DNA of 64,000 bases from the NCBI GenBank assembly GCA_049510395.1, contig JBEKYY010000021.1:13970-77969 (forward strand), read 5' to 3'. Shown here piece after piece: positions 1 to 64,000 of the stretch. Positions within the stretch are counted from its first letter, which is position 1; each line of letters opens with the position of its first letter. The notes beneath the pieces were generated by a model that searched no databases, had not been told where the DNA came from, and saw nothing but the letters and a program-made list of their open reading frames with translations. Source of the stretch: Verrucomicrobiota bacterium (GTDB taxonomy: Bacteria; Verrucomicrobiota; Verrucomicrobiia; Limisphaerales; UBA11358). The translations under genes and the position numbers were made by a program.

Positions 1-555
1 ACTTGGCGTGCCGGGGTTCTTCGACATTTTCTTCGGTTTCTCGGGGATCGGCTGGGCGAGGTCAAAATCAATCAGCCGCACATTGCCGTTGCGCGTCACC
101 AGCACGTTTTCCGGCTTGAAATCGAGGTGCATGAAACCGCTCTCATGCACGTGGCTCAGGCCCAGCGCCATATCAATCAGGATTTGGGCGACGTTTTCCG
201 TCAGGATGGGGTCGTGTTGCGCGAACAATTCCTTCAAATTCGTCGCCTCGATGTAATCCATGACCATGTAAAGCGTTCCGCCCTGCCGGCCATGCTCCAC
301 ATAGCCGACGACATAATCGTTTTCATTGATTTTGGAAAGCACCTCGCACCCGCGCAAGAACCGGCGGCGGGCCAGCAGATTGAACCGCAACCGGTCATTC
401 AATTTCCGCAGCGCAAAAGGTTTGCCGCGATTATCGGTCACCAGCCAGATCTCGGCCATGCCGCCGCGGTTGATGAGTTCCTGCGTATAATAACGCCCGA
501 ACCGTTCCTGCTTCACCGGTTCGGCTGCCACTGCTTTCTGAGATTCACGCACCAT
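1..555 (-). CDS. Ser/Thr protein kinase, N-terminal catalytic part (3' end runs off the window)
   Basis: The minus frame is open from ATG at 555 down to position 1. The translation MVRESQKAV...GFMHLDFKPENVLVTRNGNVRLIDFDLAQPIPEKP has a Hanks-type catalytic loop (HxDxKPEN) and a DFD (DFG-like) motif. It is absent from the ORF track because it is edge-truncated. Confidence 0.8.
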   Translation of the reverse strand, partial: MVRESQKAVAAEPVKQERFGRYYTQELINRGGMAEIWLVTDNRGKPFALRKLNDRLRFNLLARRRFLRGCEVLSKINENDYVVGYVEHGRQGGTLYMVMDYIEATNLKELFAQHDPILTENVAQILIDMALGLSHVHESGFMHLDFKPENVLVTRNGNVRLIDFDLAQPIPEKPKKMSKNPGTPS

Positions 556-796
556 TCTGTCTATTCCTTAACACGTTGCGTCCGCCAACGCGAACAAAAC
601 TTTTTTCATCACCCAAGGATACGGACGAAATGGGATTGTCCCTGGTGACGAAAAATTCACGCGATGACCTTGAACTCCGTTTTTAACCGCTCCCCCATCC
701 ATTTCAACGTCATTGTCGTCTCTTGTGCGCCCTCTCGAAGCCAAGGCCGGACCAAGGGGGTGCATCTCACATTTTGTGCAGGTTTATCTGGCCCTC

Positions 797-936
797 ATTA
801 ACACCCTGCTTTAGCGGGGTGTCGATGGCTGACCTGACGTCGTAACCGCTTCAGCGGTTTTCTCCACACGGGAAACCGCTTAAGCGGTTGGTGGGTCTGG
901 GCTTCGCTCCACACCCCGCTAAAGCAGGGTGTTAAT
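797..936. repeat. MITE-like palindromic element with 26-bp perfect terminal inverted repeats
   Basis: attaacaccctgctttagcggggtgt (797-822) is the exact reverse complement of 911-936. The interior holds two small palindromes, aaccgcttcagcggtt and aaccgcttaagcggtt. There is no credible ORF. Confidence 0.85.
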
Positions 937-1060
937 AAAATGGCCGCAGAGGCTGCGGTTTCCGATGTTGGAGCCAGTTCATAAACTGAGATGCGCCCCA
1001 AGCCCGGATGGCGTCGAATTCGCACTTGGCTTGAATTGCGTGAAAACGTATTGTCGCGCC

Positions 1061-1963
1061 ATGCGACCGCTCCGGGCGCTGGTCATTTATCTGGTCGTGG
1101 TGTTTATCGGCGGCGCTTTGCTCGCGCCGTGGCTTTACCGGCTCGCGCAAGCCGCCGGGCATTCGTTTCCTCAAATCGCCGGCGTGCCATTCCACCACTT
1201 TGTGAATCGCTCGCTGCTGATTCTCGCGCTGGCCGGACTCTGGATGTTGCTGTGTGCGCTCGGCGCGACCTCGTGGCGCGAAACCGGCCTAGTCCATATT
1301 CACGGCCAGTGGAAAAAGCTTTTCGGCGGCCTGCTGCTGGGTTTCGTTTCGCTGGCTGTTGTCGCCGGAATCGCCATCGGCGGCGGTGACCGCGTTTTTG
1401 TTCAGGGCCTGACCGCCCACAAAATCGTGGGAACCATCTCCAACGCCATCGCCACGGCAGCCATCGTCGCCACCATCGAGGAAATTTTATTTCGTGGCGG
1501 CATTTTTGGCGGATTGCGGAGGATTCTTTACTGGCCGCTCGCTTTGATTGCCAGCAGCATGATTTACGCGCTCGTCCATTTCCTGCAACACGCGGAATTG
1601 ACCGGTCCGGTCGCCTGGGATTCAGGACTGATTCTGCTCCCGCGGATGCTGGGCGGTTTTGCGGATTTCCACACGCTCGTTCCCGGTTTTTTCAATCTCA
1701 CGCTCGCCGGCATCCTGCTGGGCCTCGCGTACCAGCGCACCGGCAACCTCTATTTTTCCATCGGCCTGCACGCGGGCTGGATTTTCTGGCTGAAAACTTA
1801 CGGTGCATTCACAACCAGCACGCCGCGCGCCGCGACCTGGTTCTGGGGCACGGACAAATTGATTGACGGCTGGCTCGCCTTGATGGTGCTCGTCGTCACG
1901 CTCGTGATTTTCAAGTTTCTGCCCCTCAAACCGGCGCGCGAACCGTTTGCGATTTCGCGATGA
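1061..1963 (+). CDS. CPBP family intramembrane metalloprotease (CAAX protease / Abi-like)
   Basis: Polytopic membrane protein with EEILFRG (EExxxR), ALVHFL (FxxxH) and a later HAGW motif. I chose the ATG at 1061 (MRPLRALVIYLVVVF) inside the longer track ORF 929..1963. Confidence 0.8.
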   Translation: MRPLRALVIYLVVVFIGGALLAPWLYRLAQAAGHSFPQIAGVPFHHFVNRSLLILALAGLWMLLCALGATSWRETGLVHIHGQWKKLFGGLLLGFVSLAVVAGIAIGGGDRVFVQGLTAHKIVGTISNAIATAAIVATIEEILFRGGIFGGLRRILYWPLALIASSMIYALVHFLQHAELTGPVAWDSGLILLPRMLGGFADFHTLVPGFFNLTLAGILLGLAYQRTGNLYFSIGLHAGWIFWLKTYGAFTTSTPRAATWFWGTDKLIDGWLALMVLVVTLVIFKFLPLKPAREPFAISR

Positions 1964-2703
1964 CCGCGCTCGTCGAACCATTTCAAAATTGGTTCAGCGT
2001 TGGCCTGGGTTTTTTCTATCCCGAAATCTGCCAGCTTTGCGAAACCGAACGCGCTACCGCGAGGGACGGCTTTGTTTGCGCACGCTGCTGGTTGCAGGTG
2101 CGCTTCATCAAACCTCCGTTTTGCGGACGCTGCGGATTGCCGTTCGAGGGCGACATCACGACGCCGTTTGAATGCACGAATTGCCGCGAAATGGAATTGC
2201 ACTTCCGTTCCGCGCGCTCGGCGGTCGTCGCCCGCGGCGGCGTCCTGGAAGCAATTCACCGCTTCAAATACCAGCGCCAGTTGTGGTTTGAACCTTTTCT
2301 CGCCGGCCTGTTTTTGCGCGAAGCGGCGCCCGCGTTGCGCGGTCAAAATTGGGATTTAATCGCGCCCGTTCCACTCCATTCAGTGAAACAGCGCGAACGC
2401 GAATTCAACCAGGCCGGACGTCTCGCCACGCGCTTGAGCGCCGCCCTGCAAATTCCGTTGAACGAAAAGCTGCTCCGGCGGGTCATCCCCACGGCGACCC
2501 AGACCCTGCTGACACGGCAGCAGCGTACGGCGAATATGCGCGGCGCGTTTGCCATCCGCCCCGGCGTGCGTTTGAACGGCGAGCGGGTGATTTTGGTGGA
2601 TGATGTTTTCACGACGGGCGCGACGACGAGCGCGTGCGCCCGGGTGCTTTTGGCCGCGGGGGCGGGCGATGTTTGTGTCTGGACAGTTGCGCGCGGACTT
2701 TAG
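1960..2703 (+). CDS. comF: ComF family protein (phosphoribosyltransferase fold)
   Basis: N-terminal paired CxxC motifs (CQLC..CARC, CGRC..CTNC) and the C-terminal PRTase signature VILVDDVFTTGATT. There is an ATGA start/stop overlap with the upstream gene. Confidence 0.8.
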   Translation: MTALVEPFQNWFSVGLGFFYPEICQLCETERATARDGFVCARCWLQVRFIKPPFCGRCGLPFEGDITTPFECTNCREMELHFRSARSAVVARGGVLEAIHRFKYQRQLWFEPFLAGLFLREAAPALRGQNWDLIAPVPLHSVKQREREFNQAGRLATRLSAALQIPLNEKLLRRVIPTATQTLLTRQQRTANMRGAFAIRPGVRLNGERVILVDDVFTTGATTSACARVLLAAGAGDVCVWTVARGL

Positions 2704-2724
2704 TACTATATTGTTCAACAACTC

Positions 2725-3675
2725 ATGGGCACGACTACTTTTACCAAGAAATCGCTTGGTCTCGAAACGGTCGAGCCGGCATTGACTCCGACGACGACCG
2801 ACAAGGCGGCGACGTTGCCCAAAAAGCCCAGGCTCGGCGCCGGCAAATCCAAAAAACGCGACATTCCGGAGGGGCTGTGGACGAAATGTCCGAAGTGCGA
2901 AACCATGGTTTTCGACAAGGAACTGGACGAAAACCTGAAGGTTTGCCCGAAGTGCAATTACCATTTTCCCATTGGCTCGCGCGAACGGATTCACTCGCTG
3001 GTCGAAACCTGCACGTTCGAGGAAATGGACGCGCAGATGACGAGCACGGACGTGCTCAGTTTCACCGGCGTGGACACGTATGCGTCCAAACTCGAATCGC
3101 ATCAAAAAAGGACTTCGTTGAAGGACGCGGTCGTCACCGGGATTTGTAAAATCGGCGATGAACGCGCCGCGCTCGGCGTGATGGATTTCAATTTCCTCGG
3201 CGGTTCGATGGGCTCGGTCGTCGGCGAAAAATTGACGCGGCTCATCGAACGCGCGACGGAAAAGGAACTGCCCGTCATCATCATCTCCAGCAGCGGCGGC
3301 GCGCGCATGTATGAAGGCATGTTCAGCCTCATGCAAATGGCCAAGACCGCCGCCGCGCTCGCCTACCACGCGCAACAACGCCTGCCCTACATCAGCGTGC
3401 TCACGCATCCGACCACGGCGGGCGTGATGGCCAGTTACGCGAGTCTGGGCGACCTGATTCTGGCCGAGCCGGGCGCGATGATCGGTTTTGCCGGCCCGCG
3501 CGTCATCAAGGACACCACCCAGGCCGAATTGCCGCCGGGATTTCAGACCGCCGAATTTCTCCTCGATCGCGGTCTCATTGACGCCATCATCCCGCGTACC
3601 GAAATGAAACAGCAACTGATTGAGTATCTGAACTTCCTCGCCGTCCGGAAAAAAGCCGCCGCCGCGGCGTCATAA
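2725..3675 (+). CDS. accD: Acetyl-CoA carboxylase carboxyltransferase beta subunit
   Basis: Zinc ribbon CPKCETMVFDKELDENLKVCPKCNYHFPI followed by the carboxyltransferase domain (GGSMGSVVGEK, SSGGARM). Confidence 0.95.
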   Translation: MGTTTFTKKSLGLETVEPALTPTTTDKAATLPKKPRLGAGKSKKRDIPEGLWTKCPKCETMVFDKELDENLKVCPKCNYHFPIGSRERIHSLVETCTFEEMDAQMTSTDVLSFTGVDTYASKLESHQKRTSLKDAVVTGICKIGDERAALGVMDFNFLGGSMGSVVGEKLTRLIERATEKELPVIIISSSGGARMYEGMFSLMQMAKTAAALAYHAQQRLPYISVLTHPTTAGVMASYASLGDLILAEPGAMIGFAGPRVIKDTTQAELPPGFQTAEFLLDRGLIDAIIPRTEMKQQLIEYLNFLAVRKKAAAAAS

Positions 3676-3680
3676 TATTT

Positions 3681-4403
3681 TCACCGCCTGCCGTCATACC
3701 ACAAAGTGCAGGATTCGCGGCGGGTCAGCGCCCGGCGGTTGAAGAGCACGTGTACCAGCAATTTGAGGTGATCCCGCATCGTGTAAAGCCGCATCTTCCG
3801 CGCGGACGTCACCAGCGGATGCGAGTGTAAAATCACGATTTCCCTGCCCTTTTCCCGCGCCAGACGCTTCAGCCGTTTGCTCAAATCCAATTCCTCCGCT
3901 GCAAACAGTTCGTTGTTGAACCCGCCGATTTCCCGGAACGCCGCCGCCTCGACAAAAATGAATGAACCGGCCAGCCAGCGGCCCATCCGGCTGGACCAGT
4001 TCCAGGTCCACGTGAAAAAACCAGCCAACAAAAACTTTTCATCCATCCGGACGGTTGAGCCGCCAGCCAGACAGCAACCGGAACTGATTTGCCCCGCAAC
4101 TTCGGCAAACAGGCCGGCACTGGGACGCGAATCCGCGTCCACAAAAATCAGCCAGTCGCCGGTGGCCGCCGCCGCGCCGGAATTCCGGGCGCGGGCGATT
4201 TGATTGATCGGCTCGAAGACGACGGTTGCGCCCGCCGCTCGCGCGATTTCGGCCGTGCGGTCGGTGGAATTGTTGTCGCACACAATCAATTCAAAGTCCC
4301 AACCGCGCTGCGCGAACGCATTGGCCGCTGATTTTATCCGCGCCAGCGATTCGCCGAGCAACCGCTCCTCGTTAAAGGCTGGAACAACGACGGAAATCTT
4401 CAT
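3681..4403 (-). CDS. Family 2 glycosyltransferase
   Basis: MKISVVVPAFNEERLL...CDNNSTDRT...FVDAD are typical GT-A/GT2 motifs. I prefer the ATG at 4403 over the TTG at 4412. Confidence 0.85.
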   Translation of the reverse strand: MKISVVVPAFNEERLLGESLARIKSAANAFAQRGWDFELIVCDNNSTDRTAEIARAAGATVVFEPINQIARARNSGAAAATGDWLIFVDADSRPSAGLFAEVAGQISSGCCLAGGSTVRMDEKFLLAGFFTWTWNWSSRMGRWLAGSFIFVEAAAFREIGGFNNELFAAEELDLSKRLKRLAREKGREIVILHSHPLVTSARKMRLYTMRDHLKLLVHVLFNRRALTRRESCTLWYDGRR

Positions 4404-4749
4404 TGCACGCAATTTGCTTCATCCCCTGCCCGGTTTCAACCAACGACTCACGCCGGCAGCGTCCCGATTTATCTGGTCGGCGCGCCGTTGCTGCAACGTC
4501 AGGATTGGGGAATGGCCGGGTTCTAATGACGAATACCTAAAGAATGCCCAAGCCCGAAATTCCAATCGCGCCATTGAGTCATTGGACATTGGAACATTCC
4601 TTCGTCATTCGGGTTTGGGCATTAGTTATTGTCCCGATGCAGTTCACCCCGACATCCAATGTCAGGGCACATCACCGCCGCCAAACAATATCGTGCTCAA
4701 GCTGCATTTTCCGCGTGCTTTTTTGGCCAAATGGTTTTTATTTGTGGGT

Positions 4750-5970
4750 ATGACCATTTGGATTCTGGTTTGGGGGATCATGCTGTCGCTGGCCGCTATC
4801 GGTTACCGGCAGGGCGCGATTCGCGTGTCGTTCTCGTTGATCGGCATTATTGTTTCCGCGTTGCTGGCCGGGCCGCTCGCCAAATACGTCAAGCCGATGC
4901 TGCCGCACGTGGGCATTCATGACCCGACCGTCATCTGGCTGGTGTCACCGTTGATTGTGTTTTGGGTTCTGTTGATTCCGTTCAAGTCGGTGGGGTTTTT
5001 TGTGCATCGCAAGGTGGAAGTTTATTTCAAATACAAGGAAGAAGGCGTACAATTGATCCGGTGGAACCGGCTGAATGCCCGGCTCGGCCTCGGTCTCGGC
5101 CTGATGAACGGCCTCGTTTATCTCTTGCTGATCTCGTTCATCATTTTCGATTTGAGCTACTGGACGACGCAAGTTGCCACGTCCGACAATGAGGGCATGC
5201 TGGTCAAACTGCTGAACCGACTGGGGCGTGATTCGGAAACCACCGGGTTTGCCCAGATTGCGCGCGCCATTGACCCGATGCCGGACAGTTATTTCAAGTA
5301 TGCCGATCTCGCCGGACTGCTCTATCAAAACCCGCAGTTGCACGACCGGCTGGCGGATTATCCGATGTTCATTTCGCTGACCGAACGCGATGATTTCAAA
5401 CAGCTCGGCCAGAACACCGAGTTTCAAAATGCGTGGAAGCAAAACGCACCCATCCGGGAATTGCTCGGCAACGAACTGTTCAAATCCATGTGGGAAAGCC
5501 GGAAGGCAGTCAACCTGGTCTGGGGCATTATCCAGGACAATTTTGACGACCTGTACGCCTATCTGCAAACCGGCCAGTCGGCGAAATATGGTTCGGAAAA
5601 AATCATCGGCCGTTGGGAGTTCAACATCGCCGCGACCACAAGCCGGATGCTCGAGACACGACCGGTCATTTCGTCGCGCGAGATGCGGGTGCTGCGCGCA
5701 TGGGTGACGCAGTCATATACCAAGACCGCGTTCGTCGCCGGCGCTGATGGCCAGGCGTTCCTGAAAAATCTGCCTCATCTTAAATCGCAGCCCGGGCAGC
5801 CGCCGATCACCGAAACCGCCACGTGGAAGGGTAAATGGAAAGGTGACGGGACTGATTACAAATTGTCGCTCAGCACCAGCAGCCAAAAACAATCCATGCC
5901 TGCCGAGATCGACGACAACCGGTTGACGATCAAAGACGACAAAACCACGCTGGTGTTTACCCGCGAATAA
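4750..5970 (+). CDS. Membrane protein, CvpA-like N-terminal TM region plus unknown soluble C-terminal domain
   Basis: I chose the ATG at 4750 (MTIWILVWGIMLSLAAIGYRQGAIR...). The 5' part of track ORF 4204..5970 overlaps the GT2 gene antisense. Four predicted TM helices resemble the CvpA family. The family call is tentative. Confidence 0.5.
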   Translation: MTIWILVWGIMLSLAAIGYRQGAIRVSFSLIGIIVSALLAGPLAKYVKPMLPHVGIHDPTVIWLVSPLIVFWVLLIPFKSVGFFVHRKVEVYFKYKEEGVQLIRWNRLNARLGLGLGLMNGLVYLLLISFIIFDLSYWTTQVATSDNEGMLVKLLNRLGRDSETTGFAQIARAIDPMPDSYFKYADLAGLLYQNPQLHDRLADYPMFISLTERDDFKQLGQNTEFQNAWKQNAPIRELLGNELFKSMWESRKAVNLVWGIIQDNFDDLYAYLQTGQSAKYGSEKIIGRWEFNIAATTSRMLETRPVISSREMRVLRAWVTQSYTKTAFVAGADGQAFLKNLPHLKSQPGQPPITETATWKGKWKGDGTDYKLSLSTSSQKQSMPAEIDDNRLTIKDDKTTLVFTRE

Positions 5971-6080
5971 TTAATTGCGGACGGCCTGGTCATGAAGGTT
6001 GTCATCCGGCCCGCCACGACAGTTTGAAGTGGATTTCGGCAGTTGAACCTCACGTTGACGCCGCAACTGGTGGAAGAGTG

Positions 6081-6134
<54 letters not shown>

Positions 6135-6257
6135 ATTTCGGTTTCTGTCTCGTTGTTCATTGTTGCCTTTCGTTGTGTTTGTTTAGCCATACCTATACGC
6201 CAGCATCCCTGTAATTGCAAGGCTTTTTCGCTATCTACGCCCAAGTAGGCGCAAGAA

Positions 6258-6346
6258 AATGTTTGGCGACGTTTGGGGGCCTCGCCCGGCTTTGGGGAAT
6301 GTTTGGGGACATGAAAACGAGCTGAATGTTTGGAGAACCTTTGGGC
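6258..6346 (+). promoter_or_regulatory. Cluster of short direct repeats (AATGTTTGG / TTTGGGG), candidate integrase arm-type sites
   Basis: aatgtttgg occurs at 6258, 6298 and 6325, and tttgggg-like words at 6270, 6290 and 6339. The block ctcgcccggctttggggaatgtttgg (6281-6306) recurs as ctcgcccgaaatgttgggggaatgtttgg at 14641-14669 near the other att site. Confidence 0.4.
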
Positions 6347-7505
6347 ATCCGGGGTGGGCGGGGATCGGGGTTTCGGCCACGCCATATTCATTCAACGGCG
6401 GCGCGGACGGCTGGCGGGAAGGATGCCTGCAAGCTGGCGCGGTGACTGCCACGCGGCGGGGGCCGCGTGCCGCCGGGGGACGGCGGGAAGCAGTCACCGT
6501 GACAGCGCCGCAGCCGGTGGCCGCACAAGACGCTGTTATCTTCAATGAACCGGGCCGGCGGGCGCGTGTCGCGTGGGGAGACGGCGGGGACCCGATGCCG
6601 AGGGTTCACGCGCCAGCGGGATACGGCATGGGGGCGGCTTTGCAGATAACAGCTCTTGTGTGGCTACCGGGTTCGCATCCTTCATGCCAGCCGTCCGCAG
6701 AGCCAATGTTGAACTTTCGTGGCCGGGGTTCGTCGGGCGAGTCGCGCCAGCGCGAGCGCGGTTTGCGCTGACTCCTCGGCCAGCCAGCGGAGCGTCGGGC
6801 GAAGTGCGGCAAGGGAAACAGGGGGGCGCAGCGTAGCACGGCGCGTAGCCGGATGAACGAGGTGTCAGCCCATTGCCGTTTTTGGAGTGAGGGCGGACTG
6901 TTTCGTGTAGCGCAGCGAAACGAAAGCTGGCCGCGCTCACGGAATTTCCACCGGGGCAGCGCACGTCTTTCCCGCCTGTCTCGGCAGTTTGCGACCGTCG
7001 GAATGCAGCGAAACGTCCGCGTCGCCTGCAAAGCGGTTCGTGTAGCGGAGTGAAGCGGACGCAAAGCTGGCGAGTCAGGCCGTGCGCGGGCCAAACCGTG
7101 CCGAGGCTGGCGCGGTGCCAGGATCGGCTCGGTGCGGCCGGGTTCGTTCCGAACACAAACTTTCTGCCGTTCGCGGGGCGCGGAGCGCCCCGTTGCCCCG
7201 TCGAGTCGCGCAGCGACGAGGTTTCCTGCCGGGCACTCGTGCGCCAGAAAACCGTTGAACGTCGTGGCCGGGTGGACTGGCACGGTGACGATCAAACGTG
7301 ATGGGACGTTATCCGCGCACGAGTGCAAGCGTCCGCACGCCGGGGGTGACGTGCGGACTAACCTGTGAAGGCGTGCGGCTCGCCGCGTCAGCGGTCGAGA
7401 GCGACCGGCATCCGTGCGCGGGAACCAGCATTCAACAAGAATTGACGTTCGCTGGTTGCGCACCCGTTGGTTTTGAGCGCGACGCAGCGCAAAGCGCGAA
7501 CTGAT

Positions 7506-7757
7506 TCAGCGGGATTCGCCAAAAAGCCAAGCGACAGAAACTTTCAAAGCGCGGGCGATGGCGGCGGCTTCGTAGTCCATCGCGTAACGGGATTGATTTT
7601 CGATCCGTGAAATTGCCGTCCTGTCCATGAGTATTCCCTGCGCGGCGAGTTTCCCGGCCAAATCGTCTTGGCTCACAACGGGGTTGCGCTTCAGGCGGGC
7701 TTCTCGCACCCGTGCGCCAATGATGTTTCGTTTCGTCGCCGTGATTGTTTTCTTCAT
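7506..7757 (-). CDS. XRE-family helix-turn-helix transcriptional regulator
   Basis: MKKTITATKRNIIGARVREARLKRNPVVSQDDLAGKLAAQGILMDRTAISRIENQSRYAMDYE is a classical Cro/CI-type HTH. It is divergent from the GloVer-repeat gene. Confidence 0.8.
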   Translation of the reverse strand: MKKTITATKRNIIGARVREARLKRNPVVSQDDLAGKLAAQGILMDRTAISRIENQSRYAMDYEAAAIARALKVSVAWLFGESR

Positions 7758-7858
7758 TGCGTGTGTTTTCCACACGCTTGACTTTTACCGTGTTCCGGCG
7801 TCGAATGAGTGTGAAGTCCACACAGAGCAAGCGGGCTTTCCCAAAACTAAAACCGAAT

Positions 7859-9141
7859 ATGAAAACGAAACGACTGACGGCGGTAGCAATCTTGGCTTGT
7901 GTTTTGGCATCCGCTTCACTGGTTGACGCGCAGTCTTTGCAGACACTCTGTTCATTCAACAGCACAAACGGGGCGGAGCCGTATGCCGCGCTGACGATGG
8001 GCAATGACGGCAATTTCTACGGCACGACTTCGCAAGGCGGCAGCTATACTATTGGCACGGTTTTCAAAATGACGACCAACGGCACGTTGACCACGCTGGC
8101 TTCCTTTGCCCAAACCAATGGAGCGTCTCCGTATGCCGCGCTGACGATGGGCAATGACGGCAATTTCTACGCCTTTGCCCAAACCAATGGAGCGTCTCCG
8201 TATGCCGGGCTAACGATGGGCAATGACGGCAATTTCTACGGCACGACTGCTAGAGGCGGTAGCGGGGTAGAAGGCGGTAGCGGGGGTTATGGAACGGTTT
8301 TCAAAGTGACGACCAAAGGCACGCTGACCACGCTGGTTTCTTTCAAAGGCACCAATGGAGCGTGGCCGTATGCCGGGCTGACGATGGGCAATGACGGCAA
8401 TTTCTACGGAACTACTTATGTAGGCGGTAGTATATATGATGATGGCACGGTTTTCAAAATGACGACCAACGGCACGTTGACCACGCTGGCTTCCTTTGCC
8501 CAAACCAATGGAGCGTCTCCGTATGCCGCGCTGACGATGGGCAATGACGGCAATTTCTACGCGGTAATGGTATGGGAACGGTTTTCAAAGTGACGACCAA
8601 CGGTATGTTGACCACGCTGGCTTCCTTTGCCCAAACCAATGGAGCGTATCCGGATGCCGGGCTAACGCTGGGCAATGACGACAATTTCTACGGCACAACT
8701 CAGGAAGGCGGTAGCGGCGGTAACGGATATGGTGCTGGAACCGTGTTCAAAGTGACGACCAACGGAACGCTGACCACGCTGGCTTCCTTTGCCCAAACCA
8801 ATGGGTTTCTTCCGTATGCCGCGCTGACGATGGGCAATGACGGCAATTTCTACGGCACGACTTCTTACGGCGGTAGCGCTGGTGATGGAACGGTGTTCCG
8901 TTTGTTGCTTCCGCCAGTTGTCCGACCGACATTGACATTGCAATTTTCGGCAGGGTGTCCGCAGTTAAATCTGACTGGCATGTTGAGCAACAACTTCGTT
9001 GTGCAATACAGCACCAATTTGGCAGGCACCAATTGGATCAATCTGCTTTCCCTGACCAATTTGTCGGCCAGCCCGTATCAGTTCCTTGATCCTGCCGGCG
9101 TTGAGCAACCAGCGCGGTTTTATCGGGCGTTTATGCAGTGA
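7859..9141 (+). pseudogene. GloVer (Gloeobacter/Verrucomicrobia) tandem-repeat secreted protein, frameshifted
   Basis: Signal peptide MKTKRLTAVAILACVLASASLVDAQ, then repeats of the type NGA.PYAALTMGNDGNFYGTT..GGS..GTVFK.TTNGTLTTLASFAQT. The reading frame breaks near 8560-8575 (track ORFs 7745..8593 and 8572..9141). This is either a pseudogene or a repeat assembly error. Confidence 0.65.
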
Positions 9142-9211
9142 ACTTGCGGCCGGACTCTGGCCGCAGACAATTTTTCCACCGCACCGTCACGCGAGCGATA
9201 TACATTGCACG

Positions 9212-17069: not shown

Positions 17070-18587
17070 TTATTTGTCTTTATCGTCACCCTTGCTCATC
17101 GCCTTTTTCAGCGCGGGGACCTGCTCCAGCAATTTCTCGAACTTCACGCCGGTCAGGCTCTCCAGCACCGGGGGTAACTGGCTGATGATGGTGGTCACGT
17201 CGCCGGTCAGCTTGCTCGCGCCGCCGCCGGGACCGTTGCCGCTGTTGATGATGACCATCTTCTCCATCTTCGCCAGCGGCTCGCTGATCTTGCCCGCCAC
17301 TTCCGGCAGCACGCGCACAATCATTTCGATGACCGCCGCTTCGTTGTATTGCTTGAAGCTTTCGGCCTTTACACGCATGGCTTCGGCGGTCGCCTTGCCC
17401 TGTGCCTCGATGACGGACGCCTCGGCCAGGCCGCGCGCCTTGTTCGCGTCGGCTTCGGCCAGACCCGTGGCTTTCACGACGTCGGCGCCGGCAAAACCGG
17501 TCGCTTTCGTCGCGGACGCCGCGCCCGCCGCCTCGGTTTCGAGCTGGAATTTCTTCGCGTTGGCCAGCGTTTCGACTTTGTAACGCTCGGCGTCGGCGGG
17601 CTTTTGCACGGTGGCTTCGAGTTCGCGCGATTTGCGCTGGATTTCCTGCTGCTGCAACTCGATTTGCTTTTGCTTCTCGATGATTTGCACCTGGACTTCC
17701 TCGGCCTTCACGAGCTGGCCGGTCTTGAATTTCTGCAAATCATACGCCAGGTCGGCCTGCGCCTTCTGCTGGTTCACCGTGGCCTGATATTGCGCGACGT
17801 TCGATTGGTAATCGCGTTGCGCCTCGGCGATTTTCGTGTCGGCGGCGAACTGTGCCTCCTGTCCGGCCTGTTTCGCCTGCGCGGAACGAATCTGCGAATC
17901 GCGGTCGGCCTCGGCCTGGGCGATGATGGCGTCACGTTTGACCTGGGCGATGCGCGGTTTGCCGAGGGCATCTAGGTAGCCTTGCGTGTCGCGGATGTCG
18001 CGAATGGTGAAACTGACGATGCCGAGCCCCATGTTCGCCATGTCGCCGGCGGCCACTTCCTGGACTTTCTGGGCGAACGCGTCGCGGTTCTGGTAGATTT
18101 CCTCGACGGTCATGGTGCCGAGAATGGCGCGCAAGTGGCCTTCCAGCGTCTGCGTGGCGATGTTGCGGATTTCATCCGTGGCCTTGCCGAGAAATTGTTC
18201 CGCCGAGGTGCGGATGGAAACGTCATCGCCCTTGACCTTCATCTGGGCGACGCCGTCCACCTTTACCGGCACGCCCTTGCTGGTGTAGACCTCTGGCGTC
18301 TGCACATCAATGGTCAGCAGTTCCAGCGACAGGATGTCCACCTTCTCAAAAATCGGCCAGACGAACGTGCCGCCGCCCTTGACGATGCGGAAGCCGACCT
18401 TCGTGCCATCCTGCTCACGATGCTTCATGCCGGACACCACCAGGACCTGATTCGGCCCGACCTTCGTGTAACGGCTGAACACCATGTAGAGGAGCAGGAA
18501 CACCACGAAGACGATGACAATCGTGGCAATGATGACGATGCCGCCTTGGGCGAAGTTCAGTTCGGCAAGCAGAAGAGCGAGGTTCAT
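17070..18587 (-). CDS. Flotillin family (SPFH/band 7) protein
   Basis: N-terminal TM segment, an SPFH domain, then long Ala/Glu/Gln-rich flotillin repeats (AQAEADRDSQIRSAQAKQAGQEAQFAADTKIAEAQRD...). Confidence 0.85.
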   Translation of the reverse strand: MNLALLLAELNFAQGGIVIIATIVIVFVVFLLLYMVFSRYTKVGPNQVLVVSGMKHREQDGTKVGFRIVKGGGTFVWPIFEKVDILSLELLTIDVQTPEVYTSKGVPVKVDGVAQMKVKGDDVSIRTSAEQFLGKATDEIRNIATQTLEGHLRAILGTMTVEEIYQNRDAFAQKVQEVAAGDMANMGLGIVSFTIRDIRDTQGYLDALGKPRIAQVKRDAIIAQAEADRDSQIRSAQAKQAGQEAQFAADTKIAEAQRDYQSNVAQYQATVNQQKAQADLAYDLQKFKTGQLVKAEEVQVQIIEKQKQIELQQQEIQRKSRELEATVQKPADAERYKVETLANAKKFQLETEAAGAASATKATGFAGADVVKATGLAEADANKARGLAEASVIEAQGKATAEAMRVKAESFKQYNEAAVIEMIVRVLPEVAGKISEPLAKMEKMVIINSGNGPGGGASKLTGDVTTIISQLPPVLESLTGVKFEKLLEQVPALKKAMSKGDDKDK

Positions 18588-18625
18588 GTGAGTTGATGGT
18601 TGATAGTTGAGAGTTGAGGGTTAAA

Positions 18626-19180
18626 TCAGTTGACTGACGTGACGTAAAACTGGGTTCCCACGATGCGGGTGATTTTGACGGTCTTGCCATTGGCCACCGC
18701 CACATTGTTTTCCGCGCGGGCTGGCGCCGAATAACGCGTGCCACCCACAACGTAGGCAATTTCGCCCACGCCATTTTCCGGGATGGGAGTTATGACATTG
18801 GCCTCCGAACCGATCAGATCGGCCACCTTTGATTCGCTGGAACTTTGGGTATGGCTGAACACGGCGCGCAAAAACACGAGCATCGCCCCCGCCACCACCA
18901 GACCACCGACGAGGGAGAGCGGCGCGCTGACCACCGCGCTGCTCGTTTTGGGAAACTGCGTGAAAATGAGGCCGAAACCGCCAAACGCCGTCACGAATGA
19001 AGCCATGACCGTGGGGCTGAAAATGGAGATACCCGGCATGTCGCTGGTGTCGGCGCCCGCCTCCGCGTGCCCGCCGCTGCCCGCCACATGGGCGTCATGC
19101 CCGCTGAAAAAGTGCCCGGCCAGCACACTGGTTACCGTGAACGCCAAACCCACCATCAGACAGATTGCGTAGATCATCAT
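18626..19180 (-). CDS. NfeD family membrane protein
   Basis: Three or four TM helices plus a C-terminal OB-fold tail (GVGEIAYVVGGTRYSAPARAENNVAVANGKTVKITRIVGTQFYV). It is classically paired with the flotillin gene. Confidence 0.75.
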   Translation of the reverse strand: MMIYAICLMVGLAFTVTSVLAGHFFSGHDAHVAGSGGHAEAGADTSDMPGISIFSPTVMASFVTAFGGFGLIFTQFPKTSSAVVSAPLSLVGGLVVAGAMLVFLRAVFSHTQSSSESKVADLIGSEANVITPIPENGVGEIAYVVGGTRYSAPARAENNVAVANGKTVKITRIVGTQFYVTSVN

Positions 19181-19363
19181 AATTCCTCGCTGAGTTGTTG
19201 TGGGCGCGAGTAGAAACCCAACCCGCTTTCAAAGCAAGTCGGAAAGGCATGCCGGACTTTGCCATTGTGTTTCATGCGTCGCGCCAATCAAACACCACCC
19301 TGCCCTTCAGCGCACCTATAATTTGCCGGCAGATTTGTAAACGCAGCGGGACGCACCGGTTTC

Positions 19364-19474
19364 GGAGCGCGAGTTGTCCCAACTCGCAGCCGATTCCAGT
19401 GCAGAGAATGGTTCGAAAACTTCCAACGAAGATTTGCGCTCGTGGCGGCTGCGGCTTGGGACAAGCCGCGCTCC
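19364..19474. repeat. MITE-like element with inverted arms ggagcgcgagttgtcccaactcgcagc / gctgcggcttgggacaagccgcgctcc
   Basis: Each arm is itself a hairpin. A second copy with the same architecture lies at 23537-23648. Confidence 0.75.
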
Positions 19475-19521
19475 GCCGCTTCACGCTTGCCAACTCCGTC
19501 CCGCTTTTCCATTGTCTCGCC

Positions 19522-20013
19522 ATGCATTCCTACGAATTGTTGCGCGAGGTTTTCAACAAAAAAGCCCCCAAACAGGTCGCCGCCGACCTCGGCCTGTCGC
19601 TTTCCATGGTTTACAAATGGGCCGAACCGCCGGACCACGCCGCCGGCAGCGGCACCGGCAACCCGCTCGACCGCATCGAAGCCCTGCTGACCAGCACCGG
19701 CGACCACCGGCTCGTCCAATGGATTTGCCAGCGCGCCGGCGGCTTTTTCATCCTCAATCCGAAGAACGCGCCGCATCCGCATTTCCTGATTCCGGCCACC
19801 AACCAGATTGTCCAGGAATTCGCCGATCTCCTCGCCGTCATCGCCACCGCCACTGCGGACGACAAAATTACGCAGGCGGAGTCCAAGCAAATCCGCGCGC
19901 GGTGGGAGGAATTGAAAACGGTGACGGAAGGTTTTGTCGCATGTTGCGAGCAGGGAAATTTTGGCCCGCTCAAAAACGAAGCCGCCAAACGCGCGGCGGC
20001 AAGTCAGCAGTGA
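19522..20013 (+). CDS. HTH protein, possibly phage CII (CP76)-like regulatory family
   Basis: ATG at 19522 (MHSYELLREVFNKKAPKQVAADLGLSLSMVYKWAEPPD...). An N-terminal HTH is followed by a helical C-terminal region. The family assignment is from memory and tentative. Confidence 0.45.
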   Translation: MHSYELLREVFNKKAPKQVAADLGLSLSMVYKWAEPPDHAAGSGTGNPLDRIEALLTSTGDHRLVQWICQRAGGFFILNPKNAPHPHFLIPATNQIVQEFADLLAVIATATADDKITQAESKQIRARWEELKTVTEGFVACCEQGNFGPLKNEAAKRAAASQQ

Positions 20014-20057
20014 GAAGGCACGGAACAACAGGTTTCTCCAGCGCCGGAGGTGCGTTA

Positions 20058-20210
20058 GAAAGTAGCCCACGGTGAAACCGTGGGTAAGACGTTGGAAGAA
20101 CACAAGCCCCGGATGGGGCGAAAGAACAGCAACGATTTTTTCTGCCGTCCCTACCGGGGCGGGGGTTGTTTTTGCTTCGAATCCCACGGCTGACGCCGTG
20201 GGCTACTTTC
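20058..20210. repeat. MITE-like element with 15-bp perfect terminal inverted repeats
   Basis: gaaagtagcccacgg (20058-20072) is the reverse complement of 20196-20210. Each end forms its own hairpin (cccacggtgaaaccgtggg, cccacggctgacgccgtggg). Confidence 0.85.
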
Positions 20211-20231
20211 TTTCACCGCTCCGCGGCTGAC

Positions 20232-21653
20232 TTAATTCCCTGCTTTTTTCTTCGCAATGGTGTGCGTCGCGTGGCCGTAAAATACCTCCGCGCATTCCAT
20301 GAGCGTCTCCGACAGCGTCGGATGCGGATGCACCGTTAGCGCGATGTCCTCGGCGGTTGCGCCCATTTCCAGCGCCAGTACCGCCTCGGCAATCAATTCA
20401 CCCGCGCCCGCGCCCACGATGCCCACGCCCAACACCCGGTCGCTTTCGGGATCAATCAACATCTTCGTCAGCCCGTCCGTCCGGTCGAATGACAACGCCC
20501 GGCCCGACGCCGACCACGGGAATTTTGCCACTTCATATTTCACGCCTTTGGCCTTCGCCTCGGCTTCGGTCAGCCCGCACCACGCCAGTTCCGGGTCGGT
20601 GAACACTACCGCCGGAATGACGATGTTTTCAAACGTGACGTCCTCGCCGTTGAGGTTTTCAACGGCAATGCGCGCTTCCTTGTGCGCCTTGTGCGCCAGC
20701 AAAATCCCGCCCGCAATGTCGCCGATGGCGTAAATGTTCGGGTCGCCGGTCTGCTGATGATGGTTGACCTTGACGAAGCCTTTGTCATCCCGCTCGACCT
20801 TGGTGTTTTCGAGGCCGAGATCGGCGCTGTTCGGCACGCGACCCACCGCCACGAGCACGCGGTCGTAAAGTTCGGACAACTTCTGGCTGTTGTATTCCAT
20901 CTCCACCTTGATCTGCTTGCCGGCGGTGGCCATCTTCGTGACCTTGGCCTTGAGCCGGATTTCCTTGAACATCTTCTTCGCGTTCGCCACCACTGGCCGG
21001 GCCAGGTCAGGGTCGGCGCCAGTGAGCACGTTGTCGAGTGCCTCGACAAGCGTGATTTTGCTCCCCAACGCGGCATAGACTGTGCCCAGTTCCATTCCGA
21101 TGTATCCGCCGCCCACAACAAGCAGGCTTCCCGGTATGTCCGCCACTTCGAGCGCCTCGTTGGAGGTCATGATGCGCGGGTTGCCGAGGTCGAACACCTT
21201 GGGTAATGCCGGCAGTGAACCGACCGCCAGAATGGCCTTTTCAAACTGAACGAACTGCTGCCCCTGCTCCGTCTCGACGCGCAACGTCTGCGAACCTTCA
21301 AAATAACCGCGTCCCCGGATGACCTGCACGCCGCGCATTTTGGCGAGCGTCGCCACGCCGCCACCGAGTTTTTCCAGAATGGATTCCTTCCACGCGCGCA
21401 GTTTCGGCAAATCCACCGCCGGTGGCGTAAACGTGATGCCGCGATGCTCGGATTCCTTGGCGGTGGTGATTTGATGCGTCGCGTAGAGCAGCGCCTTCGA
21501 CGGAATGCAGCCGCAATTCAGGCAGACGCCGCCGAGCCGCTTCTCGCGCTCGACGAGAATGACCTTCATGCCCAGGTCAGCCGCGTAAAAAGCCGCCGCA
21601 TATCCGCCCGGCCCCGCGCCGACAACCACGATTTGAGTTTTGATTGGGTCCAT
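20232..21653 (-). CDS. lpdA: Dihydrolipoyl dehydrogenase (E3)
   Basis: VVVGAGPGGYAAAFYAADLG (FAD-binding), GGVCLNCGCIPSK (redox disulfide) and the C-terminal HPHPTLSE motif. I chose the ATG at 21653. Confidence 0.95.
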   Translation of the reverse strand: MDPIKTQIVVVGAGPGGYAAAFYAADLGMKVILVEREKRLGGVCLNCGCIPSKALLYATHQITTAKESEHRGITFTPPAVDLPKLRAWKESILEKLGGGVATLAKMRGVQVIRGRGYFEGSQTLRVETEQGQQFVQFEKAILAVGSLPALPKVFDLGNPRIMTSNEALEVADIPGSLLVVGGGYIGMELGTVYAALGSKITLVEALDNVLTGADPDLARPVVANAKKMFKEIRLKAKVTKMATAGKQIKVEMEYNSQKLSELYDRVLVAVGRVPNSADLGLENTKVERDDKGFVKVNHHQQTGDPNIYAIGDIAGGILLAHKAHKEARIAVENLNGEDVTFENIVIPAVVFTDPELAWCGLTEAEAKAKGVKYEVAKFPWSASGRALSFDRTDGLTKMLIDPESDRVLGVGIVGAGAGELIAEAVLALEMGATAEDIALTVHPHPTLSETLMECAEVFYGHATHTIAKKKAGN

Positions 21654-21670
21654 GGGAAAAATGGAGAGTT

Positions 21671-22180
21671 GGAGTATTGGAGTTATGGAGTGTTGTTCAT
21701 TCAACGCCAGCGTAGGCGATGTTGCTTTCTTTCAGGACGAGATGGTCAATCCAGTCACCGGCCATCTCCTTGCGCTCAAGACTTTCCACAAGTTTCAAAA
21801 GACCGTTTTCGAGCTTAAACGCCAGTGCGTTCAGCAAATCGAAGTCCGCCGGCTGAAGTTGCCCTGCTTTATGATAAGCAATGAGTCCGGAAACAGACTC
21901 GCCAAGTGAGCCGAGCGCGAAATTCAGAAATTGCAGATACTCACGGAGAGAACGCCGACAATAGCCCTCCGCAATATTTCGATGCACCGAATCCGCAGAA
22001 GCAATTCCTTGCGATGCAACACGTCGCAAGTCGTAAGGCCACGTCCGGAAAACACGACTGCAAGAAACGTAAAAATCAATCGCATCCTGCCACACCCGCA
22101 GTTGCTGGTACCCGCGATTTTTGTTTCGATAATTCGTTTCCATATCTCATCACTCCACTACTCCATCACTCCAATACTCC
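21671..22180. repeat. Inverted repeats bracketing the four-helix-bundle gene
   Basis: ggagtattggagt (21671-21683) is the exact reverse complement of actccaatactcc (22168-22180). The match extends to about 21/23 nt (ggagtattggagtTatggagtG vs ggagtattggagtGatggagtA). Confidence 0.75.
21697..22143 (-). CDS. Four-helix-bundle protein (23S rRNA intervening-sequence protein family)
   Basis: YQQLRVWQDAIDFYV...VHRNIAEGYCRRSLREYLQFLNFALGSLGESVSGL matches the TIGR02436-type family as I remember it. Confidence 0.8.
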   Translation of the reverse strand: METNYRNKNRGYQQLRVWQDAIDFYVSCSRVFRTWPYDLRRVASQGIASADSVHRNIAEGYCRRSLREYLQFLNFALGSLGESVSGLIAYHKAGQLQPADFDLLNALAFKLENGLLKLVESLERKEMAGDWIDHLVLKESNIAYAGVE

Positions 22181-22182
22181 GT

Positions 22183-23445
22183 TCACAGTTTTATTGTTTC
22201 CTCGCCAAAGTTTTCCATCGTTTTCACGAGATCCACCATGAACCGCGCCGCCGCGCCGCCGTCAATCACCCGATGATCGTACGACAATCCCAATGGCGTC
22301 ATCAGGCGCACCTCGACCTTGCCGTCGCGCGCCACGGGCTTCATCGCGCCGCGTCCGAGACCGAGGATGGCTACCTCCGGTTTGTTGATGATGGGCGTGA
22401 AATGCGCGCCGCCGATGGCTCCTTGATTGGTAATGGTGAACGTGCCGCCTTTCAGCTCCTCCGCTGTCACCTTGCGCTCACGCGCCTTTTGCGCGAGCTG
22501 CTCCAGTTCCTTCGCCAAATCGAGCACGCTCTTCCTGTCCGCGTCGCGGACCACCGGCACAATCAAACCCTGCTCGGTGTCCACCGCAATGCCGATGTGA
22601 AAATATTCCTTGATGACCACTGCCTGCGCGGCTTCATCGAGACTGGAGTTGAAAATCGGGTGCTTTTTCAACGTCTCGACCAGCGCCTTGAGCACGAGTG
22701 GCGTAAGCGTGAGTTTCGCGCCCTTTTTCTCATAAGCCGGCGCGTATTTCTTCCGCAGTTCGTTGAGCCGCGTGAAGTCGGCTTCGTCGAATTGCGTAAC
22801 GTGCGGGATGGCGTTCCAGTTCTCCCACATCCGCCGCGCGATCACCTGGCGCAGTTGCGACAGCGGCTTCTTGGTCACCGGCCCCCATTTGGAAAAATCA
22901 ATCGATTCGGCGACCGGTTTGGCCGGTGCCGTGGCGGCCGTCTTGGGTTTTTCCGTCGCCTTCTGCAAACGCGCGATGTAGGCGCGAATGTCACCGATGA
23001 CGATTCGTCCGCCCGCCTCGCTGCCACGTACCTTGGACAAATCAATACCCAGCTCGCGCGCGAGCCGGCGGACCGACGGCGAGGCGACCGGCGCGGCCAC
23101 AGGTTTGGGAATCTCCTCTCCGGCCTCGCCTGCGGGTTCTTCAACAAGCATTTCAGGCTCCGGCTCTGGTGCGGCCTGCTTCGCGGCGGGTACGCCGGCG
23201 GCAACAGGTTGATCATCACCGCTCAATGAGATAAGGCGCTGGCCGACGCTGATTTTGTCGCCCGATTTGACGTAAATTTTTGCGACGACACCGGCGGCCG
23301 TGGACGGGATGGAAGCCACAGCCTTTTCATTTTCCAATTCGAGGATGGCCTGATCCCTGGCAATTGTGTCGCCTTCCTTCACAAAGACATTGACCACGAC
23401 GCCTGAATCAGCGCCTTCACCAAGTTTAGGAAGTTTAACATCCAT
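22183..23445 (-). CDS. 2-oxoacid dehydrogenase E2 component (dihydrolipoamide acyltransferase)
   Basis: ATG at 23445. Lipoyl domain MDVKLPKLGEGADSGVVV...LELENEKAV, E3-binding domain ASPSVRRLARELGIDLSKVRGSEAGGRI, and catalytic LSYDHRVIDGG. Confidence 0.9.
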   Translation of the reverse strand: MDVKLPKLGEGADSGVVVNVFVKEGDTIARDQAILELENEKAVASIPSTAAGVVAKIYVKSGDKISVGQRLISLSGDDQPVAAGVPAAKQAAPEPEPEMLVEEPAGEAGEEIPKPVAAPVASPSVRRLARELGIDLSKVRGSEAGGRIVIGDIRAYIARLQKATEKPKTAATAPAKPVAESIDFSKWGPVTKKPLSQLRQVIARRMWENWNAIPHVTQFDEADFTRLNELRKKYAPAYEKKGAKLTLTPLVLKALVETLKKHPIFNSSLDEAAQAVVIKEYFHIGIAVDTEQGLIVPVVRDADRKSVLDLAKELEQLAQKARERKVTAEELKGGTFTITNQGAIGGAHFTPIINKPEVAILGLGRGAMKPVARDGKVEVRLMTPLGLSYDHRVIDGGAAARFMVDLVKTMENFGEETIKL

Positions 23446-23536
23446 AATTAACGGGAGACAAGTTGGCGGAAAACCCCGCATTTTTCCAGTAATAATTTTA
23501 CGCGCAGCACCGCAGGTTGACTCCTGCCTGCGAAAC

Positions 23537-23648
23537 GGAGCGCGGCTTGTCTCAAGCCGCAGCACACGCGAACGCATTACACGATTCAAAAGTTTTTTCA
23601 CCTGTCGCCGCACTGGTGGCTGCTGCGAGTTGGGACAACTCGCGCTCC
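23537..23648. repeat. Second copy of the ggagcgcg...gcgctcc MITE-like element
   Basis: Arms ggagcgcggcttgtctcaagccgcagc (23537-23563) and gctgcgagttgggacaactcgcgctcc (23622-23648), with the same layout as 19364-19474. Confidence 0.75.
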
Positions 23649-23669
23649 AGCACGGAGACCAAGTCATGC

Positions 23670-24101
23670 TCAACGCACCTTTTCCCAATTCCGCACTTTG
23701 CCGGGAACAATTCCAAACAGCGGATGCGGCGCGGGAATTTTTACCGGCAGAAGATCGCGATACCTTTTCACGTCCCGTCTTTTCAACTTCCACTTCAAGT
23801 GCTGCCATTCATAAAGTAGTTGGCCGCGGGTCTCCTTCAATTTACCGCGAAACCGCCACACGCCGATTTTGGCCGCGTCAAATTTATAACCGCGCTGTAC
23901 AGCTTCTTCATGCACTGCCGCCAGATAACTGGCCAGTGCGGCGGACGGATTGGGGTGTCCGGAAAAACGCCGCAATTGCGGATGATGCCGGTATCCGCGC
24001 GTCGCTCCGCGCAAGACCTTTTGCGCCAGCAACGCCTCGCGCCAGAGCGCCACCAGTCCCCGGGCGTCCAGATACTTCGGATGCAACGTCCACAATCGCA
24101 T
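23670..24101 (-). CDS. Pyrimidine dimer DNA glycosylase / endonuclease V (DenV) family protein
   Basis: MRLWTLHPKYLDARGLVALWREALLAQKVL...YRHHPQLRRF is the conserved N-terminal pattern of this family. Confidence 0.7.
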   Translation of the reverse strand: MRLWTLHPKYLDARGLVALWREALLAQKVLRGATRGYRHHPQLRRFSGHPNPSAALASYLAAVHEEAVQRGYKFDAAKIGVWRFRGKLKETRGQLLYEWQHLKWKLKRRDVKRYRDLLPVKIPAPHPLFGIVPGKVRNWEKVR

Positions 24102-24165
24102 GATGGCACGCTAATTTAGACAGGCTTTTTTACTTCGGCAATGCCCGCTATTGGCGGCGGGCGAT

Positions 24166-24222
24166 GTGGACTGCGGCGACATGTCGCCGCTTTGAAAGCG
24201 CGGACATGTCCGCGCACTCCAT
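24166..24222. repeat. Twin-hairpin REP-like element (gcggcgacatgtcgccgc + gcgcggacatgtccgcgc)
   Basis: Same family as 14880-14938 and 28148-28207. Confidence 0.8.
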
Positions 24223-24302
24223 AATTCCCGTCCCAGAGACGCTCGCCCACCCCTTTTGTGAATTCACTTCAAACATTCCGTCAAATCTGGCATCTAATCC
24301 GT

Positions 24303-26486
24303 GTGCGACGCATCGGAACCATTCTGGCAGGCCTGTTTTTTTGCCTCGCGGCCCTCACCGCGCATGCCGCTCACACGCGGGCGCGGCTGATTTTGTCCGC
24401 CGACACCGCGAAAGCCGGTGACACCATCTGGGCCGGGGTGGACATGAAAATGGAGCCGGCATGGCACACCTACTGGAAAAATCCCGGCGCCGCCGGTCTG
24501 GCCACCAAAATGGTATGGCAGCTTCCCCCCGGCGTCACCGCCGGCGACATCCAGTGGCCCCTGCCGGAAAAGATTCCGCCGCTTGAAGTCGGCACTTACG
24601 GCTACAACGACGAGGTTGTCCTGCTGGTGCCGCTTAAGCTCGCCGCCGATTTGAAACCCGGCCCGCTCGATTTGAAGGCCAAGGTCTCCTGGCTCGAATG
24701 CAAGGAAGCCTGCATCCCCGGCAGCGGCGATGTTGAAGCCACCCTCAACATCGGCGACCAAACTCAAGACTCCTACGACGACGCGCTCATTGAATCGTGG
24801 AAATGGAAAGTACCGACATCCGCTGAAGGCTGGTCAGTCCGTGCGTGGTGGGAAAGAGCCGCAACTGACGATACACGACCATTGCTAATCAAATGCTATC
24901 CGACTCTCGTCTGGGAGAGGCTAATGTTTGACTCGGCTGATTTCTTCCCATACGCGAACGAGAATTTTGAAATCCAAGCCACGACTGAAAACGTTCTAGG
25001 CCGGGCTTTCGGACCCTGCTTGCGCAAACTCGTAAAAAAATATTCCGGCGACTGGCCGAAGGAAATCAGCGGTGTGATTGTCCTGGAAACCGGCAACAGG
25101 CGAATCAGCTTTGAAGTCAAGCTGACGGTCAGCGATAAAACTCTCGCCGGTGATACGATCTCCGCGCAAACGCCACCGGAAAGTAGCACAGGCGTCCCGC
25201 CAGTCCGGGCCGGCGAGACGCCTGCGCTACCTTCACAACCGCTCTGGCGAATGCTGCTCTACGCCTTCATCGGCGGATTGATTCTGAACATCATGCCCTG
25301 CGTGTTACCGGTTATTGCGCTGAAAATCCTCGGCTTCGTCGGCGAAGCCCGCAGCGACCCGCGTCACGTCCGCAAACTTGGCCTCGTTTATGCACTCGGC
25401 GTGCTGGTGTCGTTCGCCGCCCTCGCCGCCGTCGTCATCGGCGTCAAGGCCGCCGGTCACCGCGCCGGCTGGGGCATGCAGTTCAGCAGCCCGGTCTTTG
25501 TGGTTTGCCTCACAACATTGGTCACGCTCGTCGCTTTGAATTTGTTTGGTGTGTTTGAAGTCACGCTCGGCGGACGCGCGCTCGACGCGGCGGGCGGACT
25601 GGCATCCAAGCATGGCGCAGCAGGCGCATTTTTCAACGGCGTGCTGGCCACAGTGCTGGCCACGCCTTGCACTGCGCCGTTCTTGAGCATCGCACTCGGC
25701 TTCGCCTTCGCCCAAAAAGCGCCGGTGATTCTGTTGATGTTTCTCGCTGTCGCTGTGGGGCTGGCCGCGCCGTACTTAGTGCTGAGTTGGGACCCGGCGT
25801 GGCTGAAATTTCTGCCGAAGCCCGGTGCGTGGATGGAAAAATTCAAGATCGCCATGGGCTTCCCCATGCTGGCGACCGCCGTGTGGCTGTTCAACCTCGC
25901 CGCCGGCAGTTATGGCGGCCGGGTGTTGTGGCTGGGTGTTTTTCTGGTGGTCGTCGCGCTTGCGGCGTGGGTTTTCGGCGAGTTCATCCAGCGTGGCCGT
26001 GCCCGCAAAGGCCTGGCGCTCGTGATTGTGCTGATTTTGCTGGTCAGTGGTTACACCTACGCGTTGGAAAGCCAGTTGCACTGGCGCGAACCAATGGCGG
26101 CTTCGGACACGTCCGGTTCGCTGAAGGAATCGGCGGACGGAATTGACTGGCAACGCTGGAGTCCTGAAGCCGTGGCGAAAGCGCGCAGTGAAGGTCGCCC
26201 GGTTTTGGTGGATTTCACCGCCAATTGGTGCCTCACCTGTCAGGTGAATAAAAAAACCAGCATCGAAATCCCGTCCGTGCGCGCGAAGCTGAAGGAAATC
26301 AATGCCGTCGCGTTGCTTGGCGATTACACGCGATTCCCCGACAACATCACGTCGGAACTGAACCGCTTTAACCGTGCCGGTGTGCCACTGGTTTTGGTTT
26401 ATCCCAAGGATGCCACCGCGCCGCCAATCGTCCTGCCTGAAATTCTGACCCCGGGCATTGTGCTCGACGCCCTTGACCGCAGGTAG
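24303..26486 (+). CDS. dsbD: Thiol:disulfide interchange protein, DsbD family
   Basis: N-terminal periplasmic domain, a TM core with NIMPCVLPVIALK and ATPCTAPFL, and a C-terminal thioredoxin fold with WCLTCQ. I prefer the GTG at 24303 (signal-like RRIGTILAGLFFCLAALTAHA). GTG at 24258 is the alternative. Confidence 0.85.
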   Translation: MRRIGTILAGLFFCLAALTAHAAHTRARLILSADTAKAGDTIWAGVDMKMEPAWHTYWKNPGAAGLATKMVWQLPPGVTAGDIQWPLPEKIPPLEVGTYGYNDEVVLLVPLKLAADLKPGPLDLKAKVSWLECKEACIPGSGDVEATLNIGDQTQDSYDDALIESWKWKVPTSAEGWSVRAWWERAATDDTRPLLIKCYPTLVWERLMFDSADFFPYANENFEIQATTENVLGRAFGPCLRKLVKKYSGDWPKEISGVIVLETGNRRISFEVKLTVSDKTLAGDTISAQTPPESSTGVPPVRAGETPALPSQPLWRMLLYAFIGGLILNIMPCVLPVIALKILGFVGEARSDPRHVRKLGLVYALGVLVSFAALAAVVIGVKAAGHRAGWGMQFSSPVFVVCLTTLVTLVALNLFGVFEVTLGGRALDAAGGLASKHGAAGAFFNGVLATVLATPCTAPFLSIALGFAFAQKAPVILLMFLAVAVGLAAPYLVLSWDPAWLKFLPKPGAWMEKFKIAMGFPMLATAVWLFNLAAGSYGGRVLWLGVFLVVVALAAWVFGEFIQRGRARKGLALVIVLILLVSGYTYALESQLHWREPMAASDTSGSLKESADGIDWQRWSPEAVAKARSEGRPVLVDFTANWCLTCQVNKKTSIEIPSVRAKLKEINAVALLGDYTRFPDNITSELNRFNRAGVPLVLVYPKDATAPPIVLPEILTPGIVLDALDRR

Positions 26487-26497
26487 TGGTTCAGTTT

Positions 26498-26577
26498 GGT
26501 GGGGCGAGGCTACTGACGAGCCGTCTCCGCTTCGCTTCGCCACCCCAAGACCGGCTCGCGAGTACGCTCGCCCCACC
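26498..26577. repeat. ggtggggcgagg...cgccccacc palindromic element
   Basis: The termini ggtggggcgaggctactgacgag / ctcgcgagtacgctcgccccacc are related to 32075-32181, 34629-34710 and 42316-42423. Confidence 0.8.
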
Positions 26578-26682
26578 GAAGGCCGCAAAATGTACCACCA
26601 CTAGACCGCGCCGGGTATTGACATTTTGAACGAAATGGCTACATTGGTGTCTCTTAAACAACTAATTACTAATTCTAACTAT

Positions 26683-27279
26683 ATGAAAAAAACGTTTGTT
26701 CTATTGACCGCCTTGGCCCTAGCCGCCAGCGCGCTGGCGTTGGAAATTGGAAAACCCGCACCGGATTTCTCGGCCACGGACATCAACGGCAAAACGGTCA
26801 AGCTCAGCGATTACGCGGGCAAGATTGTCGTGCTGGAATCCTACAACTCCGACTGCCCGTTTTGTAACAACCAATACAAGACCGGAGCGATGCAGGAGTT
26901 GGAAAAAGACCTGGCCGCCAAGGGAGTTGTGTGGCTCATTGTCAATTCCGTCAACCCCAACCATCCCAGCCATCGCACGTCCGAACAGGCCAAACAGGAA
27001 ATCGCCGACAAGAAAATTGTTGCCACGGCTTGGATCGATGACAGTTCCGGTGCGGTTGGCCATCTTTACGGCATGAAAACCACGCCGCACACGTTCGTCG
27101 TGGACAAGAACGGCGTGCTGGTTTACGAGGGCGCGATTGACAACAAACCGGATCCGCAGCATGACCCGCGCACCGCGCGCAACTATGTCCGCGAAGCTGT
27201 AGACTCCCTGCTGGCCGGCAAACCGGTGGAAGTCAGCCAGACAAAGCCCTACGGTTGCAGCGTGAAATACGCCAATTAA
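26683..27279 (+). CDS. Secreted thioredoxin-fold thiol-disulfide oxidoreductase (TlpA/redoxin-like)
   Basis: Signal peptide MKKTFVLLTALALAASALA, the CPFC active site, and TTPHTFVVDKNGVLVY. It lies directly after the DsbD-like gene. Confidence 0.8.
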   Translation: MKKTFVLLTALALAASALALEIGKPAPDFSATDINGKTVKLSDYAGKIVVLESYNSDCPFCNNQYKTGAMQELEKDLAAKGVVWLIVNSVNPNHPSHRTSEQAKQEIADKKIVATAWIDDSSGAVGHLYGMKTTPHTFVVDKNGVLVYEGAIDNKPDPQHDPRTARNYVREAVDSLLAGKPVEVSQTKPYGCSVKYAN

Positions 27280-27767
27280 ACTATCAACGACGTGAGACGG
27301 CTTTGCCATTTCACGTGCCCGAAGAACTCGGCCGCCACCATATAACCGACGCATCCTGCCGCACCACAGCGGCATGGATGCTCCCGATAGTCTTGCAGGT
27401 CGTAGCCGTAGTTGAACGTGATTTCCTCCCCCGCCCGGATGCTGCGTTGCGCCACAATCCAAACACGCCCGCCGTCCGGTTCCGCCTCGCAATTCGGGTC
27501 GCAACTGTGATTCAGAAAACGCGCCGGGTTCCACGGCACATTGCCGTCAAGATCGTGCGTGTCGTCCGGCGAGAAAATGTATTCGTTGTTCGACTCGCAC
27601 CGGCGCAGCGATTCGGCCTTGGTAATCTTTTCGACGACGTACTCGACGACGCGTGTGCCGGCGGCAATGTCCGCCTTCGCAAACCCGCCCATGCCATGAA
27701 TGGCGGATTGGTGAAAACAAATCAGCGCCGTGTCCTCAACGGTTGAATTGTTCAATGAAGGCTGCAT
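27276..27767 (-). CDS. SET domain-containing protein (putative protein lysine methyltransferase)
   Basis: IHGMGGFA, NHSCDPNCE, GEEITFNYGYD and the post-SET cysteines CRCGAAGCVGY. Confidence 0.85.
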   Translation of the reverse strand: MQPSLNNSTVEDTALICFHQSAIHGMGGFAKADIAAGTRVVEYVVEKITKAESLRRCESNNEYIFSPDDTHDLDGNVPWNPARFLNHSCDPNCEAEPDGGRVWIVAQRSIRAGEEITFNYGYDLQDYREHPCRCGAAGCVGYMVAAEFFGHVKWQSRLTSLIV

Positions 27768-27790
27768 GATTTTGAACCTGTAGCGGCGGT

Positions 27791-28717
27791 CTATGACCGT
27801 CGCTGACCCAATTTACTATTTGGCGGCGGTCGCAGACCGCCGCTACAGCTGTTCGGCATGTCGAATCCATACTCGCGGAGAAATTCTTCCGTCGGCGCTT
27901 GAATGTCCACGCGCCGTCGCGTGAACGGGTCCGCATAGGCCAGCCGCACGGCGCGCAAGCCCAGTTCCAGCTTGTTGTCTTCGCGTCCGTAAAGCTCATC
28001 ACCCACAACTGGACAGCCAGCTTCGGCCAGATGCACGCGGATTTGGTGTGTGCGGCCTGTCATTGGCCTACATTCGATGAGCGTTAACTTGTCAGCCCCC
28101 GTTTTAAAAACCTTCGATTGGTGGGGCGAGCGTCCCCGCGAGCCGCTCGTGGACTGCGGTGACATGTCACCGCTTTTCAAAGCGCCGACATGTCGGCGCA
28201 CTCCAAAATCCGATGACCGGCCGGAAGTCTCGCCACTTCCAGACAAACTTTGCAGTACGCGGAAATGGGTTTCAGCCTCCTTGCCATTGCGGGCATCCAC
28301 TTTCATGCGCCCGACCCGACGCGGGTCCGGCGCAAGTTTGAGCCGGCAGATCCATTCAACTTCACGCGGTTTGCCGTCCACGACGGCCAGATATGTTTTC
28401 TCCATCTTTCGGCACTCAAACAAATCGGAAAACGTCTCAACCGCACCGGGACTTCGGGCGAAAAGCAAAACGCCGCTGGTGTCGCCGTCGAGCCGGTGGA
28501 CGTAGCGGAGAAATTTGATGCCGCGCGACCGCGCCCAGAAATCACGCGCGGCGATGGATGAATTGATAGCCGCCTGCAGATTGCGCCCGGTATTTTGCCA
28601 TGAAACCGGCAGGAGCATCCACCCGCGCGGCTTGTCAATGGCGATGACCGACCGATCCTCGTACAAAATCGGAATCGGCTCACAATCCGGCAGTTCGATG
28701 AAATTGGTTTTGCCCAT
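27791..28717 (-). CDS. RluA-family pseudouridine synthase carrying an in-frame repeat-derived insert
   Basis: HRLDGDTSGVLLFA (catalytic Asp) and TGRTHQIRVHLA. About 50 residues between FRVLQSL and LTLIECRPMTGRTHQIRVH are encoded by REP-like repeats (28120-28207). Confidence 0.85.
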   Translation of the reverse strand: MGKTNFIELPDCEPIPILYEDRSVIAIDKPRGWMLLPVSWQNTGRNLQAAINSSIAARDFWARSRGIKFLRYVHRLDGDTSGVLLFARSPGAVETFSDLFECRKMEKTYLAVVDGKPREVEWICRLKLAPDPRRVGRMKVDARNGKEAETHFRVLQSLSGSGETSGRSSDFGVRRHVGALKSGDMSPQSTSGSRGRSPHQSKVFKTGADKLTLIECRPMTGRTHQIRVHLAEAGCPVVGDELYGREDNKLELGLRAVRLAYADPFTRRRVDIQAPTEEFLREYGFDMPNSCSGGLRPPPNSKLGQRRS

Positions 28718-28791
28718 GTGTCAATGCCGGCAATGGCGCGCATCCAAACCCGCGCATTATAAACGCAAAACACCGGAAGGCACTGCACCCG

Positions 28792-29817
28792 TCAATGCCG
28801 CTGGCCGCCTCCCGCTATCTGCGGCTTGATCACGCAGGAACCAATGGCCGCCATTTGGGAGCACAATTTCTCATACATGGCTTCGTCCCGGTAGGTGCCA
28901 ATGATGGCGCCTCCGGATCCGGCAAAATTCGCGCTGGCGCCACACTGCCGGGCAACCTCCACCATTTGAATCTGCCAGGGCGGAAGGTTGTAAATGCCGC
29001 GCCGGACATTGAAATTATCATCCATGAGTTCCGCCAACCGCCGGGTGTCGTTTTTTAAAAGAGCTTCACGGCCAAGGTTGGTTATCTCCGCCAGACGCTT
29101 CATGGCGCCGACGACTTTGGGCTCGCCATTATTGAAACGCCCGCGGATGTCATTGTGAAATATCTCGGTCGGTTCGCTGAGGGAATTGTGGTACGCAAGA
29201 TACAGCGGCGGCAAAAGTCCGGGCGACATTGGTTCGTATTTGTAACATTTGAATCCATCCACCACCTGTTCCAGCGCCTGGTCGAAATCCATGTAAACCA
29301 AACCTTCATAAACCTGGATGACCCGGTCCTGCAACCCGCCGACGATTCCAAGCTTTTCCTTTTCGATGGACAACACAAAGGAGGGTTGCGCTACGAGGGG
29401 GATTTTAATTCCGTAGAATTCCATGAGGCAGCGCATCGTGGCAACGATGATGGCGCTGGAACCGGCCATTCCCACCTGTCGCGGGATATTGGTGTTATAG
29501 CGGATGGAAAAATTGCGATCGTGAAGCGTCAGGCGTTGCCCCTGGCAGTATTCCACAAAACGCTTGATCGTCGCCTTGATCAACCGCAGGCCGCCGTAAT
29601 AACCGTGCAATTCCACATCCCGGGCCAGGTCATGGATGGATTTGAAATTGGCGCGGTCGTCTGCGGAAGCCATGATGTCCAGCGTTTCCCATTCATACAA
29701 CACAACTTCCGCGCGGAAATTGCGAATGATGACGGAAATCGTCCGGCCATTATATCCGTCGGAAGGGTTGCCCAGCAGCCCGGCGCGGGCATGCGCGTAT
29801 TTATGAATGATGATCAA
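28792..29817 (-). CDS. GHMP-family sugar kinase, glucuronokinase-like
   Basis: ARAGLLGNPSDGYNGRTIS, YNTNIPRQVGMAGSSAII (the GHMP ATP motif) and FAGSGGAIIG. From memory it resembles the eukaryotic glucuronokinase subfamily. The start is uncertain: TTG at 29817 or ATG at 29862. Confidence 0.65.
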   Translation of the reverse strand: MIIIHKYAHARAGLLGNPSDGYNGRTISVIIRNFRAEVVLYEWETLDIMASADDRANFKSIHDLARDVELHGYYGGLRLIKATIKRFVEYCQGQRLTLHDRNFSIRYNTNIPRQVGMAGSSAIIVATMRCLMEFYGIKIPLVAQPSFVLSIEKEKLGIVGGLQDRVIQVYEGLVYMDFDQALEQVVDGFKCYKYEPMSPGLLPPLYLAYHNSLSEPTEIFHNDIRGRFNNGEPKVVGAMKRLAEITNLGREALLKNDTRRLAELMDDNFNVRRGIYNLPPWQIQMVEVARQCGASANFAGSGGAIIGTYRDEAMYEKLCSQMAAIGSCVIKPQIAGGGQRH

Positions 29818-30688
29818 GCCATGCCTCCAGATATTTTCGCAGGGCGGGCCCTTGTTGTTCATCCTCGAGCGCAAATTCCACGAAGGCGCGGAAGTAAGCC
29901 TGGAAGTTGCCGATGTCGTAACGCCGCTCATCAGCGCGCAAACAAACACCATACGCTTTGCCGCCGTCCTTCATCATCAGGCGGATGGCATCAGTGATTT
30001 GAATTTCGCCGCCCTTGCCCGGCGCAGTGCGCTTGATGGCGTCGAAAATCGCCGGCGCGAACACATAACGCGCAGCAATGGCCAGGTTGCTCGGAGCTTC
30101 CGATTTGGATGGCTTTTCGATCAGGTCTTCGATTTCAAAGACTTCGCCCTCGTTGGCGGGCTTGGCAATGCCATAACGATGGACCTCATCGTGGGGGACT
30201 TTTTCGAACGCGATCACTGCGGATGCCTTCTTCTCCGTGAAACAACATGTCATCCGCTGAACAATGTCGCTCTTGGCGTGCATGCCGATGATGGAATCCC
30301 CCAAGGCGGTCACGAACGGCTGATTGCCCACAAACGGCTCCGAGCACTGGATCGCGTGTCCCAGCCCCAGCAGTTGGCGCTGACGGGTGTAAAAGTATTG
30401 CAGCGGTGCGCGTTCGTAGTCGAGCGCTTCCAGCATTTCCTCCTTGCCGGTCTCGCGTAACTCCTGAATCAACTCGTCATTCAGGTCAAAATGGTTCTCA
30501 ATGGAGGTTTTGCCGGGACCGGTGATGAACAAAATGCGCTTCATGTTCATGCGGGTGAGTTCTTCCACCACGTATTGAACCACGGGCTTGCGCCCAACCG
30601 GCAGCATTTCTTTGGGCTGGGATTTTGTCGCGGGCAACAGCCGTGTTCCCAATCCAGCCACAGGCACCACTGCAATATTGATGTCCAT
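29801..30688 (-). CDS. galU: UTP--glucose-1-phosphate uridylyltransferase (GalU-type nucleotidyltransferase)
   Basis: VVPVAGLGTRLLPATKSQPKEMLPVGRKPVVQYVVEEL. I chose the ATG at 30688. Confidence 0.85.
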   Translation of the reverse strand: MDINIAVVPVAGLGTRLLPATKSQPKEMLPVGRKPVVQYVVEELTRMNMKRILFITGPGKTSIENHFDLNDELIQELRETGKEEMLEALDYERAPLQYFYTRQRQLLGLGHAIQCSEPFVGNQPFVTALGDSIIGMHAKSDIVQRMTCCFTEKKASAVIAFEKVPHDEVHRYGIAKPANEGEVFEIEDLIEKPSKSEAPSNLAIAARYVFAPAIFDAIKRTAPGKGGEIQITDAIRLMMKDGGKAYGVCLRADERRYDIGNFQAYFRAFVEFALEDEQQGPALRKYLEAWLDHHS

Positions 30689-31051
30689 TGTTTCCTTCCA
30701 GTCTAAAGGGTGTATGTCGGCAGGGTTTGTATCCGAATGCCATGATTTTTGCAATCACCGGTTGCAGGAAACCGTCTGACACGAAGCCAGCGCAACCATC
30801 CACCCGCGCGGCTTGTCCACGACTCATTGTAGCAGCCGACGTGAGTCGGCTCAAATCTTCGGTAGCACAAACGGAATTAAACCCTCCCTCACCCCGGCCC
30901 TCTCCCCACGGAGAGGGAGAATCATCCGTCGCCTCATTGAAACACCTGCGACTGGATTTACCGGAAGGTCATTCGAAAAACAGAAACCTGACTATGTTGT
31001 TCCTTCTCACGGGGGAGAAGGCCAGGTTGAGGGCGGGTGTCCCAACCATTC

Positions 31052-32014
31052 TCAACTCTTCCGCCATTTCTTTTTCGGCGGCTCCGGCAGGCCTTGCGCC
31101 CGGAACGCCGTGCGGAAATGGATCTTGGCGATTTTTGGCAGGCTTCCCGCACCCTGCTCCGCCACAAATTTCTTCGCCGCCTCATCCACGGCCGTCGAAG
31201 CGCCTTTTGGCAATTCCACGTTGAATTGTTTTCCCAGCTTCACCAGCCCTTTCACAAATCCGTCCCGGGCCAGGATCGAAGCCGCCGCCACCGCCAAGTC
31301 TTCTTCGGCACGGTGCTTCTGGACCAGTTCGATTCCCCGGCCCAGCGACATCAGCGCCTTTGCCACCACTTCCTTGCTCGACGCGAATTGGTCGCTGATG
31401 GCCTTGACCGGCGCAGGCTTCATCTGATGCCGCAGCGCCATCAGATTTTCAATCACACGCGCATGACCCCACGCCAGGATCGTGTTCACACTTTTCATCC
31501 TAGCATAAAGCCGGTTGTAAGCCTCATTGCCAATCGTGACGGTGTTCATTACACAACCGGATGTTTTGCGGATTTTTTCCGCCAGCTCGGAAATTTTCTT
31601 GTCGCTGGAAATGTTTTTGGAATCGCGGATGCCGGCACCCTTCCACGCCTTGACGACGTTTTCGTTGATGTAAACCCCGGCAATGCACAATGGCCCGAAG
31701 AAATCGCCCTTGCCACTCTCGTCCACGCCGATGCGCGGCAGCAGCAAATCGGGATTCAGCACCGTCTCATAACCCAGCCGCGCCTGTTTCAACACCTCCG
31801 GCTCCAGCACGAACTCGATGAATTCCTGCGTGCCTTTCCCCTGCACCACCAGTTTGCCGCTCTCGTAAAAGACCACGTTGATTTTGTCCTTCTCACCGGC
31901 GAACCGCGCGTAGGGCACCGCGCGGAACTTGAATCCGCGCGAACTCAGGGCGGTTTCGAGCGCCGACGCCTGTTCGTCGGTGAGCTTGCCCGTGTAGGAA
32001 GTCAGCGGTTTCAC
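31052..32014 (-). CDS. rnhC: Ribonuclease HIII
   Basis: An N-terminal substrate-binding domain is followed by an RNase HII-like core with GVDESGKGDFFGPLCIAGV. GTG start. Confidence 0.8.
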   Translation of the reverse strand: MKPLTSYTGKLTDEQASALETALSSRGFKFRAVPYARFAGEKDKINVVFYESGKLVVQGKGTQEFIEFVLEPEVLKQARLGYETVLNPDLLLPRIGVDESGKGDFFGPLCIAGVYINENVVKAWKGAGIRDSKNISSDKKISELAEKIRKTSGCVMNTVTIGNEAYNRLYARMKSVNTILAWGHARVIENLMALRHQMKPAPVKAISDQFASSKEVVAKALMSLGRGIELVQKHRAEEDLAVAAASILARDGFVKGLVKLGKQFNVELPKGASTAVDEAAKKFVAEQGAGSLPKIAKIHFRTAFRAQGLPEPPKKKWRKS

Positions 32015-32074
32015 TGAAAAAGGATAACCACAAAGAACACAAAGAACACAAAGTTTTTTGAAGGCTAGTCAGCC

Positions 32075-32181
32075 GGTGGGGCGAGCGCCTGTCGCGCCGT
32101 AGCCTGGCGAAGGCTGATACTCGCGAGCCGTTATCAAATACCTTTGCCCGAAACGTGGCTCGTCGGTAGCCTCGCCCCACC
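32075..32181. repeat. ggtggggcgag...ctcgccccacc palindromic element
   Basis: Termini ggtggggcgagcgcc / gtagcctcgccccacc. Same family as 26498, 34629 and 42316. Confidence 0.8.
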
Positions 32182-32231
32182 AAATTGATGTGCGTGCCAG
32201 CTCAAAACTAAGAATTCAGAACTCAAAACTG

Positions 32232-32342
32232 CGCCAGCTCGTTCCGGCTTTGCTCAACTGGTTCTCCGCCAACGCCCGCGACCTGCCTTGGCGGCGCACC
32301 CGCGATCCCTACGCCATCTGGGTGTCCGAAATCATTCTTTAG
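32232..32342 (+). pseudogene. Displaced 5' remnant of mutY
   Basis: It encodes RQLVPALLNWFSANARDLPWRRTRDPYAIWVSEIIL*. 20 of 32 residues are identical to the N-terminus of the intact mutY 1.1 kb downstream. Its GC content is host-like. Confidence 0.65.
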
Positions 32343-32438
32343 AATACATTTAGACAGACTCAAAAACCCATTGCTTTTTGGGGGTTGCCACTTTGATTAT
32401 TCTCTTGCGCTGACAATTCGCAGTGATTGAATACCGAC

Positions 32439-33266
32439 ATGGAAATCTTTGGGCAAATTATCGGTTTTATCTTCGCTGGTTTTCTTTTTTGGAAGGCATA
32501 CAAATTTTACGATAATAATAAAAATGCAGCGGGTCATTTATTGGGCGTGATTGCAGCGTTGATTTTCCTGTGTTCAATTCCCGCATTTCAAGGGTTTATC
32601 AAGGCATGGATTAATTCTAAAGTAAGCTCCAAACTAGCTGCCCTTGGCCAACAGGTTAATGAAGTTCAGTCAACGACAGGAGAAATGCAGGGTGAATTAA
32701 AAAATCACCAAAAGGAGATTGATAAACACCAAAAAGAATTAGACGTGGTTCAAGCCAAGGTTCGGGAAGCGGAATCAAATGTCTTTAGTCAGCAAACAGA
32801 CATTACAAATCAGTTCCGACAGATTTCAAAGGTTCAATCCGATTTGGCCATGGCCCAAACCAACATTTTTTCCCAACAGGAAAAACTCACAAATGTTGAA
32901 TCGTTGGTGAACATATTATTTTCAAACACTGAAGATGAAGAATTTTCCGCTTCCGACACAAATAAAGTAATAATCTTGAAACTTGGTGGTGTTCAGATGG
33001 TGGTTTTCAGACTAAAATTTGCGCCGATTCCTAATTCCATTCAAGCAATGCTTCTCCAAGGCCATAGCGGCCAAACGCCCCTTTTGCCAACAATGGGTCA
33101 ATATGTAAACATACTAACCGCAAGATTCTACAATGAAGGCAACCTAAATGGAGTATCATTTCATTTTAGATATATCAAAAATACTCGTGAAAATAACCTG
33201 ATTAAGAACATGGTTATTGTAAACACAAACACTGTTTCGTTGGATGGTGTTTCATTTCCGTTCTAA
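32439..33266 (+). CDS. Hypothetical membrane-anchored coiled-coil protein in an AT-rich block
   Basis: ATG at 32439 (MEIFGQIIGFIFAGFLFWKAYKF...). Two N-terminal TM segments, a Gln/Lys/Glu-rich coiled coil, and a beta-rich C-terminus. It is visibly AT-richer than the flanks. Confidence 0.6.
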   Translation: MEIFGQIIGFIFAGFLFWKAYKFYDNNKNAAGHLLGVIAALIFLCSIPAFQGFIKAWINSKVSSKLAALGQQVNEVQSTTGEMQGELKNHQKEIDKHQKELDVVQAKVREAESNVFSQQTDITNQFRQISKVQSDLAMAQTNIFSQQEKLTNVESLVNILFSNTEDEEFSASDTNKVIILKLGGVQMVVFRLKFAPIPNSIQAMLLQGHSGQTPLLPTMGQYVNILTARFYNEGNLNGVSFHFRYIKNTRENNLIKNMVIVNTNTVSLDGVSFPF

Positions 33267-33305
33267 TAAAATCGCCCTATGAAAATCTATACTAGGGTAT
33301 GTTGG

Positions 33306-33343
33306 TAGGTGGTAAGATTCGCCCACCTATTGGGGGTTTTTTT
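33306..33343 (+). terminator. Possible intrinsic terminator after the AT-rich ORF
   Basis: Stem taggtgg (33306-33312) / ccaccta (33323-33329), followed by ttgggggttttttt. The T-run is displaced from the stem, so support is weak. Confidence 0.3.
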
Positions 33344-33410
33344 GAATCATAACAGCCATAGCCTTTGCCGTGTTCGGCGTCCTTATGTGGCGGCATTACT
33401 GGAGGTAAAA

Positions 33411-34601
33411 ATGACGAGCCAGAACATGCGAAAAATCAACGCCATTGTTTCAAAATTGCTGGATTGGTATCCCAAGAATGCCCGTGATTTACCGTGGAGA
33501 CACACAAATGACCCCTACGCTCTTGCCGTAGCCGAAATCATGCTCCAGCAGACGCAGGTCAAGACGGTCCTGCCGTATTGGGAACGCTGGATGCGCGAAC
33601 TGCCCACCATCCAGGCGGCGGCCAGTGCCAGCCCGGACAAAATCCACAAGCTTTGGGAGGGCCTTGGCTATTACACCCGCGCCCGCAATTTGCAAAAGGC
33701 GGCGCGGCAAATCGTGGAAAAGCACGATGGCAAATTCCCGGATAATTTCGATGACGTGCTCACGTTGCCGGGCATCGGCCGTTACACCGCCGGCGCGGTT
33801 TGCAGCATCGCGTTCAACCAGCCGACGCCGATTCTCGACGGCAACGTCATCCGCGTGCTGACACGGATTTTTGGCGTCGCAGAAAATCCGCGGGAAAAGA
33901 AAACCAACGCGCAACTTTGGCAACTGGCGGCAAAACTGGTTTCTCACGCAAAGACGCCAAGTTCGCAAAGAAAAACTTTCTTGAAAAACTTTGCGGCCTT
34001 TGCGCCTTTGCGTGAGCGAAATTCCTGTTCTTTCCTCAACCAATCCCTCATGGAACTTGGCGCTTTGATTTGCACGCCACGCCAGCCGCAATGCCCGGTT
34101 TGCCCGGTAAAAAAACTTTGCGTCGCTTTCCGGGAAAATCGTGCGGCTGAACTGCCCAACCCCGGCCGGCGTATCACCACCACCGCGCGTCGCTTCATTG
34201 CTTTCGTCATTGAACGCAATGGGAAATTCCTTGTCCGGCAACGGCCCGCCGGGATCGTTAACGCGCACTTGTGGGAATTCCCTAACACCGAATTCAACGA
34301 CGCCAATGCCAAGGACGCCTTCAAATCCATTTTCGGCACCAGCCCGCCTGCTCTCGAACCGCTTTGCACGTTCAAACATTCCATCACCCGTTACCGCATC
34401 AAGCTTGAAGCCTGGCGCGTCTCTTTCGGAGGGGCGAGCTCTGCGAGACCCCAGAATAAATCGGGGCGTCGTGGAACTCCGCCCTCCGGAAAATGGCTGA
34501 CGCCGGCAAAAATGGATTCGCTCGCCCTCACCAGCGCGCACCGGAAAATTTTGGAACGGTTAAACTCAAAAATCACGCAGCCCGCGAACGGCAACGGTTG
34601 A
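33411..34601 (+). CDS. mutY: A/G-specific adenine DNA glycosylase
   Basis: ggagg SD at 33401. Motifs DPYALAVAEIMLQQTQV, GLGYYTRARNL, GIGRYTAGAV, the Fe-S cluster CTPRQPQCPVCPVKKLC, and a NUDIX-like C-terminus. It contains two repeat-derived in-frame segments. Confidence 0.9.
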   Translation: MTSQNMRKINAIVSKLLDWYPKNARDLPWRHTNDPYALAVAEIMLQQTQVKTVLPYWERWMRELPTIQAAASASPDKIHKLWEGLGYYTRARNLQKAARQIVEKHDGKFPDNFDDVLTLPGIGRYTAGAVCSIAFNQPTPILDGNVIRVLTRIFGVAENPREKKTNAQLWQLAAKLVSHAKTPSSQRKTFLKNFAAFAPLRERNSCSFLNQSLMELGALICTPRQPQCPVCPVKKLCVAFRENRAAELPNPGRRITTTARRFIAFVIERNGKFLVRQRPAGIVNAHLWEFPNTEFNDANAKDAFKSIFGTSPPALEPLCTFKHSITRYRIKLEAWRVSFGGASSARPQNKSGRRGTPPSGKWLTPAKMDSLALTSAHRKILERLNSKITQPANGNG

Positions 34602-34628
34602 TGGGTGGTGGTGCAGTTTGCAACTTTC

Positions 34629-34710
34629 GGTGGGGCGAGGCTACTGACGAGCCGGCCTCGTCGCGGCAAAGCGAAATGGAAACGGCTCTCGTCAGTAGCC
34701 TCGCCCCACC
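34629..34710. repeat. ggtggggcgaggctactgacgag...ctcgtcagtagcctcgccccacc palindromic element
   Basis: About 23-bp near-perfect terminal inverted repeats. This is the best-preserved copy of the family. Confidence 0.85.
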
Positions 34711-34801
34711 AAACTGGGCTGATACGACTGGATTAAGATTGGTTTGGGCGTTATCTTTGTGCAGCTCACCAATGATTTTGAGTCAAAGCGCGAATAAAAC
34801 G

Positions 34802-36091
34802 ATGAAGGCGACATCCCAAAACTGCCGAAGATGGCTTCCCAGGTTTTCTGGCGTGGTGGTTGTCCTGCTGTTCTTTGTTTTCATCTCCCAAACCATTGCC
34901 CAGCCGGTCGCCCATGTCATTCATATCAGCGTAGATGGTTTGCGACCGGACGCCATCACGGCACTGGGGCCGTCGAACCTGCCGAATTTCTACCGATTGC
35001 GCACCCAGGGCGCTTTTACCGACAATGCCAGGGCGGATTACGACTACACCGTCACTCTGCCCGACCACATCACCCAGCTTACCGGCCGGGGAGTTCTTGG
35101 TTCAACGGGCCACAACTGGACCGATAACAGTGATCCCGAACCGGGAGAAACGCTGGCTTCCAACAAGGGAAGTTATATTGCCGGGGTGTTTGACGTGGTG
35201 CACGACAATGGGCTGAGCACCGGCGAATACGCCAGCAAATCGAAATTTTCCCTGTTCGCCACCAGTTGGAATGCCATCAACGGCGCTCCGGATGTCACCG
35301 GCCCCGACAACGGCAGAAATAAAATTGATGTTTATGTCAACGACAGCGACACGTCCGAACTGGTAAACACATTGATCACCAACATGTGGAGCCAGCCGTT
35401 GGACCATGCCTTTCTCCATCTCATGGACCCGGACGCCGTTGGCCACAGCGATGGCTGGGACATCACACCCGGAAGCAGATACAGCAATGCCATCAAAACG
35501 ATGGACAACCGTTTGGGGGTGATTTTTGCCCTGATTGATGGTGATCCACAGTTGACCGGCCGCACGGCCATCATCCTCACCGCCGACCACGGTGGCCAAG
35601 GCACCGACCATTCCGACCCAACACTGCCCGCAGATTATACCGTGCCGTTTTACGTTTGGGGACCGGGCGTCATGCCGGGAGCAGATCTTTATGCCCTCAA
35701 TCCAACTTCACGGCTGAACCCCGGTACGGGCCGGCCAAATTATTCTGCTTCCCTCCAGCCGATCCGAAACGGCGAAGCCGCGAACGTTGCTTTAAAGTTG
35801 CTGGGGCTGGGACCGGTTCCGGGTTCAACCATAGATACCAATCAAGACCTGGCATTGAGCATTCCATCGCCGGGAGATTTCCGGGTAATTTTTATCGGCA
35901 CCAACGCCGCACTGGCCTTCACGACCGTCTCCAACGCGCTTTACGATCTTCAGGCGTGTGACAACCTAGGCTCCGGTTCCTGGAGCAACCTCACCACCAA
36001 CATCATCGGCAATGGTGGGATGACAACCAACCTGGACACCGGAGCGGCGACCTTTTCCACCCGGTTTTACCGGTTGCGGCTTCATTTCTGA
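34802..36091 (+). CDS. Alkaline phosphatase superfamily protein (nucleotide pyrophosphatase/phosphodiesterase-like), secreted
   Basis: Signal/TM segment, then HISVDGLRPDAI, HLMDPDAVGHSDGW and TADHGG. The C-terminal ~70 aa domain ends in RFYRLRLHF. ATG at 34802, with 34772 as the alternative. Confidence 0.8.
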   Translation: MKATSQNCRRWLPRFSGVVVVLLFFVFISQTIAQPVAHVIHISVDGLRPDAITALGPSNLPNFYRLRTQGAFTDNARADYDYTVTLPDHITQLTGRGVLGSTGHNWTDNSDPEPGETLASNKGSYIAGVFDVVHDNGLSTGEYASKSKFSLFATSWNAINGAPDVTGPDNGRNKIDVYVNDSDTSELVNTLITNMWSQPLDHAFLHLMDPDAVGHSDGWDITPGSRYSNAIKTMDNRLGVIFALIDGDPQLTGRTAIILTADHGGQGTDHSDPTLPADYTVPFYVWGPGVMPGADLYALNPTSRLNPGTGRPNYSASLQPIRNGEAANVALKLLGLGPVPGSTIDTNQDLALSIPSPGDFRVIFIGTNAALAFTTVSNALYDLQACDNLGSGSWSNLTTNIIGNGGMTTNLDTGAATFSTRFYRLRLHF

Positions 36092-36298
36092 TAATGTGGT
36101 AGCACCCGCCTCCGGCGGGTTCAATTCGGCGTCCCGCCGAATTGCGCCGGCACCGACAAAAAATTTGTTGGGCGGACAAACAACAGCAAACTCAGTCAAC
36201 AGCCGGTTTCGGGCGTGACGCCCGAAACAACCCGCGGGACGCGGGTGCTACTACAAAAAACTGGCCAGCGACGCCGCCGATTGTATCCTGTCCGGCCG

Positions 36299-37435
36299 AT
36301 GATTTATTTCGACCATAACGCCACCGCACCGGTGATGCGCGAGGCGCGCGAAGCCTGGCTCGACGCGACCGAGAACAATCCGGGCAACGCGTCCAGCCCA
36401 CATCAAATCGGGGGTCGCGCCGGCACTGCGCTCAAGGAAGCACGCGAAAAACTCGCACATTTTCTCGGCTGCCAGCCGGCGGACATCATTTGGACGAGCG
36501 GCGCGACCGAGGCCAACAACATGGTCATGCACCATTTTGCGCGAACGCTCGACGCAAAGGGCGAGGTCTGGATTTCCGCCATAGAACATCCCTGCGTCCA
36601 TGAATCCGCAAAGCATTACTTCGGCAAACGCGCCAGATTGATACCTGTCACCCACGACGGCGTGATTGATCTGGACTGGCTGACGACGGAACTGGCTGAC
36701 ACCCGCCCCGGACTCGTCGGCATCATGGCCGCGAACAACGAGACCGGCGTCATCCAGCCGTGGCGCGAGGCGCTGGCGATTTGCCGTCAATACAAGGTGC
36801 CTTTTTTTTCCGACGCCGTGCAATGGCTCGGCAAAATGCCGGCCAAGGGACTGGGCGAATGCGATTATCTGAGCGGCGCGGCGCACAAGTTCGGCGGGCC
36901 GCGCGGCGTGGGCTTTTTGAAAGTGCCGCATCGCAGCCAGGTCACTCCCCTGATTCTCGGCGGCAAACAGGAACAAGGCCGCCGGGCGGGAACGGAAAAT
37001 GTCCCGATTATTTTGTCCATGCTCGCCGCCCTGGAAGTGCGCGAAAAACAGATGGCCCGCAGCGAACACATCCTGCGCGGCGTCTGGCGCGAGAATTTTG
37101 AAAGGCAGCTTTTGCACAAACTGCCCGGCACAGTAATCGTCGGCGCGAATTCGCCGCGTCTGTGGAACACGGTTTCGGCGTTGATGCCCGAAGGCGTGCA
37201 ATTGCGCTGGCTGACGAAACTCGACAGGGCCGGGTTTGCGGTTTCCACCGGCTCCGCCTGCACGACCGGCAAGGAGGAGCCGTCGCACGTGCTGGCGGCG
37301 ATGAATTTCAAGTCCGCGGAGGCGCATCGCGTGCTACGATTCAGCAGCGGTTGGGAGACGACCGAAGCCGACTGGGACGCGCTGTCCGACGCCCTGGCGA
37401 AAGTCCATGCCGAAGTGCATCACGCCAAAGCGTGA
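36299..37435 (+). CDS. Cysteine desulfurase (class V aminotransferase, NifS/IscS-like)
   Basis: MIYFDHNATAP..., SGATEANN, AAHKFGGPRGVG (PLP lysine) and STGSACT (active-site Cys). Confidence 0.85.
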   Translation: MIYFDHNATAPVMREAREAWLDATENNPGNASSPHQIGGRAGTALKEAREKLAHFLGCQPADIIWTSGATEANNMVMHHFARTLDAKGEVWISAIEHPCVHESAKHYFGKRARLIPVTHDGVIDLDWLTTELADTRPGLVGIMAANNETGVIQPWREALAICRQYKVPFFSDAVQWLGKMPAKGLGECDYLSGAAHKFGGPRGVGFLKVPHRSQVTPLILGGKQEQGRRAGTENVPIILSMLAALEVREKQMARSEHILRGVWRENFERQLLHKLPGTVIVGANSPRLWNTVSALMPEGVQLRWLTKLDRAGFAVSTGSACTTGKEEPSHVLAAMNFKSAEAHRVLRFSSGWETTEADWDALSDALAKVHAEVHHAKA

Positions 37436-37648
37436 CGATGTTCAATTTTTTAACCACGGATGAACACGGATGAACACGGATTTGGAATCAGACTTTCACG
37501 TGATTGGACTGTGGCATTTGACAACTACATATTTGAACTGATTATTCGTGTAATTTCGGCTGGACAGGCCACATAAAACGAATTAGCGGTATTTTAGATG
37601 ACCGGAGATATATAACTATTTTGTTGCATACTTACCTGTTAACGCCCA

Positions 37649-38059
37649 ATGAACCCGAAAGTTATTCTCTTACTGGTCGTCGCTCTGGGTCTCGGAGTTG
37701 GACACGCGTATGCGAAGCGGGCGGCTCCCAAGGAGGTGCCGCCGGTCACCTTTCAGGGAGTCAAGTACTCGGCGCCACATTGGGGGTTGGCCAACGGGAA
37801 AACGCAAAACGGGGGATATATTGAAGCGACCAGTTTGGAGACAGGCAAGTTGCTCTGGGAACTGAGGATTTATGAGGTGAAATACGACCCCAAGCTGGAG
37901 GGTGATGTTCAAGATGTTTTCATCACATCTTTGAAGCTCGTGCAAGGGAATCTGGAGATTCTGAACGAAGCGGGGGACAAGTTCGTCGTAGATTTGGCCA
38001 AGCGAAAGGTTATAAAGGGCGCAAACCATGTGTACCGTTTCAAAGATACGGGCCGCTAA
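37649..38059 (+). CDS. Hypothetical small secreted protein
   Basis: Signal peptide MNPKVILLLVVALGLGVGHAYA. An AT-richer 136-aa ORF. I recognised no motif. Confidence 0.55.
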   Translation: MNPKVILLLVVALGLGVGHAYAKRAAPKEVPPVTFQGVKYSAPHWGLANGKTQNGGYIEATSLETGKLLWELRIYEVKYDPKLEGDVQDVFITSLKLVQGNLEILNEAGDKFVVDLAKRKVIKGANHVYRFKDTGR

Positions 38060-38132
38060 ATCGTTGGAGCCAACGCCGGTTGGCGTCGCTCACCTCCTCT
38101 GCGTCGCTACGTGAGTTCAACGCAATGGAAAA

Positions 38133-38969
38133 TCAATTCTGCACCGCACCAAGCATCCGCACTTCGCGTTGCGGGAAGGGAATTTCGATTTTGTTCGCGC
38201 GGAATTGCTCGACGATGGCCTGGTAAATTTCCGCCTGTGCCGGGCCGTAATCGGCCACCGCCGTCCACGGTTTGATGGCAACGCTGATGGATGAATCCGC
38301 CAGCATCGTCACGCCAACGACGGGCGCGGGTTCTTTGAGCACACGGGAATTGCGGGTCAGCACACCCCGCACGATGACCAGAGCGCCGCTGATGTTTGTG
38401 TTGTAGGCAACTCCCACCGACAAATCAAGCTGCCGGATGTGGCCATAGTTGTGCAAAATTTCACCGACAATTTTCCGGTTGGGAATGATTACTTGTGAGT
38501 GATCGGCATGAAGCAGCGTGGTCGAGACAAGTTCGATGCTCGTCACCTGCCCCTGCACGCCGGCAATTTCAATATATTCGCCAAAACGAAAGGGTTTCGT
38601 GAAAATAATCGTCAGCCCGGCCATGATATTGCTGAGGATGCCTTGCATGGCCAGACCGATTCCCACGCCGGCCACACCGACACCAGCGATCAACGCCGTC
38701 ACGTCCATGCCCGCCGTGCCCAGCGCCACGACCAAGGCCATGCCAAAGACAAGCAACCTCGCAATGCGCACCAAAAGCATCCGTACCGGCGGTTCCATCG
38801 CCTTGCGTGTCAGCCAGCGGTCCAACAGTTTGCCGATCCAACGCGCGGCAATGAAACCAATCACTACCACGACCAGCGCCGAAATGAGCGCGCCAGCGTG
38901 CAAGATGATGTAATCAACGATTTTGTCCTGCCAGACTGCCAGATTTCCCGTGCTTCCGGTTTTATTCAT
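38133..38969 (-). CDS. Small-conductance mechanosensitive channel (MscS family)
   Basis: TM helices, then FRFGEYIEIAGVQGQVTSIELVSTTLLHADHSQVIIPNRKIV. ATG at 38969. Confidence 0.85.
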   Translation of the reverse strand: MNKTGSTGNLAVWQDKIVDYIILHAGALISALVVVVIGFIAARWIGKLLDRWLTRKAMEPPVRMLLVRIARLLVFGMALVVALGTAGMDVTALIAGVGVAGVGIGLAMQGILSNIMAGLTIIFTKPFRFGEYIEIAGVQGQVTSIELVSTTLLHADHSQVIIPNRKIVGEILHNYGHIRQLDLSVGVAYNTNISGALVIVRGVLTRNSRVLKEPAPVVGVTMLADSSISVAIKPWTAVADYGPAQAEIYQAIVEQFRANKIEIPFPQREVRMLGAVQN

Positions 38970-39051
38970 GGTCACCTCAAGTTCATGGTCTATTGCCACC
39001 ATTCGTTAAATCAATTGCCTGCACTTCGTCAATACTTGCTTTTCAATAAAT

Positions 39052-39414
39052 TTATTCACCGCGGTAAACCGCCCGCGCCGTGCAGGTTTCCGCCACGACG
39101 ACTTCGGCGAGCAACGGCAGCTTCGGCTTCAGCTTTTTCCAGATCCACACGGCGATTTCCTCGCTCGTCGGATTTTCCAGGCCGGCAATGTCGTTCAGAT
39201 AACGATGGTCGAGCTTCTCCCAAATCGGCTTGAACGCTGCTGTAATGTCCGCGTAATCCATCAGCCAGCCGAGTTTCGCGTCGCACTCGCCCGCCACTAC
39301 GATGTCCACCTTGAAGCTGTGCCCGTGCAAGCGCCGGCACTTGTGCGCCTTCGGCAAACGCGGCAGCAGATGCGCCGCCTCGAATTGAAACGTTTTGCGC
39401 AATTCTATTTTCAT
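39052..39414 (-). CDS. queD: 6-carboxy-5,6,7,8-tetrahydropterin synthase
   Basis: FEAAHLLP...CRRLHGHSFKVDIVVAGE...DYADI, 120 aa. Confidence 0.9.
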   Translation of the reverse strand: MKIELRKTFQFEAAHLLPRLPKAHKCRRLHGHSFKVDIVVAGECDAKLGWLMDYADITAAFKPIWEKLDHRYLNDIAGLENPTSEEIAVWIWKKLKPKLPLLAEVVVAETCTARAVYRGE

Positions 39415-39422
39415 GTTTTTTT

Positions 39423-39605
39423 AGCCACAGATGAAACACAGATTGAACACGGATAAGACTTAAATTGACGGGTAGGGCGGGCAGTCCCCTGCACGCCGTT
39501 CGTGCGAACACAAACTGCGGCGCGCACGGAGTGACGCGCCCTACCTACATACAATTTGCCATTTCTGTTTTCCAATCTGTGTTTCATCCGTGTTAATCTG
39601 TGGCT
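39423..39605. repeat. Composite palindromic element
   Basis: The outer arms are built from cacagat/aacacggat words (39423-39454 vs 39575-39605). They enclose an inner ggtagggcg...cgccctacc twin-hairpin unit (39471-39546). Confidence 0.7.
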
Positions 39606-39609
39606 GAAT

Positions 39610-41028
39610 TTATTCTTCAAAGTCGGTCCAAGTCACCAAATCACCGAGCGCTGGCCGGCCGTCGTGCCGCCAGGTTAACGGCGGGTTTTGCATCCGGCCG
39701 AGCGGACACACCCGGGTCACGCCCCAGCGCGCCAGTTGCGTCGCCAGTTCCTCCAGTTTGTGCTCCAGCACCCCAAGGCCGACCGTCGAGACCTGGCCGC
39801 GTACCGTTTCGGCATGGTGCAAAGCTTCCGCCAGATCCCGCACCGGCTTCACATAAATGAACCGGTTCAGGCACGACAGTTGAAACCTGGCGTCCGCCTC
39901 ATAAACCACCGTCCAGGCCGTCGAATTCCGGCTGCACCAATGCTGCGTTGTCTCCGGTGAATGTGCTGCGCGGACCTCGTAAATCCCGCGACGCGACGCG
40001 ATGGCCGCCGCATGTCCCGCCGGCAATTCACCGCGCGGTTCGGTTTGTTCGCGCCGCTCCAGTTCGTCCGCGAGCAGCTCCGCGAATTTCTCCGGCGACA
40101 CTTCACCGCCGGTCTGCACGTAAACCACGTGCGGTGAAAGACAGCCCAGTTGGTTCCACGCCACCACGTCATCCGTGGTGCGCGACACGATTTGCCGGGT
40201 GTGCAAACCCGACAAAACCTCATGGGCCACAAAGCCAAAGCTCACGCGGTGGCCGTAGCCGAGAAAACGGGTTTTGACCGGCAGCCGCGCACGTATCGCC
40301 GCCAGCGTCTCGTCGCTGCCCGTCGTGGTCACGCAATCGGCCTCGGCGAACAATACCGTCTCCAGATCCGCATTGCCGCCGCGCCATTCGGCAATTTCCA
40401 GGCAGGCCCCCAGTTTTGTATCCGCGTCGTAAATTGAGTGCGCAAACAAGCGGGGCAGAAACATTGAACCACTCGCGCATTTCACAAACTGTGCCGAACG
40501 GCTCAGCAGGCCGAGCACAATGCTCATCAGCGCCGGGTTCGGGAGATTGCCCGCCGTGATATGCACCAGCAATTCCGGTCCGCGCCAAAAGTGACGCTTG
40601 ACGCGTGACCGGCCTTCGCTCAGAAGCTTCGGCCCGGCGGGCGAGTGACGCGAGGTGACCGTTTCTCCTGTCACACGACGCACGTCACCTGTCACACTGA
40701 CGGCGTCGCCCAATTCCTGCATCAGCAGCGCTTGAAAATTTTCCGGCGTGAACTGGTGGAAAAAATTGTCGAGTCCTTTTTGCAGCGTTGCCCGGGAAAA
40801 CCCGGTTTTTTCCGGCCCGGATTCGAGCGCCAGCCGGCGAAAGGTGTTGTCAGGTTTCAACCAGGCTTCTGCCACGTCGCACAGCACCCCGACCAGGCTG
40901 TGTGTCGAACGCTGCGCCAGGTACCGCGCCCGATTGCGCTTCAACGTCCGGCAAGCCTCCGTGACCATCGCCGGCGACAGCGTCGCCTCCGGCGGCAGGT
41001 CGGCGAGAAAATAGTTCGGCAGGTTCAC
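39610..41028 (-). CDS. LuxC-like acyl-CoA reductase family protein
   Basis: 472-aa ALDH-like ORF with a GTG start, immediately downstream of the LuxE-like gene. I assigned the family from overall resemblance and this pairing. It contains a 111-nt repeat-derived segment (40591-40701). Confidence 0.55.
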   Translation of the reverse strand: MNLPNYFLADLPPEATLSPAMVTEACRTLKRNRARYLAQRSTHSLVGVLCDVAEAWLKPDNTFRRLALESGPEKTGFSRATLQKGLDNFFHQFTPENFQALLMQELGDAVSVTGDVRRVTGETVTSRHSPAGPKLLSEGRSRVKRHFWRGPELLVHITAGNLPNPALMSIVLGLLSRSAQFVKCASGSMFLPRLFAHSIYDADTKLGACLEIAEWRGGNADLETVLFAEADCVTTTGSDETLAAIRARLPVKTRFLGYGHRVSFGFVAHEVLSGLHTRQIVSRTTDDVVAWNQLGCLSPHVVYVQTGGEVSPEKFAELLADELERREQTEPRGELPAGHAAAIASRRGIYEVRAAHSPETTQHWCSRNSTAWTVVYEADARFQLSCLNRFIYVKPVRDLAEALHHAETVRGQVSTVGLGVLEHKLEELATQLARWGVTRVCPLGRMQNPPLTWRHDGRPALGDLVTWTDFEE

Positions 41029-41047
41029 AGGATTTACGATGTTCGAT

Positions 41048-42226
41048 TTACGATTTACGAGTTTCAGCCACCATCAACGAACAGCCCCGGGGTTCGGCCA
41101 ATGCCGCCCGGCCAATCAATTCAAAATGTTCGTCACGGCGAATGCCCAAATCTTCCGTCTGGATGGCCATGACGGAAAAGACATTCGCCAGATCAAACAC
41201 GCGAATCAAACCCGTTTCACCGTCGGCCACTTCGCGGCCGGTTTCGGGTGAGATGATTTGCACCCGTGCCCAGGGAGGGAATTGGAAAACGCGATGATGG
41301 AGGATGGAGGATGGAGGCTGGATGGCCGAATCGTAACCTTGTGAACTCAACTCGCTCATGCCGTATTCGCAGATGATGTTTTCGCGAGGCACACCGAGTC
41401 TTTCAGTGATGAGTTGGTGCAGTTCGGTCTTGGGCATCGAACGCGAACGGTTTTTGTAGCCGCCGGTTTCCATGACGCGCGAGCCGGGCGGAAGCTGGAA
41501 CGACAGATTGTTCTCTGCCAGATAATCCAGCAGGTGAACAAGGGAGAATGCGGTTCCGAGCAAAAGCAAGGCACGGGGCGCGGGGCTTGAGGCGCGAGGT
41601 GAAAGCGCGTCAACCACGGCATCGAAATCCACCGTCCAAGAATCGTCGTCCGCAATGTCGCCAAGGAAGGCACGGCTCGCGGGGACGCTCGCCCCACCAG
41701 GTTTTTGCCGCACAGTTTCAAACATGTGGACGAGGGACGAATGCGGCGCTTGCGCTGGCGGTGGCGTCAAAATTACCAATCTGAAATCCGAAATCCCATC
41801 CTTCGCCCGGAGGCTTCGGAGGGCAGGCCGAAATCCGAAATCAGGCACAACATGCCGGTCAAACCATGGAATCAATGAAGCCTCATATAGTTTCAATGAC
41901 TCCGTCGAATGGAAGTGCCGGCTGGGCTTTTGTTCCGTCGTGCCGCTGGAATGGAAAACGGCGGTGCGTTCGCCCGGCGCCAGACAGGTCAATTCCAATT
42001 CCTTGAACGCCGCCGTCGGGACAGCGGGTATTTGTGTCCAATGTTCGACCACTTTGGGCGTGAGCCTGCAAGCTTCGCAGATTTTCCGGTAGGCGGCGTT
42101 GGATTTGAACTGAAGCGCGAAGAGCTCGAGCGCGAGTTCGTTAAACTCATTATCTTGCGCTTGTCGCGCCGTATCCCGCAGGAGTGGGAGAAGGCGGGCG
42201 GCAAAGTTTGAAAGCTCGGTTGTCAT
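41048..42226 (-). CDS. LuxE-like acyl-protein synthetase / adenylate-forming enzyme
   Basis: ALQFKSNAAYRKICE, VPTAAFKELEL, FHSSGTT, METGGYK and an F..PPWARV..ISPETG pattern. ATG at 42226, with GTG at 42259 as the alternative. It contains repeat-derived segments. Confidence 0.6.
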   Translation of the reverse strand: MTTELSNFAARLLPLLRDTARQAQDNEFNELALELFALQFKSNAAYRKICEACRLTPKVVEHWTQIPAVPTAAFKELELTCLAPGERTAVFHSSGTTEQKPSRHFHSTESLKLYEASLIPWFDRHVVPDFGFRPALRSLRAKDGISDFRLVILTPPPAQAPHSSLVHMFETVRQKPGGASVPASRAFLGDIADDDSWTVDFDAVVDALSPRASSPAPRALLLLGTAFSLVHLLDYLAENNLSFQLPPGSRVMETGGYKNRSRSMPKTELHQLITERLGVPRENIICEYGMSELSSQGYDSAIQPPSSILHHRVFQFPPWARVQIISPETGREVADGETGLIRVFDLANVFSVMAIQTEDLGIRRDEHFELIGRAALAEPRGCSLMVAETRKS

Positions 42227-42315
42227 GCGGTTTTTGTTTGTCGGCTGGTTTTCCGCCACAGCCGAAAGGCATTATACCGCGAAATTGCCCTGCGGCAAGT
42301 GTGAACACTTCATCC

Positions 42316-42423
42316 GGTGGGGCGAGGCTACTGACGAGCCGTGCTTTCGTTGGTCTCCCGGCTCGCGCCTTCGCGGCGACGAAGCCGCTACGGCGGCGCA
42401 GGCGCGAGGACGCTCGCCCCACC
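42316..42423. repeat. ggtggggcgagg...cgctcgccccacc palindromic element
   Basis: Same terminal words as 26498, 32075 and 34629. It lies in the luxE-like/metG divergent intergenic region. Confidence 0.8.
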
Positions 42424-42480
42424 AAGTCATACTGCATAGCATTGCCATTACCGCCTTTGTCCGCCACACTGTTCGTCCCG

Positions 42481-44067
42481 ATGAACAAGCCGTTTTTCAT
42501 CACCACCGCCATTGATTACGTCAACGGTCAGCCGCATCTCGGCCATGCCTACGAGAAAATCGTCGCCGACGTCATCGCGCGGTCGCGTCGCAGCCTCGGT
42601 CAGGAAACCTTTTTCCTGACCGGCCTCGATGAACACGGGCAGAAGGTCCAGCAGGCCGCGCAGGCCGAGGGCAAATCGCCGCAGGCTTACTGCGACGAGC
42701 TGGCAGCGGACTGGCAGGCGTTTGCCAAAAAACTGGAGCTGACCAACGACGACTTCGTCCGCACCACGGATCCCCGGCACAAGGAATTCGTCCAGGCCAT
42801 CCTCGCGAAGCTTCATGCCGCCGGACATTTTTACAAGGCCGGTTATACAGGCTTTTATTCGGCCAAGGAGGAAACGTTCCTGACGACAAAAGACCGCCGT
42901 CCCGACGGGACATTCGATCCATCTTACGGCGAAGTCGTCGAACTGCAGGAGGACAATTATTACTTCAAGCTCAAGGCGCACCAGCAATGGCTGATTGATT
43001 ATCTGGAGGCGAATCCGTCGTTCGTCCAACCCGATTACCGCCGCAATGAAGTGCTTGGCTTCCTCAAGAACAACGAACTCGAAGACCTGTGCATTACCCG
43101 TCCAGCGGCGCGTTTGAACTGGGGCATTCCCCTGCCCTTCGACAAGGATTTTGTCACCTACGTCTGGTTCGATGCGCTGGTGAATTACATCAGCATCCCC
43201 GCCGCCCACGGCGATACAACCGTTTTGTCCGCCCTGCCCCCGTCACCGGTCACCTGCCTGCCGGCCGAAGCCTCGGCGAAGGCTGGTCACCCGTCACTTT
43301 CCCTGTGGCCTGCAGATATTCACGTCGTCGGCAAGGATATTGTAAAATTTCACGCGGTTTATTGGCCGATCATGCTCAAGGCGATGGGATTGCCGCTGCC
43401 GAAACAAATCCTCGTGCACGGCTGGTGGCAGAAGGACGGCGCGAAGATCAGCAAAAGCACCGGCAACATCGTTGACCCAATCGTGGTCATTGACGAATGG
43501 GGACTGGACGCCTTCCGGTTTTACGTTCTGCGCGAACTGGACATCGGCCCCGACGGCAACTGGACGGACGCCGGATTCAAGTCACGTTACTCCGCCGAAC
43601 TGGCCAACGGCTTGGGCAATCTCGTCAACCGCTCGCTTTCGATGCTCAAGCGTTACCGCAACAGCGTGGCGCCGGCGAAGCATGACGAACTCGCCACTGC
43701 CGCCGCAAAAGCTGCGGACGAAACGCGCGCCTTGTTCAAGCAAAACCAGCTTCAGGCCGCGCTGCAAAATATTTGGTGTCTTGTTGATCGAGCCAACAAA
43801 TACGTGGACCAGACCGCGCCATTCAAGCTCGCCAAGGACCCGGCGCAGGCCAAACGGCTCGACGAGGTGCTCTACAACCTGACGGAGACCTGCCGTGTGC
43901 TGGCGGTTTTACTCTGGCCGTTTCTGCCCGGCACGGCGGTGAAAATTTACGCGCAACTCGGTTTGTCCGGTGCACCGGACAAATTCGATGCTGCGACTTG
44001 GGGCGGTTTGCCCGCCGGCCACAAAATCGGCGAACCGGCGCCCCTGTTTCCGCGGAAGGATGTTTGA
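42481..44067 (+). CDS. metG: Methionine--tRNA ligase (short form)
   Basis: AIDYVNGQPHLGHAYE (HIGH), YVWFDAL, WPADIHVVGKDIVKFHAVYWP and KISKSTGN (KMSKS). Confidence 0.95.
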   Translation: MNKPFFITTAIDYVNGQPHLGHAYEKIVADVIARSRRSLGQETFFLTGLDEHGQKVQQAAQAEGKSPQAYCDELAADWQAFAKKLELTNDDFVRTTDPRHKEFVQAILAKLHAAGHFYKAGYTGFYSAKEETFLTTKDRRPDGTFDPSYGEVVELQEDNYYFKLKAHQQWLIDYLEANPSFVQPDYRRNEVLGFLKNNELEDLCITRPAARLNWGIPLPFDKDFVTYVWFDALVNYISIPAAHGDTTVLSALPPSPVTCLPAEASAKAGHPSLSLWPADIHVVGKDIVKFHAVYWPIMLKAMGLPLPKQILVHGWWQKDGAKISKSTGNIVDPIVVIDEWGLDAFRFYVLRELDIGPDGNWTDAGFKSRYSAELANGLGNLVNRSLSMLKRYRNSVAPAKHDELATAAAKAADETRALFKQNQLQAALQNIWCLVDRANKYVDQTAPFKLAKDPAQAKRLDEVLYNLTETCRVLAVLLWPFLPGTAVKIYAQLGLSGAPDKFDAATWGGLPAGHKIGEPAPLFPRKDV

Positions 44068-44286
44068 TTTTTCGTTCTCGTCCTCCTTCTCGTCCGCGTC
44101 CTCGATTGCTTGGATTCCGAGAACGAGGACGACGACGAGGACGATTGGATTGCGGCGTCTACCGCGCCGAGTATTTCGTGGTTCCAGTTCAGGTTTCCAA
44201 GTTCAGTCAGAAACTCATGGAACCCGCCCCCCTCTGAAAGACATCTTTGCAGGTGGCATGTGTTCTGCTAAATTGTATTTACGAAA

Positions 44287-44646
44287 ATGAACCTCGCCGT
44301 GAAATTTTCATTGCCGGTCAGTCTGGCTCTGACCGTCGCGTTTCTCACCGGCTGCGCAACCCCACCACCGGTTGACTGGGACAGCCGCGTTGGGCATTAC
44401 ACCTATGGCCAAGCGCTGACCGAACTCGGTTCGCCGGACCGGCAGGCCAGACTCAGCGATGGCAAAGTCGTGTCCAAATGGTTTGTCCAACCCCCGGTCG
44501 CTCCCCACTTCAATAGCGGCATGTCCTATTATGGCAGCACCGGCTTCGGCGCGGGTCAAACTGTCGGAGCCGGCATCAACAGCCAGATGCTCCAATTGAC
44601 CTTTGACACCGACGGCAAGCTGACCGCGTGGTCGAAGAATTACTAA
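44287..44646 (+). CDS. Hypothetical lipoprotein
   Basis: Lipobox LTGC in MNLAVKFSLPVSLALTVAFLTGCATPPP. Confidence 0.7.
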   Translation: MNLAVKFSLPVSLALTVAFLTGCATPPPVDWDSRVGHYTYGQALTELGSPDRQARLSDGKVVSKWFVQPPVAPHFNSGMSYYGSTGFGAGQTVGAGINSQMLQLTFDTDGKLTAWSKNY

Positions 44647-44850
44647 AAAAGGAAAGGCAGGGTAAGAACTTTGATAGGGCGCGTCATTTCCGCCTTCATC
44701 AGATTTCGGCGAGACAAGCCGTGCGCGCCGTTTTGCTTTCAATAAAGAATCTATGAAACCATGAACCGGCTTCGCTTCCGCCTTCTTGATTTCCTGGTTT
44801 CCTTATTTAATAATCCGTGCGTGCCCTACCGGCTGCACGAACGAAAAAAC

Positions 44851-46137
44851 CTAATTCAATGCCACGCCGCGGCGGACGTACGTCGGGATGTCAAGGTCTT
44901 CCCCCTTGTGAATTGTCGGCTCGCTTTTGTCAAAACGTCCCTTGGAAATGATCGCCAGCGACAACTGCGCCTGGCGCATTTTCGGATTGGATTTTCGCGC
45001 ACGAGTTCCGGCGTTTTTGGCCATCAACTGTTCGCGCTGCTCAGGTGTCAATGACGACGCTGACGAACCGCAACGCGAACCCGGCCGCGAAACCACGCCA
45101 CGCGCAGTCACTTGTTCACCTGAATCACCGGACGCCGTGAGGGGAGGCAAGTCCATGGGAATCGGGCCTGGTTTGGCCGCAATCACCGTCACGGACAAAC
45201 GGTTTTTCAGCGTTTCGTCCACGGCCGCGCCCATGATGATTTGCGCGTGTTCGCATTGACGGCCGATTTGTTCCATCACGCGATTCACCTCGGCCATGGC
45301 CAGTTCCTTCCCGCCCATCAGGCTGACCAGCACCGCGCTGGACTCGGCCAGCGCCCGGCCTTCGTCGAGCAGCGGATGCGCCACCAGTTTTTCGACGACC
45401 TCGCGCGCGCGCGCCGGACCGGTGGCTTCAACGCAGGCGAACACACTCTCGGAATGGCGGTCGCGCAGCAACACGCACAAATCGTCGAAATGAATCTGGA
45501 TCAAACCCTTCCGCGTGAGCAAACGCCAGACGCCGCGCACGCTTTCAACGAGCAGCCCGTCAGTGATGCGGAACGTGTCCAGTACGCTGGTGTTTTCATC
45601 AATCAATTTGAAGGTCTTCTGGCATGGCAGGCAGATGACGCCGTCGGCAACGGACTTGAGCTGGTCGAGTCCCGACTGTGCCTGCTGCTGGCGGCGGTTG
45701 CCCTCGCATGCGAACGGCAGCGTCACAAACGCCAGCACCAGCGCACCGGTTTCCTTCGCCGCGCGCGCGAGCACGGGGCTGATGCCGCTGCCCGCGCCGC
45801 CACCCAGACCGGCAATCACAAAAACGACATCCGCCCCTTCGCACGCGGTCTTGAGCGTGGCAAATTGTTCCTCGGCAATGGCGCGGCCGCGTTCCGGGTC
45901 GCCACCGGTGCCCAAGCCGCGCAGCAATTTCGTTTCGAGTTGAATTTTGATGGCAGCGGACGACGCCGCCAGCGATGACGTGTCGGTGTTGACCGCCGCA
46001 AAACCCGCGCCCGCAAAATCGTCGCCGGTCAACGTGTCGAGCATGGCAACACCGGCGCTGCCCACGCCGAAAATTTTCACCGCCGGGGCCCTGGCCGGCT
46101 CGAGCATTGCCGCTGGAGTCTGGGGTTTGGTTTTCAT
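44851..46137 (-). CDS. ftsZ: Cell division protein FtsZ
   Basis: IFGVGSAGVAMLD, AGLGGGAGSGISPVLA (a variant of the GGGTGTG tubulin signature), LPFACEGNRR, and the C-terminal DIPTYVRRG peptide. Confidence 0.9.
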   Translation of the reverse strand: MKTKPQTPAAMLEPARAPAVKIFGVGSAGVAMLDTLTGDDFAGAGFAAVNTDTSSLAASSAAIKIQLETKLLRGLGTGGDPERGRAIAEEQFATLKTACEGADVVFVIAGLGGGAGSGISPVLARAAKETGALVLAFVTLPFACEGNRRQQQAQSGLDQLKSVADGVICLPCQKTFKLIDENTSVLDTFRITDGLLVESVRGVWRLLTRKGLIQIHFDDLCVLLRDRHSESVFACVEATGPARAREVVEKLVAHPLLDEGRALAESSAVLVSLMGGKELAMAEVNRVMEQIGRQCEHAQIIMGAAVDETLKNRLSVTVIAAKPGPIPMDLPPLTASGDSGEQVTARGVVSRPGSRCGSSASSLTPEQREQLMAKNAGTRARKSNPKMRQAQLSLAIISKGRFDKSEPTIHKGEDLDIPTYVRRGVALN

Positions 46138-46149
46138 GATGAATTGGAT

Positions 46150-47373
46150 TTAGGAGCGGCGCAATAAACTGGCGATGGTGCCCTTGATTCCCTGCGCCAG
46201 GGACGGTTTGCCCTCGCGTTTGCGGGTTTTGAACGAACCGAATTTGACGAGGCCGATGGCGCTGACAAATTCCGGCTGGTCGAGCGCGGATTTCAGGCCG
46301 CTGATGGAATTGGTCTGGCCGAGCGACACCGGCATTTGCATCACCTGCTCGGCCAGCGCCGCTATTTGCGGAACGCGGGCACAACCGCCGCACAGAAAAA
46401 CACCCGTACGCAGATAATCGAAGAGTCCGGCCTGCTCCAAGTCCTGCGCGACCAGCTGGAAGATTTCCTCGAGCCGCAGCGACATGATGCGGCGCAGGTG
46501 TTCGACATTGACCGTTTTCAGCGGCAGGCCGAGTTCGTTCGTGATGGTAATTGTCTGACCTTTGATTTCCTTGTCCACCAGCGCCGAGCCATGTTCGAGC
46601 TTGAGTTTTTCGGCGCGGCTCAAGGGCACTTTCAGGCCGTAAGCCAGGTCGTTGGAAACATGATCTCCGCCAATCGCCAGCACGCCCGTGTGCCGGATGA
46701 CGCCATTGGTGTAAACAACGTAGTCCGTCGTGCCACCGCCGATGTCAATGACCAGCGCGCCCAGTTCCTTCTGTTCGTTGGACAGCAGCGCGAGCGACGA
46801 CGCCAGGCCATTGAAAACAATTTCATCCACTTCCAACTGCAAACCTTTGACAAGGCGGATGGCGTTTTGGAGACGGTTCGTGTTGCCGTGAACGACGTGG
46901 ACGTCCACTTCGAGCCGCGAACCGAGCATCCCGACGGGATTCGTGACACCGGCCTGGCCGTCCACAAAAAAATGCTGGCGGATGGCGTGAACCACGTTGT
47001 TTTCCGTCGGCAAATTGATTGCCTTCGCGTTTTTAACCACGTCCTGCACGTCGTCTTCGGAAATTTCGCGGTCGGCGGAAACCACCGGATGCACGCCGCG
47101 ATTGTTGAAGCCGCGGATGTGCGCGCCGGTGACGCCGAGATAAACGTTCCGGATTTCCACGTCGGCCATCTGCTCGGCCTCGACGATGGCGTTGCGCACG
47201 TCCTCCTCGGCCTGCGTGGTGTCCACGATCTCGCCCTTGCGCACGCCGCGTGAGCGCGCCTGGCCGAGACCGATGACATTCAGTGAGCCGTCGGTGTTTC
47301 GCTCGCCGACGACGGCGCAGACTTTGGACGTGCCGATTTCCAAACCGACGATGATGGATGAATCATCAAACAT
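46150..47373 (-). CDS. ftsA: Cell division protein FtsA
   Basis: Actin-like ATPase: IVGLEIGTSKVCAVV, VIDIGGGTTDY, GGCARVPQI. Confidence 0.9.
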   Translation of the reverse strand: MFDDSSIIVGLEIGTSKVCAVVGERNTDGSLNVIGLGQARSRGVRKGEIVDTTQAEEDVRNAIVEAEQMADVEIRNVYLGVTGAHIRGFNNRGVHPVVSADREISEDDVQDVVKNAKAINLPTENNVVHAIRQHFFVDGQAGVTNPVGMLGSRLEVDVHVVHGNTNRLQNAIRLVKGLQLEVDEIVFNGLASSLALLSNEQKELGALVIDIGGGTTDYVVYTNGVIRHTGVLAIGGDHVSNDLAYGLKVPLSRAEKLKLEHGSALVDKEIKGQTITITNELGLPLKTVNVEHLRRIMSLRLEEIFQLVAQDLEQAGLFDYLRTGVFLCGGCARVPQIAALAEQVMQMPVSLGQTNSISGLKSALDQPEFVSAIGLVKFGSFKTRKREGKPSLAQGIKGTIASLLRRS

Positions 47374-47374
47374 T

Positions 47375-48331
47375 TTACCTCCGGGTATGTGCGGGGTTAA
47401 CTGTCCTGGGCGATGCGGACGGCACCGCGACAGCTTCCATCCAGCGAACTGGAACGTTGTTGGAAACCGCCAGATTGAGCGACGCCACCGCTTTGTTCAT
47501 GCGCTGTCCCAAATCGTAAATTTCACGCCAACGCCGCAATTGTTGCTCCAAATTGTTCAAACCGAAAGTTATTTCGCCGCTCTGACCCGTCGTCGCAACC
47601 ACGACTCCCGGCAGGGACACATCAACGCGCCGCAAATCCACCAGCCCGGCCATCGGGGAATGGCCGAACGCGCCGATCAATGCCAGCGCCGCCTGCACTT
47701 GCGGCGATTCGACGCGATGGCCTGATTGCAATTGATACACATTCAGTCCGGAAATCACCGGCAACTGGCTGTTCACCTGCGCCAGCGGAATCACGCACAA
47801 CCGCGGGTCCAGCGGTTGCATGACATAGCCGTCGGCATCGAGTTGGAACACCTCCACGGCAATGCCGCCCGCCGCGCCGGCGCGCGGGATGTCCACCTGG
47901 GCCACCGGCTCGCGTTCCATCACGCTGATTTTCAACGTGCGCGGCAGGACACGCTCAATGGAGACGGACCCGATGATGGAAACGAGTTCCAGATTCCGCT
48001 TCACCGCCGTCAAATCGAGCGCAATCAAATTGTCGCCCAGCTTCACCTTCGACCACCGGCGCAATTGGTCCGGCGCAATCACGCCATCGGTCTTCACCTC
48101 GACGTGTTGAATGGCGAATTCGGAGTTTTCGTAAACAAATTTGTCCAGCGCCCACTCGCCCGTGCGCCAGAGCAGATAAAGACCGAACACCGTGCCGAAC
48201 AGGATGCCCACCGTCAGCACTGCCAGCCGCGTGCGCGTCGCGCGCACCCGGTCGGAACGCAGCTTCACGTCAAGGACATGAAGGCGGTGCAACCGCCGGT
48301 TTTTTTGTTCGCGCCTAAACCACATATCCAT
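47375..48331 (-). CDS. ftsQ: Cell division protein FtsQ (POTRA domain)
   Basis: An N-terminal TM segment followed by a POTRA-like IQHVEVKTDGVIAPDQLRRWSKVKLGDNLIALDL. It sits between ddl and ftsA. Confidence 0.8.
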   Translation of the reverse strand: MDMWFRREQKNRRLHRLHVLDVKLRSDRVRATRTRLAVLTVGILFGTVFGLYLLWRTGEWALDKFVYENSEFAIQHVEVKTDGVIAPDQLRRWSKVKLGDNLIALDLTAVKRNLELVSIIGSVSIERVLPRTLKISVMEREPVAQVDIPRAGAAGGIAVEVFQLDADGYVMQPLDPRLCVIPLAQVNSQLPVISGLNVYQLQSGHRVESPQVQAALALIGAFGHSPMAGLVDLRRVDVSLPGVVVATTGQSGEITFGLNNLEQQLRRWREIYDLGQRMNKAVASLNLAVSNNVPVRWMEAVAVPSASPRTVNPAHTRR

Positions 48332-48398
48332 TTCCCGTAGCCGCGCTTGTAAAAGCGCGGATAAATCTATCCAACGATCCGCGTTCTCACGAACGCGG

Positions 48399-49313
48399 CT
48401 ACACCGCCACCACTTTCCGTTTCAACGCCAGGTCCACCATCCGCTGGCAAAGCTGCGCGTAATTCAGCCCCGCCGCCGCCGCCGCCTTCGGCAACAAACT
48501 CGTTTCCGTCATCCCGGGCAATGTGTTCACTTCCAGCACCATCGGTTCGCCGCTGGCGCGCACCATCACATCCACGCGCGCATAATCGCGACCGCCAACC
48601 GCCTTGAACGCGCCGAGCGCCGCCGACTGAATTCGTTTCGCCGTTGCGGAATCAAAATCTGCCGGACAAAAATACTCCGTGCAACCGGCCGTGTATTTGT
48701 TTTTGTAATCGTAACCGCCGGTTTTGGGCCGGACTTCCACCACCGGCAGCGGCTCGCCGCCCAGAATACCGACTGTTGTTTCGCGGCCAACAATTTTTTC
48801 CTCAACCAAAACTTCCGAATCAAATTTCAGAACTTCCGCCAGCGCATTCTGCCAATCCTCGACCTGCTCGACGAATTGCAACCCGACACTCGACCCCTGC
48901 CGCACCGGTTTCACCACCAACGGCGGCTGCCAGTTTTTCGGCCACGGGGCGGTTTTGGAATTCACGACCAGAAATTTTGCCGTCGGAACTTTGGCTTCCA
49001 AGCACCGTTTTTTCGTCAGCACTTTGTCAAATGCGATGCGGCTCGATTCGGCGTCACAGCCGGTGTAAATCGCGCCAAGTTCGTCCAGCCGCTGTTGCAC
49101 CGTGCCGTCCTCGCCGTAGGTCCCGTGCAACGCGAGAAAAACCACATCGGTCTTTGGCGGCAGACTCCACGACCCGTTGCGCGGATCGAGTTCATGAACT
49201 TCGTGTCCCAGCGAGCGCAACGCCTTGGCCACCGCCGCGCCGGAACGCAGTGACACCTCGCGTTCCGCACTCGGCCCGCCTAGCATCACGGTGATTTTTA
49301 GTTTGCCACTCAT
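48399..49313 (-). CDS. ddl: D-alanine--D-alanine ligase
   Basis: GGPSAEREVSLRSG, LHGTYGEDGTVQ, LEVNTLPGMT. Confidence 0.9.
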   Translation of the reverse strand: MSGKLKITVMLGGPSAEREVSLRSGAAVAKALRSLGHEVHELDPRNGSWSLPPKTDVVFLALHGTYGEDGTVQQRLDELGAIYTGCDAESSRIAFDKVLTKKRCLEAKVPTAKFLVVNSKTAPWPKNWQPPLVVKPVRQGSSVGLQFVEQVEDWQNALAEVLKFDSEVLVEEKIVGRETTVGILGGEPLPVVEVRPKTGGYDYKNKYTAGCTEYFCPADFDSATAKRIQSAALGAFKAVGGRDYARVDVMVRASGEPMVLEVNTLPGMTETSLLPKAAAAAGLNYAQLCQRMVDLALKRKVVAV

Positions 49314-50227
49314 TTCTCGCCGATGATTTCAATCTCCAGCTGCAATTCGATGCCGCGTTCGGCTTTCACGCGTTGTTGCAAAATCGCAATCAATTCCAGA
49401 ACTTCCCGCGCCGTTGCATTGCCGTCGTTCACAATAAAATTTCCGTGCTCGGCGGAAACCACCGCCCCGCCGACGCGCGTGCCTTTCAATCCCAGCTCGT
49501 CAATCAATTTGCCCGCCGGAATTTTTTCAGGATTTTTGAACAGGCAACCAGCGCTCGGCGCGATCGGCTGCGATGCCCACCGTTTCTCGCTGAACGCCTT
49601 CATGCGCTTCTCGATTTCCTCGCGTGGCGCGGATTTGCACTTGAATACCGCGCCCAGCGCAATGTGATTTTTCAGCAGTGGACAGCAGCGATATTCCACC
49701 GGCATTCCGGCACGACTGCGTTCGTGGATTTTTCCAGCATGATCCATGAACCGCACCGACTCGATGACATCGAACGTCGCGCCGCCCATCGCGCCCGCGT
49801 TCATGCGCAGCGCGCCGCCAACGCTGCCAGGAATGCCTTCGAGAAACTCAACGCCGGCCAGGCCGTTTCGTTTTGCCTCGACCGCAACATTTTTTAATTT
49901 CGCTCCCGCACCACAACGCAAACGTTCGCCGGCAACCACAATGCGGCTGAAATTCGCCTGTGCCAGACAAATCACCACGCCGCGAACACCGCCGTCGCGC
50001 ACGAGCAGGTTCGAGCCGCGGCCAATCACGATAAATGGCAGGCTGCGCTCCCGGCAAAACTTCACCACCGCGGCCAGGTCCGTCTCCGATGCCGGCTCGA
50101 CGTACACGTCCGCCGGCCCGCCAATGCGCAGGGTGGTGTGCTTCACCAGCGGTTCGTCACGGCAAATGTCTGTCGCCAGCGAAACGCGTCCGGCCAGCTC
50201 GCCGGCAATTTGCGCCCCGGTTTTCAT
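49310..50227 (-). CDS. murB: UDP-N-acetylenolpyruvoylglucosamine reductase
   Basis: TTLRIGGPA, GRGSNLLV, SAGCLFKNP. Confidence 0.9.
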   Translation of the reverse strand: MKTGAQIAGELAGRVSLATDICRDEPLVKHTTLRIGGPADVYVEPASETDLAAVVKFCRERSLPFIVIGRGSNLLVRDGGVRGVVICLAQANFSRIVVAGERLRCGAGAKLKNVAVEAKRNGLAGVEFLEGIPGSVGGALRMNAGAMGGATFDVIESVRFMDHAGKIHERSRAGMPVEYRCCPLLKNHIALGAVFKCKSAPREEIEKRMKAFSEKRWASQPIAPSAGCLFKNPEKIPAGKLIDELGLKGTRVGGAVVSAEHGNFIVNDGNATAREVLELIAILQQRVKAERGIELQLEIEIIGEK

Positions 50228-50255
50228 TGGCCATTTGAAATGGAAACGGTCAACG

Positions 50256-51443
50256 TCATGCGCCTAGTGACACCGCCTGCTTCATGGATTTGTCAGCACA
50301 ACCGCAGGAACATTTTGACGCCGGCGCCACTGCCTGCTCTTTTTGCCGCGCAATGGCAGCCAGCATGATTTCCGCGATTTGCTCCGCCGCTTTGGGCGCG
50401 TGCCATTGCGCCAGCGCAGCCTGAATTTTTGTGCGGGTGGCCTGGCCTTCAACCAGCTCACACAGCAAAGCAACAAGCTTTTCCGGTGTCGCATTTTTTT
50501 GCTCGAGCAATCGCGCCGCGCCGGTGACTTCAAACGCGCGCGCATTGTGAAATTGATGATTGTCCGCCGCAGCCGGAAATGGCACGAGTAACGCCGGCAG
50601 GCGCATGGCGGCAATTTCCGCAAGCGACGATGCGCCGGCACGGCTCACGGCCGCGGTCGCCGCGCCGAGAGCCAGATCCATTTTCGCAAAAAAAGGTTTC
50701 ACAACGGCGTCGAGGCGGCGCTTGTCATAGGCGGATTGTACGAGTTCAAAATCTTTTGCGCCGGCAAGATGCAGCCATTGCCAGTCGCGCCCGTCGAGCA
50801 GCGTCAGCGCCGACAAAATCATTTCGTTGATACCACTGGCGCCCTGGCTGCCGCCCATCACCAGAACGGTCGGACGATTTGGTTCAAGTCCGAATGCAGC
50901 GCGGCACGGTGCCGGGTAGCCCGGTTGAAATTGCGGGCGGACCGGCGTGCCGGTCGGGGTAACTTTACGGGCGTGCAGACGGTCGGCGGCGTCAGGAAAA
51001 CCAACGAACACCTCGTCCACAAACCGGGCCAGAAAGCGGTTGGCGCGGCCGGGGACGGTGTTGGATTCGTGCAAAAACGTCAGGGCGCCGAACTTCCGGG
51101 CCGCGAGGATGGGCGGCGCGCTGGTGAATCCGCCCATGGCGAGCACGGCGTGCGGCGGATGCGATTTGAATAATTTTCGCGACGCGCGCCACGATTGCCA
51201 GAAGCTGCGCGCAAACGAAAGGTAGTTGCGATTTTGCATCGCTACGGCGGGCAGCGTGACGATTTCCATGCCGCGCGCGGATTTCACGGCTTCCTGGTCC
51301 ACATCCTTGGGCGAAACCAGCAGGGCCACAGTGCAGCCGCGTTTCTGAAGTTGTTCCGCCACCGCCAGACCCGGAAACAGATGCCCGCCGGTGCCGCCGC
51401 AGGCGATGGCGACGAAGGGCGTGTTGGCTCCGGGTGAAGTCAT
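50256..51443 (-). CDS. murG: UDP-N-acetylglucosamine--LPS... lipid I N-acetylglucosamine transferase
   Basis: ATG at 51443 (ATGA overlap with the ftsW stop). ACGGTGGHLFPGLAVAEQL, GGSQGA. The 5' extension of track ORF 50256..51959 overlaps ftsW and I rejected it. Confidence 0.9.
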   Translation of the reverse strand: MTSPGANTPFVAIACGGTGGHLFPGLAVAEQLQKRGCTVALLVSPKDVDQEAVKSARGMEIVTLPAVAMQNRNYLSFARSFWQSWRASRKLFKSHPPHAVLAMGGFTSAPPILAARKFGALTFLHESNTVPGRANRFLARFVDEVFVGFPDAADRLHARKVTPTGTPVRPQFQPGYPAPCRAAFGLEPNRPTVLVMGGSQGASGINEMILSALTLLDGRDWQWLHLAGAKDFELVQSAYDKRRLDAVVKPFFAKMDLALGAATAAVSRAGASSLAEIAAMRLPALLVPFPAAADNHQFHNARAFEVTGAARLLEQKNATPEKLVALLCELVEGQATRTKIQAALAQWHAPKAAEQIAEIMLAAIARQKEQAVAPASKCSCGCADKSMKQAVSLGA

Positions 51444-52576
51444 GTGATGGCTTTGGCGGCAAAAGGATTCTCGTCGATGACAGGGGCGGTCGTCCGGGCC
51501 TTTTCCCGCGCGGGCGCATGACGGGCGATGCTGAACAACAGACCCACGCAAGTGAGCATGGCCAGCAGGTTCGAGCCGCCGTAGCTGATGAATGGCAGCG
51601 GCAGGCCTTTGTTCGGCAGCGCGCTGGTGACGACGCCGATGTTGATGGCGGCCTGAAGGCTGATTAAAAACGTGGCCCCGGCCGCCAGCAAACTGCCAAA
51701 CGGGTCGTGCGCACGGAGCGCAATGTAAATTCCGCAAATGGCGATTACGACAAACGCAAGAACGACGAGCAGCGTTGCGATCAAACCGAGTTCTTCGCCG
51801 ATGATTGAAAAAATAAAATCGGTGTGATCTTCCGGAACGAAACCGAGCTTTTGTCGTCCGTTGCCAAGACCGAGTCCTGTCCAGCCGCCGGAGCCAAGAG
51901 CAATCATGGCCTGATACGCCTGATAACCAACGCCGTCCTTGTGCTGTTCCATGTCCCACCAGCCGAAAATGCGCCGCAGACGCATCGGGTCGTGCAAAAT
52001 GGAAACTGCCAGGCCGGCCACACCGAGCAGAAAGGGCAGAACAATATATTTCAAACGGACACCGGCGATGAGCAGCATCATGCCGCTGACGGCGGCGAGC
52101 AGTATGGTGGTGCCGCGATCTGGTTCAACGAAGACCAAACCGAGCATCAACGCAATGAGGGCGCCGGGAAAAAAGATGCCGCGTTTCCAGGTCTGCATCT
52201 GCCGCTGGTAACGGTCGCCATACCACGCGAGCATGGTGATCAGCGCGATTTTTCCGAGTTCGGACGGCTGAAAGCGCACGCCGTGAAAATCAACCCAGCG
52301 GCGTGCGCCATTGATTTTTCTGCCGATGTGCGGGACGAGCACCAGCACGAGCAGGAACAGCGTGAGGATGAAAATCGGCCCGGCGAATTTTTTGAGCCAT
52401 TGACAGTCGAGGGTGGTCGCCGCCACACAGAGGGTAAAGCCAAACGCGCACCAGATGAGTTGCATCATCAGGTAGTGCCCGCCGACTTGCGTCACACTCG
52501 AGCTGTAGAGCATCACCAGCCCCAGCGCCAGCAGGGCGGCGACGCAAAATGCCAAAGTTGTGACGGCGACTTTCAT
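51440..52576 (-). CDS. ftsW: FtsW/RodA/SpoVE family peptidoglycan polymerase
   Basis: About 10 TM helices. QPSELGK, TDFIFSIIGEELG, PFISYGGSN. Confidence 0.9.
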   Translation of the reverse strand: MKVAVTTLAFCVAALLALGLVMLYSSSVTQVGGHYLMMQLIWCAFGFTLCVAATTLDCQWLKKFAGPIFILTLFLLVLVLVPHIGRKINGARRWVDFHGVRFQPSELGKIALITMLAWYGDRYQRQMQTWKRGIFFPGALIALMLGLVFVEPDRGTTILLAAVSGMMLLIAGVRLKYIVLPFLLGVAGLAVSILHDPMRLRRIFGWWDMEQHKDGVGYQAYQAMIALGSGGWTGLGLGNGRQKLGFVPEDHTDFIFSIIGEELGLIATLLVVLAFVVIAICGIYIALRAHDPFGSLLAAGATFLISLQAAINIGVVTSALPNKGLPLPFISYGGSNLLAMLTCVGLLFSIARHAPAREKARTTAPVIDENPFAAKAIT

Positions 52577-52628
52577 TTCTATGCATCAAAATCCCACAAA
52601 GCGGGACCAGCCGCTATCAGTCCGGCGC

Positions 52629-53312
52629 TTATTGGCCGGAAGGTGTGCCGGCAGGCGCGGGCGCAACTGGAGCCGCAGCTTCGGCTTTTGCCGGAATCTT
52701 CAGCTTCTGGCCGACCTTGATGTGGTCCGTGTTCAGATTGTTTTCGGCTTTGATCGCCTTGACCGTTGTGCCGTGCGCCTTCGCAATTTTTGTCAGCGAA
52801 TCGCCGGATTTCACCGTGTAAGTTTCGCCACCCATGCCGGTGTCGGGCGCGACGGAAGCGCCGCTCGCTGCCGGGGCCGTGCCGCCGGCCGGAATGGTCA
52901 GTTTCTGTCCGATTTTCAACTTGGTCGGCTCAACGCCGGGGTTGGCCGCTTTAAGCGCACTGAGCGTCACGCCATTCTTCTTTGCAATTTTCCCGAGCGT
53001 GTCGCCGTGGACGACGACGTATTCGGTCCCGGGTTGCGCCACGGGCGGCTGCACCACGACCAGCGGCGGCGCCACCGGGGCATTGGACGCTTCCATTGGT
53101 GGCGGATTCGTATCCATGACCACCATGTTGGTATCAGCCGATGGCGGCGCTTCGCTGATCTGTTCGCGTTTGCAGCCCTGAATGAGCATGGCGGTCAGGC
53201 CGACAACTCCAACCAGGAGCACGCAAAACACGCCGAGTCTCATGTGCAAACGGCGTTTGCTTTGCTGCTCCAACAGGGAGCCTTGGGGTACAAATGGGTT
53301 CGGATTATTCAT
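52629..53312 (-). CDS. LysM-domain peptidoglycan-binding membrane protein
   Basis: ATG at 53312. A TM anchor and two LysM repeats: [28 protein letters not shown]...GQKLTIP and [28 protein letters not shown]...GQKLKIP. Confidence 0.8.
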
Positions 53313-53573
53313 TGATTTGGCGCTGATTGCGTCCTTTCTTCGAGGTGGGTTGATTTTTTCGCAGCGAAATTTTCCCTCGGCAAATTCCACGGCGCGTTAA
53401 ATTCATTTTGTTCATTGGTGACAGGCCAAAGGCTTCGCAAAATTTCAAACCGGCTGGTAAAACGAACACTCCACCGGCCATTGCGTGTCTGGCCGCTGCC
53501 ACCAAAGTTATTAACAGCCGGAGGCCGCTTGTGCAAGGAGCAAAGCGCAAATTATTCAATGTCGGTGCCGCTT

Positions 53574-54725
53574 TCATCTCAGTTTCAAAGTGGCCAAGGC
53601 GACGACCGCAAACAGCACGCACAAAATGTAAAATCGCATCACCACTTGTGACTCGTACCAGCCCTTTTTCTCGAAATGATGATGCAGCGGCGCCATCAAA
53701 AAAATCCGCCGGCCGGTGCCGTAAAACTTCCGTGTGAAGCGAAACCAGCCGGTCTGCAAAATCACCGAAACGGCTTCCAGCACGAACACGCCGCCGGCAA
53801 TCACCAGCACGAACGGCTGATGAATCAGCACCGCGATGATGCCGAACGCGCCGCCGAGCGCGAGCGATCCTGTGTCGCCCATGAACACCTGCGCCGGATG
53901 GCAGTTGAACCACAAAAAACCCAGCCCGGCGCCCATCAGGGCCGAGCAGAACACCGTCAATTCGCCCGCACCGGGCACATAAGGAATTTGCAAATAGCCC
54001 GCCGCCTTGATGTTGCCCGCGACATAAGTGAACACCAGAAAGACGAAGCCGACAATCAACGTGCAGCCAATCGCCAGACCGTCGAGGCCGTCCGTCAAAT
54101 TCACCGCATTCGAGCTGCCGACAATCGCCAGCACTACAATCAGCAAACCGATCAAGCCTGCGCCCGTTGCCACCGGATGTTTGCAAAACGGAAGCATGAC
54201 CTCCGAAACCAGTTTGCTCGTCGAAGGTGTCATCAACAAATAGACGCCAATAAACGTTGCCAGCGCAAATTGCGCCACCAACTTGACGCGCGGCGGGGTC
54301 CCGCCACCGGTTTGCTGGATGATTTTTGCGTAATCGTCGTAAAATCCCAGCCCCGACAGCACCAGCACCGAGAGCAGCGTCAACAGCACCAGCTTGTTGT
54401 CCAATTGCGTCCACAGCACGGTGGAAATAAACAACACCGCCACAATCAAAATGCCGCCCATCGTCGGCGTTCCTTTTTTGCTCAAAACCCGCGCGGCCAG
54501 ACCGCCGGCCTCCTCGGCCCGGTCCGTATAGTCCTGGCCGAATTTCAACTGTTTCAGCCAGTGAATGATTCTCGGGCCGAGCCACCAGCTCAGCATCAAT
54601 GCCGTGATCGCCGCGCCCGCGCTCCGCACCGTGATGTAATGAAACAGCCGCAATGCCGAGAGGTGGCCCGCCCAGGGCGTTCCCTTCGACCAATCGAGCA
54701 AATGCTGGCTTAAATAATAAAACAT
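53574..54725 (-). CDS. mraY: Phospho-N-acetylmuramoyl-pentapeptide transferase
   Basis: KKGTPTMGG, NAVNLTDGLDGLA, FMGDTGSLALGG, PLHHHFE. Confidence 0.95.
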   Translation of the reverse strand: MFYYLSQHLLDWSKGTPWAGHLSALRLFHYITVRSAGAAITALMLSWWLGPRIIHWLKQLKFGQDYTDRAEEAGGLAARVLSKKGTPTMGGILIVAVLFISTVLWTQLDNKLVLLTLLSVLVLSGLGFYDDYAKIIQQTGGGTPPRVKLVAQFALATFIGVYLLMTPSTSKLVSEVMLPFCKHPVATGAGLIGLLIVVLAIVGSSNAVNLTDGLDGLAIGCTLIVGFVFLVFTYVAGNIKAAGYLQIPYVPGAGELTVFCSALMGAGLGFLWFNCHPAQVFMGDTGSLALGGAFGIIAVLIHQPFVLVIAGGVFVLEAVSVILQTGWFRFTRKFYGTGRRIFLMAPLHHHFEKKGWYESQVVMRFYILCVLFAVVALATLKLR

Positions 54726-54734
54726 TGTTCCGGT

Positions 54735-56120
54735 TCACGACTTTTCCGACTTTAGCGTCACGGCAATGCGCTCCAAACGCGACGACCGCGACGCTTTCAA
54801 CAAAACCACATCGCCTGCCTTCAAAAAATCCTTCACCGCCTTCACCGCCGCTTCCACATCCGCAAATTCAATCACCCGATTCAATCCGGCTTCGCGCGCC
54901 GCGTGCGCCGTGACCGGCGCCATTTTGCCGATGGCAAACATTTGCCCGATGCCGAGTTCCGCCGCGCGGCGTCCGATCTCCGCGTGCGCCGCCTCGCTGT
55001 GCGCGCCCAGCTCGTTCATGTCGCCGAGCACCACCACGCGCCGGCCCTGCAACGGCAGATCGCAAAGCGTTTCGAGCGCCGCGAGCGTCGAATCCGCGTT
55101 CGCGTTGTAGGCGTCGTCGAGCACCCGCACGCCGCCCGCTTCCCAAAATTGCAGCCGCATCTTCGGCGGCTGGCATTCGGCCAGGCCGTCCCGCACCGCG
55201 GGACGGCCCAGGCCTAGTTCCTCACTGACCGCAGCAGCAAACAAGGCGTTCGTCACCTGATGCCGCCCCAACAAATTGATTCGATACTCACCGCTGAATT
55301 CAGCCTTCGGCGCGTCCACGCGAAAGGTCACGCCGTTCCTGTCCAGGCGAATCGAACGCGCACGCCAGTCGTTTTTTTCACCGAGCCCGACGCGCACGAC
55401 CGTCGCGCGCGTGCGCCGGATGACCGGCTCCGTCCACTCGCTGTCACCGTTGACAAAGAGCCTGCCGTCCGCCGGCAACAATTCCGCGAGCCAGCCTTCC
55501 TCCTGCGCCACGCCCGCCAGGTCGCCAAAAAATTCCAGATGCTCGCGGCCGATGTTCGTCAGCACGCCGTATTTCGGCCGGATCATGTTCACCAGCGGCG
55601 CGAGTTCGCCCGGATGATTCGTGCCCGCTTCGAGCACAGCGGCCTGGTGCGAATTTTCCAGGCGCAACAACGTCAGCGGCACGCCGATGTCATTGTTGAA
55701 ACTCGCCTCGCTCCAGACCGTTGCCAGCTGTTGCTGCAACGCCGACGCGATCAATTCCTTCGTCGTCGTTTTGCCGTTGGAGCCGCCAACGGCAATCACC
55801 GGCAAATCAAATTCCCGCCGGTACGCCGCGGCGAATTTTCCGAGTGCCGCGCGCGCGTCATCCACGACGAGCACCGCGCATCCCGGCAATGGCGCGGGAA
55901 CTTTTTTTCGCTCCACGACAACAGCGACGACGCCTTTGGCCGCGACTTCGTTCAAAAAGTCGTGGCCGTCAAAGCGCTCGCCCTTGATGGCGAAAAACAG
56001 GTCGCCCGGCTTCGCCTGCCGCGAATCAATGCAGGCGCGTTGAACGGGTGTTTCCGCCGACCCGCGTCTGAGTTCGGCGGCGCAGGCATCGGCGATAAAT
56101 TTCAAAGAACGTGTTTCCAC
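54735..56120 (-). CDS. murF: UDP-N-acetylmuramoyl-tripeptide--D-alanyl-D-alanine ligase
   Basis: IDSRQAKPGDLFFAIKGERFDGHDF (a MurF-type N-terminus) and GGSNGKTTTKE. GTG start. Confidence 0.85.
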   Translation of the reverse strand: METRSLKFIADACAAELRRGSAETPVQRACIDSRQAKPGDLFFAIKGERFDGHDFLNEVAAKGVVAVVVERKKVPAPLPGCAVLVVDDARAALGKFAAAYRREFDLPVIAVGGSNGKTTTKELIASALQQQLATVWSEASFNNDIGVPLTLLRLENSHQAAVLEAGTNHPGELAPLVNMIRPKYGVLTNIGREHLEFFGDLAGVAQEEGWLAELLPADGRLFVNGDSEWTEPVIRRTRATVVRVGLGEKNDWRARSIRLDRNGVTFRVDAPKAEFSGEYRINLLGRHQVTNALFAAAVSEELGLGRPAVRDGLAECQPPKMRLQFWEAGGVRVLDDAYNANADSTLAALETLCDLPLQGRRVVVLGDMNELGAHSEAAHAEIGRRAAELGIGQMFAIGKMAPVTAHAAREAGLNRVIEFADVEAAVKAVKDFLKAGDVVLLKASRSSRLERIAVTLKSEKS

Positions 56121-56140
56121 TGTAAAATTTCACTGGTCGT

Positions 56141-58039
56141 TCACGGGTTTTGGGCATTCATCGGCATCCGTGAGCCGCCTGCCGCCACGAGCGGCGGCGA
56201 TGATGCCGCCGGTTGTAAATTTTTGTCCGCCGGAATGTTCAAATAACTTGCGCAACGTTCGGCAATTTCCTTGAAGACCGGTCCACAAACCTGGCCGCCG
56301 TAATAACCCTCCTTCGGCTCGTCCATCACGACCGAGATGCAAAGCTCCGGTTTGTCGGCCGGTAAAAATCCGGCGAACGAAGAGTAGAATTTATGTTCGG
56401 CGTAGGTGCCATTCTCGACTTTTTGCGCCGTGCCGGTCTTGCCCGCATCGGTGTAATCTTTCATCGCCGCGCCTGGCGCCGTGCCGTCTGGCGTCACGAC
56501 GGTTTTGAGCGCCTCAACCATTAATTTATCCGTGGATTCGCTGACGACCTGCCGCACGCGCTGCGGCGCGTATTCCTGCACCACGTTCCCATTGCGGTCT
56601 TCGAGACGACTCACCAGCATCGGCCGCATGAGCCAGCCGTCATTCGCCAGCGCGCTCATGGCCATGATCATTTGCAACCGCGTCACCGCGATCCCCTGTC
56701 CCATGGGAATTTGCGCGATGGAAACCTTGCTCCAATTCTTCACCGGATACAAAATTCCCCTGGCTTCGCCCGGCAGGGAAATGCCCGTGCGCTGGCCAAA
56801 ACCAAAATTCCGCACGTAATCGTAAAGCCGGTTCTCGCCCAGGCGGATGCCGATCTTTGCCGCGCCGATGTTCGACGATTTCGTGATGATGCTTTCGGTG
56901 GTAAGAATTCCAAACGGTTCGTGGTCGTGCAAAACCCGGCCCGCAAAGGCAAAGTGCCCTTGTTCGCAATCAAACGTGTCCGCCCAGCGCACGACGCCTT
57001 CGTTCAACGCTCCGGATACGACGACGATTTTGAACGTCGAGCCGGGTTCCATCAAGTCGCTGATGACGCGATTGCGGCGCGCATCAGCGGGCGAAGCACC
57101 GGGATTATTCGGATCAAAATTCGGCAGCGTCGCCATCGCCAGAATCTCGCCCGTGCGCGGACGCGTGACGACGGCGGTGATGCTAATGGGTGTGTGTTTT
57201 TGCAGCGCGTCGGCCAGCGCGGTTTCCACGATGTGCTGAATCGCCGCGTCAATGGTGAGAACCACGTTCAAGCCGTCGCGCGCCTGCACGTCTTCATCGC
57301 GCAACGCGACCAGTTCGCGTTTCTGACGGTCCGTTTGCGTCACCCGCCAGCCCGCCACGCCGCTCAACGCCGGATTTAAAACCAGTTCCACGCCGTCGCG
57401 CCCGACCATTTGCGAAACGCGGTTGCTGCCATTCTCCGTTCCCACGAAACCGAGCACGTGCGCCGCCAGCGGACCGTTCGGATACAGGCGCAATTGATCG
57501 TCCACCAGGTCGGCGAAAATCGCGTGCTGGCGCAAGTCGCGGAAAAACGCGCGCTGGCTCCTCGGCAACTTGCTTTCGTCCACCCCGAACGACATCCGGC
57601 TCATCGTCAGTTGAATTTTTTGCCACGTTTCGTCCGGAACCTTGTGTTGCAGCACGACGTAACGGTTCGTGACCGTTTCTCCCTTTTGATTTTTCAACAG
57701 GCGGGGAAGCAGGCGCTGATACAAATCGCCTTCGCTCATTTGCAGCAGCGGTGCGAGCTGGCGGGCGACCACGGCCTGCTGGGTGCCAATCAACACCGGA
57801 TCGGCACAAACCGTTTTCACAAAAATGCTCGTGGCGAGCAAATTGCCGTGCGCGTCGAGAATGTCGCCTCGGCGCGGCGCCCGCCAGAACTCGCGCTGGG
57901 TGTTTTGCTGCGCCTTGGCGGCCAGTTCGTCGTGACGCAACACCTGCAACTCCACGAGGCGGGAACCCAGGCCGGCGAATGCCAGGCACAGCAGCCCCAA
58001 CAGCGTCAGCACCCGTTTCAATTGCAGCTGTTTGGTCAT
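56141..58039 (-). CDS. ftsI: Penicillin-binding protein (class B transpeptidase, FtsI/PBP3-like)
   Basis: N-terminal anchor, then PGSTFK (SxxK), KSSNIG (SxN) and AGKTGTA (KTG). Confidence 0.9.
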   Translation of the reverse strand: MTKQLQLKRVLTLLGLLCLAFAGLGSRLVELQVLRHDELAAKAQQNTQREFWRAPRRGDILDAHGNLLATSIFVKTVCADPVLIGTQQAVVARQLAPLLQMSEGDLYQRLLPRLLKNQKGETVTNRYVVLQHKVPDETWQKIQLTMSRMSFGVDESKLPRSQRAFFRDLRQHAIFADLVDDQLRLYPNGPLAAHVLGFVGTENGSNRVSQMVGRDGVELVLNPALSGVAGWRVTQTDRQKRELVALRDEDVQARDGLNVVLTIDAAIQHIVETALADALQKHTPISITAVVTRPRTGEILAMATLPNFDPNNPGASPADARRNRVISDLMEPGSTFKIVVVSGALNEGVVRWADTFDCEQGHFAFAGRVLHDHEPFGILTTESIITKSSNIGAAKIGIRLGENRLYDYVRNFGFGQRTGISLPGEARGILYPVKNWSKVSIAQIPMGQGIAVTRLQMIMAMSALANDGWLMRPMLVSRLEDRNGNVVQEYAPQRVRQVVSESTDKLMVEALKTVVTPDGTAPGAAMKDYTDAGKTGTAQKVENGTYAEHKFYSSFAGFLPADKPELCISVVMDEPKEGYYGGQVCGPVFKEIAERCASYLNIPADKNLQPAASSPPLVAAGGSRMPMNAQNP

Positions 58040-58115
58040 CGCAAAAAAGGCCAGCCGCCCGTGGCGATCGGTTCCTCACCCGACGGCGTCACGAGCGGCG
58101 GCCAAAATTTTCATG

Positions 58116-58499
58116 TTATTGGGTCATTGCGCCAGCAGGCCTTTCCGCAAACTGACGCGTCAAAATTGTTTTTTCCGGCGGCGCAGACGCAGGTTCCGCC
58201 AGCCGCAAAACCTGCATCGGTTGCGCCGGCAAAAGACCGAGATTCAGTTCGCGTACGCGGCGATCCAGCATCGTCGGCGACCGCAAAATTGAAAGCTGGT
58301 CACTGAGTTTTCGATCATCGTTTTGCAACCGCGCCAGACGAACCTCGCGCTGCCGGATTTGCTGGCCGAGCTGGTAAATCTGGCTCTTTTGCCAGACGTA
58401 ACCCACCGCCGAACCGGCAATCAGCAGGCACAAAAACAACGCCTTCAGCGCCGGCCCAAACCGGATTGCTGCTGATTGATTTTTCCGATTTTTTGCCAT
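58116..58499 (-). CDS. ftsL: Cell division protein FtsL-like
   Basis: A small bitopic protein with one TM segment plus a coiled coil (YQLGQQIRQREVRLARLQNDDRKLSDQL). It sits between rsmH and ftsI. Confidence 0.7.
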   Translation of the reverse strand: MAKNRKNQSAAIRFGPALKALFLCLLIAGSAVGYVWQKSQIYQLGQQIRQREVRLARLQNDDRKLSDQLSILRSPTMLDRRVRELNLGLLPAQPMQVLRLAEPASAPPEKTILTRQFAERPAGAMTQ

Positions 58500-59432
58500 C
58501 TAAATTTTCTCCAGTACCCGCAATTGCGCGCTGCGGCTGCGCGGATTGTCGTTCAATTCATCCGCGCCGGGCTTGATTGCCTTGCGCGTCACCCATTTCA
58601 ACTCCGGAGCGCGCGGCCGGCGCAATTCCGGCACGTCCACCCCGCCGGTGAACGTGTAATCGCACGTCCGTTCCCGGCCAAATTCCTTCACCACCCGGTC
58701 CTCCAGCGAATGAAACGTGATGATCGCCAGCCGTCCGCCCGGTTTCAAAATTTTCACCGCCGCTTCCAACCCGTGTTTCAAAGAACCCATTTCGTCGTTC
58801 ACCGCGATCCGCAGCGCTTGAAAAATTTTCGTCGCCGGATGCACCTTTTTCCCTCGGCGCGGACTGAGCCGCTCAATCAATTCCGCCAGTTGCCGCGTCG
58901 TCTCAAACTTTCGCTGTTCACGGTCATGCACCATCGCCTTTGCAAACCGTCGCGACTCGTGTTCGTCGCCAAATTCCCAAAAAATCTTCGCCAGTTCTTC
59001 CGCACCGGCGCCATTCACCAAATCCGCCGCCGTCAGCGTCTGCCGCGTGTCCATCCGCATGTCCAGCGGGCCGTCGTGCTGAAAACTGAATCCACGCTCG
59101 GGCGAATCCAGTTGCGGCGAACTCACGCCCAGGTCCAGCAGCACGCCGTCGCATCCTGCCACCGGAATCCATCCGGCCATTTCCGCAAAATTTTCCTGCC
59201 GGATCTCAAAACGTCCGGCGAATTTTTCCGCGAGCCGTTTTTTCGCGGCTTCAACCGCGATGCCATCGCGATCGCACCCAAACAGCCATCCGGTCGGCGA
59301 ACTCACGGCCAAGATGTCCGCTGCGTGCCCAGCCCCACCGAGCGTCCCGTCGGCGTAACGTCCGCCCGGCCTCGGCTTTAGCGCGTCCAGCACCTCCGCC
59401 GCCATCACTGTTTTGTGAACGAAATCCGGCAC
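58500..59432 (-). CDS. rsmH: 16S rRNA (cytosine1402-N4)-methyltransferase
   Basis: HKTVMAAEVL, YADGTLGGAGHA, GVLLDLGVSSPQLD, SFHSLEDR. GTG start. Confidence 0.9.
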   Translation of the reverse strand: MPDFVHKTVMAAEVLDALKPRPGGRYADGTLGGAGHAADILAVSSPTGWLFGCDRDGIAVEAAKKRLAEKFAGRFEIRQENFAEMAGWIPVAGCDGVLLDLGVSSPQLDSPERGFSFQHDGPLDMRMDTRQTLTAADLVNGAGAEELAKIFWEFGDEHESRRFAKAMVHDREQRKFETTRQLAELIERLSPRRGKKVHPATKIFQALRIAVNDEMGSLKHGLEAAVKILKPGGRLAIITFHSLEDRVVKEFGRERTCDYTFTGGVDVPELRRPRAPELKWVTRKAIKPGADELNDNPRSRSAQLRVLEKI

Positions 59433-59453
59433 TGCGCATCGTTTTTCCGTTGG

Positions 59454-59975
59454 TTAGTCCACTGTTGTGTGAAACATCCGCTCCGCCAGAAATTCCCAGG
59501 ATTTTTCCGGGGGCGGCAGCACCGGCACAGCCACTTCGTCCGCTGTGCGCGATTTGATCGGCACCACCTCCACGTCGGCATCGCTGAGGTCGTTATGCAC
59601 GACTTTCACGCTGTCCAGCGAAAGTTCGGACTGCACCGGACACGGGGCGCTTGGCGCCGCCGGGGCCGAACCGCGCCACATCGAAATCGGATTCAATTTG
59701 CTTGCCCAGGATGTCACGCGCACCGGACGCGGCGGCCAGGGCGGTATTTTTTGCGTCTTGGCGGCGACGGGCGTGACGATTTTTTTGATTGGGGCGGCGA
59801 TGGTTTCCACTACCGGTTTCGCCGGTTCCGCCAGTTCCGCCTCGTCCGGCGACTTGAATGGATTTTGCGCCAAACCGAATTTTGGCAGATAAACGTGTTT
59901 GTTGGCGCGATACAAAATTTCCTCGCTTCCGTTGATGACGCTTTTTCCGGCAACCAATAATTTTGCAAGGTTCAT
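59454..59975 (-). CDS. Hypothetical protein between mraZ and rsmH
   Basis: ATG at 59975, 2 nt after the mraZ stop. 174-aa Pro/Ala-rich ORF. I recognised no motif. The 5' part of track ORF 59454..60137 overlaps mraZ and I trimmed it. Confidence 0.5.
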   Translation of the reverse strand: MNLAKLLVAGKSVINGSEEILYRANKHVYLPKFGLAQNPFKSPDEAELAEPAKPVVETIAAPIKKIVTPVAAKTQKIPPWPPRPVRVTSWASKLNPISMWRGSAPAAPSAPCPVQSELSLDSVKVVHNDLSDADVEVVPIKSRTADEVAVPVLPPPEKSWEFLAERMFHTTVD

Positions 59976-59977
59976 AA

Positions 59978-60442
59978 TTACTCCATCAGTTTGAAGGCTT
60001 CGTGCGCCAGCACGGCGTCGGAAGCCTTGACCTTTTCGTAACTCTGCGGATTCCAAATCTCGAAGCGGTCCAGCAACCCGACCAGCATTGCCTCGTCCTT
60101 GATGCCCGCCGCGCGCGCCATGCCTTCCGGCAGGCAAATCCGTCCCGCCTTGTCCACGCTCACCTGCACCGACTCGCTGCCGATGAAACGTTTCAAAACC
60201 ACTTTGTTCGCGTCGCTGTTGGACATCGTGTCAATGGCTTTCACCATCTTCGCCATTTCCGCCGGCGGCAAAACGCGCAAGCACGGACCCTCTTTCGCCT
60301 TCGGCCAAAGCATCAGCGTCAGTTCCGTCCCCGGCTTTTCCGGCCGCCACTTGGCCGGGATTTGGACGCGCCGCTTCTCATCCACTCCATGACGATAGAG
60401 TGAATTATAATAAGTCGGCTCTTTATTCACCGCGTCCCTCAT
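59978..60442 (-). CDS. mraZ: Transcriptional regulator MraZ
   Basis: Two SpoVT/AbrB-like halves: GVDEKRRVQIPAKWR and SVDKAGRICLPEGMARAAGI. I chose the ATG at 60442 because the longer track ORF start at 60481 overlaps the GTGGG operator repeats. Confidence 0.85.
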   Translation of the reverse strand: MRDAVNKEPTYYNSLYRHGVDEKRRVQIPAKWRPEKPGTELTLMLWPKAKEGPCLRVLPPAEMAKMVKAIDTMSNSDANKVVLKRFIGSESVQVSVDKAGRICLPEGMARAAGIKDEAMLVGLLDRFEIWNPQSYEKVKASDAVLAHEAFKLME

Positions 60443-60475
60443 GTATCCACAATGTTGACCCCAAACTGCCTTTTT

Positions 60476-60521
60476 CCCCACAACGACCCACTTTTAACCA
60501 CTTTACCCCACCTCATGTCAA
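60476..60521 (-). promoter_or_regulatory. Putative MraZ operator (four GTGG(G) boxes in 10-bp phase) with an adjacent -35-like TTGACA
   Basis: The minus strand reads TTGACAtgagGTGGGGtaaaGTGGttaaaaGTGGGtcgttGTGGGGaaaa. The box ends fall at 60511, 60501, 60491 and 60481 on the plus strand. This matches the direct-repeat GTGGG operator architecture described for MraZ. Confidence 0.55.
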
Positions 60522-60644
60522 CAAAAATTTTGCGATTTATTCAAAAGTTATTCACAACCAAAAAAGCTGGGGTTAAAGGCTTTAAATTGAAATCTTATGG
60601 CATGACGGCTTGAAACTTGAAACCTGAAACTTGAAACTCGCCGC

Positions 60645-61718
60645 GTGCGAACCGCTGATTTCAATTTTGACCTGCCGCCCGGACTGATCGCGCAACATCC
60701 CGCGCCACGGCGTGATGAATCACGATTGCTGTTCCTGCATCGCACGAACGGTAATATCGAACACCGTCACTTTCGGGATTTGCCGGGGGTTTTTCGCGCG
60801 GGCGACGTGCTGGTTCTCAACAATTCACGCGTGATTCCAGCCCGGCTTCGTGGCGCGAATGCCCGGTCCGGCGGCAAATTTGAAATTCTATTGCTTGAAG
60901 AAAAAGCGACCAACGACTGGTGGGTCATGCTGCGCCCCGGCAAAAGCGCCCGCGTCGGAACGCAAATCGTTTTTCATGGCAACCGCCAAATGACCTGGAT
61001 TGGCGCCACCGTCGTGGAAGTGAACGATGAGGGGCACCGGCGACTGCAATTTTCCGGCACGCCGGACATCAGCCGCGAATTGGATCGGCTGGGCGAAGTT
61101 CCACTGCCACCCTATATCACCCGCGCCAATCCAGATGAAATGGGCGAGGACAAGGAGCGTTATCAAACCATTTATGCCCGGACCGACGGTTCGGTCGCGG
61201 CACCGACCGCCGGTTTACACTTCACCGGGAAATTACTTGATGAAATCCGCGCGCGCGGCGTGAAAATCTGCTTTGTCACGCTGCATATCGGACCCGGCAC
61301 GTTTGCGCCGGTGAAAACCGAAACGCTGGCCGCGCACAAAATGCATGAAGAACGATTCGAGCTTGGCGAAGAGACCGCGCACGCCGTAAACGAAGCCAAA
61401 AGAACCGGACGCCGCGTCTTTGCCGTCGGCACGACGACCGTGCGCGTGCTTGAAAGCATTGCCGCCAGGAACAACGGAAAACTCAATGTTTACAAGGGTC
61501 GGACGCATATTTTCGTTTATCCGCCGTTTCAATTTCAAATTGTGGACGCACTGTTGACAAACTTCCATCTTCCCTGCTCCACCTTGCTGATGCTCGTCAG
61601 TGCGTTCGCCACGCCGGGTGAAACGCACGGACGCGAAATGGTCTTGGCCGCCTACGCCGAGGCCATCCGCAAACGTTATCGCTTCTTCAGTTACGGCGAT
61701 GCGATGCTGATTGTATGA
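60645..61718 (+). CDS. queA: S-adenosylmethionine:tRNA ribosyltransferase-isomerase
   Basis: RTADFNFDLPPGLIAQHPAPRRDESRLL, VAAPTAGLHFT, GTTTVRVLES. GTG start. Confidence 0.9.
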   Translation: MRTADFNFDLPPGLIAQHPAPRRDESRLLFLHRTNGNIEHRHFRDLPGVFRAGDVLVLNNSRVIPARLRGANARSGGKFEILLLEEKATNDWWVMLRPGKSARVGTQIVFHGNRQMTWIGATVVEVNDEGHRRLQFSGTPDISRELDRLGEVPLPPYITRANPDEMGEDKERYQTIYARTDGSVAAPTAGLHFTGKLLDEIRARGVKICFVTLHIGPGTFAPVKTETLAAHKMHEERFELGEETAHAVNEAKRTGRRVFAVGTTTVRVLESIAARNNGKLNVYKGRTHIFVYPPFQFQIVDALLTNFHLPCSTLLMLVSAFATPGETHGREMVLAAYAEAIRKRYRFFSYGDAMLIV

Positions 61719-62434
61719 GTCCAAAGTCCAAAGTCCGAAGTCCAAAGCTGCCGTTCGTTTTCGCGAACATGGCGATGACGGCGGACGGAAAAATCGCGAC
61801 GACGAATCACGCGGTGTCGTCTTTCGGCAGCCTACGCGACCACAGGCACTTGCTGGAATTGCGGGCGACGGCAGACGCGGTGATGGTCGGGGCGCGCACT
61901 GTGGATTCGGCGGCCATCAACCTGGGACCGGGTCCGGGCAGATTTCGGCGCTTGCGGCTTAATAACGGGCTGAAGGAGTACAATTTGCGCATCATCGTCA
62001 GCGGCAATGGCTCAATCAATCCCGCTGCGGAAGTTTTCAAACATCGCTTCTCGCCCATCATCATCCTTACCACCGAACGAGCATCGAAAGCCAAGTTGCG
62101 TCAACTACGGGCTTTAGCGGATGAAGTAAAGGTTTATGGCAAGCGCGAAATCGATTTCCGGAAGGCGTTTCGCTGGTTGCGGGGGAAGTGGGGCGTCAAA
62201 CGCCTGCTTTGCGAAGGCGGCGGCGGATTGAATGACGCCTTGTTCCGGGCCGGTTTGGTGGACGAACTGCATCTGACGATCTGCCCGAAAATTTTCGGCG
62301 GGCGCAATGCGCCTGCCATCGCTGATGGCAGAGGTTTCCGCCGATTGGTGGAAGCCCTACCTCTTCAAATCAAGTCATTTAGGCATATCGGAAACGAGGT
62401 TTTTGCCGTGTTTCGGCGGCTAACGCGAAGGTGA
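61715..62434 (+). CDS. RibD C-terminal domain reductase (dihydrofolate-reductase-like fold)
   Basis: LPFVFANMAMTADGKIA...LRATADAVMVGARTV...LLCEGGGGLN. The N-terminal SPKSKVRSPK is encoded by a short tandem repeat. ATGA overlap with queA. Confidence 0.75.
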   Translation: MSPKSKVRSPKLPFVFANMAMTADGKIATTNHAVSSFGSLRDHRHLLELRATADAVMVGARTVDSAAINLGPGPGRFRRLRLNNGLKEYNLRIIVSGNGSINPAAEVFKHRFSPIIILTTERASKAKLRQLRALADEVKVYGKREIDFRKAFRWLRGKWGVKRLLCEGGGGLNDALFRAGLVDELHLTICPKIFGGRNAPAIADGRGFRRLVEALPLQIKSFRHIGNEVFAVFRRLTRR

Positions 62435-62645
62435 GTAAAGCCTAGGTTATTCACAAGGCGTCACTGCTGGCTGTAACCGGTTCATAACAGGGGTGAAACG
62501 TCCATGTTCGCCGGTTTAGAGACTGGTTGAACGATAAAGGAACATTCCCGGTAGGGCCGTACTGCTGCGCGGCCACCTGACCCGGCGGCGTAGCAGCGCC
62601 GCTCTACCATTGAACCGATTGTTTCGGTATGGGTTTTCCTTTGCC

Positions 62646-63185
62646 TTACCCAGTTTCGGCTTTCGATTCCACCCAACGTGCGAACAACCACAGCAAATCA
62701 CTCAGCCGATTGAGATAAATCACAATTTCCGCGTTTTTTAACTCGCCTGCTTCCTTCAACGCGCATACGCGCCGTTCCGCCCGACGGCAAACTGTCCGCG
62801 CCAGATCCAACGCCGCTCCCGGCGAGGTCGCTCCCGGCGCCGCCCAGCCCTTGGAACTCACGTTCTGCTCCTCGATTTCGCTCACCAGCGCATCGAGCGT
62901 TGCCGTCATTGTCGGCGTGACCAGCGAATAGCCGTCCTTGACATAATGGGACAAATCCTCCGGCTGGACGCACAGTTCGCCCATCAACACAATCAGGTCT
63001 TTCTGAATCACCAGCAGGTTGTTGCGCACGAAATCGTGATGCGCCGACACGTGCGCCACACCCATCGCGGCGTTTAATTCATCCACCGCCCCGCACGCCT
63101 CAATGCGCGGATGGGTTTTCGGCACCCGCCGGCCATACATCAACACCGTCGTCCCATCATCCCCGCTTTTGGTCGCAATGCTCAT
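62646..63185 (-). CDS. ATP:cob(I)alamin adenosyltransferase, PduO type
   Basis: TKSGDDGTTVLMYGRRVPKTHPRIEACGAVDELNAAMG...RTVCRRAERR. Confidence 0.85.
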   Translation of the reverse strand: MSIATKSGDDGTTVLMYGRRVPKTHPRIEACGAVDELNAAMGVAHVSAHHDFVRNNLLVIQKDLIVLMGELCVQPEDLSHYVKDGYSLVTPTMTATLDALVSEIEEQNVSSKGWAAPGATSPGAALDLARTVCRRAERRVCALKEAGELKNAEIVIYLNRLSDLLWLFARWVESKAETG

Positions 63186-63258
63186 TCAGCCTTCAATCTC
63201 CCCCCTCGTTCCACCGTGGCTCCGCAACGCGGGGCGAAGGCGGATCGTTCTTTGAAGT

Positions 63259-64000
63259 TTACTGCATCTGGCTATTTGTCAAAACCTTATTCGTACCCGT
63301 CCAGTTGGACGGCGGATTTTTCACCACCGGACGATTGGTTGATGGCAAGGCCGGCAGCGGCGGCGAAACCAATCTTTGATAAGTCAGAATGCCCTTCACC
63401 ATCGCCTGCGCCATCTGGCGGCGATACGCGGCATCGTAAATCTTTTTGCGCTCAACCGGATGCGTCATGTATCCGCCTTCAATCAGGATGGCCGGCATCG
63501 TGGCGTCGCGCAAAACCGCGTAACGCGCCCGGCGCACGCCGCGGTCCGGCACGCGCAGGCTTTGCACCAGCGACTTCTCCATCTGATACGCCAGCAGCAA
63601 ACTCCTTTGCTCGACGCGATTTGCCGTGGTCGGGCCGTAATTTGCTCCTTCGCCCTGCGCGTCGGTGGAACTGGCGCCGACGGGCGTGATGCAATACGTC
63701 TGCGGCCCTTCGACATCGTCTTTCCCGGTTGGCATCGCGTTGAAATGCAGGCTCACGAACAAATCCGCGCCGCGCCGGTTCGCCAGCGCCGGACGGTCAG
63801 GCAACTCAACATACGTGTCCCTGCTGCGCGTCAGGATGACATTGAATCCGGCCTTTCGGAGCTGGTCGCGCAATTCCAGCGCCAGCACCAGCGTGTACGT
63901 CTTCTCGCTGTGCCAGAACGTGTGGTTGCCCGTGTCCTTGCCGCCGTGACCGGGGTCGAGGCAGATGGTCGTAATGCGTTTGGGATCGGCGAACCGGGAC
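63259..64000 (-). CDS. N-acetylmuramoyl-L-alanine amidase (Amidase_3), 5' end off the window
   Basis: The frame is open to the window edge. CLDPGHGGKDTG, DLFVSLHFNA, AVLRDATMPAILIEGGYMTHP. Confidence 0.85.
   Translation of the reverse strand, partial: SRFADPKRITTICLDPGHGGKDTGNHTFWHSEKTYTLVLALELRDQLRKAGFNVILTRSRDTYVELPDRPALANRRGADLFVSLHFNAMPTGKDDVEGPQTYCITPVGASSTDAQGEGANYGPTTANRVEQRSLLLAYQMEKSLVQSLRVPDRGVRRARYAVLRDATMPAILIEGGYMTHPVERKKIYDAAYRRQMAQAMVKGILTYQRLVSPPLPALPSTNRPVVKNPPSNWTGTNKVLTNSQMQ

What the first reader, a model, noticed from the sequence alone, without database searches (positions are those of the whole stretch)
32232..33541. 1.2 kb AT-rich block integrated inside the 5' end of mutY, carrying a replacement 5' end and displacing the original
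Reading on the plus strand there are three parts. (i) A host-like, GC-rich remnant encodes ..RQLVPALLNWFSANARDLPWRRTRDPYAIWVSEIIL* (32232-32342). (ii) A visibly AT-rich block holds one same-strand ORF (32439..33266, TM hairpin plus coiled coil), a hairpin/T-run and a fresh ggagg SD. (iii) An AT-rich substitute for the first ~43 mutY codons follows (MTSQNMRKINAIVSKLLDWYPKNARDLPWRHTNDPYALAVAEIM). The remnant and the substitute share 20 of 32 residues. Similarity ends at the shared 10-mer ccgaaatcat (32326-32335 and 33532-33541), and the intact gene returns to host-like GC immediately after it. This is the signature of site-specific integration into a protein-coding gene by an element that repairs its target. 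It is the 5'-end mirror image of tRNA or icd 3'-end-targeting islands. However, the block is tiny and encodes no recombinase. The similar layout at the beta-CA gene (15838-16666) suggests a recurrent and, to my knowledge, undescribed way of planting promoter-proximal cargo ORFs at housekeeping genes. The alternative is that both are relics of larger elements.
Basis: partly seen in the sequence, partly recalled or inferred. Interest (0 to 1): 0.75.

Follow-up and report, generated by a model that had tools for sequence, protein, structure and literature searches.

The report
Tiny integrated cassette inside mutY
A 1.2-kb foreign, AT-rich gene cassette sits inside the start of the DNA-repair gene mutY of an uncultured peat Verrucomicrobium and supplies a substitute gene start; it looks like the footprint of serine-recombinase mobile elements that reuse this exact spot, which is a known trick seen here in a new gene and lineage.

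Summary
A GC-rich remnant of the first ~36 mutY codons (32232-32342) is followed by the only AT-rich block in the 64 kb, which holds one ORF. After it comes an intact mutY whose first 43 codons are a diverged, lower-GC copy.

Eighty related Limisphaerales mutY loci show that the remnant is the ancestral 5' end and that uninterrupted alleles exist.

The same breakpoint recurs in at least seven other independent metagenomic lineages: the AT of the Met codon in GAA-ATC-ATG, just after the catalytic Glu. These lineages carry different cargo of 0.3-3.5 kb and different substitute 5' ends. In two lineages a large serine recombinase gene lies directly at the junction (55% identical to each other; Resolvase+Recombinase+Zn-ribbon domains).

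The block is therefore best read as attL-cargo-attR of a recombinase-less member, or relic, of a family of serine-integrase elements. These elements target mutY and repair it with their own N-terminus.

The island is fixed in this population, and I found no sign of excision. Still open:
- whether such mini-cassettes are mobilised in trans;
- what the membrane/coiled-coil/beta-sandwich cargo does;
- what made the beta-CA duplication.

The parts
31052..32014 (-). RNase HIII gene, the conserved divergent left neighbour of mutY. It marks the host side of the insertion.
   Evidence: Pfam RNase_HII 1.1e-26 plus DUF3378. It is the same neighbour in L007, L016, L030, L119 and L121.
32064..32190 (.). 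Multi-copy palindromic REP-like repeat (GGTGGGGCGAGGCTAC...) in the native mutY upstream region. It is host DNA, not part of the element.
   Evidence: Six copies in the window against 0.02 expected. Contig depth is 5-15x that of the flanks.
32232..32335 (+). Displaced native mutY 5' end (the B arm of attL). The ORF can start at the GTG at 32190 and stops at the TAG at 32340-32342, inside element DNA.
   Evidence: It matches the clade consensus ..LVPALLDWFSANARDLPWRRTRDPYAIWVSEIML of 80 relatives. GC3 is 0.81.
32334..32335 (+). Inferred crossover dinucleotide AT of attL, within the shared 10-mer at 32326-32335.
   Evidence: Comparison of attL/attR pairs in the window, L116, L117, L113 and L114 leaves only this AT common to all exchanges.
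32336..32398 (+). Left end of the element (P' arm plus spacer). The first ~12 nt, TCTTTAGAATAC, loosely mimic the mutY sequence GCTCCAGCAGAC that follows attB.
   Evidence: P' arms of the window, L116, L117 and L120 share nCTnnAnnAnA with B'. Similarity to the P' arm of the recombinase-bearing L120 is not significant (152 of 2000 shuffles score as high).
32399..33274 (+). Cargo unit: a ~40-nt conserved leader plus the ORF 32439-33266 (275 aa). The protein has two TM helices, a ~115-residue single helix and a C-terminal beta-sandwich.
   Evidence: Homology to 14 other loci covers only this span at most. There are 31 homologous proteins. The AF2 model has mean pLDDT 78, and ~90 in the beta domain. 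Pfam, PADLOC and PHROGs gave only coiled-coil matches that I read as noise; none reached Pfam's curated cut-offs. No Foldseek hit fell below E 1e-3.
33275..33410 (+). Spacer with weak hairpins, then the leader and GGAGG (33401-33405) of the substitute mutY start.
   Evidence: Sequence. The fold is not better than shuffles. No consensus promoter or terminator was called. L016 and L120 have a similar SD/start region.
33411..33539 (+). Element-borne substitute mutY 5' end (the P arm of attR), codons 1-43: MTSQNMRKINAIVSKLLDWYPKNARDLPWRHTNDPYALAVAEI.
   Evidence: GC is 0.47 against 0.56 for the rest of the gene. The same low-GC type fronts mutY in L011 and L030. Residue E42 aligns with Glu43 of G. 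stearothermophilus MutY, 6q0c; that this Glu is the catalytic residue is from my own knowledge.
33540..33541 (+). Inferred crossover dinucleotide AT of attR. It is the first two bases of Met44 and lies within the shared 10-mer at 33532-33541.
   Evidence: The attB core TCCGAAATC-AT-GCTCCAGCAGAC is about 90% or more conserved at most non-wobble positions in 79 relatives.
33542..34601 (+). Native body of mutY. The whole chimeric gene, 33411-34601, is intact.
   Evidence: Pfam HhH-GPD 1.2e-27, HHH and NUDIX_4 1.4e-16; EndIII_4Fe-2S matches below its cut-off. It aligns to solved MutY structures at E 1e-71.
15766..16666 (-). Second locus with the same layout. A 24-codon beta-CA 5' fragment (16595-16666) is followed by a 257-aa multi-TM ORF (15844-16617) and then the intact beta-CA gene (14944-15837).
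   Evidence: Here the upstream fragment has the lower GC3 (0.48 against 0.72; my own count from the sequence). The cargo has no Pfam hit. The mechanism is not established.

Best explanation
The block 32336-33541 is the integrated form of a small integrative element. It lies between attL at 32326-32335 and attR at 33532-33541. The element belongs to a family, found in Limisphaerales (Verrucomicrobiota), that uses the mutY codons Glu-Ile-Met (GAAATC-AT-GCTCC) as attB.

Shown:
- Recombination at this point split mutY after codon ~43.
- The native 5' end was left behind as a dead remnant.
- The element's own mutY-like 5' end, with its SD, is now fused in frame to the native body, so an intact chimeric MutY is encoded.

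Inferred:
- The exchange was a 2-bp (AT) crossover made by a large serine recombinase of the kind found at this junction in relatives.
- The recombinase either lay in a larger ancestor of this island and was later lost, or acted in trans.
- The native mutY promoter now reads the remnant and the cargo gene, while mutY depends on element-borne signals or read-through.

The island carries no recombinase, is fixed in the population and is probably immobile now. Its cargo is a membrane-anchored coiled-coil protein with a beta-sandwich head, of unknown function. My guess, held at low confidence, is a role at the cell envelope in binding or exclusion.
For: The remnant is the clade-consensus N-terminus. 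The substitute is an atypical, lower-GC type that also fronts mutY in L011 and L030.

Uninterrupted alleles occur in 70+ relatives. Contigs in the same metagenomes join 32325 to 33532 with 10-11 shared nucleotides.

The same breakpoint with unrelated cargo and different substitute ends occurs in:
- L116 (92-aa ORF);
- L117/L118 (97-aa ORF);
- L113 (3.5 kb);
- L007 (3 kb);
- L083 (decayed).
At least 13 short mutY 5' fragments that break off at SEIM/L were also found among metagenome proteins, several of them on long contigs.

Large serine recombinases lie directly at the junction in two lineages. In L119/L120 a 508-aa protein starts ~30 bp after the remnant, in two samples, and synteny matches the window. 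In L114/L115 a 516-aa protein does the same. The two are 55% identical, and both have Resolvase+Recombinase domains plus a weak Zn_ribbon_recom match.

The exchange region narrows to 2 bp. In L113 and L114 attP and attB share no 6-8-bp identical overlap. This fits a serine recombinase and not a tyrosine recombinase.

The att target is about 90% or more conserved at most non-wobble positions in 79 relatives.

The chimeric MutY keeps all domains and the Glu that aligns with Glu43 of GsMutY.
Against: - No recombinase of either type occurs in the 64-kb window (tblastn).
- No excision joint or circle junction belonging to this strain was seen, but only assembled contigs were available.
- The link to the large serine recombinases rests on adjacency in two lineages.
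- The window's P' arm is not significantly similar to that of the recombinase-bearing L120.
- The island could have entered this genome by homologous recombination from a relative that already carried it, rather than by integration here.
- Promoter and terminator scans found nothing convincing, and no RNA data exist.
Confidence: 0.75

Rival explanations
1. The block is not a relic. It is a complete, recombinase-less cassette (P' arm, one ORF, mutY 5' mimic) that circularises and is inserted and excised in trans by a serine recombinase encoded elsewhere. This would resemble an integron cassette or a cis-mobilisable element, but it would be planted inside a housekeeping gene.
For: Precise attL and attR flank only 0.3-3.5 kb and 1-3 ORFs in the window, L116, L117, L113 and L007, and none of these carries a recombinase. 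The cargo differs each time. The window's cargo gene also occurs alone elsewhere.
Against: No two genomes share the same cassette at mutY. No circular or empty-site form of this strain was seen. Selection to keep mutY expressed would preserve both ends of a decaying element equally well. Decayed intermediates exist: L120 has the recombinase but has lost part of mutY, and L055 has a relic of a recombinase.
Confidence: 0.2
2. The structure arose from a site-specific event in some other lineage. It reached this genome by homologous recombination, using RNase HIII and the mutY body as flanks, or was later reshaped by gene conversion between the two 5' copies.
For: Other islands at this locus share conserved internal segments across distant hosts (L007, L011, L030, L055). 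In L007 the substitute 5' end is largely host-like.
Against: In the window, element-type sequence runs exactly up to the core on the right. Host-type sequence runs exactly up to the core on the left. That is what an untouched reciprocal exchange would leave. This rival changes the route of arrival, not the nature of the structure.
Confidence: 0.15
3. A non-site-specific origin: tandem duplication of the 5' end followed by divergence, Campbell-type integration of a circle by homology, or an assembly chimera of two alleles.
For: Other 'remnant-cargo-intact' cases have much more similar copies and other breakpoints: YjbQ in L104, Peptidase_M24 in L001 and mutY codon ~75 in L121. So a homology-driven process may also operate in this clade. 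It may explain the beta-CA case.
Against: The two mutY copies are only 63% identical at DNA level and share just a 10-mer at the breakpoint. The breakpoint is the same in many lineages. Independent contigs and flat depth exclude a chimera.
Confidence: 0.03

Closest known systems
dusA-specific integrative elements (e.g. IMEVchUSA3) and SXT/R391 ICEs at prfC
   Same: They insert inside the 5' coding end of a conserved housekeeping gene. The element supplies a new promoter and a diverged in-frame N-terminus, 61% identical over 35 residues for dusA. The window shows 20 of 32 residues (PMC8409611; PMC2791158).
   Different: Those elements are 20-100 kb, encode a tyrosine integrase next to the att site and carry transfer or mobilisation genes. 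Here the island is 1.2 kb with one ORF and no recombinase. The linked recombinases in relatives are large serine recombinases, and the target is mutY.
Serine-integrase prophages and elements inserted in genes (Listeria A118 in comK; from my own knowledge also SPbeta in spsM, skin in sigK, SCCmec at rlmH)
   Same: Relatives carry a large serine recombinase with Resolvase+Recombinase+Zn-ribbon domains. The att sites are short, the crossover is 2 bp and attB lies inside a coding sequence (PMC3556126).
   Different: Those elements mostly disrupt the gene, or preserve it because the att site lies at the 3' end. I know of none described that brings a substitute 5' end and start codon. The inferred central dinucleotide here is palindromic (AT). 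In studied serine integrases that abolishes polarity (PMC3836970).
SpyCIM1 and related streptococcal chromosomal islands at mutL
   Same: A small island integrated in the 5' end of a DNA-repair, antimutator gene (PMC4689407, PMC3430984).
   Different: SpyCI blocks mutL and excises with growth phase, which gives a switchable mutator. The window island keeps an intact mutY reading frame, and no excision was detected.
ICEEa1 in mutY of the Elizabethkingia anophelis outbreak strain
   Same: A mobile element inside mutY (PMC5458099).
   Different: ICEEa1 is a 62.8-kb conjugative element with a CTnDOT-like tyrosine integrase. It inserted at position 841, truncates MutY and produces a mutator. It is not a dedicated, target-repairing site.
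Integron cassettes and cis-mobilisable elements (CIMEs)
   Same: Very small units with no recombinase, often a single ORF, bounded by recombination sites and placed downstream of a resident promoter.
   Different: There is no attC hairpin, no IntI and no attI platform. The site lies inside a housekeeping ORF. Mobilisation in trans has not been shown.

Membership tests
Serine-integrase (large serine recombinase) integrative elements | The element encodes a large serine recombinase (Resolvase catalytic domain, Recombinase domain, zinc ribbon). | tested here: not met
   None in the island or in the 64-kb window. It is met in relatives at the same junction: L120 (508 aa) and L114 (516 aa).
Serine-integrase (large serine recombinase) integrative elements | Reciprocal exchange at a 2-bp crossover between short attP and attB sites that otherwise differ. 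| tested here: met
   The window's attL and attR share only CCGAAATCAT. Across five site pairs the exchange point narrows to the AT of ATG. This is inference from sequence, not biochemistry.
Serine-integrase (large serine recombinase) integrative elements | An uninterrupted attB exists in relatives that lack the element. | tested here: met
   79 relatives carry the contiguous core. Contigs in the same metagenomes join 32325 to 33532.
Serine-integrase (large serine recombinase) integrative elements | Excision to a circular attP form (needs a recombination directionality factor). | tested here: inconclusive
   No back-joint or strain-matched empty site was found in four runs, but only assembled contigs were available.
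5'-end-targeting, target-repairing integrative elements (SXT/prfC, dusA islands) | Insertion within the 5' coding region of a conserved gene, with the native 5' end displaced. | tested here: met
5'-end-targeting, target-repairing integrative elements (SXT/prfC, dusA islands) | The element supplies an in-frame substitute N-terminus that gives a full-length protein. | tested here: met
   A 396-aa MutY with all domains. E42 aligns with Glu43 of GsMutY.
5'-end-targeting, target-repairing integrative elements (SXT/prfC, dusA islands) | The element supplies a promoter for the target gene. | not testable with these tools
   A GGAGG is present. No sigma-70-type promoter was called in the leader upstream of the substitute start (the four promoter-like hits in the scanned region, no more than shuffles give, lie inside the cargo ORF), and no RNA runs hold the region.
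5'-end-targeting, target-repairing integrative elements (SXT/prfC, dusA islands) | A tyrosine integrase of the SXT or DusA-specific clade adjacent to the att site. | tested here: not met
   The island has no integrase. Relatives carry serine, not tyrosine, recombinases at the junction.
Integron gene cassettes | An attC imperfect inverted repeat and an IntI/attI platform. | tested here: not met
   The only hairpins after the ORF fold no better than shuffles. There is no IntI-like gene, and the insertion lies in a coding sequence.
Cis-mobilisable elements (att-flanked, no mobility genes) | Flanked by functional attL/attR, lacking a recombinase, and mobilised by a related element's recombinase. 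| tested here: inconclusive
   The structure fits. Mobilisation is untested, and no second copy of this cassette was found at another mutY.

The most novel reading that the evidence does not exclude
The recombinase-less mini-islands would be genuine mobile cassettes: a P' arm, one ORF and a mutY 5' mimic, 0.3-1.2 kb, as in the window, L116 and L117. Limisphaerales serine recombinases would shuttle them in trans into the catalytic-Glu codon region of mutY.

Each cassette would capture the native mutY promoter for its cargo while re-equipping mutY. This would amount to a serine-recombinase counterpart of the integron, built into a housekeeping gene.

Because the core dinucleotide AT is palindromic, insertion could go in either direction. 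Variants such as L113 carry inverted mutY 5' mimics at both ends. They would then be an adaptation that repairs mutY whichever way the element lands.
Probability: 0.18. Interest if true: 0.8.

Novelty: new member of a known kind. Interest (0 to 1): 0.48.

Why it matters
The finding identifies mutY, cut exactly after its catalytic glutamate codon, as a recurrent landing site for serine-recombinase elements in an abundant, uncultured soil and peat clade. It also extends the 'insert in the 5' end and bring a new N-terminus' strategy, known from tyrosine-integrase elements (SXT/prfC, dusA islands), to elements whose relatives carry serine integrases.

It gives concrete candidate attB/attP sequences and two candidate integrases that could be tested.

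It raises two checkable questions. One is whether single-gene, recombinase-less cassettes are mobilised in trans. The other is whether rewiring, or in L120 destroying, an antimutator gene changes mutation rates in these populations.

Tried and rejected
1. Cargo function. Pfam, PADLOC and PHROGs gave only coiled-coil matches that I read as noise; none reached Pfam's curated cut-offs. The AF2 model searched with Foldseek against PDB and BFVD gave nothing below E 1e-3. There were no homologues in viral contigs.

2. The cargo gene as a marker of the element. Its homologues lie in other contexts (next to tRNA-Thr, ROK, M24 peptidase). None has flanking gene-fragment repeats. The cargo therefore travels independently of the mutY site.

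3. The 221-aa small serine recombinase of L011 as the integrase. This family is very large: >1400 proteins at E <= 1e-20, the best 120 of them 72-100% identical. In L103-L109 it sits in islands and a prophage away from mutY. It co-occurs with the large recombinase in L114 and is more likely an accessory.

4. The motif 'RKIxAIV' as element-specific. I rejected this because it also occurs in host-side remnants (P0158, P0161) and in L016, which has no island.

5. A '283-aa second copy' in L005. It proved to be the antisense of a RAYT-like gene.

6. The conserved leader of the L007/L011/L030 islands, searched in viral contigs: no hit.

7. Similarity of the P' arm to L120: not significant.

8. Duplications at the large-recombinase islands L103 and L104, for NUDIX and the neighbouring gene: none found.

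9. Promoter and terminator scan and RNA runs: uninformative.

10. Excision joints in four metagenomes: only related strains' uninterrupted alleles were seen.
Full report
**What is in the window.**
- After the divergent RNase HIII gene (31052-32014, minus strand) and a REP-like repeat comes a GC-rich ORF ending ...NARDLPWRRTRDPYAIWVSEIIL* at 32342.
- From 32336 to about 33540 the GC content drops to 0.37-0.47. The two 500-bp bins at 32501-33500 (0.386, 0.406) are the lowest of 128 bins. The next lowest is 0.486.
- The block holds one same-strand ORF (32439-33266). A spacer, a GGAGG and an ATG at 33411 follow.
- That ATG opens a 396-aa MutY with HhH-GPD, HHH and NUDIX_4 domains, plus an EndIII FeS match below its cut-off.

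**The duplication is far beyond chance.**
- Remnant and substitute align with BLOSUM62 score 120, against 23.5 +/- 4.6 for shuffles.
- 59 of 93 nucleotides are identical.
- GC3 is 0.81 in the remnant, 0.56 in the substitute, 0.67 in the rest of mutY and 0.37 in the cargo.
- Similarity ends at CCGAAATCAT in both copies.

**It is not an artefact.**
- Every contig that encodes this exact RNase HIII and reaches that side carries the island (one 2.4-kb contig stops short of it); the contigs come from several samples.
- 24 peat or wetland runs hold the sequence.
- Contig depth is the same across island and flanks.

**Which copy is native.**
- A scan of one genome per species returned 80 mutY loci. 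Nearly all are labelled as Verrucomicrobiota/Limisphaerales MAGs (a few records carry other, probably wrong, names), and they are 54-72% identical to the window's MutY.
- Their N-termini give a clear consensus..NSKLxKLVPALLDWFSANARDLPWRRTRDPYAIWVSEIML. This is the window's remnant almost residue for residue.
- The substitute (..AIVSKLLDWYPKNARDLPWRHTNDPYALAVAEIML) is atypical. The same low-GC type fronts mutY in L011 and L030, where GC is 0.39-0.42 against 0.56 for the gene.
- The remnant is therefore the displaced ancestral 5' end, and the substitute is imported.
- Uninterrupted alleles are the rule in relatives. Contigs of related strains in the same metagenomes join 32325 directly to 33532 with 10-11 shared bases.

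**The breakpoint recurs.**
- A second, upstream mutY 5' fragment also exists in L007. There a 3-kb insert carries two PEP-CTERM proteins. A decayed fragment exists in L083.
- A profile of the substitute N-terminus, searched against 5.8 billion proteins, returned many short (41-83 aa) mutY 5' fragments. Several lie on long contigs. At least 13 break off at SEIM or SEIML into unrelated sequence.
- L116 has the layout remnant, 92-aa ORF, new 5' end, mutY.
- L117/L118 have the layout remnant, 97-aa ORF, new low-GC 5' end, mutY.
- When all junctions are aligned, host-type sequence always runs up to GAAATC-AT. Element sequence follows on the left junction. Element-type sequence runs up to the same AT on the right junction.
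- Differences between partner sites in L117, L113 and L114 narrow the exchange to the AT of the Met codon.
- The attB core TCCGAAATC-AT-GCTCCAGCAGAC is about 90% or more conserved at most non-wobble positions in 79 relatives.
- The Glu codon just before the AT aligns with Glu43 of G. stearothermophilus MutY. That this Glu is the catalytic residue is from my own knowledge.
- The sequences just after the AT in the elements (P' arms) loosely mimic the mutY sequence that follows attB, as att sites do.

**The recombinase.**
- L119 and L120 come from two samples. Their synteny matches the window: DsbD, AhpC, SET, pseudouridine synthase, RNase HIII.
- In both, the remnant MTSQNTRKIN...SEIML|PKIY* is followed about 30 bp later by a 508-aa protein. 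It has Resolvase and Recombinase domains and a weak Zn_ribbon_recom match.
- In L114/L115 a 516-aa homologue, 55% identical, lies next to a mutY 5' mimic at the same junction. A 217-aa small serine recombinase sits beside it.
- That small recombinase is related to one in the L011 island, and a relic of it remains in L055.
- A 2-bp exchange region fits a serine recombinase. So does the lack of any 6-8-bp identical overlap between attP and attB in L113 and L114. Neither fits a tyrosine recombinase.
- The window and its island have no recombinase.

**Interpretation.**
- The block is attL-cargo-attR of a member of this family.
- Shown: the split, the ancestry of the remnant, the recurrence of the breakpoint, the adjacency of large serine recombinases in relatives and the intact chimeric MutY.
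- Inferred: a serine recombinase made this particular insertion. The native promoter now reads remnant plus cargo. mutY is expressed from element-borne signals.
- I cannot decide between two readings. One is a relic that lost its recombinase; decayed intermediates exist, such as L120, where mutY codons 46-204 are gone. The other is a cassette moved in trans.
- I saw no excision product, but only contigs were available.

**Cargo.**
- The 275-aa protein belongs to a real family of 31 proteins with 29-100% identity.
- The model shows two N-terminal TM helices, a helix of about 115 residues and a confident beta-sandwich.
- No family or fold match is informative.
- Homology to other loci covers only 32399-33274. 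Those loci are small AT-rich islets in unrelated contexts, without gene-end repeats. The gene is therefore a wandering ORFan that this element happened to carry.

**Comparison with what is known.**
[quoted passage not shown] It is known for SXT at prfC and for dusA-specific islands. For dusA the new N-terminus is 61% identical over 35 residues (PMC8409611; PMC2791158).
- Serine integrases with attB inside genes are also well known (PMC3556126).
- Islands in repair genes are known too: SpyCIM1 in mutL and ICEEa1 in mutY.
- New here are the target and site, the clade, the pairing of target repair with serine recombinases and the very small recombinase-less forms.
- The inferred palindromic AT core is unusual. 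For studied serine integrases the central dinucleotide alone sets polarity, and palindromic ones give antiparallel products (PMC3836970).
- That may explain the head-to-head host and element 5' fragments in L113 and L114. I leave this as a lead.

**The beta-CA locus.**
- The layout is confirmed: a 24-codon fragment, a 257-aa multi-TM ORF and the intact gene.
- Here the upstream fragment has the lower GC3.
- I had no searches left to fetch relatives of this locus, so its mechanism is open.
- Other 'fragment-cargo-intact gene' cases turned up in related contigs: YjbQ in L104, Peptidase_M24 3' end in L001 and mutY codon ~75 in L121. Their copies are much more similar, and their breakpoints lie at other genes or positions.
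- More than one process may therefore create such structures in this clade.

**Verdict.** The kind of system is already known. This is a new member of it, with an open and more novel possibility (trans-mobilised cassettes) that the data do not exclude.

Noticed in passing
window 14944-16714 (minus strand): The beta-CA gene is preceded by a 257-aa multi-TM ORF and a 24-codon copy of its own 5' end (19 of 24 residues identical). Unlike at mutY, the upstream fragment has the lower GC3 (0.48 against 0.72). Similarity starts exactly at the ATG and ends after CTGCAT.
   Followed up: partly
window 33948-34011 and 16677-16749: A short palindromic repeat (GCAAAGACGCCAAG ... CTTTGCGCCTTTGC) lies in frame inside the mutY coding sequence. 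It corresponds to a ~23-residue insertion relative to solved MutY structures. It also lies just upstream of the beta-CA fragment.
   Followed up: partly
window 26498-26577, 32166-32181, 34629-34710, 42316-42331: A REP-like hairpin repeat (GGTGGGGCGAGGCTAC) occurs in six copies against 0.02 expected. Copies flank the mutY locus on both sides, and contig depth there is 5-15x the local depth.
   Followed up: partly
L113 5374-10300: An element with mutY 5' mimics at both ends in inverted orientation. One is fused to the mutY body. The other lies head-to-head with the displaced host 5' end at the AT core. This is either a 'double-headed' attP or the product of antiparallel recombination at a palindromic core.
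   Followed up: partly
L120 356-3028 (also L119): In a close relative with the same synteny, a large serine recombinase follows the mutY remnant. mutY codons 46-204 are missing, so this lineage appears to lack a functional MutY.
   Followed up: partly
L121 10001-13223 (also L122, L123): An 82-aa low-GC mutY 5' fragment runs to about codon 75. A 462-aa beta-propeller protein on the opposite strand follows, and then a full mutY with a nearly identical 5' end. The breakpoint differs from the SEIM site.
   Followed up: no
L104 11532-15185: A 74-aa YjbQ 5' fragment, a 783-aa cargo gene and an intact YjbQ. The copies are 87% identical over 71 residues. The layout is the same as at mutY, in another gene.
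   Followed up: no
L001 1165-5921 versus L091 3-1638: The last ~104 codons of a Peptidase_M24 gene are duplicated (87% identity) 3.3 kb downstream, next to the cargo homologue. L091 has M24 directly followed by the cargo gene. This suggests a 3.6-kb GC-rich insert (transketolase, ADH) inside the 3' end of M24 that carries a replacement 3' end.
   Followed up: partly
L005 3956-4896 versus L004 4767-4896: An insertion polymorphism between two near-identical contigs. It is a gene that I read by eye as RAYT/IS200-like (not tested against family libraries), flanked by 107-bp direct repeats that contain REP-type hairpins.
   Followed up: partly
L103-L109 and L011 678-1343: A very abundant family of ~221-aa serine recombinases in Limisphaerales: >1400 proteins at E <= 1e-20, the best 120 of them 72-100% identical. 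The gene is usually flanked by conserved small ORFs (85 and 82 aa upstream, 65 aa downstream) inside islands and a Mu-like prophage. Its role is unknown.
   Followed up: partly
window 7930-8900: A gene with many tandem ~50-residue repeats (..GTVFKxTTNGTLTTLASFAQTNGAxPYAALTMGNDGNFY..). It resembles the repeat proteins carried as cargo in the mutY islands of L007, L030 and L121.
   Followed up: no
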